Virus record (IMG/VR): IMGVR_UViG_3300035670_000636
Location: 1-37,759 of that record
Origin: a virus
Taxonomy: Duplodnaviria > Caudoviricetes
DNA: 37,759 bases
Strand: one strand, 5' to 3'
A model generated the notes under the pieces. It saw only the letters and a program-made list of their open reading frames with translations, had not been told where the DNA came from and did no database searches. Of the stretch, positions 1 to 37,759 are shown piece after piece (positions within the stretch are counted from its first letter, which is position 1; every line of letters starts with the position of its first letter). The position numbers and the translations under genes were made by a program.

Positions 1-127
1 CGGTGCCAGCGTGGTGTTTTGCGTCCACTGCGTAACTCGCTGGCCAGTTGCTGGATCAGTGACAGCCTGCGTATCCCAACTTTGCGAACCAAACGGCGTG
101 TTGATCACCGGCCGATTGGCGTAGTTC
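1..127 (+). repeat. Terminal direct repeat, copy 1 (assembly overlap)
   Basis: Identical to 37633-37759 (cggtgccagc...ggcgtagttc); 127 is a common assembler k-mer size. Confidence 0.97.
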
Positions 128-219
128 TGCATGTTGGTCGCCTTCTCAGACGCCTGTGCTTGAGCTGTTGCCGCGCCCAGGTAATCAGGTGCTGGAGGTG
201 CTTTCGCTTTGCCGCCCAT
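1..219 (-). CDS. 5' part of DNA pilot/ejection protein (continues at 37632..36559; 430 aa in total)
   Basis: ATG at 219 gives MGGKAKAPPAPDYLGAATAQAQASEKATNMQNYANRPVINTPFGSQ..., in frame with the 36559..37740 ORF across the circular junction. Confidence 0.85.
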   Translation of the reverse strand, partial: MGGKAKAPPAPDYLGAATAQAQASEKATNMQNYANRPVINTPFGSQSWDTQAVTDPATGQRVTQWTQNTTLAP

Positions 220-625
220 GTTGTACCCCTTTAAGCCACCGACACTCGTCGGCTTTCATTTCAAACATCACACAATCGATCGTCTCCGCTATTTTGCGGA
301 ATCCCAATCGCTCATTCATTGCAACTGCGTCCTCGAGGTGCTTGGGCGTCAGCCCATACACCGCATCGAGGCCCACTTTTACAAACGGATACTCAAACGC
401 TGACCGCCACAAACTACGCTTTAACCCGTGCGGGCCATCAAACGCGACGTGCATCCAGCACGCATTCGGCGTCCAGGCGTTGTAAGCCACAGCGCAAGCA
501 ATCGTCCCGTCATCACGCATCACGGCCATCGTGCGCAGGTCCGTAGACCAGGGCAGGTTGATGCGCTTGTTCAACCACTGCCAGATGACCGGGTACTGCT
601 CGGGCTGATCGGTAACTAGCTGCAT
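185..625 (-). CDS. GNAT-fold acetyltransferase-like virion-operon protein
   Basis: GNAT-like motifs (AFEYPFVKVGLDAVYGLTP, MNERLGFRKIAE); typical position between tail-tube and ejection genes in podoviruses. Confidence 0.7.
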   Translation of the reverse strand: MQLVTDQPEQYPVIWQWLNKRINLPWSTDLRTMAVMRDDGTIACAVAYNAWTPNACWMHVAFDGPHGLKRSLWRSAFEYPFVKVGLDAVYGLTPKHLEDAVAMNERLGFRKIAETIDCVMFEMKADECRWLKGVQHGRQSESTSST

Positions 626-627
626 AG

Positions 628-2649
628 TTATTGCATCAGGTATTCGACAATGGCCTCTTCCAAGGCCTTGCTGCCACTACCACCGCCACCAGCTCCAGCA
701 GGATCACCAAACGTGATTGCGGTGAAATCCTGAAGCGGGTCATACATCTCGAACATGCCACCCAGGTTAGCCGCCTGGCCGAGATCAATGCCAATCGGAT
801 CTTCACTTGCGGCGTCATCGGCAGCCAAAGAAAGCTCAATCAACGCATCAAGCGCGTCCTGGTCGTCTTGGTAGGAATTCATCCCCATTAGGTCCGAATA
901 CTCTTGCGAGGCTCGGAAGCTGCTCGCAATGTCGTCAACACCAAGCCCGGTTTGATCCCAATAAGACAGCCCACCCTGATCAGGATCGCGGCCCAGGATC
1001 TCCCGATACAAAGCTGCAATCTGGTCAGCGTTTGCATCGAGCGGATCGAACGTATCGACAATCAAATTGTCATTAGTGTTGCTACCTGACGCTTTATCGA
1101 CAGGATCAAACGTATCGATGATCAGGTTGTCATCAGTGCCTTGGTTGCCGCCGCTCGAGTTATTTGCAGGGTCGAAGACATCAGGATCTGTCCCATCATC
1201 AACAGAGGTGTTCTGCTCGTAGTTGATGGTTCGATCATCGCCAGTCAAGTTTTCACCCGGCTTAATCGTGACCGATCCCTTCTTTTCTTCAGAATTCAAG
1301 AACGAATTGCGGATGTCATCAACGCCGAGCCCGGTCTGATCCCAATATCTCAGACCACCTTCATCGGGGTCACGCCCGAGAATCTCGCGATAAAGCGCGG
1401 TGATCTGATCGGCATCTGCGTCAAATGGATTGGTCTGATCATCAGCTGTGTTGTCACTTTGATCGTAATTAATGGTTCGCTCATCACCGGTGAGGTTTTC
1501 ACCTGGCTTAATCGTGACTGAGCCTTTCTTTTCCTCAGAGTTCAAGAACGCATTTCGAATGTCATCAACGCCAAGCCCTGTCTGGTCCCAGTAAGAAAGA
1601 CCGCCCTCGTCAGGGTCGCGACCAAGAACCTCGCGATACAGGCCAGAGATCTGCTCTGCGTTTGCATCATTGATCGACCTGTACTCTTCCGACTGCCGGA
1701 AGCTGTTTGCGATGTCATCAACGCCAAGGCCTGTCTGATCCCAATATTGGAGGCCACCCTGGTCGGGTTCACGCCTGAGAATGTCTAGATACAGCCTGGT
1801 GATTTGGTCGGAGTTGGCATCATTCACAAATCCACCACCCCCACCACCTCCACCATCTCCCCCGCCACCAGCAGGGGGCGCGCTTTCTTGGGACGCTGGT
1901 GTGGTTGGCTTGATCGTCAGCTTCTCAAACCGATTGGACAAACCAGTCGGCACCGGCTTGTTGAAGTTCAAAGTCAGCGTGGAGTTCTGCGGGTTTTGAA
2001 GCAACTTGACGCCTGGATTGTTGCTCTGAGCGCCGGCGTTATTTGAACGAAGCGAGGCGACCAAATTGCTTTGATAACCGCTGTCCTTTATGTACTCCGG
2101 GGCATCCATAAACTGCTGCGCCATATCAGGCAGGCCTAAACCCGACGTCTGCCAAAACATCTGCCCGGACGCGTCGGGCTGACGGCCAAGAATGCTTCGA
2201 TATAAATTGGAGATGCCTGAGCTGTACTCAGGAGACTGCAACATCTCCTGCTTGATCTTTGGGACACCGAGGCCGCTGTTCTGCCAGTAGTTCAGGCCGC
2301 CCGAATCTGGTTGACGGCCAAATACGTCGGAATAAAGCCCTTGGACGCTGGTTTTGTATTCCGGCGACTTGAGCATCTCAGACTGAATTTGCGACGGGTC
2401 GAGGTTGCTTTGATTCCAGTAATCAAGACCTCCGGCGTCAGGCTCTCGGCCTAAAACGTTGCCGTAAAGGTCGTCAATCGATTTGGTCCGATACTCAGGT
2501 GATCGCAAGAACTCAGCTTGGATCGCTTGCGTTGACAGCCCGGTGTTGTCCCAAAAGTTCAGACCGCCTTCATCAGGCGCACGCCCTAAAAGCGCCTGGT
2601 ATAGGTTGGTGATCTGACTTGCGTTTGCATCGTTGGTTGTAGACATCAC
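628..2649 (-). CDS. DUF4214-like (S-layer-associated) repeat protein, 8 repeats, acidic and Gly-rich
   Basis: Eight copies of LYxxxLGRxPDxGGLxYW...F..SxEY in two blocks of four, separated by a Gly-rich linker. Confidence 0.75.
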   Translation of the reverse strand: MMSTTNDANASQITNLYQALLGRAPDEGGLNFWDNTGLSTQAIQAEFLRSPEYRTKSIDDLYGNVLGREPDAGGLDYWNQSNLDPSQIQSEMLKSPEYKTSVQGLYSDVFGRQPDSGGLNYWQNSGLGVPKIKQEMLQSPEYSSGISNLYRSILGRQPDASGQMFWQTSGLGLPDMAQQFMDAPEYIKDSGYQSNLVASLRSNNAGAQSNNPGVKLLQNPQNSTLTLNFNKPVPTGLSNRFEKLTIKPTTPASQESAPPAGGGGDGGGGGGGGFVNDANSDQITRLYLDILRREPDQGGLQYWDQTGLGVDDIANSFRQSEEYRSINDANAEQISGLYREVLGRDPDEGGLSYWDQTGLGVDDIRNAFLNSEEKKGSVTIKPGENLTGDERTINYDQSDNTADDQTNPFDADADQITALYREILGRDPDEGGLRYWDQTGLGVDDIRNSFLNSEEKKGSVTIKPGENLTGDDRTINYEQNTSVDDGTDPDVFDPANNSSGGNQGTDDNLIIDTFDPVDKASGSNTNDNLIVDTFDPLDANADQIAALYREILGRDPDQGGLSYWDQTGLGVDDIASSFRASQEYSDLMGMNSYQDDQDALDALIELSLAADDAASEDPIGIDLGQAANLGGMFEMYDPLQDFTAITFGDPAGAGGGGSGSKALEEAIVEYLMQ

Positions 2650-4256
2650 ATAACCCCACCTAATTCAGTCGCGATATGCGCGGCCGTAAACACTGTCGCA
2701 GGCAAACCGCGCACTTTCATGCGCAGCGAGCCGTAGTACCCGAGGCCTGTCGTACCAGCCCAGGCCTGGTAAGTGCCCTGGCCAACCCATACGGAGACGT
2801 TCCACACGCCGACGTCCCAGACGCCGTTAATCTCGTTTGTGAAGAACGGTGAGCCAGGCACAGCCTCGGCCTGGAACTGCGTGTTGATGCGCAGCTTGAT
2901 CGCCGGCGCTGCGGTCGCGATAAAGATCGGACGCGCCATGCCAAAGCGCTTGAGCTGCGCAGGCGTGCCAAAGTGCTGGAACGCTGTCTGAATGTCGCCC
3001 TCGATGTTGGTGCCACCAGCGCCCGCAATATCGACGCCGTCCAGGTCGCCATAGAGGCCGCGGCACGTCAGGCCGTCAAGGGTGCCAAAGTAGAGCTGGC
3101 TGCCAATCACAGCCGCTGATCGAATCGGTAGGCCCTGGAACTGACACCAGGCCCCGGTGGTGACGTTCATCGCGAACTGCCGATACGTGCCGCCCTGGCG
3201 AGGCAAACTGATCACCAGGACCTCGGACGTCGGCACCACGAAGACGTCAAAAAACTTGTCGTTGATGAGCTCACGCACCAGCGGCGCGAACACGCTCTGA
3301 ATCTTGGACGCAGGGCCTACCTGCTGATCCTGGGTGTACTGGCCGCTGATCAGCTTGGACATCGGCACCAGGCCGAGCTCGCTGACAATCATCACGTCGC
3401 CACCAAAGGGCGTGAAATAGCGGCCATGACGCGGGACAGGGCCCACGTACCAGACGCCTTTGATCTGGAAGGTCGCCGCGCTGGTCGGGTCTGTTCCCTC
3501 CCACACCGCGACGTCGCCCTCGGTGCCGATCGCGACCAGGAAGTCGTCCACCGAAAAGCCGGCGTCGATCGTCCAGTTGAACATGGCCGAGACATAGCCA
3601 CCGTTTCGCAGGATCGAGCCCATCGGAAACGATGTGACGGTGCCCGTGACTGCGTCTACGTTGTTCATGTAGGCGACGTTAGGGCTGTCTTTGAACGTGA
3701 ACCAAACGCGTCGCTTCCAAACCGCAACAGTCCTCACGGACGTTGTCATACCGGTCGTGGTCGCGGTGCGATTTACCCACCCCGAGGTGGCGCTGTAGGT
3801 CCAATATCCCGCGCCAGGCGAGACAGCCAGCAAGAACGTGTCGGCCGCGGTGGAAAACTGCGTCGTCCACCACTCGTTATCGGTGCTGCCGGTTCCACTC
3901 ACAGCAAGCACAGGATTGCCGCCGGCGGTCACGTCATAGATGTTCCCGTTGGCGGCCATGAAGACCTTGTTGTTGGCCGGATTCGGTGCGACATAGCCAA
4001 ACACCGACTCGACCGGCTGCGCGACGCTGGCGACCGTCACCGGGTTTGCGAAGGTTTGCCAGCCTTGACGCAGCTCGCAGCCTTGCTGACGCGGAATCAT
4101 GTTGGTCAGCACCAGCGCATCCTGGGGCGACATCGCCGCGATCGGGTCGCGGTAGTTCAAGCCACCAGTGGGAGCGGTAATGACCGCGATCTGCGCAGTC
4201 TGTGCGGCGGCGGCCCTTCTAGGTGCTTTGAAGGGCTTCAGAGGCACCAGAGGCAT
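2646..4256 (-). CDS. Tail tubular B / packaged-DNA stabilization protein (P22 gp10-like)
   Basis: 536 aa, beta-rich, N-terminal APTGGLNYRDPIAAM..DAL.LTN motif, directly after the adaptor gene. Confidence 0.7.
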   Translation of the reverse strand: MPLVPLKPFKAPRRAAAAQTAQIAVITAPTGGLNYRDPIAAMSPQDALVLTNMIPRQQGCELRQGWQTFANPVTVASVAQPVESVFGYVAPNPANNKVFMAANGNIYDVTAGGNPVLAVSGTGSTDNEWWTTQFSTAADTFLLAVSPGAGYWTYSATSGWVNRTATTTGMTTSVRTVAVWKRRVWFTFKDSPNVAYMNNVDAVTGTVTSFPMGSILRNGGYVSAMFNWTIDAGFSVDDFLVAIGTEGDVAVWEGTDPTSAATFQIKGVWYVGPVPRHGRYFTPFGGDVMIVSELGLVPMSKLISGQYTQDQQVGPASKIQSVFAPLVRELINDKFFDVFVVPTSEVLVISLPRQGGTYRQFAMNVTTGAWCQFQGLPIRSAAVIGSQLYFGTLDGLTCRGLYGDLDGVDIAGAGGTNIEGDIQTAFQHFGTPAQLKRFGMARPIFIATAAPAIKLRINTQFQAEAVPGSPFFTNEINGVWDVGVWNVSVWVGQGTYQAWAGTTGLGYYGSLRMKVRGLPATVFTAAHIATELGGVM

Positions 4257-4258
4257 GG

Positions 4259-5008
4259 CTAGACCCCATACCCGGTGTCGGGCGTGTTCGTGAGCGGTTG
4301 GATGTATGGGAAGCGAAAGTCACGCGCCATCGATAACACCGGCGCGCCCTTCTCTGCGCCCTTGCGATTCTCAAACGCGATCTGGAAGTCGCGCATCGCT
4401 GCGCTGCTGTCCAGGCCTTTCATCTCGAGCCACTTGACGCGTGTGTAAAGCGTGATCAGCGTCGCATCGAGCAGCGCCACGTCACCGTTCTTAGTGATGC
4501 GGTTTTTGAACAGGTTGCTGTCATCCTGATCGCGGACCCAGGCCTGCGACAGGTAGAAGAAGTTCATCGTCTGCGGCGAGTTGGGCGGCGCAAGCACGTA
4601 GATCTTGTTGTCGCGCACCTGCCAGTAGAACGAAAGCGTCGGCAGCGTCGTGCGGATCAGCAGCTGCTGCCACATCTGCGGCGAGACAGGACCCAGCGAG
4701 GGAAACTGCGTCGTCGCGTTCCAGTTGGTCTGGTCAATCCAATCAAAAAAGTCCTCCGGCAAACTGAAGGACTTTTCTCGTTGATCGCTGCTGTCAGCCT
4801 GAATCGGTAGCTGGTAGTTCTTGATCAGCTCCTGCCAGTCGTACATCGTGAGCAGCTCGATGCCGGCCATGTTGGCCGCCTGAACCATTTGCTGCACTGC
4901 CGGGTCAGCATCGCCGGCGGGATCGGTGGGGACGGGGAAGGCCACCATCGAGCAAACATTCTGAATGATTGCTGACAGTGTCGATTCGTTGACAATCTGG
5001 AAGGCCAT
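4259..5008 (-). CDS. Head-tail adaptor / tail tubular protein A
   Basis: 249 aa, YDWQEL and FSLPEDF motifs; synteny downstream of the capsid gene. Confidence 0.7.
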   Translation of the reverse strand: MAFQIVNESTLSAIIQNVCSMVAFPVPTDPAGDADPAVQQMVQAANMAGIELLTMYDWQELIKNYQLPIQADSSDQREKSFSLPEDFFDWIDQTNWNATTQFPSLGPVSPQMWQQLLIRTTLPTLSFYWQVRDNKIYVLAPPNSPQTMNFFYLSQAWVRDQDDSNLFKNRITKNGDVALLDATLITLYTRVKWLEMKGLDSSAAMRDFQIAFENRKGAEKGAPVLSMARDFRFPYIQPLTNTPDTGYGV

Positions 5009-5022
5009 CCCCGGTTGCTCCT

Positions 5023-5631
5023 TTACGCGGCCTGAGCCTCAGCCGCCACGGCGCGCTTCATCGGCTTTGCCTGCGCCTGCAGTGCCTCGACCATCAAACG
5101 CAGGTTTTCGATCTCAGCGTCGCGCTTTTGCAGCTCCTCGTTCATCTTCTCGATCGGGGCGTTGTTGGCCGCGACCTGGAGGAACGCCTTGGCGCGCTGC
5201 TTGTCTTGCGCAAACCCGATGAACTTCTGGCCCAGGTTGTCTGCTGTCTCGGCCAGCTGCTCAACGGTGAGCACCTTGAAATACTTGTACTCCTCGACCT
5301 TGGCCGGGTTCATGCCAGGCAACGCGGAGAGCGGCGTGCCGATCACTGCTTGCTCCTGGCCTGCTTTCCATTTGGCGTACCGGTCAGCAAAGCGTTGAGC
5401 GTCCAACGCGTTGACAGGCCGCTCGATCACGCTGGACTTGTCGCCAGGCGTGTAGATGCGCAGGTAGTCCACTTCCTCATAAATCGCACGCCCAGCCTCG
5501 CGGCTTTTTGCTTCCATATGCACAGGCTTGCGATAAAACTCGACAACCAGGCGCGAGTCATGCGTGAACCGGTTCTCGTTGGGCTGAGGTAGCGGGGGAT
5601 CTGAAAATACTGTGGGGGTCGTGGGTTGCAT
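5023..5631 (-). CDS. Conserved phage hypothetical protein (virion operon)
   Basis: Long ORF, SD-like AGGA upstream, C-terminal coiled coil, operon context. Confidence 0.7.
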   Translation of the reverse strand: MQPTTPTVFSDPPLPQPNENRFTHDSRLVVEFYRKPVHMEAKSREAGRAIYEEVDYLRIYTPGDKSSVIERPVNALDAQRFADRYAKWKAGQEQAVIGTPLSALPGMNPAKVEEYKYFKVLTVEQLAETADNLGQKFIGFAQDKQRAKAFLQVAANNAPIEKMNEELQKRDAEIENLRLMVEALQAQAKPMKRAVAAEAQAA

Positions 5632-5651
5632 GTGATTTTCCTTTTATTGAA

Positions 5652-5855
5652 TTAAACGCCGACGCCGTCGCCGTACTCGATCAGGATGTCGGTCGTCGCC
5701 GCCGCACCGCCGATTCGATAAGCGCCGGATACGGTGTCACCGTCTGCGCCTGTGATGCCAATGCCTTGACACACCGCGCCCGTGTCCTGGGTCGCTTCAG
5801 TGTCTACAACCGCCGGCGCGTCTGCGGATACTGCTGCGCCATAACTAACTGCCAT
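5652..5855 (-). CDS. Small acidic virion/decoration-like protein
   Basis: 67 aa, SD-like AAGGA upstream, directly after the capsid gene. Confidence 0.55.
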   Translation of the reverse strand: MAVSYGAAVSADAPAVVDTEATQDTGAVCQGIGITGADGDTVSGAYRIGGAAATTDILIEYGDGVGV

Positions 5856-5869
5856 GATGAATTCCTTTC

Positions 5870-5909
5870 AAAAAAACCCGAGGGGAGCGAGCTTCCCCGC
5901 CCTCTCGGG
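5870..5909 (-). terminator. Rho-independent terminator after the major capsid gene
   Basis: GC-rich hairpin CCCGAG...CTCGGG followed by a T7 run on the minus strand. Confidence 0.7.
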
Positions 5910-5941
5910 AAAGGGAAGCCCCACGACAGGCCCACCAAAAA

Positions 5942-6916
5942 TCAGTTCTGCAGACGGCCCTGGAACTGCGCACCAGAGGCGGTGAGGTTGCCGGCCCAGG
6001 CTAGGATCTGAACTTCTGCATCCTGGTTGATCGCATAGCGACGGTTGGGCGACAGCGGGACCATGTTGCGGTCCTTGTGCGGACGCCACTTCAGGAACTT
6101 GGTGTTCAAGAAGAAGCCGGTGTTAGCCGGGCAGAAACCGCCGATACCACCATCGAGGACCACATCGGCATCCATAAACTTGATGCTGGGGAAGCCGAGG
6201 TTGCCGGTTTCAGGCGAAGTGAAGCGCTGCTGTGCCTGGAGGCTGGCCATATAAAGCGCCCAGTAGTTGGTGTCCATGACGATCAGATCGACACGGTCAG
6301 CACCACGGGTGGTCTGTGCCCACAGGTTATTCATGCCGGCCTGGATGTTGGCTGCAGTTGCAGCACCACCAGCAGAGACGCTGAAGTCATACAGCTTCGA
6401 ACGCCAGAAAGACCAGGTGGCGCGGTTGATGCCGCCATAGGTGCCAGTCGTCGGATCTGCGGGAACCGCAGCGTTCAAACCGGTCACTTCCTTACCGCCA
6501 GAGCCGGTGCCGTCGCTGTAAATCGACTGCGAGAGCTCGTTCATCATCGTGCTTTCGGCCACGTTCAAACGGCCTTCCAGCAGGTCGATGAATGCCTCTT
6601 TGCCGCTGTTCTGCAGCATCTCGAGGCCAGATATCACAACAGGCACTGCGTACTGCTTGATCTGGAACTCGGCAGCGCTGATGACGTCCTGAGCTGCTAC
6701 GGGGAGAAGGTCATATCCGCTGTAGAAGCCGCCGTTTGCGTTCTCAGCAAACGAAAGCTCTTCGAGGATGACGTTACCGCCGGAAATCGTTTTGACGTTG
6801 CCGCGCTGGCTCAACTTCGCCAGGATCGCGTTGTTCTTGGTGACGTTGTCCGCGATCTGACGCGAACGGTTTTGGATCGTAGTAGCTACGATGTCCGATA
6901 CATTGGGAAATGCCAT
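5942..6916 (-). CDS. Major capsid protein
   Basis: 324 aa, MAFPNVSDIVATTIQNRSRQIADNVTKNNAIL...YSGYDLL...YGGINRATW; follows the scaffold gene and is followed by a terminator. Confidence 0.9.
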   Translation of the reverse strand: MAFPNVSDIVATTIQNRSRQIADNVTKNNAILAKLSQRGNVKTISGGNVILEELSFAENANGGFYSGYDLLPVAAQDVISAAEFQIKQYAVPVVISGLEMLQNSGKEAFIDLLEGRLNVAESTMMNELSQSIYSDGTGSGGKEVTGLNAAVPADPTTGTYGGINRATWSFWRSKLYDFSVSAGGAATAANIQAGMNNLWAQTTRGADRVDLIVMDTNYWALYMASLQAQQRFTSPETGNLGFPSIKFMDADVVLDGGIGGFCPANTGFFLNTKFLKWRPHKDRNMVPLSPNRRYAINQDAEVQILAWAGNLTASGAQFQGRLQN

Positions 6917-7095
6917 GATGAAATCTCCATCTGAGTTGGAATGACCTTGCGGTCGCCTTGTCAGATGCGCCTACGCGAACCTTCTCAGTCCGTGTTGTCG
7001 TAGGTGGGACGCGTTGCGTCTCCTTCGAGCTTTCGGTGGCTGGAGTGCTTGGGCACACCATGAGGGTTTGACCCCTCAATGGTGTTAATTATCCA
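6917..7095 (-). ncRNA. Putative structured cis-regulatory leader RNA of the capsid gene
   Basis: About 180-nt non-coding gap almost fully tiled by inverted repeats, including a GACC-GCAA-GGTC tetraloop hairpin on the minus strand. Confidence 0.45.
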
Positions 7096-8226
7096 TCATC
7101 TTGCGTTTTGCGCTATGGCAGCCTCAATCGCAGAACGGACGTCGGTCGCGTTTTGCTTGAGCGCGCCCATCGGTGCCGAGCCCGAAACCTGCACCGCCGC
7201 GGACCTCGCCTTTTGCGCGGCCGCCGTGCCGACCTGGGCCTGCTTGGTTTTGGCTCGCTGCATCAAGACTGAACGCACGCGATCGTTGGTCAGGCATGCC
7301 TGCTTGTAAGCCTCCTGCAAGGTCATCGGCTTACCGCGGCGCTGTGCCACCTCGAGCAGGTCGGCCATGTCCTCGCGCACGTCGTTGCCAAACTCAGCGC
7401 GCTCAAGAAACTGCGACACCGCGCCCTGAGCCTCTTGCGAGACGCGCTGCTGCTGTGCGATCTGTGCCTGCTGAAACTGGGTCAGCATCTGCTGCACCGG
7501 TGCCAGGCGCTGATCGAGGGCCTGCTGCAGCGCCATCTGCTGCGGATCTGCCTGCATCGGCTGACCGGCCAGGGCCGCGTCCAGCTGCTCGATAAAGGCA
7601 TTGCCAAATCGACCGACGCCAAACTGCTGCACGATGCCGGCGACCATCGTCGCGAGCTCCGGCGCGGTGCCGGTGCGCAACCTGGCGGCGGTGCTCATCA
7701 AGTTGTCGATCGCCTGCAGCGGGTTGCTGTTCTCGGCCTTGATGAAAGCCTCGTAGGGTTGAATCGTGCGCATCACAGCGTCATAGGCCTTGCGCGCCTC
7801 GGCCGACTCCTGCAGGGTGCGCTGCACTTCGACCTCACGCCGATGCACCTCAGCACGCACGGGCTCGGGCAGCTGCGACCAGTGCTCACGCACGTCAGGC
7901 CGCCAGGAGGCCGGGGCACGCTCGGCCTGGGCCTTGGGTCCCGACTTGGGACCTGGTTGAATCGGCTCATGCGGCTCGGCCTTCTTGAACTTGCCGTTCT
8001 CGTCGCGCTCACGTTGTTGAACCGGTTTGCTGTCAGACGCCTCACCTTCGGCCAATTCGTCCAGGTTCTGGCCTTCAGCGGCCATCACCGGCGCATCGTT
8101 CGATGGGGATGGGTCAGGGTTGCTGGCTACCGGCTCCGGTGCTGCAGGTGCTGGTGCTGGTGTCGGCTCGGGCGGCGTATCAATTGCCGCCTCGATCGCG
8201 TCGCGTAGGGATGTCGTGGGATCCAT
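7096..8226 (-). CDS. Capsid scaffolding protein
   Basis: Pro/acidic N-terminus with RERDENGKF motif, APASW..W..LP motif, helical Gln/Ala-rich body; upstream of capsid gene. Confidence 0.8.
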   Translation of the reverse strand: MDPTTSLRDAIEAAIDTPPEPTPAPAPAAPEPVASNPDPSPSNDAPVMAAEGQNLDELAEGEASDSKPVQQRERDENGKFKKAEPHEPIQPGPKSGPKAQAERAPASWRPDVREHWSQLPEPVRAEVHRREVEVQRTLQESAEARKAYDAVMRTIQPYEAFIKAENSNPLQAIDNLMSTAARLRTGTAPELATMVAGIVQQFGVGRFGNAFIEQLDAALAGQPMQADPQQMALQQALDQRLAPVQQMLTQFQQAQIAQQQRVSQEAQGAVSQFLERAEFGNDVREDMADLLEVAQRRGKPMTLQEAYKQACLTNDRVRSVLMQRAKTKQAQVGTAAAQKARSAAVQVSGSAPMGALKQNATDVRSAIEAAIAQNAR

Positions 8227-8229
8227 GCT

Positions 8230-8547
8230 TTATCGCCTTTGGAGTTGATGAATGGCGCGCTCTATGTCGCGCTTGGAGAACGTGCCGCCTTGCTGCACAT
8301 ACTTGGCACGCTGTTCTTGGGCCTTGGCCCAGGAATCCTTGAAATCGTCGGCCGTCGCCAGGTTGTTGGCCCGCATGTACTCACGGTGCTTGGACCTGCT
8401 GCTGATGTCGGTGCCGTCAGTAGCTCGCAGCCCGTCATAGCTGCGATCGCCCCATAAAGCCCCGGAGTCGGTTCGAAGATCGGGCTGGTAATCCTTGGTT
8501 ACTTCCACCAGCTCGCCGTTTATCTGAATCCACCTGCGTCGTGTCAT
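8230..8547 (-). CDS. Conserved phage hypothetical protein
   Basis: DGTDISSRSKHREYMRANNL motif of the small gene often found between portal and scaffold. Confidence 0.7.
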   Translation of the reverse strand: MTRRRWIQINGELVEVTKDYQPDLRTDSGALWGDRSYDGLRATDGTDISSRSKHREYMRANNLATADDFKDSWAKAQEQRAKYVQQGGTFSKRDIERAIHQLQRR

Positions 8548-8564
8548 ATTGCGTTAAACTCAAC
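8548..8564. promoter_or_regulatory. Putative 17-bp operator ATTGCGTTAAACTCAAC
   Basis: Imperfect palindrome TTGCG-N5-CTCAA matching the sites at 19621, 20298, 20315, 24857 and 28736. Confidence 0.5.
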
Positions 8565-8595
8565 GTGTAAAGGTTTAATGAACGGAGAAAACACC

Positions 8596-8802
8596 ATGAA
8601 ACCGGACGTCATCATTGTCACTGGCGACCACGTACTGCGAGTCCCACAAAAGACGTGGGCTGCGTTTCTTCAAGTCGCGGCGCTCGTCGTTGACACCGGC
8701 GATATGTACCCACATCTCGAGCGTCAGCTGGGCGAGCAGCTGCTTGACCAGGTCAAGGAGGTGAAGTACGCGCTGGACGATCACATGTCCTCGCCGTCTT
8801 GA
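8596..8802 (+). CDS. Small counter-oriented hypothetical protein (candidate immunity or moron gene)
   Basis: GGAGA SD before ATG 8596 (MKPDVIIVTGDHVLRVP...); only credible plus-strand gene inside the late operon; convergent with 8781..9559. Confidence 0.55.
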   Translation: MKPDVIIVTGDHVLRVPQKTWAAFLQVAALVVDTGDMYPHLERQLGEQLLDQVKEVKYALDDHMSSPS

Positions 8803-9559
8803 TCGCGCAGTGCGGCCGCCAGGGCGCCTGCTGTCAAACCCATGCCAGCGATCCCGTAAAGCGGATGCGTGCCACGCACCAGGCTGTCGCGGACCACTTC
8901 CTCGGGCTTCTTGCCCGTGACGCGTGCCGTGCGCTCAATCGCTCACGCGCCTCGGGTGTATCGAACTCGGCGGTGTACTTGTCGATCGTCGCCTGCTTCT
9001 TGGGTAGCGCATCGGTGACCGTGCGGCCCTTGAGCGGGTACTTGGTGGCATCGGCATAAAAGCGTTTCTCGACGTCGAAATAAGGCGTGTAGTTGTTTTT
9101 GTCGATGTCTTTTTGCGCAGCCTTGCGGGCCTTCTCAACGGCCTGCGCCTCGGCAGAGTTTTGCTTCTGCAAAAACTCCTTGCCAGTCTTGGGATCGGTG
9201 GCCAGCACCGGTGGCGCGGTGTCGGGATACTCACGCGCAACCTTGGCGCGGTCATAGCCGGCGTCAGGCTTGCGTAAGGCATCAATGACCGCATCGCCTT
9301 TGCGTGCCTTGTTCGCAGCGCGAGTCACGCCACCGACCACTGGCAACGCGCCCAGGCCTGAGAGCACCATGCCGAGCTTGTCGTCTTCACGCCTGGCGCG
9401 CTCAAAGTCGCGAGCGCTTAGTGCCGTGCCGATGCCAGGCAAGAACCCGGCACCGATGTCTGCAGCCATATCGCCCAGGTCAGAGTCCTGCGGCGTGTCC
9501 AGCGAAACAAACTTGCGAGCCCTGTTGCGCAGGGCGTTGATGACGTCTTGCGGTTCCAT
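8781..9559 (-). pseudogene. Pre-toxin-TG-like protein disrupted by a frameshift (probable internal deletion) near 8940
   Basis: N-terminal GFLPGIGTALSARDF...LGALPVVGG motif; after ...PEARERL the frame turns Arg/Ala-rich and implausible, while the -1 frame (8942..8781) reads AIERTARVTGKKPEEVVRDSLVRGTHPLYGIAGMGLTAGALAAALRDQDGEDM*. Confidence 0.55.
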
Positions 9560-9566
9560 TAAGTCC

Positions 9567-9932
9567 TCACTTGAGCATGCGCAGCTTGTAAATCGTGATC
9601 TGGTACAGCTTCACAATCTCATCGATCGTGTTTTGCAGCGCCGTCTCGCTCTTCTCGCACACCTGGTAGCGGTTTTTCTCGATCCACTCCATGTGCGACT
9701 CGAGCTCGCCGGCGACATCCTCTTGCAAATCGCACTTGTCGATCGCCACCTTCAAGCGCTTGCCGTAATAGCCCTGGTACTGCTCAACAAACGTGTCCAT
9801 GAGATCGCCCAGGCCCTCGTAAAACTCGCCCAGCGCCATGTGCTTGCTGTAGCTGTCGGTCGCCCAGTGCGCCACATGCCCTAGTGAGCGCGATTTGATG
9901 AGCAGCGAGGCTAGGTCGTTGGCTTTTTCCAT
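9567..9932 (-). CDS. Dps/ferritin-like four-helix protein (DUF5856-like)
   Basis: HVAHWATDSYSKHMALGEFY...DTFVEQYQG...YKLRMLK motifs. Confidence 0.75.
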   Translation of the reverse strand: MEKANDLASLLIKSRSLGHVAHWATDSYSKHMALGEFYEGLGDLMDTFVEQYQGYYGKRLKVAIDKCDLQEDVAGELESHMEWIEKNRYQVCEKSETALQNTIDEIVKLYQITIYKLRMLK

Positions 9933-9940
9933 GTCTTACC

Positions 9941-11881
9941 TCACTGCATCGGTGGCATCGAGCCCTGCACGGGCGGCATCGGGGGTGCTGCCGGGGGCAG
10001 CTGTGGCTGTGGCTGCAGCATCCCCATCTGCATCGCCTTCATGCGTGCATCCATCTCGCTGTTGGCAGCCTTGGCCATGCGCTCCTTCGCGCCGGCCTGC
10101 TTCTCAGCGACCTCGGCCTCCTGCAAGGGGCTGGGACCAGGCGGCTGAATGCCCTGCTGCTTAAGGCCGCTGATCGCCTGGTCAAGGATCGATTCGATCT
10201 GGGTGCTGACGCGAAACTTGCTGATGCTCCACTGCAAGAGACTCAGCAGCACCGGCGCTGCACCTGGTACTTGCTGCGCCATCGGTGCCACCTGGCTGAT
10301 GAATGCGCCCAGGCCCTGCATGAACTGCACCGCGGCGTCACGCTCGGCGGCCCAGTCAAGCGCGGCCATCGAGTCGGCCTCGACGCTGACCCGGTACTCG
10401 GCCATCCGCTCGTCTTTGAGCAGCTGAATGGCTTGCATCGCAAGCGCTGCATCGGGCGTGCGCTCGATGTTGCTGCGCTGAATGATCGTCTGTGGCTGCC
10501 AGTGCTTGCAGATGATCTCGGCCTTGATCCGCAATGCGTGGCTGATCCACTCAGCGATGTAGAACTGCATCAGCTGGATGCGGGTAGAGCCAAACTGCGC
10601 CTTGATCTGCTGGGCTGTTGCGGTTTCACTAGCGCGGCTTGATCCTCGCATCACGTCAGAGATGCCAAGGACCTCGTAGATCTGCATGACTTTGTCTTGC
10701 CGGTACTGCCGCAGCTGGTTGATCGCGTTGACCACCTGGTCGATCGGGACCCAGTCCACCTGGCCCTTGATCCCGCCGCGCTCGGAGAACAGTGCCCAGT
10801 TATCGACCGGGATCAGCTGGTTTTCGGTGCCCTGGTTGAAGACACGCTGAACACCCTCGGCACTCTTGTCGTAGACGCCGACCACCTTCGCAGCACGCGT
10901 CAGCCAGGTGATGCGGGTGTTGATCTCATCAAGCTCGTTGAACTGGTCCTGGGCAAAGATGTAATCGGCCCGCGGCATGAAGTTGGAGCTGGTCAGATTG
11001 GCCGCGACAGGCTTGGGGCACGGGAAGAACCCATCGAGCTGCAGCGGGTCGTCCTTCACATCCAGGATGACGTCAGCGCCGTTGGCGTACCAGTAGACCT
11101 TCTTGTTCTCCTTGCACCAAATCTCAAACACCTGAGCCTTGTTCCAGGGGTCGTACTTGGGAGAATCGTCGCGGACGTCCTTGGGGCCGCCTTGCTTGCC
11201 CAGCGGAATGATCTTGGCGATCTCTTCGCCAAAGCGCTCAGTCAGCTGGTCCTTGGTCATGTACACACGACGCGCAACCCAGCGAACCTCAGCCCAGGTG
11301 CGTGCCGGTGACCAGAGAAAATCGCGCCAGTGGATGTAATCGCAGGGCGCATCCTCATCGACAATCCGCTCGGCCTCGGTTTCTGGCGTGAGCTCCATCC
11401 CGGTCATCGGATCCACCTGCGCCGGGATCATGTAGGGCTCGGTCTTGACCTCGTAGCGCATCCAGATCTGACCAAGACCCACCACCAGCCAGTCCTCGAT
11501 GCCCTGGCGCACCGAGGCGTCCCACTGGCTGATGTTCTCATCGAACCCGCGGTTCAAAAGTCGCTGCAGGATCGTGCCGGCGACGCGTGCGACGTCGTCC
11601 TCATAGTCCTGGTAGGTCCTCGAGACGTCGGCCTTGGGTGGCCTGGCGTACAGCATCGAGAGCAGGACCTTGGTGGTGGACCAAAAAAGGTTCACCTTTG
11701 ACTGGTCCTTGCCAAAGTCGTCGCGCTTGTCCAGGTAGCGGTGCGTGATCCGCGTCGCGTCTTCGTGGAACTTGGTCAGCTCCTGCTCGGCGGCGGTGAT
11801 TTCGGTATTCCAGCGCTGCGCAAGCCCGATCGGGGTGCTTTCAAAGTCGCTGGCGCTGGTAATTGTTGCTTCATTAGCCAT
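9941..11881 (-). CDS. Portal protein
   Basis: 646 aa directly after TerL; ETATAQQIKAQFG motif; Gln/Pro-rich C-terminal tail. Confidence 0.88.
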   Translation of the reverse strand: MANEATITSASDFESTPIGLAQRWNTEITAAEQELTKFHEDATRITHRYLDKRDDFGKDQSKVNLFWSTTKVLLSMLYARPPKADVSRTYQDYEDDVARVAGTILQRLLNRGFDENISQWDASVRQGIEDWLVVGLGQIWMRYEVKTEPYMIPAQVDPMTGMELTPETEAERIVDEDAPCDYIHWRDFLWSPARTWAEVRWVARRVYMTKDQLTERFGEEIAKIIPLGKQGGPKDVRDDSPKYDPWNKAQVFEIWCKENKKVYWYANGADVILDVKDDPLQLDGFFPCPKPVAANLTSSNFMPRADYIFAQDQFNELDEINTRITWLTRAAKVVGVYDKSAEGVQRVFNQGTENQLIPVDNWALFSERGGIKGQVDWVPIDQVVNAINQLRQYRQDKVMQIYEVLGISDVMRGSSRASETATAQQIKAQFGSTRIQLMQFYIAEWISHALRIKAEIICKHWQPQTIIQRSNIERTPDAALAMQAIQLLKDERMAEYRVSVEADSMAALDWAAERDAAVQFMQGLGAFISQVAPMAQQVPGAAPVLLSLLQWSISKFRVSTQIESILDQAISGLKQQGIQPPGPSPLQEAEVAEKQAGAKERMAKAANSEMDARMKAMQMGMLQPQPQLPPAAPPMPPVQGSMPPMQ

Positions 11882-13225
11882 TTAGCCAATCCTCGCGTCC
11901 TGTTGAGGGGCCGTATCCCAAATATCCTCAAGCGAGAACGCGTAATGCGCACCAGGCTTGACGGCTGGTGAGATTTTATGCTCCCGGCGTGGTTTGCTCA
12001 CCGTTTGCCGCGCAGCCAGCGCGAGATACCGAAAGCTGTCAGCCGCGTGTGAGTGCTGGTCATGCCGCGGTTTTGAGCGGTAGGTCTGCGTCTTCTCGTC
12101 AAATTCGCGCATGTAGGCCCGCAGATGCTCAACGCCGTCGTAAGTCGGCTCCTCATCGAAGTAGCAGCGCGGGATCGTCAGCCTGGCGGCCTCGATGCCG
12201 TCTTGCAATGACATCTCCGGGACCAGGTTGGGCCGGATGCCGTTCTTCAAAAACTGCTCGATAATCGATTTGCCGGTTTGTAGGCTTTTTGCGCGTGCGT
12301 CGTGTGGCAGCCAGACGCCTTGCGGGTTGACCAGGTAGGGCCTGGACTTGATCCAGTCGATGTAATGCTGAATCGGCTGGTTGTCGGCCTCGTAAAACTC
12401 GACCACGCGGATGCCGTCGTAGGTTTCCTGCCAGCCCCACCAGCTGCAGCTGTCGGTAAACCCCAGGTCAGCGACCAGGTTGACCGGAAACGCCTTGTCC
12501 AGTGGGTGCTTGCCGATGCGCCCCTGCTCGTAGGCCTCGCCAATCTGCTTGGCGTAGTAGGCACCCGGCACCGCGGCATCGAATGAGCACTCGTACTCCA
12601 CCGCGTAGGCCTCTTCGGTCATCTGCGCCTTCGCGTCCAGCAGCTCATCGGGGTGAATGATCCCGGTCTTGGAGGCCGGCAGCTCGATCAGCAGGTGCGA
12701 GTTGGGGTTGAGCCTGGCCTCTTCGCGGAGGTTCCAGAACAGGTTCTTGCCGCGGGGGGTCCCGGCGAAGATCGCCCAGCCCCTCCTGTCGCTTAAGGCC
12801 GGCCGGATGACGGTGTACCAGGCAGACGGGCGCATGTCCCCGACTTCATCGAGCACTGCGCCATCGAAGTACATCCCGCGCAGGGCGTCGTAGTTGTCGG
12901 CCCCAGCCACAAAGATGGTCGACTCGCCCTTGTGGCCGTTGTTGATCGTGATCTTCAGCTCGCTTTCGTTGGGGGGCTTGGACCAAAACGGCCGCGTCAG
13001 GTCCTTCAAGTAGCCCCACGCGACGCGCTTGGCCTGGTCGCGCTGCGGTGCCAGGTAGGCGAACTGCGGTTTGGGGAGCGCCGTCTCGAGCGCGCCGATC
13101 ACCAGGTCAGCGCACATCGCGACCGTCTTGCCGCAGCGGCGGTGCGCTACCACCACCGACCAGCGCTTGGCGCGGTTGTGCAGCGGCAGGAATACGCTCC
13201 TGGGCTGATACTCCTGCAGGTTCAC
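11882..13225 (-). CDS. terL: Terminase large subunit
   Basis: Walker A HRRCGKT, Walker B AVLDE, GTPRG coupling motif, nuclease ADLG and SHAADSFRY. Confidence 0.95.
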   Translation of the reverse strand: MNLQEYQPRSVFLPLHNRAKRWSVVVAHRRCGKTVAMCADLVIGALETALPKPQFAYLAPQRDQAKRVAWGYLKDLTRPFWSKPPNESELKITINNGHKGESTIFVAGADNYDALRGMYFDGAVLDEVGDMRPSAWYTVIRPALSDRRGWAIFAGTPRGKNLFWNLREEARLNPNSHLLIELPASKTGIIHPDELLDAKAQMTEEAYAVEYECSFDAAVPGAYYAKQIGEAYEQGRIGKHPLDKAFPVNLVADLGFTDSCSWWGWQETYDGIRVVEFYEADNQPIQHYIDWIKSRPYLVNPQGVWLPHDARAKSLQTGKSIIEQFLKNGIRPNLVPEMSLQDGIEAARLTIPRCYFDEEPTYDGVEHLRAYMREFDEKTQTYRSKPRHDQHSHAADSFRYLALAARQTVSKPRREHKISPAVKPGAHYAFSLEDIWDTAPQQDARIG

Positions 13226-13386
13226 TCGTGGCGTGCCTTACGGACCTCGACCTGCATCTCGTAGTGGCCCATCGCAAACGGCTCCAGGGGCTTTGTCTCG
13301 ATCGTGATCACGTAGCCGGCCTGGCGCGCCATCTCGACCAAGCGCTGCGCACGCTGCTCGATCACTTCCTTCAAATCGTCGCTCAT
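13222..13386 (-). CDS. Small hypothetical protein (54 aa)
   Basis: MSDDLKEVIEQRAQRLVEMARQAGYVITIETKPLEPFAMGHYEMQVEVRKARHE*; ATGA and GTGA overlaps with both neighbours; below ORF-track cutoff. Confidence 0.65.
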   Translation of the reverse strand: MSDDLKEVIEQRAQRLVEMARQAGYVITIETKPLEPFAMGHYEMQVEVRKARHE

Positions 13387-13664
13387 CGCATCGTCCCCTG
13401 TAGTCTGTCCGCGACCAGCTTGGCGTAGCCGGCGATGTCGATCCAGCTGTCGGCGTAGTCCGGGTCGCCGTTCACGATCCGGCCGATCTTGTGGCAGATC
13501 ATCTCGAGCGCTTCCACCTGGTCGTCGTCTAAGGTCTTCTTGCGTGCGTCGAGCTCCTGGCGGATAACGGTCTTGAGCGTCTGGGTGACCTCGGCGTGGT
13601 GCTTGAAGATTCCGTAGCGGCTGCCCCGCTCGTTCAATGTCTCGGTGATTTGGTCGTGGTTCAT
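13383..13664 (-). CDS. DUF6378-like protein
   Basis: TLNERGSRYG...KIGRIVNGDPDYADSWIDIAGYAKL signature. Confidence 0.8.
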   Translation of the reverse strand: MNHDQITETLNERGSRYGIFKHHAEVTQTLKTVIRQELDARKKTLDDDQVEALEMICHKIGRIVNGDPDYADSWIDIAGYAKLVADRLQGTMR

Positions 13665-13834
13665 TACAGGCCCTTAGAGCGATTTTCTTAATGGGTTAAG
13701 GGGTTGGCATCACCCAGGGCGCAATCGTCGCCTGTGGCTTGATCTGAGCGGTCCTGGCGGGGGTTCTGGTTCATGGCGAGGTTGAAAAAGGCTGGTATGG
13801 GGTACAGAGAGTGGGTGGGGGGCCCCAGCTTCGG

Positions 13835-14362
13835 CTAGCCCCCTGCCCCCGGCTTTGAGGGGGGATGGGGGTCTGGAAATGCCGATCGCTCTGGATCCTG
13901 TGACGTTTCCGCCTCCTGAGCTACGGGTTGCGGATCAATGATCCGGTAACTCCCGCCTGTTTCCTCTTTCAATTCAATGACTTGCGGCACTGCCTGCTGC
14001 AATTGTGCCGTTGATGCGCCAACTTGCCGGCCGCCGAGCCAGCCGAGCTCGAGCTTGATGCCGCCGTCGATGTTTGCGTTCAGCTGCACCGGCACGAACT
14101 TGTTGACCACCGACGCGAAGATCTGCCGGTCGCCCAGGCTGCCCTTGGCGCGCTCCACCAGCCACCCTGCCAGCCCCTGCGGGTGGCACTGGCCAGGCTG
14201 GATCGCCTGCTCGATCGCCTGCTTCACCGTCACGGTGACGCGGTTGGGCGTGCCCTTGACGCGGCCGGCCGGCATCTCGGCCCCGTTGATCGGGCTCCGA
14301 ACCACTCCCTTTCGCGTCCCGACTTTAGGGACACCCTCAGCAGGCCTCTCAACAACCTCCAC
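13835..14362 (-). CDS. terS: Putative terminase small subunit
   Basis: GRVKGTPNRVT..VKQAI motif and FASVVNKFVP, typical of TerS-like proteins; upstream of terL. Confidence 0.65.
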   Translation of the reverse strand: MEVVERPAEGVPKVGTRKGVVRSPINGAEMPAGRVKGTPNRVTVTVKQAIEQAIQPGQCHPQGLAGWLVERAKGSLGDRQIFASVVNKFVPVQLNANIDGGIKLELGWLGGRQVGASTAQLQQAVPQVIELKEETGGSYRIIDPQPVAQEAETSQDPERSAFPDPHPPSKPGAGG

Positions 14363-14374
14363 ATTGCCCCCTTC

Positions 14375-14611
14375 TCATCGCGTTTCGATAACCCGATCAT
14401 CCCACACTGCGCAAGCCAGCATCGCCGCAATCAGCGCCACCAGCAGCTCCAGGAACGGCACCACCAGATCAGCCAGGCTCACCTGGCTCAACGGCGTCAT
14501 CAACGCGTGCCGGCCATCGATGAACCCCTCAACGCCCAACCAGACCGCAAACGCCCCGGCCAACCCGGCCAACACCGCGCACTTCAACCAGCGACCTGCT
14601 CGCCTGACCAT
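14375..14611 (-). CDS. Small membrane protein (2 predicted TM helices)
   Basis: Two hydrophobic stretches (AVLAGLAGAFAVWLGV; LVVPFLELLVALIAAMLACAVW); start uncertain (14611 or 14629). Confidence 0.45.
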   Translation of the reverse strand: MVRRAGRWLKCAVLAGLAGAFAVWLGVEGFIDGRHALMTPLSQVSLADLVVPFLELLVALIAAMLACAVWDDRVIETR

Positions 14612-14643
14612 CACACCCCAATCACCCATCCCGACCCCCTTTT

Positions 14644-14859
14644 TGCACGCACCCTCGCCAACGTGAGTGCAGATCTGCACGCACCCTCTCACCCCCTGCA
14701 CGCACTGCACGCACCCACCCCACACCCATACAGGGTGAGTGTGCGTGCAACTTTTCGCAGGCCTAGACGGCCCCCTTTTGTCGGGGGCCCGTCGTCTAGG
14801 CACCCTGCTGCACCCAGGCTGCACTCACACCTGCGTGCAACGTGCGTGCGGTGAGTGCA
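14644..14859. repeat. Iteron-like TGCAC(G/T)CAC array around a central hairpin (putative replication origin or packaging site)
   Basis: TGCACGCAC at 14644, 14676, 14697, 14706; TGCACTCAC at 14820; inverted copies at 14663, 14741, 14831, 14842, 14851; stem GCCTAGACG(14761)/CGTCTAGGC(14793). Confidence 0.7.
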
Positions 14860-14864
14860 GGCCC

Positions 14865-15815
14865 TCAAACCACCACCCCGCCACGAAAATAGGCCGTCCC
14901 TTCGACCACCTCGCACAGCTCCGGCGGCAGCAGCAATCCCTCCGCGTCATAGGTCAGGACCGCGAACCCCTGGCACCACGGCCGCGGGTTGTCTTCCGCG
15001 TACATGAACTGCATATCCAAGGGATCAGCCAGCATCCCGGTGCTGACGCCATAGCGTCGGCCGGTGTAGTCCACCCAAGGGCTCACCGACAGCAAATGCG
15101 TGTGCCCGGTGACGGTGCTGATGCCGCCCTTGAGGGTGTTGTTGTAGCCGCTGTGGATCCCGCCATGGATCCGGTGCTTGATCATCGTGTTGTCGTTGAC
15201 CTTGAGCGACCAGCTGCTTGACCACTCGGGCAGGTGGTCCTTGAGCGTCGTCCCGCCGATGTCCCTGTACTCGGGGACCATGCTCGCCAGGCGCTTGTCA
15301 AACCGGATGTCGTGGTTGCCTATCGTCCGGTGCAGGATCGCGCCTCTGGCGGCCTTCTGGACGTCTCTCATGCGATCAATGACCGCGTCGAGCTCTTGCC
15401 TGAGCGTTGGCTTGGTTTCCCAGCCGATGGGGCCATGGCCGTGGATCGTGCCGCCGTCGAGGATGTCACCGTTGGCGACGATCAGCTTGGGCTTGAGCTG
15501 CTTGATGAGCTTGATGAGCGCCTGGTGCCCGATCGATGGCTCGCCAGGCATGTAGTGCGCATCGGAAAAGACGATCACCACGCCCGAGATGTCCGCGATC
15601 GATCGGACCTTGTCGTAAGCGTGGGTGATCTTGGTGGCGATGGATCGCTGGTCTGCGCTGGTGGGCAGCTCGATCTGGAGCCTGTTTTCGATCGATCGCC
15701 GTCTGAACATGACAGCGCGCTGATTGACCCGCAAGCGCTCTGCCACTTTGGTTGGACTCTGAAGCTCGCGCCAAAGGGCAATGAACTCCTGATCGCTGCA
15801 TGTCGGTGCTGCCAT
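14865..15815 (-). CDS. Calcineurin-like metallophosphoesterase with N-terminal HTH-like region
   Basis: Motifs SDAH, GDILD, GNHD, KH, GHTH in the expected order. Confidence 0.85.
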   Translation of the reverse strand: MAAPTCSDQEFIALWRELQSPTKVAERLRVNQRAVMFRRRSIENRLQIELPTSADQRSIATKITHAYDKVRSIADISGVVIVFSDAHYMPGEPSIGHQALIKLIKQLKPKLIVANGDILDGGTIHGHGPIGWETKPTLRQELDAVIDRMRDVQKAARGAILHRTIGNHDIRFDKRLASMVPEYRDIGGTTLKDHLPEWSSSWSLKVNDNTMIKHRIHGGIHSGYNNTLKGGISTVTGHTHLLSVSPWVDYTGRRYGVSTGMLADPLDMQFMYAEDNPRPWCQGFAVLTYDAEGLLLPPELCEVVEGTAYFRGGVVV

Positions 15816-15888
15816 TCAAAATTCCTTACAAAATCATTTGGTCGCCCCTTTTATCAAATGACGTGAAGTCAATGATGAAATCTAAAAC

Positions 15889-16071
15889 TTAGTCTTTCCT
15901 CATTCGCTTGGCGATCAGCTCGGCTTGCTCCCGAACGACGCGCACCTGGTGCAAAAGCGCCCTCGATTGCTCTGCTATGGCCTCCATTTGCGCCTCGAGC
16001 TTGATTGCTGGGGGTGTTGATTCGATTAAGTCATTGACTAAAGTCTTACGCGCCATCTCGAAAATATTCAT
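15889..16071 (-). CDS. Small coiled-coil hypothetical protein
   Basis: ATG 16071 (MNIFEMARKTL...) overlaps the upstream stop (ATGA). Confidence 0.55.
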   Translation of the reverse strand: MNIFEMARKTLVNDLIESTPPAIKLEAQMEAIAEQSRALLHQVRVVREQAELIAKRMRKD

Positions 16072-16268
16072 GTACAGGTCCCTTTCAAAAGTGCTTGTTT
16101 GATCTCTTGCGTCATCTTCGGCAGAGGTGCCCAGGCCACAGCCCACTCCGCCCATGTGCCCACGACGCAGACGCCGCCAGGATTGAGTAGCAGCATCTTC
16201 ACGCCCAGCGGTGGTATTTCCTCTTGCGGTGTGCGCCAGCTAGCCTGGCCGGCGACGTAGTCCTTCAC
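16068..16268 (-). CDS. Phage hypothetical protein
   Basis: PPLGVKMLLL..GGVCVVGTW...AWAPLP pattern; coupled overlaps. Confidence 0.65.
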   Translation of the reverse strand: MKDYVAGQASWRTPQEEIPPLGVKMLLLNPGGVCVVGTWAEWAVAWAPLPKMTQEIKQALLKGTCT

Positions 16269-16582
16269 GCTTCCGCCCCCTGATTCACCAGGTGACGCAG
16301 CTCAACCACCCTCGCGCACTCGCGCAGCTTCGAGACGTTGGTGCGCTTCATGACCTCGATCGCGATCGCGACAAACGTCTCGACCTCAGCGCGCTCCTCA
16401 TCGCCCCAGCCAATCAAGTCAGCGACGCAGGCCTTGAGCCGCGGATCCTTCAAGCGCGAGACAGCGTCCGCGACATACTCGAGATCCTCACGCGATACGG
16501 CTGCGCGCTGGCGCAGCAGCTCATACATCCGATCGGCTTGTGCGGCGACAAAGTCAGCACCTGGTTTGGCTCTGCTGGTCAT
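16265..16582 (-). CDS. Phage hypothetical protein
   Basis: GGAGG SD before ATG 16582 (MTSRAKPGADF...); ATGA overlap. Confidence 0.6.
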   Translation of the reverse strand: MTSRAKPGADFVAAQADRMYELLRQRAAVSREDLEYVADAVSRLKDPRLKACVADLIGWGDEERAEVETFVAIAIEVMKRTNVSKLRECARVVELRHLVNQGAEA

Positions 16583-16797
16583 GCCATGTCCTCCCGGTCC
16601 ATCAGCTTCCACTCCTCGCCCTCGTAGACGATCCTGCGAGCGCGCTGCATGGCACCGTCCCAGCCGGCCTTGAAGATCGCGTAGGTGTTGCGGTTCATGC
16701 TGTCCATGCCATAGGTCTTGCAATAGATCAGCCAGGCCTGCTGCACGTTCATCTCAGGTGCCTGCTCGGCACGCTTGAACGGTCTTTGGTCGCTCAT
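16579..16797 (-). CDS. Phage hypothetical protein
   Basis: Coupled ORF with IFKAGWDGA motif. Confidence 0.6.
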   Translation of the reverse strand: MSDQRPFKRAEQAPEMNVQQAWLIYCKTYGMDSMNRNTYAIFKAGWDGAMQRARRIVYEGEEWKLMDREDMA

Positions 16798-17102
16798 ACC
16801 CTCGCCCCTATGCCGAATGGGTTGTGATAGCTAAACGTCGGCTCGGGCTTGCGCCTCTGCGTCACGTTGGGCAGCTTCTCCACTGAGTTGAAGAACCAGA
16901 CCTTGCTAGCTCGCCAGCCCCCGGTCTTGCACTTGAACTCAAAGTGCTTATGCACCAGGCCAGCCTCGCCCAGCACTTTCATTGCGCTATGCACCGTGGC
17001 GTAGCTGCACTTGAACTTCTTTGCGAGCTCGTAGCCCTCGCAGGGCGTCTTGCGCGCTTTCAGGTAGTTCAGCATTGCTTGTTGTGTTTCAGTAAGGCGC
17101 AC
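16794..17102 (-). CDS. Winged-HTH DNA-binding protein
   Basis: LTETQQAMLNYL...ELAKKFKCSYATVHSAMKVLGEAGLV. Confidence 0.65.
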   Translation of the reverse strand: MRLTETQQAMLNYLKARKTPCEGYELAKKFKCSYATVHSAMKVLGEAGLVHKHFEFKCKTGGWRASKVWFFNSVEKLPNVTQRRKPEPTFSYHNPFGIGARV

Positions 17103-17280
17103 TTGGAATCCTCCTCAGAAAGTTATGCAGCTGGCGTCTGCGCGACTGTTGCTGCGTGCGTTTTAGGACAAGGGTTGAATCGGTACGCGCAAAGCCTTGC
17201 GCCTCCTCTTTGCTTTCGAACCGGCGAACCAGGCCCTCAGCGTCGTGGACCTCGAATCGAGGCAGGTAAGTGAACTTCAT
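17089..17280 (-). CDS. Small hypothetical protein
   Basis: ATGA overlap with the primase-helicase stop. Confidence 0.5.
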   Translation of the reverse strand: MKFTYLPRFEVHDAEGLVRRFESKEEAQGFARTDSTLVLKRTQQQSRRRQLHNFLRRIPSAPY

Positions 17281-19334
17281 GCTTGCTTCTCCAGTTGTGA
17301 TCGGCCGGCGTCGGTAAGCACCACACGCAGGCCTTGGTTGCGATTGCTTTGGATGTAGGACTCCTCCTTGATCAAGCCTTGCGCTTGCATGTCGCGCAAG
17401 TGACCGAAGAACGCGCGACGGTCAAGGCGTGCTGGGAAGTCAGGATCGACGTGCAGCTGCTTGAACACGTTGTTGCGTGCGCTGATGTTCAAAGACAGAT
17501 TGATCGCCGCGTCATTCGCCTTCGCGAGCAGACGCAAGATCGCATCGCATTGTGATTGCCGCATCATCTTGGCCGCAAAGGCGCTGCCTGGGATCGTTCC
17601 AAACTGCTTGAACGTGCGACTGGCCGCATCGAATTCGAGCTCGATGGGGTTCTGCAGCGGGCCCAGGTTGCACTTCTCATGGCGCAGAACGACGGTCTGC
17701 TCCTCGCGGACCATCGCCCACCGCGACCTGGCGCTGTTGTTCCAGGCCGTGGATCCGCTAAATGTGGTGTTGCTGTCCAATCCTGCGCCCGATCGCACCG
17801 AAGCCTTGTCAACGTGCGCCAGCAGCAGCACCGCAGCCCCAGTCACATGCGCGATCAGGTTCAGCGCACGCATAAAGCCACGCACCGCGGTTCTGTCGTT
17901 TTCGTTGTCCGCGAAAACATCCGAGGCGTTATCGATCACGATCACCTGAGCCCGTGTCCGCACCGCGGTATCGGCCAGCCACTGCATCTGCTCGGTGACG
18001 TGGCCATCGCGCCACAGCACGCAATCAGCCTGCGTCAGGTCGTAGACCATCAGCCGATCGCGCAGCGAGCTAATCTCGAGCCCCACGTCGTTGCAGATGT
18101 TGGCAACCCTGAAGTGGACCGTGCGCGCCTCGTCCTCGCCTGAAAGCACCAGAACCTTGGAGCGTGCCGTGGCCAGGTTCATGAACGGCGCGCCCTGGGT
18201 GAGCGCCACGCCCAGCTGCAGCGAAAGGTTGGACTTGCCCACACCACCGTGCGCTGATAGCAGCGTCACCGTCCCCTCCGGCAGCCAGCCCTGCAAGCGC
18301 CAGGCGGTGGGCTCGGGCTCGACGTGCGCGAGCTCGGCCCAGTCCATGGGCTTGAGCTCACCCTCAGCCGGCTCGGGCTTGTCCTCGCTGACCTGCAGAT
18401 TGACCGTGATCTGCGGCGGCTTGCGGTTCTCTGGCGCGTACTTCTCAGCACTTGCTACCGCCCGCGGGATCTCGGCCCGGCGTGACTCCCACCGGCGCAG
18501 CTCATCGGCCTGGCGGACGTCGGGCTTGACCTGGTCCATCAATGAGTAAAGGAACTCAACGGCCGCACCGGGATACATGCCACCGCTGACCAGGCTCGCG
18601 GCCAGGCGGGTGATGTTCTCGTGATAGACGCGCTGCTCGACCGGTGCCGTGAGGCTGGTGATCATCTCGCCGGCATGCGTACCGGTCCCGGTGCCAGGGC
18701 TTGCCTTGGGCATCTGGCTGGTGATGCGTAGCGCATCGAGGTCGATGCCGACGCTGGCGCAGGCGTCCTCGAGTGACCAGCGGATGTTCGCGTGCCAGTG
18801 CTCGAGGATGACCGACCACTCGCCGGCGGCCCTGGGCTTGGTGTTCTTGCCGTTAGGCAGCCGCACGTAGCGCACGCAGTTGTTGCCTGACTTGTCGCTC
18901 TTGATGTAGCCCCTGGCGGCCATGGTCTGCATGACGGAATCCACCAGCGGCCGGTTGCGTGTGTCGGGGTCCGCAGCATCGAGCACGATCCCGATCTGGA
19001 AGTTGCCGGGGCTCGTTTGTATGGCATACGTGAAATTGCCTACATCGACCGGGTTGGCGTCGTCAAGTACCAAAACCCTAAGCTGGGCGAATGCTTCTTT
19101 CCGTCTTACCAGCTCCCCGTCCTCGGTAGCGTGCAAGACCGATGTGCAAAAGTAGGTGTTGTCTTGCGTGGTGCGATCAATCAGGGCTGCCTGGTTGGGG
19201 AGCCCTTTGTACGCACGGCCCGCCCACACCGATGGTGGGGCATTAGAGGGATCTGCGCGAAAAGAGCACACCCAGCCAAAAATTCCCGGCTCGAGGTCTT
19301 TGTAGATTTCCGCAAGGAAGTCGCTGTTGGTCAT
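17277..19334 (-). CDS. Primase-helicase (RepB-like AEP primase plus RepA/AAA_25 helicase)
   Basis: LVLDD, QTSPGNFQ and RYVRLP primase motifs; Walker A HGGVGKS, Walker B IVID, LAHVDK, SGSTAW; GGAGAG SD favours start 19334. Confidence 0.88.
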   Translation of the reverse strand: MTNSDFLAEIYKDLEPGIFGWVCSFRADPSNAPPSVWAGRAYKGLPNQAALIDRTTQDNTYFCTSVLHATEDGELVRRKEAFAQLRVLVLDDANPVDVGNFTYAIQTSPGNFQIGIVLDAADPDTRNRPLVDSVMQTMAARGYIKSDKSGNNCVRYVRLPNGKNTKPRAAGEWSVILEHWHANIRWSLEDACASVGIDLDALRITSQMPKASPGTGTGTHAGEMITSLTAPVEQRVYHENITRLAASLVSGGMYPGAAVEFLYSLMDQVKPDVRQADELRRWESRRAEIPRAVASAEKYAPENRKPPQITVNLQVSEDKPEPAEGELKPMDWAELAHVEPEPTAWRLQGWLPEGTVTLLSAHGGVGKSNLSLQLGVALTQGAPFMNLATARSKVLVLSGEDEARTVHFRVANICNDVGLEISSLRDRLMVYDLTQADCVLWRDGHVTEQMQWLADTAVRTRAQVIVIDNASDVFADNENDRTAVRGFMRALNLIAHVTGAAVLLLAHVDKASVRSGAGLDSNTTFSGSTAWNNSARSRWAMVREEQTVVLRHEKCNLGPLQNPIELEFDAASRTFKQFGTIPGSAFAAKMMRQSQCDAILRLLAKANDAAINLSLNISARNNVFKQLHVDPDFPARLDRRAFFGHLRDMQAQGLIKEESYIQSNRNQGLRVVLTDAGRSQLEKQA

Positions 19335-19357
19335 CGCCTGCTCTCCGATGACCATGC

Positions 19358-19600
19358 CTACACCTTAATCGCCGCCAGCTCCTTGAGGGTGATGCTCACG
19401 CGCTTGCGGCGTGCCATCTCGAGCAGTTGCGGCCAGTTCCGCTGCGGGATCACCCCGCCGGTGCCCTTGGGCTTGTCCTGGCACCAGCGCGAAAGCGTGG
19501 ACTTGTTGATCCCCAGGGCCTCGCAGACAGCGCCCTTTCCACCTAACTTCTCAATGACTGTGTAAGCGGGGTCCAACGTATGGATAGTGGGTATAGGCAT
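19358..19600 (-). CDS. Cro-like HTH regulator
   Basis: VIEKLGGKGAVCEALGINKSTLSRW...GTGGVIP; divergent from the repressor; AGGAG SD before ATG 19600. Confidence 0.8.
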   Translation of the reverse strand: MPIPTIHTLDPAYTVIEKLGGKGAVCEALGINKSTLSRWCQDKPKGTGGVIPQRNWPQLLEMARRKRVSITLKELAAIKV

Positions 19601-19620
19601 GATTTGACTTCTCCTAATGG

Positions 19621-19637
19621 GTTGCGATTGACTCATC
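19621..19637. promoter_or_regulatory. Putative 17-bp operator GTTGCGATTGACTCATC in the cro/repressor switch region
   Basis: Imperfect palindrome between divergent cro and cI-like genes; same motif recurs at other intergenic loci. Confidence 0.6.
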
Positions 19638-19681
19638 GTTCAGTTTATGACAGCCTCGCGGCCGACACCAAAGAGGCCCCC

Positions 19682-20266
19682 ATGAATACCGACTGGTTTC
19701 GTCAACTATTGGCTACTCGCAAGCTGTCGCAGCGTGGGCTTGCAAAGCTGATGGGGCTGGACCCGGCAGCAGTGTCGTTAATGCTGCGCGGCCAGAGGAG
19801 AATGACCCCCGCGGAGGCCCATCAGATGGGCACCATCTTAGGGGTTCCGATCACTGAAGTGCTGCGCCAGGCGGGCATCGAAGTGATCGATGACGTGAGG
19901 CGCGTTAAGGTCACCGGATACATTGATGAACAGGCCCTTGTCACGCTGTTTCCAAAGCGCACGCACGACAAGGTTGTAGGCCCCGCGGATTGCCCCGAGG
20001 GCACCTACGCGCTGCAGGTCCGAGCACCTGGCAACATCAAAGACGGCTGGATGCTGTTTGTGTCACCAAGCGAGGACGATCCTCGAGCTCACCTGGGCCG
20101 GTCGTGCTGTGTCGCGATCGAGAACGGCGAGCACCTGGTCGGCGTCGTGCAGCGTGGCTATCGCTCCGGCACGTTTAACCTGATCAGCTCGAGCAGCGGC
20201 CGCGCCCTGCGCACCGACGCGAGCGTGGTCTGGGCTTCACCCATCCTTTGGATCAAGCCCCAGTAG
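19682..20266 (+). CDS. CI-like repressor (XRE HTH plus S24-like C-terminal domain lacking obvious catalytic residues)
   Basis: HTH LSQRGLAKLMGLDPAAVSLMLRGQR; GAGG SD before ATG 19682; divergent from cro. Confidence 0.82.
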   Translation: MNTDWFRQLLATRKLSQRGLAKLMGLDPAAVSLMLRGQRRMTPAEAHQMGTILGVPITEVLRQAGIEVIDDVRRVKVTGYIDEQALVTLFPKRTHDKVVGPADCPEGTYALQVRAPGNIKDGWMLFVSPSEDDPRAHLGRSCCVAIENGEHLVGVVQRGYRSGTFNLISSSSGRALRTDASVVWASPILWIKPQ

Positions 20267-20285
20267 GGTAATAACCCTGCTTTTT
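20265..20285 (+). terminator. Possible terminator after the repressor gene
   Basis: AGGGT-AATA-ACCCT hairpin followed by GCTTTTT. Confidence 0.45.
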
Positions 20286-20297
20286 ACTCGGGTATAT

Positions 20298-20331
20298 GGT
20301 GTGATTTCCGCATCGTTGTGCTGCAATCAAC
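20298..20331. promoter_or_regulatory. Two abutting putative 17-bp operators upstream of the early rightward operon
   Basis: GGTGTGATTTCCGCATC (20298-20314) and GTTGTGCTGCAATCAAC (20315-20331). Confidence 0.5.
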
Positions 20332-20360
20332 ACACCTCAACACGAACAAGGAACTTGAAC

Positions 20361-20444
20361 ATGAAATCGAACGATGCAACTTTGATCCTGGGAGGCGCGC
20401 TGTTTGGCCTCATCTTCGCCGTGCTGGCCTGGGGGATGCTGTGA
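20361..20444 (+). CDS. 27-aa single-TM peptide
   Basis: AAGGA SD; MKSNDATLILGGALFGLIFAVLAWGML*; GTGA overlap with the next gene. Confidence 0.55.
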   Translation: MKSNDATLILGGALFGLIFAVLAWGML

Positions 20445-20902
20445 ACGACGATCTCCCGGAGCTCAGGCCCTACGTCGCAGGCGCTGACGTCATGGCCACC
20501 TGGCACCGCTGCACCGGCTGGATCCCTCCCAGCCGCGACCCCTTCTACATCGCCAAGTGGCTCAACTTTCAGATGGAGCTGCTGGACTCACGCCGGCGCG
20601 CTATCGAGGCGCAGTTCGCGCTCAATTTCATCAACGGAGGATTAACCCATGAAACAAGATCTCAACCCACCTATGGAGCGAGTAGTGCAGCCGTTCTTCT
20701 GGATCGGCAAAGTGCCCTACTTGCCCCACTACAGCAAGAAGCACCACTGGGTCAGCCCTGGCAAGGGACCGCAGACCATCAAAACCACCACCGAGCTGAT
20801 GGAGCTCGATGCGAAATTGGACATGACGCCCTTATGGCCGCGGCACTGGACGCAGTCGCTAGATCTGGCGCAGTAGGTGATGAACAAACCACAACACGAT
20901 AG
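20441..20902 (+). CDS. Phage hypothetical protein (3' part overlaps the next gene)
   Basis: GTG start coupled to upstream stop; DVMATWHRCTGWIPPS motif. Confidence 0.5.
   Translation: MNDDLPELRPYVAGADVMATWHRCTGWIPPSRDPFYIAKWLNFQMELLDSRRRAIEAQFALNFINGGLTHETRSQPTYGASSAAVLLDRQSALLAPLQQEAPLGQPWQGTADHQNHHRADGARCEIGHDALMAAALDAVARSGAVGDEQTTTR
20649..20876 (+). CDS. Phage hypothetical protein
   Basis: Strong GGAGG SD before ATG 20649; PYLPHYSK.HHWVSPG motif. Confidence 0.6.
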   Translation: MKQDLNPPMERVVQPFFWIGKVPYLPHYSKKHHWVSPGKGPQTIKTTTELMELDAKLDMTPLWPRHWTQSLDLAQ

Positions 20903-20914
20903 GAACACCACGAC

Positions 20915-21301
20915 ATGGAACTGATCGACCAGCTGACGCTGCAGTGGCAGGCCGCCAAGCAGCGCGAAACCGAGGCACGCGACGATCGCGTCACCATCGA
21001 GGAGAAGATCCTCGCCCTTTACCCGGCCAATGAGGAAGGCAGCAGCACGGTCCTCACGCCCGCCGGGACCAAGGTCCGGCTCACCGGCAAGCTGTCCTAC
21101 AAGTGCGACCTGATCGCGCTGCAGTCACTCACGCTTGACTGGCCCGAGGACGTGCGCCCAGTGCGCATGAAACTCGAGGCCGATGAAACCAAGCTGAAGG
21201 CCATCCGCCAGGAGTCGCCAAAGCTCTGGGCCACGATCGCCTCGGCCGTCACCACCAAGCCCGCCAAGACCGGCGTCACCATCGAATTCAAGGAGGCGTG
21301 A
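20915..21301 (+). CDS. Phage hypothetical protein of the recombination module
   Basis: AGGA SD; WQAAKQRETEARDDRVTIEEKI...TTKPAKTGVTIE; directly upstream of the Sak4-like gene. Confidence 0.7.
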   Translation: MELIDQLTLQWQAAKQRETEARDDRVTIEEKILALYPANEEGSSTVLTPAGTKVRLTGKLSYKCDLIALQSLTLDWPEDVRPVRMKLEADETKLKAIRQESPKLWATIASAVTTKPAKTGVTIEFKEA

Positions 21302-21302
21302 C

Positions 21303-22052
21303 ATGGCCTTTGATCTCTCATCAATTAGCAAGACCAAGCGCCTGCGTGCCCCCAAGGTGGTCGTTGTAGGCCCCGGCAAGATCGGCAAGACGACATTCGC
21401 TGCCAGCGCCCCCAACGCGGTGGGCATCTTGACTGAGGACGGTGCCGACGCGGTGGATGCGCAGGCGTTCCCCTTGGCCAGGACCCTCAGCGAGGTCTAC
21501 CAGGCGATCGGGACCCTGCTCGAGGAAAAGCATGACTTCCAGTCGGTGTTCCTGGACTCGCTCGATTGGCTCGAGCCCTTGGTTCATCAGCACGTCTGTG
21601 AGGCCAACAAATGGGCCAGCATCGAGTCGGCCGGCTACGGCAAGGGCTACATCGCGGCCGCGGAAGAGTGGCGCAACCTGCTGCAGGGTTTTGAGGCCTT
21701 GCGCCAGCGCCGCAACATGGCCGTGATTCTGATCGCGCACGACAAGATCAAGCGCTTTGAGTCACCGCTGCACGACGGCTATGACCAGTATGTCCTGAAG
21801 CTCCACGATCGCGCAGCTGCGCTGGTGATGGAGTGGGCTGACGTCATTGGCTGGGCCAACTACAAGATCACCACCGTTGAGTCTGACGCCGGCTACGGCA
21901 ACAAAGAGATCAAGGCGCGGACTACCGGCCAACGGATTCTTCACGTCGAACCGCACCCCGGCCACCCTGGCGGGAATCGTTTCGGCATGAAGAACATGCC
22001 TCTCAGCTGGGAGGCTTTTGCAGGGGCCCTGGCCTCAATTCACAACGCGTAA
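21303..22052 (+). CDS. Sak4-like AAA_24 ATPase / single-strand annealing protein
   Basis: Walker A GPGKIGKTT, LDSLDWLE, GYGKGY, LIAH motifs. Confidence 0.85.
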   Translation: MAFDLSSISKTKRLRAPKVVVVGPGKIGKTTFAASAPNAVGILTEDGADAVDAQAFPLARTLSEVYQAIGTLLEEKHDFQSVFLDSLDWLEPLVHQHVCEANKWASIESAGYGKGYIAAAEEWRNLLQGFEALRQRRNMAVILIAHDKIKRFESPLHDGYDQYVLKLHDRAAALVMEWADVIGWANYKITTVESDAGYGNKEIKARTTGQRILHVEPHPGHPGGNRFGMKNMPLSWEAFAGALASIHNA

Positions 22053-22065
22053 ACAAGGAACGCAA

Positions 22066-22539
22066 ATGGCAACACTTAACTTCAAAGCATCAGCAGTCGA
22101 AATCACCGATCGTAGCTATGACCCTCTCCCCGAGGGCGACTACGAAATGATGGTAGTCAAAAGCGCTAGCAAGGCGACCAGGGCCGGCAATGGCCACTAT
22201 CTCGAGCTCGAGATGCAGGTCATCAGCGGCAACTACTCCGGCCGCCGGCACTGGGAGCGTCTGAACCTGGACAACCCCAGCGAAAAGACCGTCAAGATTG
22301 CGCAGGAGCAGCTCGCCAAGCTGTGCATGGCGCTCGGCCTGGACGATGTCTCTGACTCCGAGGAGCTGCACGATCGCCCGTTCATTGCGGAGATCGGCAT
22401 CGATTCGAAGGACGCCAAGTCCAACCGGATCTATGACTACAAGTCGGCCGAGGGCGCAGCACCGGCCCCGGCTCCCGCAGTTGCGGCGAAGCCTGCCGCA
22501 GTTGCGGCACCGGCGAAGTCTGCACGTCCCTGGGGCTAG
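22066..22539 (+). CDS. DUF669-like single-stranded DNA-binding protein
   Basis: YDPLPEGDY, ERLNL, Ala/Pro tail ending in PWG; AAGGA SD before ATG 22066. Confidence 0.8.
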   Translation: MATLNFKASAVEITDRSYDPLPEGDYEMMVVKSASKATRAGNGHYLELEMQVISGNYSGRRHWERLNLDNPSEKTVKIAQEQLAKLCMALGLDDVSDSEELHDRPFIAEIGIDSKDAKSNRIYDYKSAEGAAPAPAPAVAAKPAAVAAPAKSARPWG

Positions 22540-22541
22540 TC

Positions 22542-23735
22542 ATGGCGGCCATCCCTGAGTCTCAGCACACAACCGCGCACGCGATCGTGCGCTGGTATGA
22601 GTCGAAACCCCAGGAGCACCGGCCGCACATGGGGGCCAGCATCATCGGCCACCCATGCAGCCGCTACGTGTGGCTGACCTGGCGCTGGGCGGTGACGCCC
22701 AAGTTCCCGGGCCGGGTCCTGCGTCTGTTTGATACCGGCAAGCGCGAGGAAGCCAGGCTGCTCGAGGAGCTCCGCGGCATCGGCGCGCAGGTCTGGGACA
22801 CCAACCCCGAGACGGGCGACCAGTGGCGCGTGGTGGCCTGCAACGGCCACTTCGGTGGCTCGCTCGATGGCGTCGCCAAGGGCCTGCCCGAGGCGCCCAA
22901 GACGCCGGCCGTGCTCGAGTTCAAGACCCACAACGCGAAGTCGTTCGCGGACCTAGTCAAGCACAAAGTGCAGACCAACAAGCCGCAGCACTTTGACCAG
23001 ATGCAGGTCTACATGGGCCTGATGGAGCTCGATCGCGCCCTGTACATGGCCGTCAACAAGGACACCGACGACGTCTATGTGGAGTGGGTGCACTTCGATA
23101 AGAACCACTTCGAGAACCTGATGCAGCACGCGCACGGGCTGATCCAGATGACCGAGCCCCCGGTCAAGATCAGCGAGGACCCGGCGAACTGGCAGTGCAA
23201 GGTCTGTACGCACTGGGACGTCTGCCACGGCGGGATCGCGGCCGAGGTCAACTGCAGGACCTGCGCGCACGCCTCACCTGGTGCGAATGGGTCATGGCAT
23301 TGCGATCGCCACAGCACCAACATCGATGACAAGACGCAGCGCGAAGGGTGCGCCGAGCACCTGTACATCCCTGCCCTGGTGCCCTACGCCGAGCCGGTGG
23401 ACGGTGGCCCCAACTGGGTCGCCTACAAGCACCGCGAGACGCAGCAAATGTTCACCAACGGCAGCGAGCTCATCAAGGACTACGGCCCGGTGTTCTCGAG
23501 CAAGGAGCTGCAGCACTGCCCGGCTGATCTGCTTGCCAACGCGGCCGACATCAAGGCCGTGTTCCCTGGTGCTCAGGTCCAGGCCGGTGGCCTCAAGGAG
23601 CAAGGCATCGCGGACATGGAGTGGAACACGCCCGAGGACCTGGACAAGGTCACCAAGCCGGCAACCAAGCGCGACAAGACGCAACGCGCAAAGATCGCTG
23701 AAAGCCTGCGCAACCTCGAGAGGCTCGCATCATGA
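22542..23735 (+). CDS. Cas4-like PD-(D/E)XK exonuclease with Cys clusters
   Basis: HMGASIIGHPCSR, GSLDG, LEFKT, QMQVYM, CKVC..C and CRTCAH. Confidence 0.85.
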   Translation: MAAIPESQHTTAHAIVRWYESKPQEHRPHMGASIIGHPCSRYVWLTWRWAVTPKFPGRVLRLFDTGKREEARLLEELRGIGAQVWDTNPETGDQWRVVACNGHFGGSLDGVAKGLPEAPKTPAVLEFKTHNAKSFADLVKHKVQTNKPQHFDQMQVYMGLMELDRALYMAVNKDTDDVYVEWVHFDKNHFENLMQHAHGLIQMTEPPVKISEDPANWQCKVCTHWDVCHGGIAAEVNCRTCAHASPGANGSWHCDRHSTNIDDKTQREGCAEHLYIPALVPYAEPVDGGPNWVAYKHRETQQMFTNGSELIKDYGPVFSSKELQHCPADLLANAADIKAVFPGAQVQAGGLKEQGIADMEWNTPEDLDKVTKPATKRDKTQRAKIAESLRNLERLAS

Positions 23736-23851
23736 AAGACGCCGCCTATATCGCTGCCTACATCGCCGCGTGGATGGTCGGGCTGATCGTGCTTGGCTTT
23801 GCGGCCAGGGTCATGTGGCTGTTCATCAAGATTGGTTGGGACGTCTTGTGA
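23732..23851 (+). CDS. 39-aa membrane peptide
   Basis: MKDAAYIAAYIAAWMVGLIVLGFAARVMWLFIKIGWDVL*; ATGA and GTGA overlaps on both sides. Confidence 0.6.
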   Translation: MKDAAYIAAYIAAWMVGLIVLGFAARVMWLFIKIGWDVL

Positions 23852-24351
23852 GTGCGCTGTATGACCGGGTCCTCAGACGGATTGAGGAGGTGGGCGAGTG
23901 CTACGAATGGACGGGAGCGTTTTCTGGCCGCGTGCCGGCGATCGTCTGGAAGGGCAAGACGCTGAACGTGCGCCGGGCCCTGGCTGATGACATGCGAGTG
24001 TCCAAGGCCATCGGTCGCGACAAAGTCGCGGCATCCCGTTGCGGGAACTGGCGCTGTGTTCGCCTCGAGCACATCCAAGTCATTACCCGCAAAGCATTGC
24101 AGCAGCGCACCGCCAAAAAGGCACCCCTGGCCGCTCGCATGGTTGGCCAGCGAAAGATCAGCAACAAGGCACGCCAGCGCGGCAAGTTGACGGTCGAGAT
24201 CGCAAGCGCGATCCGCGAGTCCACCGACACGCAGCGCGAGATCGCCAAGCGATACGGCGTCAGCCAGGCGACGGTCTACGCGATCCGCAAGGGCCTGACC
24301 TGGCGTCAGTACGGGTCGCCTTTTGAGCAATTAATTGGAGCAGTGACATGA
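23848..24351 (+). CDS. Degenerate HNH (His-Me finger) protein with C-terminal HTH
   Basis: GTG start; ECYEWTGA, RCGNWRCVRLEHI; HTH TQREIAKRYGVSQATVYAIRKGLTW. Confidence 0.7.
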   Translation: MSALYDRVLRRIEEVGECYEWTGAFSGRVPAIVWKGKTLNVRRALADDMRVSKAIGRDKVAASRCGNWRCVRLEHIQVITRKALQQRTAKKAPLAARMVGQRKISNKARQRGKLTVEIASAIRESTDTQREIAKRYGVSQATVYAIRKGLTWRQYGSPFEQLIGAVT

Positions 24352-24833
24352 ACGGATTCATTATCGGAGTGGACCCTGGCGCATCCGGGGCGGTGGCGAT
24401 CCTCGAGGGCGACACTGGGCAGCTGGTGCAGGTATTCGATATGCCCAGCGTCGAGGTGGTATCGGGCGGCAAGGCCAAGCGCCGGGTCGCGCCGGAGATG
24501 CTGGCCAGCGAGCTCAGGCTCTACAACGTCAGCGGCACCGTCGCGGTGGTCGAGCAGGTGGGTGCCATGCCTGGCCAAGGCGTCTCGAGCATGTTCGCCT
24601 TTGGGCAGGCCTACGGGCTCGTTTTAGGGGTCCTGGCAGGCCTCTGGATCCCAACCAGTACGGTTACCCCAACCGTCTGGAAAAAACGCCTACAGCTCAA
24701 TTCTGGCAAGGATGGCGCCAGGTTGAAGGCCTCCCAGCTCTGGCCGCAAAAGGCCAGCGAGTTCAAGCGCGTCAAAGACGACGGCCGGGCCGAGGCGGCG
24801 CTGATCGCTCACTGGAAACTTGTGTCGCAATAA
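24348..24833 (+). CDS. RuvC-like Holliday junction resolvase
   Basis: IIGVDPGASGAVA, VVEQV, QGVSSMFAFG, PTVWKK, DDGRAEAALIA. Confidence 0.85.
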   Translation: MNGFIIGVDPGASGAVAILEGDTGQLVQVFDMPSVEVVSGGKAKRRVAPEMLASELRLYNVSGTVAVVEQVGAMPGQGVSSMFAFGQAYGLVLGVLAGLWIPTSTVTPTVWKKRLQLNSGKDGARLKASQLWPQKASEFKRVKDDGRAEAALIAHWKLVSQ

Positions 24834-24838
24834 TCCGG

Positions 24839-24873
24839 TTGACGCTTGCTCTTTGCATTGCGATAATCTCATC
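24839..24873 (+). promoter_or_regulatory. Sigma70-type integrase promoter with an operator overlapping the -10 box
   Basis: TTGACG(24839-44)-N17-GATAAT(24862-67); operator ATTGCGATAATCTCATC at 24857-24873; AAGGAG SD downstream. Confidence 0.7.
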
Positions 24874-24895
24874 ACAACAAACAAGGAGTTGAGTC

Positions 24896-25852
24896 ATGGC
24901 AATCAAGAAACGCGGCGACGTCTACTGGATGGACGTCATGATCAACGGCACGCGCATCCGCGAGTCGCTCAAGACTGGCGATGAGAAGCAGGCCCAGGAG
25001 CTGCACGACATCCGCAAGGCCGAGCTCTGGCGCACCCGGCTGCTCAAGGAGCGTCCCAAGAAGACCTGGAACGACGCCACCAAGCGCTGGGTCCTTGAGC
25101 GCGGCCACAAGCGCAGCATCAGCGACGACAAGGACAAGATCCGCGTCCTCGAGCCGGTGCTGGGCAAGAAGCTGCTTGCAGACATCGATCGCGACACGAT
25201 CGAGGACTGCCTGCCCCAGGACGTCAAGCCGGCCACCCGCAACCGCTACCGGGCCCTGATCCGCGCCGTCCTGCGTGCGGCCGAGCGCGAGTGGGACTGG
25301 ATCGACCGCTCGCCTGCCCTGCGCATCGAGGCCGAGCCCAAGCGCCGCGTCGCGTTTTTGACACGCGATCAGGCTGACGTTTTGATTGCGTCGTTACCGG
25401 ACAAATACCGGTCGCCCGTCCGTTTCGCTTTGCTCACCGGGTTGCGCAAATCGAATGTCTTCGGTTTGTGCTGGGAGAACGTAAACCTTGCTCAAGGAAT
25501 GGTGATCGTTCACGCCGATGAGGCCAAGGCCGGCGAGCGCATCCTGGTCCCGCTCAATAGCCAGGCCAAGGCGATGCTCGAGGCGATCCCTGAGCCGCGC
25601 CAGGGCCTGGTATTCGGCAAGATCGAGCGGATCTCCCCCAGCGTCTGGGAGCGCGCCTGCAAGAACGCTGGCGTGCCCTGGCTGCGCTTCCATGACCTGC
25701 GCCATACCTGGGCCAGCTGGCACGCCATGGCCGGCACGCCGCTGTCAGTGCTGCAGGAGCTGGGCGGCTGGCACTCGGCCGAGATGGTCCGCAAGTACGC
25801 TCACCTGAGCCCTGAGCACCTGGCGGCCGCGGCCGAGAAAGTCACCCTGTAA
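24896..25852 (+). CDS. int: Tyrosine recombinase / phage integrase
   Basis: Catalytic TGLRKSN, FHDLRHTWAS, LGGWHS, RKYAHL; N-terminal arm-binding-like beta domain; adjacent att sites. Confidence 0.95.
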   Translation: MAIKKRGDVYWMDVMINGTRIRESLKTGDEKQAQELHDIRKAELWRTRLLKERPKKTWNDATKRWVLERGHKRSISDDKDKIRVLEPVLGKKLLADIDRDTIEDCLPQDVKPATRNRYRALIRAVLRAAEREWDWIDRSPALRIEAEPKRRVAFLTRDQADVLIASLPDKYRSPVRFALLTGLRKSNVFGLCWENVNLAQGMVIVHADEAKAGERILVPLNSQAKAMLEAIPEPRQGLVFGKIERISPSVWERACKNAGVPWLRFHDLRHTWASWHAMAGTPLSVLQELGGWHSAEMVRKYAHLSPEHLAAAAEKVTL

Positions 25853-25862
25853 CCGGATGCGT

Positions 25863-26085
25863 TGTCACGTTTTTGGCACAATCCGGGGCGACCAAGGCCA
25901 GGGTTGCGAGAGGGGATCTCGTAACCCATTGATTTGGCGGAAGGGGTGGGATTCGAACCCACGGTACAGCAATGCTGTACACCGGATTTCGAATCTGACC
26001 GGGCGAAAAAACCCTCCGAATATCAATGGGCCACCACGGGCTGTGCAGGGTTAATGGCACAGCTTTCGACACGTTTTTGACACAC
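25863..26085. other. attP1: arm sites, IHF site, tRNA-Ser core and triple arm sites
   Basis: Arm repeats TGTCACG 25863, TGGCACA 25874, then TGGCACA 26055, CGACACG 26067, TGACACA 26079; IHF consensus AATCAATGGGTTA on the minus strand at 25922-25934. Confidence 0.8.
25935..25995 (-). tRNA. 3' half of tRNA-Ser(CGA) (attP1 core; not a complete tRNA)
   Basis: Minus strand GATTCGAAATCCGGT-GTACAGCATTGCTGTAC-CGTGGGTTCGAATCCCACCCCTTCCGCCA: anticodon loop CGA, long variable arm, T-arm, G discriminator and CCA; D-arm and 5' acceptor strand absent. Confidence 0.85.
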
Positions 26086-26103
26086 TCATTGAGAGGAAGA
26101 TTT

Positions 26104-26436
26104 ATGAAGCAGCAACACACACCAGGGCCGTGGGTCGTTAGCCACGGATACGACGGCTCAATTTCAGTTAATAGCGCTAACCATGTGCGCCTCAATTTGA
26201 CGACAGCGTGCAAGGTAGTCGTAGCTGACATTTGCAAGCATGAAATGGCCGAGCACTTCAGCGCTGATGCGAACGCCCGATTGATCTCAGCCGCCCCCGA
26301 TCTACTAATAGCGCTACAGGACGTTTGCGCCGTGCTGATGCATGGAGGCGTCAGTCATAACGCAAGCAGTCCAGATCGAACCGCTCTAAACCAGGCCCGC
26401 GCCGCCATCGCCAAGGCGACAGGAGGTGAGGCATGA
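26104..26436 (+). CDS. Phage accessory hypothetical protein (cassette gene 1)
   Basis: GAGAGGA SD; HTPGPW...ANARLISAAPDLL...ARAAIAKATG family motifs. Confidence 0.75.
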   Translation: MKQQHTPGPWVVSHGYDGSISVNSANHVRLNLTTACKVVVADICKHEMAEHFSADANARLISAAPDLLIALQDVCAVLMHGGVSHNASSPDRTALNQARAAIAKATGGEA

Positions 26437-26747
26437 GCACCGACCGCGAACTACTTGAGCTGGCTGCCAAGGCGGCTGGAATTGAACTGATGCAAGGAAT
26501 TACTGAAGACCGACTGCTCAATTCGGCAACTCGGAATTTATGGAACCCGCTAATTGACGACGGCGATGCGCTGCGGTTGGCGGTGAAGCTGGGCATGGAT
26601 GTTTGCTTCGGAGCCAATTACGTCATCGTGCGAGGCTCCGTCCAAAACCCCCTTGTGAACAACGCAAACGACCCCTACGCCGCCACCCGCCAAGCCATTG
26701 TCCGGGCTGCTGCTGAGATCGCTAAGGCGACTGGGGGTGAGGGATGA
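26433..26747 (+). CDS. Phage accessory hypothetical protein (cassette gene 2)
   Basis: DRELLELAAKAAG...WNPLIDDGDALRLAVKL...ATRQAIVRAAAEI motifs; ATGA coupling. Confidence 0.75.
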   Translation: MSTDRELLELAAKAAGIELMQGITEDRLLNSATRNLWNPLIDDGDALRLAVKLGMDVCFGANYVIVRGSVQNPLVNNANDPYAATRQAIVRAAAEIAKATGGEG

Positions 26748-27115
26748 GCAATTTGAGACAAGCAGCGCAGCAGGCGCTGTGGGCGCTTGAGGACATCTTT
26801 GGAAAGGAGAAAGTTGATGTCGGAGCGATCAACGCCCTACGCGCCGCACTTGCGAAGCCTGAACAGGAGCCTGTGGCGGTGGTTCAAGACCTAGACGAGG
26901 TGAAGCGAAAGCGCCTTGTTTACGAACTGGGCTTTGATTGGAAGGACCCGCTTTACGCCTCGCCATTACAGCGCCAGCCGCTTTCAGACGGTTGGATCCT
27001 TGGCATGTGGCCCGACACCGGCTTCCCGCTTGAGGTCATCCGCTTCGCCCGAGCTATCGAACGCTCGCACGGGATAGGCGTTGCAAATGGCACAAGTCCG
27101 GAAAACATCAGTTAA
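26744..27115 (+). CDS. Phage accessory hypothetical protein (cassette gene 3)
   Basis: LRQAAQQAL..LE...LRAALAKPEQEPVA...PLY...FARAIERSHGI motifs; ATGA coupling. Confidence 0.7.
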   Translation: MSNLRQAAQQALWALEDIFGKEKVDVGAINALRAALAKPEQEPVAVVQDLDEVKRKRLVYELGFDWKDPLYASPLQRQPLSDGWILGMWPDTGFPLEVIRFARAIERSHGIGVANGTSPENIS

Positions 27116-27220
27116 TCAATGATTTATGCACCTGATTTTTCACGGCACGTTTTTGGCACAGCGCATGAAAAGTGCGTCAGAAATGGCGCACTGCATCATC
27201 GTCGTAAGTCATTGATTTTC

Positions 27221-27282
27221 TGGCGGAAGGGGTGGGATTCGAACCCACGTTGGGGCAGAAGCCCCAAACCGGATTTCGAATC
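27221..27282 (-). tRNA. 3' half of tRNA-Ser(CGA) with a different variable arm (attP2 core; not a complete tRNA)
   Basis: Minus strand GATTCGAAATCCGGT-TTGGGGCTTCTGCCCCAA-CGTGGGTTCGAATCCCACCCCTTCCGCCA; identical to copy 1 except the variable arm. Confidence 0.85.
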
Positions 27283-27291
27283 TGACCGGGC

Positions 27292-27316
27292 AAAAAAAAG
27301 CCCTGTAGATCAGGGC
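27292..27316 (-). terminator. Rho-independent terminator ending the late/lysis transcript
   Basis: GCCCTG-N5-CAGGGC hairpin followed by T8 on the minus strand, downstream of the holin. Confidence 0.7.
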
Positions 27317-27371
27317 AAATTACTTGAGGAGTCATCGCCGTGACACAGAGTCACGACACAATTTTGGCACA

Positions 27372-27785
27372 TCAGCGCGCGACGCCTTTGCCCTTCTCCC
27401 AGGTTCTCATCCCAGCAATTCCCAGCATACCGCTCAGGATCACCCACAGCGCCTCGGTATCGAGCATGGGTGGTGGCTTAACCTCCGCGGGCACGTAGCC
27501 CTCAGCCTGGGCCCAGGTCCAGGCCCAGACCAGCATCGGATAAAGCAGGAACTGGTAGGCCATGGCAGCTGCGCCTACCCAGCCGATCGCGGGCCTCCAG
27601 CCGGCCACAAACACGCTTGAGCTGGCCGCCTCAACCTTGTTGACCTCCATCTGCGCCAGGTCGGTCGCCTGGTCGATCTTGCGGCCCTCGAGCTCGAGCT
27701 GGATCCTTTCTTTATCGGTAGTGATCAGGTCGGACGCGACCTTGCCCACCGACTCGATGACGGTGCCTATGCCAAGCAGGTTCAT
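27372..27785 (-). CDS. Holin (GTA_holin_3TM-like)
   Basis: QMEVNKVEA.S.SVFVAGWRPAIGWV...LSGMLGIAGMRTWEKGKGV signature. Confidence 0.85.
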   Translation of the reverse strand: MNLLGIGTVIESVGKVASDLITTDKERIQLELEGRKIDQATDLAQMEVNKVEAASSSVFVAGWRPAIGWVGAAAMAYQFLLYPMLVWAWTWAQAEGYVPAEVKPPPMLDTEALWVILSGMLGIAGMRTWEKGKGVAR

Positions 27786-28285
27786 ATGACGTCTTGCAGG
27801 GTGCGGTTGATCCAGCCCAGGAGGAACTTCAGCTGGCTGCGATCGCGGGTCACGATGTCGCGATACCGGGCGATCTTGGCCAGGGCGTAAGCCATGACAA
27901 ACCGGCTTTCGTCGTAAGCATTCAGCGCGGCCAGCGTCTTGTCACCGATGACGCCGTCTGGCGTTGCACCGGCCACCAGCTGCGCGAGCTTGCGCGCCAC
28001 AGCGCCGGCATTGACGTGGAAGTCGAAGATCGTCTGCGCGATCACCTGGCTGGTGATCCTGTCGCCTTTGATCGGGTCCCAGTAGTTGGTCTTGTAGAAC
28101 TCGCGGACCATGGCTGCAGGCACTTCCTGGCCGCGGTCAATCAGGGCCCAGCCAGGCCACTGCGGGTTCATCTTGCGTGCGATGCCGGCGTAGGTTTGAC
28201 CGCCGCGATCGCCAGGCACGTCATGCAGCACGTAGCCGCCTTCGTTGCGGATCATGGCCTCGTAGGCCGGCAGGAAGTCAGCCAC
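27782..28285 (-). CDS. Endolysin, glycoside hydrolase family 108 with peptidoglycan-binding domain
   Basis: EGGY motif, DRGGQTYAGI, DGVIG..TL, FLLGWINR. Confidence 0.9.
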   Translation of the reverse strand: MADFLPAYEAMIRNEGGYVLHDVPGDRGGQTYAGIARKMNPQWPGWALIDRGQEVPAAMVREFYKTNYWDPIKGDRITSQVIAQTIFDFHVNAGAVARKLAQLVAGATPDGVIGDKTLAALNAYDESRFVMAYALAKIARYRDIVTRDRSQLKFLLGWINRTLQDVI

Positions 28286-28518
28286 TACTTGTCAGCCTTG
28301 GATTCGAGCCGGTCAAAGATCTTTGACAGCATCTCCTTGACCTCCTGGATGTCCTGGCGATAGTCGCTCTTCAGCACGTAGGTGTGGGGTAGATCTTTCT
28401 CGAGCTCGCCAAGGTCGCGTTGCAGGCGTTGCTGCGCCTCCCAAAGGACTCGCAACCACCAACCGGCTGCTGCGCATGCGACTGAAATGCCCAGGTTGAT
28501 GATTGTTTGCGCGTCCAC
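28285..28518 (-). CDS. Single-TM coiled-coil lysis-cassette protein (holin/antiholin-like)
   Basis: N-terminal TM helix then LPHTYVLKSDY...IFDRLESKADK; upstream of the endolysin. Confidence 0.65.
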   Translation of the reverse strand: MDAQTIINLGISVACAAAGWWLRVLWEAQQRLQRDLGELEKDLPHTYVLKSDYRQDIQEVKEMLSKIFDRLESKADK

Positions 28519-28521
28519 GCT

Positions 28522-28692
28522 TCACTCCGTTGAGATTGTTTCTGGAGTTGGCCTGGCTTGCGCGATTTGATGCGCGGCTTGGCCTCGGATTTTGGCCGCC
28601 AGCGGCCAGATGTTGGTGCTGGTCGGCAACTGCCCGAGCGTGTCGAGTAGCGCGTTCACTTCGTTGAGCTCCAGCTTGATCGTGATTTCCAT
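28522..28692 (-). CDS. Small hypothetical protein (56 aa)
   Basis: GGAGA SD; MEITIKLELNEVNALLDTLGQLPTSTNIWPLAAKIRGQA...; below ORF-track cutoff. Confidence 0.65.
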   Translation of the reverse strand: MEITIKLELNEVNALLDTLGQLPTSTNIWPLAAKIRGQAAHQIAQARPTPETISTE

Positions 28693-28735
28693 AAAATCTC
28701 CGGCAGGTTGTCGTGGGTTGCGATTTATGTTTTGT

Positions 28736-28752
28736 GTAGCGATTATCGCATC
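28736..28752. promoter_or_regulatory. Putative 17-bp operator GTAGCGATTATCGCATC upstream of the lysis cassette
   Basis: Matches the shared motif; extra half-site GTTGCGATT at 28717. Confidence 0.5.
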
Positions 28753-29203
28753 ATGCTGGACGTATTAACGCGCCCGAAAGGATTGCCGTCACGCCGGTAG
28801 CTGTAGAGGCCCCGTTGTGCATCGTTCCGATCTGGATGTAATCGGTTGAGCCATTCAGATAGAAGATGTCTGAATGCGTGATTCGGGGATACGCGACTGG
28901 GTCAACCGGTACCGATGCCGAGGATGCGATCGCGCCATTCTTAAGCAAATCGCATGAGACGTAGGTGCCGCTCACGCTATTGCTTGCGTAGGACACCAAG
29001 CCATTGATCTGATAGTAGCCAGCTGTGGTCGGCTGAAATCTGCCGTTGCTGGTATTGAACGCGGCCGCAGTGTCGAAGTCCTCACTTAGCCAGGAGGTGA
29101 AGACGGTCGCGCTGACTAAACCACTCGGTACGCTAATGACGTTTGAATTGGCTTTAAATGCTGGTGCGTTTGGCACGTTGCTGATCTTGACTGACTTACC
29201 CAA
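28751..29203 (-). CDS. C1q/TNF-like beta-sandwich protein (tail-fibre tip-like)
   Basis: PAFKA, EDFDTAAAFNTSNGRFQPTTAGYYQING, YLNGSTDYIQI; TTG start uncertain. Confidence 0.65.
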   Translation of the reverse strand: MGKSVKISNVPNAPAFKANSNVISVPSGLVSATVFTSWLSEDFDTAAAFNTSNGRFQPTTAGYYQINGLVSYASNSVSGTYVSCDLLKNGAIASSASVPVDPVAYPRITHSDIFYLNGSTDYIQIGTMHNGASTATGVTAILSGALIRPA

Positions 29204-29238
29204 TCATCGTTCCGTCCTTTCAAGCTGGGCGCTTACCG

Positions 29239-29604
29239 TTAGACTGAAATGGAATCCGCGCCAGCGATCGAATCGGCAGCCGGCACAATCCACTGGCAAG
29301 TTGCTTCGTCTAATACTGCGTCTGGTGTTGGTTTGGGTGGGATAAACGCGTCCCGTTGGGGATCGTAGGTGTAACCGATGCCTGCTGCATTTTTACGAAA
29401 TGATTTTGATTGATCCTCGGACGGTTCATTGGTATCCCACTTGTAATGTACGCCGCCGCGAGTGTTGTAACTTGTTCGTTTGACTTGAAGACGTGTCTCT
29501 TGCGTGTAGAACAATTCCCAATCGTAGATACCATCGGTCTCGTCCTTGCCTGTGATGACCTGAATAACAACATTGTTTCGGTCAAGAAGTGCGTAGTGAG
29601 CCAT
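29239..29604 (-). CDS. Tail-fibre-associated hypothetical protein
   Basis: MAHYALLD.NNVV...RTSYNT...FRKNAAGIGYTYD..RDAFIPPKP motif, typically downstream of Gly-rich fibres. Confidence 0.75.
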   Translation of the reverse strand: MAHYALLDRNNVVIQVITGKDETDGIYDWELFYTQETRLQVKRTSYNTRGGVHYKWDTNEPSEDQSKSFRKNAAGIGYTYDPQRDAFIPPKPTPDAVLDEATCQWIVPAADSIAGADSISV

Positions 29605-29614
29605 TTGTTACTCC

Positions 29615-30949
29615 TTACCAGCTAATCGTGCCAGTACCGGCAGTGAACTTATAAACTTTGTAACCAGCGCGTGTGGTAGTGTCTAACGTGTAAGTCAAAC
29701 CGGCTCCGATAGATGCAAGATTTCTGTATATGTTTGAATAAGCAATGATTACAACACCATTGCCGCCTTTGCCAGATGCACCGCCTTGCGAACCACCACC
29801 GCCGCCGCCTCCTAAGCCATCGGTTCCAGCGGTTCCATTTTGAGACGAAGGGAATGCTGCAAATCCACCGGCACCTCCTCCACCAGCACCGCCACTGCCA
29901 GCAGCCACAACACCACCACCACCGTCAGCACCTCCACCACCCCCACCACCATATGTTACCGATACGCCAGTAATCGTATTAGCGGTTCCGTCGCCACCAT
30001 TTCCACCACGAGTTGACGGGGCTTTTTCTCCAACAGCTGAAGCGCCTCCACCACCACCGCTGTTTTTAACAGAGTTTCCATATCCACCTCCTCCGTTATT
30101 GCCTTGAGACGGCGTTGTAGACGGGGTGTTTCCAGAACCTCCTAGCAATCCTGTCGAGCCGCCATAATATCCACCACCTCCCCCACCAGAGCCGCCGTTT
30201 CCCCCTGCGCTGCCAGTAAACGATTCGCCGCCACCGCCTCCTCCGGCAGATGTAATTGTAGAAAATACAGAATTACTACCTGTATTTCCTGCTCCACCAC
30301 TAGCGGCTTTAGCCGCCCCACCTGCACCAACAGTAACCGTCAAACTTCCTGATACAGCGAACGATGTACTGGTTCTATAACCACCGGCTCCGCCGCCACC
30401 TCCGTAGGTTGAGGCTCCCGAACCGCCGCCACCGACTACTAAATATTCCACTGTTGGTGGGGGTTGTGTAAATAAATATGCTTCCAGCCCAGAATCCACC
30501 AACCACCCTTGAGTGGCATCAACGTAAACAAGACTTGCAGCCCCTCGTTGATTTGCTAAAACTTGATTTGCAGTGCTGCCGTAAATTTTTAGCCCGTTGG
30601 GGTTGATTGTTACGTTATTTGTATTCCACGTTCCGGCGTAGTCAACTAGCGTAATCTGATCTCCTGCCGTAGCAGAAGCAGGTAGCGTGACCGTAAATGC
30701 CGCACTCGTCGTATTACAAGGATAAGCCCGTCCTGCGACTGCGGTAAAGCCTGTGGTTTGGACGGATTGCCACGTTAGACCGCCTCCACTGCCACCAACA
30801 TAAGACAAGCTATTCCAAGCAGTCGATCCGTCGCCGGCTTTGATCTTCTTGGTATCTGTCTCAACGCCAATCTCACCAGCGGCAAGCGTGGGGTTTGCAG
30901 ATGTCCACTGCGACGCAGTGCCCCTGCGAAGTTGAACTAATACTGGCAT
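29615..30949 (-). CDS. Glycine-rich tail fibre / receptor-binding protein with Mtd-N-like N-terminus
   Basis: QLRRGTASQWTSANPTLAAGEIGVETDT..K.GDG.TAWNSL; VEYLVVGGGG Gly-rich domain. Confidence 0.8.
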   Translation of the reverse strand: MPVLVQLRRGTASQWTSANPTLAAGEIGVETDTKKIKAGDGSTAWNSLSYVGGSGGGLTWQSVQTTGFTAVAGRAYPCNTTSAAFTVTLPASATAGDQITLVDYAGTWNTNNVTINPNGLKIYGSTANQVLANQRGAASLVYVDATQGWLVDSGLEAYLFTQPPPTVEYLVVGGGGSGASTYGGGGGAGGYRTSTSFAVSGSLTVTVGAGGAAKAASGGAGNTGSNSVFSTITSAGGGGGGESFTGSAGGNGGSGGGGGGYYGGSTGLLGGSGNTPSTTPSQGNNGGGGYGNSVKNSGGGGGASAVGEKAPSTRGGNGGDGTANTITGVSVTYGGGGGGGADGGGGVVAAGSGGAGGGGAGGFAAFPSSQNGTAGTDGLGGGGGGGSQGGASGKGGNGVVIIAYSNIYRNLASIGAGLTYTLDTTTRAGYKVYKFTAGTGTISW

Positions 30950-33129
30950 TACGCTGTACCTCCATCAATGTTGCCGCCAATACCCCCCCACACCCCGGCG
31001 GAATATCCCTCGAAGGTGTTGGTCGTCGTGTTGTAGCGAATCATTCCGTCCACGCCTGATGGACGTGCTGCGGTGGTTCCCACTGGCAGCGTCAGCGCGT
31101 CTGTGGTGTTGATGATCAGGTTGCCTGTCAGCGTACCGCCCGTAATCGCAAGCGCACCGACGTCTGCCGCGGTTAGTGATCCGGCGGCCTTAAACGTGAC
31201 CATCTGCACCTCATCGCCGGCGTTCAAAGCGCTTGCGAAGGTGACTGTCGTTCCGTTGGTCGCGGTGAAGTCAGCGTCAGCCAGTAGTACGCCGTTGACA
31301 AAGACATACAGGAACCCGACGCGATAGCCGGCTGTGAAGGTAGCTGTCGTCTGGCCTGCTGTTGCCGTGAAGTCGCTGTTGACCACCGTGTCAGGCATCG
31401 AGGCGACTGCCTGCCAGGCGCTGCCGTTGTAGACGCGCATCTCATTGGCGACGGTGTTGAAGTACAGCGCGCCAGTCACCAGCGGGTTGCCGTCGTTGTC
31501 TACGGTTGGGTTTGAGGACTTAGCGCCCAGGAAACGATCGTCAAAGAGGTCGTAGCTGGCCGCTGCATTGGCCGCTGAGGTCGCTGCAGCGCTTGCAGAG
31601 CCTGCCGCTGCAGTCGCACTGCTCGAGGCGTTGTTGGCGCTTGTGGCAGCTGCTGCAGCTGAGGCCGCGGCGCTGGTCGTGCTACCAAAAACGGTGTCAA
31701 TGTAGTTCTTGGTCGCGGCGTCCTGGGCGTTGGTCGGATCACCGAGGCCGGTGATCTTGTAGCTCCCCATCGCGATCGCGCCGGTCATCGTCCCGCCAGA
31801 GAGCGAGAGCTTGGCGGCCAGGAACGTATCAACCTGCGTCTGGGTGTAGGCATCGGTGATGCCGTAGCCGGCCAAACTGGTCGGATTGGTGCCTGCCGTG
31901 ACGCGACCGTACAAGTCAACCGTCACCGACTTGTAGGTGCTAGCCACCACGCCAGTCGCCGCCAGGTCGATCTCGTCTGCGCCGACTACGATGCGCGAGC
32001 TCGAGGCCGTGTTGACGTTGAGCGTGTTGCCGGTCTTGGTCATGCCGGTGCCGGCGTTTATCTGCCCTGCACCGCTAAATTGCGTCCAAGTCACTGCAGT
32101 AGAACCCAGCGTGCCGCCTGCCGTGATCGTGCAGATAAAGCCGCTGTTGGCGTTAACCGTGCCCTGCTCAATAAAGGTAAACGCGGCGATCAGCTCGTCC
32201 CAGGTGTTGGCGTCTGTTGAACGCGACCAGGTGCTTGCAGCCACCACATAGATGCCGTTCTCAGATGCGCTCGATTGATCCTTGACCAGCACACGGTCGC
32301 CGGCAATAACGGCCACGCCGTCGATCGTCTGCGTGCCTGAGAGGGTGATGCTTGCCGTCGTTGCTACCCGGCAGCTGGCCTTTGCATCGATGCCCTGGGC
32401 CACGTTGTCCACGTAGGCCTTGGTCGCTGCATCACCGTCTGCTGTGGGTGTTCCGAGGCCGGTGATCTTCTGGTTCGACATCGCCAGCGCGCCCGTAAGG
32501 GTGCCGCCGGTGAGCGCCAGGCGCAGCGCATCCTGCGCATCCACGTAGGCCTTGTTGGCCGCGTCGCCTGAGTTCGTTGGGTTGGGTAGGTTGGTGATCG
32601 TGCCGGAGCTGCCGACCGCCATATCAAGGTCGCCGTTGATGACGACGTTGTTGAACGTCGAGGTGCCCGAGGCCGCAGTGACGTTGCCAAGAACGCCACC
32701 CGTTGCCGTAATCGCACCAGTCACAGCCAAGGTTGAGCTGAAGTTGACCGCGCCGGTCACGCCAAACGTGCCGCCGATGGTCGCGTTGCCCTGCGCCGTA
32801 AACGCCCTGCCGGAAGGGATCAGAAAGCCGGTCGATGAAACTTGAAACGTATTGACGCCCAAGACCGACATCCACACCGAGCCGGATCCATTGCGATAAA
32901 GACCGGTGTTTGTTTCGTTGGTGTAGGCCAGGCCTGGCGTAGTAATTGTCCCGTCTGCGATACGGAACGGAGCGATCATGCCGCCGGCACCGGTCCTGGA
33001 AAGCGAGTTAGTAATCTCGTTCGCTAGGTCCTCAAGCGTGCTGTTGGCCCACGCTGAATCGATCGTGGTGCCCGGCACAACCGGGTTGCCAGCTGGTAGT
33101 GTGTAGACGCCGCTCGCGTTACGTGGCAT
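30949..33129 (-). CDS. Tail fibre protein
   Basis: MPRNASGVYTLPAGNPVV.GTTI anchor domain; three ITGL..PT...DAATK.YVD-type repeats; Ala/Ser-rich shaft. Confidence 0.8.
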   Translation of the reverse strand: MPRNASGVYTLPAGNPVVPGTTIDSAWANSTLEDLANEITNSLSRTGAGGMIAPFRIADGTITTPGLAYTNETNTGLYRNGSGSVWMSVLGVNTFQVSSTGFLIPSGRAFTAQGNATIGGTFGVTGAVNFSSTLAVTGAITATGGVLGNVTAASGTSTFNNVVINGDLDMAVGSSGTITNLPNPTNSGDAANKAYVDAQDALRLALTGGTLTGALAMSNQKITGLGTPTADGDAATKAYVDNVAQGIDAKASCRVATTASITLSGTQTIDGVAVIAGDRVLVKDQSSASENGIYVVAASTWSRSTDANTWDELIAAFTFIEQGTVNANSGFICTITAGGTLGSTAVTWTQFSGAGQINAGTGMTKTGNTLNVNTASSSRIVVGADEIDLAATGVVASTYKSVTVDLYGRVTAGTNPTSLAGYGITDAYTQTQVDTFLAAKLSLSGGTMTGAIAMGSYKITGLGDPTNAQDAATKNYIDTVFGSTTSAAASAAAAATSANNASSSATAAAGSASAAATSAANAAASYDLFDDRFLGAKSSNPTVDNDGNPLVTGALYFNTVANEMRVYNGSAWQAVASMPDTVVNSDFTATAGQTTATFTAGYRVGFLYVFVNGVLLADADFTATNGTTVTFASALNAGDEVQMVTFKAAGSLTAADVGALAITGGTLTGNLIINTTDALTLPVGTTAARPSGVDGMIRYNTTTNTFEGYSAGVWGGIGGNIDGGTA

Positions 33130-33141
33130 TTCAATAACTCC

Positions 33142-35046
33142 TTAATTCGACGCCGCTGCAGCGGGTACACCGCGCAGGATCTGCAGAACGCCCGATTCAG
33201 CGGCCGATAACGGCTGGCCTGCTTGAACCCGACGCTCGAGGATTTGAATAAGCCGCTGGGGATCTTGTAAAGCCTCCGCAAGCGCACGATCGCGGTGGGT
33301 GTTAGCCCAATCCATCGCCTTGTCGAGCGTGCCCTTGGCGATCGCTCCAGCCGGGCCACCGGCCATTCCGGCCACCGCATCACCCACCCTGCTCGCAGCC
33401 TTGGCCGCAAACTGATCAGATGCCGTGTTAGAGCCGCCGCCGGCCGTGGCTGAACGCTTCACACCTTGCACTATGTTTTGAGCGCGTAGCGCCTCTAAAA
33501 CGGCCTCCAGACGGGCATTTGCTGTGGGGTCGATGACCAGGTCCTTGCGCGGACCACGCGCAGCGTCCATGGCGCGCCCAAGGCCTGCCTCGGTAATCTT
33601 TGGCACGTCACCAGCTGCGTCGGCGGTCACGCCACGCACGCGACCCGTGGATGCGTCGATAAACGAATCGCGCACCTTGCCGGCTGCCTGCGAAGAGCGC
33701 ACCAGGTCGGAGTCTCGAGCATAGGCACCGAGCACGTTTTGCCAACGGTTGCCGGTGGCGTTGTTCAGGATGTTGTCCACCTCACGCAGCACGCTCATGG
33801 TCGCTGGGGACTCGCGAGGTGCTGCCTGGTACGCGTTGGTCGGCACCAGGGGCGCTTTACTTGCCAGGTTGGCGCGGATCGTTGCCAGGTGCTCAGGCCG
33901 GAAGTCGTCGCCCAGGCGGTCGATCTCATCAGCCAGCTGCGTCAGCATGCTGCGCACTGCCGGGTTGCTGGCCTCGGGTGTGCGAGTGGCCAGCTCGAGG
34001 TTGTTGCGGAATCCAACCAGGTCGCGTGCAAACGCTGGCTCATTGATTGAGCCCATCGCCTGATCAAACAACACCTGGCGATTGTTTGAACGCATTGACC
34101 GGCGAACGCCGACGTCCTGCGCGCCGCGTGTTGCGGCCATCACTTCATCAGCGACAGCTTTTGCCTGCGCCTGGTCGAAGTCGTACCAATTGGCACCGTT
34201 ACGGGCCCGGCTACCGGCCTCCAGGCGCGCCAGCTGAGGATCGCGCAGCTGTGCAGCCGCGGACAGTGGAATCGCGCCTTGCTGGCCGCCTTGAGCGCGC
34301 AAGCGAGCGATTGTCTGTTGCAGCACTGCGTTGGAATCGGCTGCGCCCTCGGTGAGCTCGTCAGCGATCTGTGCGCCAGCTCTCGAGCGGCCGCCACCAG
34401 GTGCGACCATGTTGTAAACCTGACGCCCGCCTGCCATTGCCACAGGCGTCGCAGCACCAGCTGCCGCACCGAATGCTGCGTTAGTAGCCCGGCTTTCACC
34501 TTCTACGGTCGGGTTTAGCGCGCCAGAGACGGCACCGCCAATCGCGGCGTCAGCTGCCAGCGTAGCTGTGCCAAGCCTAGCCGGCCCTGCTGCTCCACGC
34601 ATCATGCCAAATGCTCGAGGGAGAGCTGTCGCGCCGCGCACGTAACCACCCACGGGAACTGCCATCAGCGGCATCGCCTCGCCGGTGGTCTGCAAGGCAG
34701 AGCCTACGGTTGGCATCCAGTCTGGCAGCGTCTTGGTGTCGGACGCCTCAGCGAGCGCTTTCTTCAAGACGCGCTTTTGTGCGACGTCGCGCTCGATGTC
34801 CTTCTTGTCGTCCTTGTCGGCAAAGAGCTGCTTCACGCCCGTCATGAACGTGTCGGCCCCGGCACCCATCTGAATCGCAGCACGCTCGTACCAGGGTTTA
34901 TCGGCCAGCGTCATGTTGGCCATCGTGCGCGCCATCCACTCTTGAGATGGAGGCGTGCCTTTACCCATACGGCGCATCAGCTCACTCTGCGTGATGCCTT
35001 CCGGTACGTTAGTTACTACAGTGCCATCGGGAAGTCGAACGTCCAT
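33142..35046 (-). CDS. Internal virion / DNA ejection protein
   Basis: 634 aa, Ala/Gly-rich, MDVRLPDGTVVTNVPEG N-terminus; position before the tail fibre. Confidence 0.6.
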   Translation of the reverse strand: MDVRLPDGTVVTNVPEGITQSELMRRMGKGTPPSQEWMARTMANMTLADKPWYERAAIQMGAGADTFMTGVKQLFADKDDKKDIERDVAQKRVLKKALAEASDTKTLPDWMPTVGSALQTTGEAMPLMAVPVGGYVRGATALPRAFGMMRGAAGPARLGTATLAADAAIGGAVSGALNPTVEGESRATNAAFGAAAGAATPVAMAGGRQVYNMVAPGGGRSRAGAQIADELTEGAADSNAVLQQTIARLRAQGGQQGAIPLSAAAQLRDPQLARLEAGSRARNGANWYDFDQAQAKAVADEVMAATRGAQDVGVRRSMRSNNRQVLFDQAMGSINEPAFARDLVGFRNNLELATRTPEASNPAVRSMLTQLADEIDRLGDDFRPEHLATIRANLASKAPLVPTNAYQAAPRESPATMSVLREVDNILNNATGNRWQNVLGAYARDSDLVRSSQAAGKVRDSFIDASTGRVRGVTADAAGDVPKITEAGLGRAMDAARGPRKDLVIDPTANARLEAVLEALRAQNIVQGVKRSATAGGGSNTASDQFAAKAASRVGDAVAGMAGGPAGAIAKGTLDKAMDWANTHRDRALAEALQDPQRLIQILERRVQAGQPLSAAESGVLQILRGVPAAAASN

Positions 35047-35055
35047 GATTTCCCT

Positions 35056-36189
35056 CTATTTTGGCAGACTGTTGAAGTCCACTAGCTTGCCATCGCCGCC
35101 GCGTCTGTTCGCATACGAAGGCAGAACATCCATCGGATTAATCTTGCGACGGTTGGCTAGGTCCGCGTAATACTGATCAAGGTCCTGCAAGCGCGTGCTA
35201 GAGCCGCCTAACAGGTTGCCGGCGACCTCTTGCATGGATTTGAGCTGCTGCGGCGTTAGGCGAGCACCGGTCTGCAACCTGGGCACCAGCTGCTGCAGCT
35301 GATCGGCCAGGCCTCGAGCATTCGCGATAAGCGCGTATTCAGACTCACGAACCACCGAGTCGGGGTCCAGCATCTTGCCAAAGGAGAAGATCAGCGCGAC
35401 CTGGCGCGTCGGATCTCGAGCGATCTGCGGGTCAGAAAGCATTTGAATGACGTTCTGCGCATGATTTGTACCCTCGCGCACTTTGTCGGCGCGCTTTAGG
35501 TATTCGTTGCGCAGCGTGTCAGCGGCTTTGTCCACTTTGCCGCCGGCGTTTGCTTCAGCAACGATGCGCTGTGTCTGAGCATTCATGGCCTGGATGCCAA
35601 GCCCCTGCTGCTGCAGGTTGAGCCCCATCAGGCGCAGCTGCTGCATTGTCTCGTCGTGCTTCCGCTGGGCCTCGATCCGATCGCGTGCTGTCTCGGCTGT
35701 CAGTGCCTGTTGCTCATAGGCCTTCGCCTGGTTTAAGAGCAAGGAAACCTGCTTGTCCTGCGCAACCTCTGGATCCTTGATGAACTGCCCGTTGTTGGTG
35801 ATCAGGCCGCCGCCCATCTTGATCGGGTCCTGCGAGCTGGCCGCAGTTTTCATGAACTGCTGCTGCAGCGGTGCAAAACCTTCGCCGGCGTACTGTGCCG
35901 CCAGGGCGTTGAGCATTGCCTGCTCGCCCTGTTGGCCGCGCTGCTGTGCAAATGCCTGCAGACCGGAGTAATCGAGCGGCTGCTCCATCATCTGCGTGGC
36001 TTTGCTGTACATGTCCGTGGCGCGGCCGCGCAACTTCTCGATCGTGTTGGGCAGCGCCGACTGACCAGGCTGGACCGTATTTGAAAGCGTGCCGCCAGGT
36101 GACTGCACCTTTCCAAGCGTGCGCTTTAAGAGGAGTCCGTTTTCACGCTGAACGTCCTCTTCGGGGTTATAAAAAGGGCTGTATTCCAT
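35056..36189 (-). CDS. Internal virion / DNA ejection protein
   Basis: Gln-rich helical protein with ALIFSFGKMLDPDSVVRESEY motif. Confidence 0.6.
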   Translation of the reverse strand: MEYSPFYNPEEDVQRENGLLLKRTLGKVQSPGGTLSNTVQPGQSALPNTIEKLRGRATDMYSKATQMMEQPLDYSGLQAFAQQRGQQGEQAMLNALAAQYAGEGFAPLQQQFMKTAASSQDPIKMGGGLITNNGQFIKDPEVAQDKQVSLLLNQAKAYEQQALTAETARDRIEAQRKHDETMQQLRLMGLNLQQQGLGIQAMNAQTQRIVAEANAGGKVDKAADTLRNEYLKRADKVREGTNHAQNVIQMLSDPQIARDPTRQVALIFSFGKMLDPDSVVRESEYALIANARGLADQLQQLVPRLQTGARLTPQQLKSMQEVAGNLLGGSSTRLQDLDQYYADLANRRKINPMDVLPSYANRRGGDGKLVDFNSLPK

Positions 36190-36190
36190 C

Positions 36191-36562
36191 TCAGGCCTCG
36201 TTGCCGTAGGTCGGCAAGTTGGCGTAGGGATCCATCATTGCCGGGTTGCTTGCCGGTGCTGCGCCCATGCGGCGGCGCTTGCGCATGTCCTCGAGGGCCT
36301 GGCGCTGGCGTTGATTGAACCCGGCCATGCTGGCATCCACGCCCCTTTGCTGCTGGCCGGCCATGTAGGCGGTGCCCATCTGCGCGATCGCCTGGCCGAT
36401 GCCTGGTGCCACGTAGTGCTTGCCAACCATCTGCCCTTCCATGGGCTTCATGGCGTTACCGCGCAGCGCATCGATCATCGCCTGCTTGCGCCTGAGTTCC
36501 TCCTGCTCGGGGCGCATTGCGCCCATCTGCAAGAGGTAATCGAACATGAGATCGTCATTCAT
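36191..36562 (-). CDS. Small internal virion protein
   Basis: GQMVGKHYVAP motif; ATGA coupling within the ejection-protein cluster. Confidence 0.6.
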   Translation of the reverse strand: MNDDLMFDYLLQMGAMRPEQEELRRKQAMIDALRGNAMKPMEGQMVGKHYVAPGIGQAIAQMGTAYMAGQQQRGVDASMAGFNQRQRQALEDMRKRRRMGAAPASNPAMMDPYANLPTYGNEA

Positions 36563-37632
36563 TGGAGGCCTCCGTAATCAACCATGAGGTAGCCATTGGC
36601 GTGGCGCTTGACCAGGTCAGGCCTTACCTGCTGAACCTCTTGTGCAATCACACCGCGTTGCGGCATTCCCATCATTGTGTAGTCGTAAATGCCCACGCCG
36701 ATCGCGTGCGTGCCCACGCGCTTGATGTTCGACTTGAGCCGGCGATCCGAGAACATGAACGCCGCCGAGCCCAGCTGCGCGCCGGCCCCGAGCAAGTTGC
36801 CAAAGGCAGCGTTTTGCGCGTTCACTGCGCCCAGCTGCGCGTCGTAGCCCATCTGCGTTGCGCCCAGGATGTTGGGCGTCTCAGCGCGACCAGATGACAC
36901 GAACGACGGCATCTGCGGCATGGCCACCTGCTGGCCACTGAGCAGCGCATTCATCTCATTGAGCGACATGCCGCGGCGCTGCATCTGCTCCGCAATCGCT
37001 TGCTGGCGTAGCTGGTTCTGATAATTCGCGTAGGTCTGGTTCAGCCCCTGCTGTTGTGCGCTGGCCTGGTTCATCGCATTCATGCGCGCCAAGTCAAGCG
37101 CAGAGGCCTGGCCCAGGGCCTGGTTCTGGAACTGCGCAGCGCCCATGTTCTGGTTGTAGCCAGTGTTCTGAGACTGCATCTGCATGTTGAACAAGCGCTG
37201 CGCCTCGTTGCCCGACTGATCCAAGGCGTTGAAGCGCTCCATCGATTGACGCTGGTTGAGCTCATCCAAGGCTCGCTTGTAGGCCTCAGAGCCTTGCGTA
37301 AAGCCCTGATTGGCGAGCCTGCTTTCAAGCTGCCGCTGCTGGTATTCGTGCGTCGGCTGCATGCGCTGCATCATCTGATCCGCAATCGTGTTGCGAAAGC
37401 CGGAGTCGATTTGCGGCACGTTGCCAAACGTGAACGCGGTCTGCAAGCCAGGCGTGTAGTCAGCGGCGCTGGTCGTCAGGTTTGCCGGAGCATTGACCTG
37501 CGCCATTTGAGGCAGCCCGGCATAGTCGAATGGCTTGGCGTACTCACTCTCGACGCGGTCCATGAACCCGCTCGCCAGCTGGCTGCGACCTACTTGGGTG
37601 TCGAGCTGATAATCGAGCGCATTCTGCAGGCT
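36559..37632 (-). CDS. 3' part of DNA pilot/ejection protein with C-terminal peptidase S74-like chaperone domain
   Basis: Gln/Asn-rich body; C-terminal FSDRRLKSNIKRVG...GVIAQEV...PDLV...GYLMVDY; true start at 219 across the junction. Confidence 0.8.
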   Translation of the reverse strand, partial: SLQNALDYQLDTQVGRSQLASGFMDRVESEYAKPFDYAGLPQMAQVNAPANLTTSAADYTPGLQTAFTFGNVPQIDSGFRNTIADQMMQRMQPTHEYQQRQLESRLANQGFTQGSEAYKRALDELNQRQSMERFNALDQSGNEAQRLFNMQMQSQNTGYNQNMGAAQFQNQALGQASALDLARMNAMNQASAQQQGLNQTYANYQNQLRQQAIAEQMQRRGMSLNEMNALLSGQQVAMPQMPSFVSSGRAETPNILGATQMGYDAQLGAVNAQNAAFGNLLGAGAQLGSAAFMFSDRRLKSNIKRVGTHAIGVGIYDYTMMGMPQRGVIAQEVQQVRPDLVKRHANGYLMVDYGGLQ

Positions 37633-37759
37633 CGGTGCCAGCGTGGTGTTTTGCGTCCACTGCGTAACTCGCTGGCCAGTTGCTGGATCAGTGACAGCCT
37701 GCGTATCCCAACTTTGCGAACCAAACGGCGTGTTGATCACCGGCCGATTGGCGTAGTTC
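37633..37759 (+). repeat. Terminal direct repeat, copy 2 (assembly overlap)
   Basis: Identical to 1-127. Confidence 0.97.

Follow-up and report, generated by a model that had tools for sequence, protein, structure and literature searches.

Organisation of the locus

The stretch of DNA analysed here (the window) is the whole of a viral record, a 37.8-kb contig of 37,759 nucleotides whose 127-nt terminal overlap indicates a complete circular genome. The phage is of a freshwater type, and its products match phage families for portal, terminase, capsid, tail-fibre, repressor, Sak4-like, Cas4-domain, resolvase, integrase, holin and endolysin proteins. The gene-family matches of the window include no conjugation family, and no excisionase family was found among the 45 window ORFs scanned, shorter ORFs lying outside that scan. 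The integrase gene (int) is the last of a rightward early block, and the lysis genes read towards it from the right; both attachment (att) sites lie in between. The features of the region are listed below, with L1 and R1 denoting the left and right arms of site 1, and L2 and R2 those of site 2.

24839..24867, plus strand: sigma70-like promoter consensus upstream of int, 10 of 12 matches
24896..25852, plus strand: tyrosine integrase, 318 aa (PHROG 1, E 1e-67; PF00589, E 1e-23)
25863..25880, plus strand: L1, a pair of arm-type repeats (motif)
25901..25927, no strand assigned: 11-pair hairpin in L1, overlapping the IHF site
25922..25934, minus strand: predicted IHF consensus (motif) adjoining the CCA end of fragment 1
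25935..25995, minus strand: tRNA-Ser(CGA) 3' half, allele 1, 100% identical over 61 nt to an intact host tRNA
25964-25981, minus strand: variable arm of allele 1; putative 7-bp overlap at 25987-25993
25996..26084, plus strand: R1, with an A-tract, an IHF-like word and arm repeats at 26055, 26067 and 26078
26104..26436, plus strand: cargo ORF1, 110 aa (phrog_1273, without annotated function)
26433..26747, plus strand: cargo ORF2, 104 aa (phrog_5086, without annotated function)
26744..27115, plus strand: cargo ORF3, 123 aa, its C-terminal tail overlapping L2
27088..27160, plus strand: extended L2, with an arm site at 27088, an IHF consensus at 27114-27126 and an arm pair at 27143-27160
27171..27192, minus strand: weak hairpin followed by four T on the tRNA strand, missed by the terminator scan
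27205..27217, minus strand: predicted IHF consensus (motif) adjoining fragment 2
27221..27282, minus strand: tRNA-Ser(CGA) 3' half, allele 2; variable arm at 27250-27268, putative overlap at 27274-27280
27283..27371, plus strand: R2, with a minus-strand terminator at 27300-27316 and arm repeats at 27341, 27354 and 27365
27372..28285, minus strand: holin and endolysin genes, converging on R2

The nearest integrases of cultured phages are about 40% identical to that of the window. The promoter consensus before int was seen once against 0.8 expected in shuffled sequence and is weak when taken alone. Positions 24859-24884, which overlap it, have a 77% identical copy in opposite orientation at 28725-28750, upstream of the lysis block, and this 26-nt repeat is possibly a shared regulator or promoter motif. 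The weak hairpin at 27171..27192 may be placed so as to terminate the transcript of a restored tRNA. ARAGORN reported no tRNA gene in the window, and an Rfam match to Plastid-psbl-rps4 was rejected, as it fell under the gathering score and was read as reversed similarity to tRNA-Ser.

An earlier note on this DNA had placed the two tRNA fragments and their surrounding sites correctly. It overlooked the three ORFs between them, the arm site at 27088, the IHF site at 27114 and the terminator present in the right arm of site 2 alone, and it did not recognise that R1, the ORFs and L2 together form a cassette of attL/attR type.

Two complete attachment sites

Arm repeats and IHF sites laid out around a core characterise the attP sites of phages such as lambda and P22. 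In the window, two such arrangements surround two tRNA-Ser(CGA) 3' halves in direct orientation, 1286 bp apart from start to start. The halves are identical in the 29 nt of the acceptor and T-arm part, in the anticodon stem-loop and in the next 9 bp, and differ in the variable arm alone, which folds as a 7-bp stem in both. The arm pairs end 54 and 60 bp to the left of the fragments, and the arm triplets begin 59 and 58 bp to their right. While the single arm 7-mer is unenriched in the genome (76 seen against 95 expected), the pair motif of two 7-mers separated by 4 nt occurs four times, always at the two sites, against 0.11 expected, and the IHF consensus occurs three times, always in this region, against 0.34 expected. 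The full layout described earlier at each site thus stands far above chance. The true spacers between these elements are unrelated, as had also been claimed, their identities of 43% and 36% being equalled by 744 and 955 of 1000 shuffles. Further, the distance from the overlap to the last arm site is 90-92 bp in all 18 core-anchored right arms, both window sites included, which argues that both sites keep a working geometry. The motifs thus support the view that both are full lambda-type attP layouts, with an adjacent integrase gene, arms on both sides and predicted IHF sites, and both hybrid sites, L1-core-R1 and L2-core-R2, are complete.

A pattern covering both alleles gave one match among GTDB representatives, allele 1 in an intact tRNA-Ser(CGA) beside serS in a betaproteobacterial MAG (L090/G001). 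Phage and host stay identical up to 2 nt beyond the anticodon loop (in the phage contig L011, up to the loop or 1 nt further), which points to the 7-nt loop as the overlap, the same at both sites. The 9 bp to the right of the core are shared by the two sites of the window and differ between phages.

Recurrence among related phages

Among 80 of the 88 integrase relatives in the viral collection, whose DNA after int was compared with itself, a second att site for the same tRNA was found in six (L011, L008, L070, L071, L075 and L076). At least 2 kb follows int in 67 of the 80, and five of the dual loci are among these. L011 carries the same two tRNA-Ser(CGA) alleles as the window in the same order; L008 carries tRNA-Cys(GCA), with the second site truncated before the core; the other four carry 5' halves of tRNA-Ser(GGA) in two alleles, the integrases of L075 and L076 being identical. 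The two-site layout therefore recurs, which supports the dual-attP reading first given to this region.

The layout is found in four separate integrase lineages, that of the window included, each with a single-site sister (L003, L066, L006/L004 and L068). In a tree of 74 integrases of at least 280 aa, 62 were labelled (seven dual, including the window, and 55 not) and 12 with short flanks were left unlabelled; the dual label needs four changes, forced by the starred branches, and a clade uniting the integrases of the window, L011 and L008 is rejected (p-AU 8.5e-5). A further case, L118, came from a metagenome scan. It matches the window at 84% identity across L2, site 2 and the lysis genes and shares R1; its cargo is different, site 2 bears a third allele, and the 60 bp to the left of R1 contain no tRNA fragment. 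Decay of one site in relatives, which the earlier note had named as evidence against its reading, is thus seen in part: site 2 is truncated in L008 and L224, and site 1 apparently is incomplete in L118.

Other searches bounded this set. An endolysin search gave a further set of 80 loci without a new two-site case, using a tRNA-half pattern that misses some Cys fragments; a scan for the Cys alleles returned nothing beyond three known contigs, and a search with the L070 integrase mostly returned contigs already found, together with a few distant new ones. L061 and L006 were rejected as dual since their second signals are not att sites, and the self-repeats of L054, L055 and L058-L060 were excluded, since these loci have another layout, in which attP adjoins a full tRNA-His gene.

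Several variations were seen around the single-site loci. In a large integrase clade (many of L001, L002 and L020-L065), int and attP are separated by a complete tRNA-His(GTG) gene, and in five contigs of this clade a separate His 3' half follows 157 bp on. In L005, L009 and L010, int almost abuts the end of the holin gene, and the first 30 bp contain a single arm-like word and lack a tRNA fragment, so that attP looks lost and int intact. A conserved small ORF overlaps the int stop and runs into the left arm in L003, L012-L014, L016, L017, L034, L036, L061 and L066; lying between int and attP, within 270 bp after int, it is by position only a candidate directionality factor. In L068, L070-L072, L075 and L076, the fragment is a tRNA-Ser(GGA) 5' half, and the arm repeats are on the opposite strand relative to int.

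Outer arms, inner arms and cargo

The outer and inner arms of the two sites are of different kinds. An L1-type pair occupies the same position after int in single-site relatives, and R2 resembles the single attP arm of L003, the closest relative by integrase, at 80% identity, against 61% for R1. A terminator stem of 6-8 bp is present in 13 of 13 R2 or ordinary single arms and absent from all six R1-type arms. R1 of the window is 89% identical over 56 nt to that of L118; to R1 of L011 it is 53% alike, which is background, and a pattern for the window-type R1 had no match in viral contigs. L2 of the window is 80% identical to that of L118 and 68% to that of L011, and is alignable in L008. In its extended form, L2 was seen solely beside cargo (the window, L118, L011, L008 and L224), was absent from all single-site phages searched, and is common to several integrase clades and two tRNA targets, Ser-CGA and Cys-GCA. 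Two further proteins (P0003 and P0004), among 120 of 366 matches, end in a tail like the one that overlaps L2 in the window.

Between R1 and L2, which face inward as att arms, the three ORFs of the window are co-oriented, and none matches an integrase. ORF1 has a 79% identical homologue in an att-free accessory gene array (L216). The cargo of relatives includes a C5 methyltransferase (L008), an ART-PolyVal protein (L070, and more weakly L071), a GNAT-like protein below the cut-off (L075) and a PAPS-reductase domain (L004), the others being small genes of unannotated function. Close relatives with the same inner arms differ in cargo, as do the window and L118, and also L070, L071 and L075. A 33-nt stop/RBS/start junction ends both ORF1 and ORF2 (26407-26439 and 26718-26750) and recurs in L118 and L011; it is likely a crossover point for cargo shuffling. 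Small genes in the cassettes of L118 (951-1388) and L075 (6849-7097) resemble by eye those for HTH/excisionase proteins and had no Pfam match.

The search in bacterial genomes

Across 232 host-family genomes, which are incomplete, no cassette ends were found, three weak matches all lying inside cargo ORFs. Integrated relatives had been suggested as a way of learning which sites recombine; no close prophage was present in the 232 genomes, where the best integrases are 39-47% identical. An arm pair and IHF site in the phage geometry occur in four of the 232, three of them adjoining intact tRNAs, one with a whole integrase and two (G358 and G309) with its 3' part only. These junctions are distant relatives at other tRNAs, and they support the view that related integrases form real attL junctions with this arm-pair and IHF geometry at intact host tRNAs. 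At the G358 locus (L414), upstream of tRNA-Met, the att arm is accompanied by the last 26 integrase codons alone in recognisable form, and the gene before it resembles by eye that of a HipA-type toxin.

Origin of the two-site layout

The anatomy of the region, the crossover-bearing anticodon loop shared with the host tRNA and the recurrence of the layout with changing cargo are firmly seen. On balance, it seems probable that R1, the cargo, L2 and tRNA half 2 constitute an integrase-less cassette accreted into the attP of the phage, through which the phage integrase could insert, and which it could carry along or leave at a host tRNA-Ser gene. We read L1 and R2 as the ordinary attP of the family, and R1-cargo-L2 as a unit bounded by attL and attR and lacking an integrase. 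A single-site phage would have integrated at a tRNA-Ser(CGA) gene already holding an att-bounded remnant, and excision at the outermost sites would then yield a circle with the two hybrid sites. Integration is predicted through either of these. Later excision at the inner junction should yield a phage devoid of the cassette; the latter would stay behind in the host, where tRNA half 2 would complete the gene. The different alleles split the 61-bp repeat into 29 and 23 bp, which might slow the loss of the cassette by homologous recombination.

Several lines of evidence argue for accretion. The outer arm R2 is of the ordinary kind in its terminator stem and its likeness to the single arm of the nearest relative, while the inner arms are of another kind, R1 being stemless and the extended L2 confined to the side of cargo. 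L2 is shared across integrases that form no clade and across tRNA targets, the cargo differs under the same inner arms in close relatives, and the window and L011 agree fully in both variable arms despite diverged int genes. Moreover, attL-type junctions exist in hosts, two with a partial integrase, and a three-step accretion route has been outlined for ICE/IME-CIME tandems (PMC5704250). L1 with an R1-type arm would be sufficient, judging from L004 and L006, in which this combination is the sole site seen.

Against accretion stand the lack of free cassette ends and of a close prophage in the host-family genomes, and of an excision or host joint among those listed for six sequencing runs (below). 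R1 of the window does not align with that of L011; the single-site L068 pairs allele 1 with an IHF word like that of site 2, a combination not expected from clean insertion at the anticodon core; and one site is incomplete in L008, L224 and apparently L118. In addition, L004 combines one site with cargo, so that cargo beyond attP needs no cassette, and the homologue of ORF1 lies in an array free of att sites.

A fair rival, possible but doubtful, is that homologous recombination fused two single-site layouts: a phage of the L004 type, with attP before its accessory genes, crossed with one carrying attP after them via shared small genes, one site being now a redundant relic in the course of loss. 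Both single-site layouts do exist (L004 for the former; L003, L012, L016 and L066 for the latter), the 33-nt junction repeat in the cargo could have been the crossover point, and L008, L004 and L006 resemble a decay series from a truncated second site to none. However, none of the single-site phages searched has the extended L2 arm; the exact arm spacing and both tRNA alleles have been kept across about 40% synonymous divergence; and the 9 bp right of the core are common to both sites of the window while varying from phage to phage.

Another possibility, to be entertained tentatively, is that a family of phages with P22-like integrases maintains a standing cassette slot with two attP sites. 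Both sites would be active, the choice of site would set whether the cargo (methyltransferases, ADP-ribosyltransferases, acetyltransferases or small genes of unannotated function) remains under the int promoter in the lysogen, and inner excision would deposit cassettes at host tRNAs for other phages of the family to pick up.

It is improbable that the layout has been selected as a switch, with integration at site 2 keeping the cargo downstream of the int promoter in the lysogen and integration at site 1 cutting it off. The two prophage layouts anticipated in the earlier note do follow from the geometry, if both sites work; the promoter consensus before int and an R1 without a terminator stem are in keeping with such a switch, as are the C5 methyltransferase, ART-PolyVal and GNAT-like cargo of relatives. 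On the contrary, the hairpin in L1 may stop read-through, and some relatives have lost one site.

The variable arms and host range

It had also been proposed that the two sites form a two-host system, each serving hosts with a different tRNA-Ser allele. The window and L011 do hold the same two alleles in the same order, every two-site relative carries two different alleles, and allele 1 matches a real host. Such a role for the variable arms is nevertheless very improbable, since the crossover region is identical at both sites and the variable arm should lie outside it, and thus be unable to set the target. A pattern of the T-arm and anticodon loop matched 48 of 151 host-family genomes, once in each, with 17 variable arms and an invariant anticodon stem, the loop being fixed by the search pattern. 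Single-site phages show several alleles, and some with near-identical left arms (L083/L087 against L084/L088) differ in allele, which likewise indicates that the variable arm is easily exchanged and cannot set the target. Comparison of the fragments with host tRNAs, suggested at the outset, gave the exact betaproteobacterial match for allele 1 and none for allele 2, either in GTDB representatives, in the metagenome collection or, with up to three mismatches, in the 232 host-family genomes; the nearest in style is a GC-rich variable arm in G314. The third allele at site 2 of L118 also speaks against a two-host system.

Both variable arms (18 and 19 nt) are nevertheless unchanged between the window and L011, whose int genes agree at 75 of 128 four-fold sites (about 40% synonymous divergence). 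Under neutral drift, the chance of this is near 5e-5 for each arm, so the halves have been either selected as parts of a tRNA or recently exchanged with a host tRNA. If the cassette was accreted, the variable arms would be a record of the host tRNA last exchanged with each site, with no role in the choice of target.

Support from sequencing reads

The unitigs of four runs that contain the window sequence, all from one study that is probably, or at least possibly, the source of the contig, join both sites on one genome, as the read-level check proposed earlier would have it. In two of the four, a unitig passes from left arm 1 across the shared 29-mer and reaches the first base of variable arm 1, and in one a unitig is unbroken across all of site 2. 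The depth of the cassette is near that of the backbone, for instance 68-76 against 63 in run X2. Misassembly of two strains is thus extremely unlikely: although the shared 29-mer breaks most unitigs and all four runs belong to one study, both sites are bridged, the depth is even and L011, an independent contig, shows the identical layout. Among the joints listed for the contigs of six runs, there was no core-to-core joint removing the cassette and no host junction; contigs drop rare forms, and X5 and X6 consist of short pieces only. Joints from 25963/25966 to 27217/27220 were rejected as excision, being supported by 23-28 letters and read as tRNAs of other organisms.

Relation to known systems and significance

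The lambda b region holds accessory genes beyond attP, and the cargo of the window resembles it in this respect. Like the lambda-type attP sites that target tRNA genes, the sites described here combine flanking arm repeats and IHF sites with a putative 7-bp overlap located in the anticodon loop, and they carry a tRNA half by which the gene is restored; those phages differ in having, as far as is known, one attP each. Besides the pelagiphage preprint cited next, a further study reportedly describes phage fragments that restore tRNAs. The pelagiphages described in that preprint carry such fragments with one core per phage, sometimes beside a full tRNA gene (10.1101/410191). The 'two attP sites' of PMC11476347 belong to different elements and are not a precedent.

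The closest parallel is provided by the ICE/IME-CIME tandems of the ICESt1/ICESt3 model, for which PMC5704250 describes a three-step accretion and cis-mobilisation. As there, a unit with att arms and no integrase is arranged in tandem with an autonomous partner at a single tRNA target, and the composite has an internal chimeric att site and modular excision, the excision being a prediction in the present case. The cassette lacks an integrase and has inward-facing att arms at both ends, and the tandem at the same target with an internal att site is present in circular form, as two sites in direct orientation. Unlike in those tandems, the autonomous role falls to a tailed temperate phage, whose portal, terminase and capsid genes stand in place of a conjugative ICE or IME; the composite amounts to a whole circular phage genome, each site is of full attP type with lambda-type arms, and the cassette was not found alone in a chromosome. 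The cassette would therefore work like a CIME but is not classed as one. In the PAISt island of Streptomyces turgidiscabies, modular excision at an internal core has been shown, likewise with one tyrosine recombinase and an internal core copy that allows it; PAISt differs in being conjugative and chromosomal, with a core of 8 bp at bacA, and as described it has no phage attP with tRNA halves (PMC4057263).

The literature searched, mostly open-access papers, contained no natural phage with two attP sites for one integrase. The parts are known; their composite in complete phage genomes, recurring with variable cargo, was absent from that literature. Accretion of att cassettes lacking an integrase has precedents in chromosomes and in conjugative elements; here the same kind of composite recurs in complete phage genomes, its cargo changing from case to case. 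With a single integrase and two natural attP sites of different build, the window also offers a test of which arm and IHF sites govern the choice of site and directionality. If the proposed accretion is true, temperate phages would gain and drop accessory genes by a site-specific route, and the origin of integrase-less cassettes at tRNA genes would be explained.
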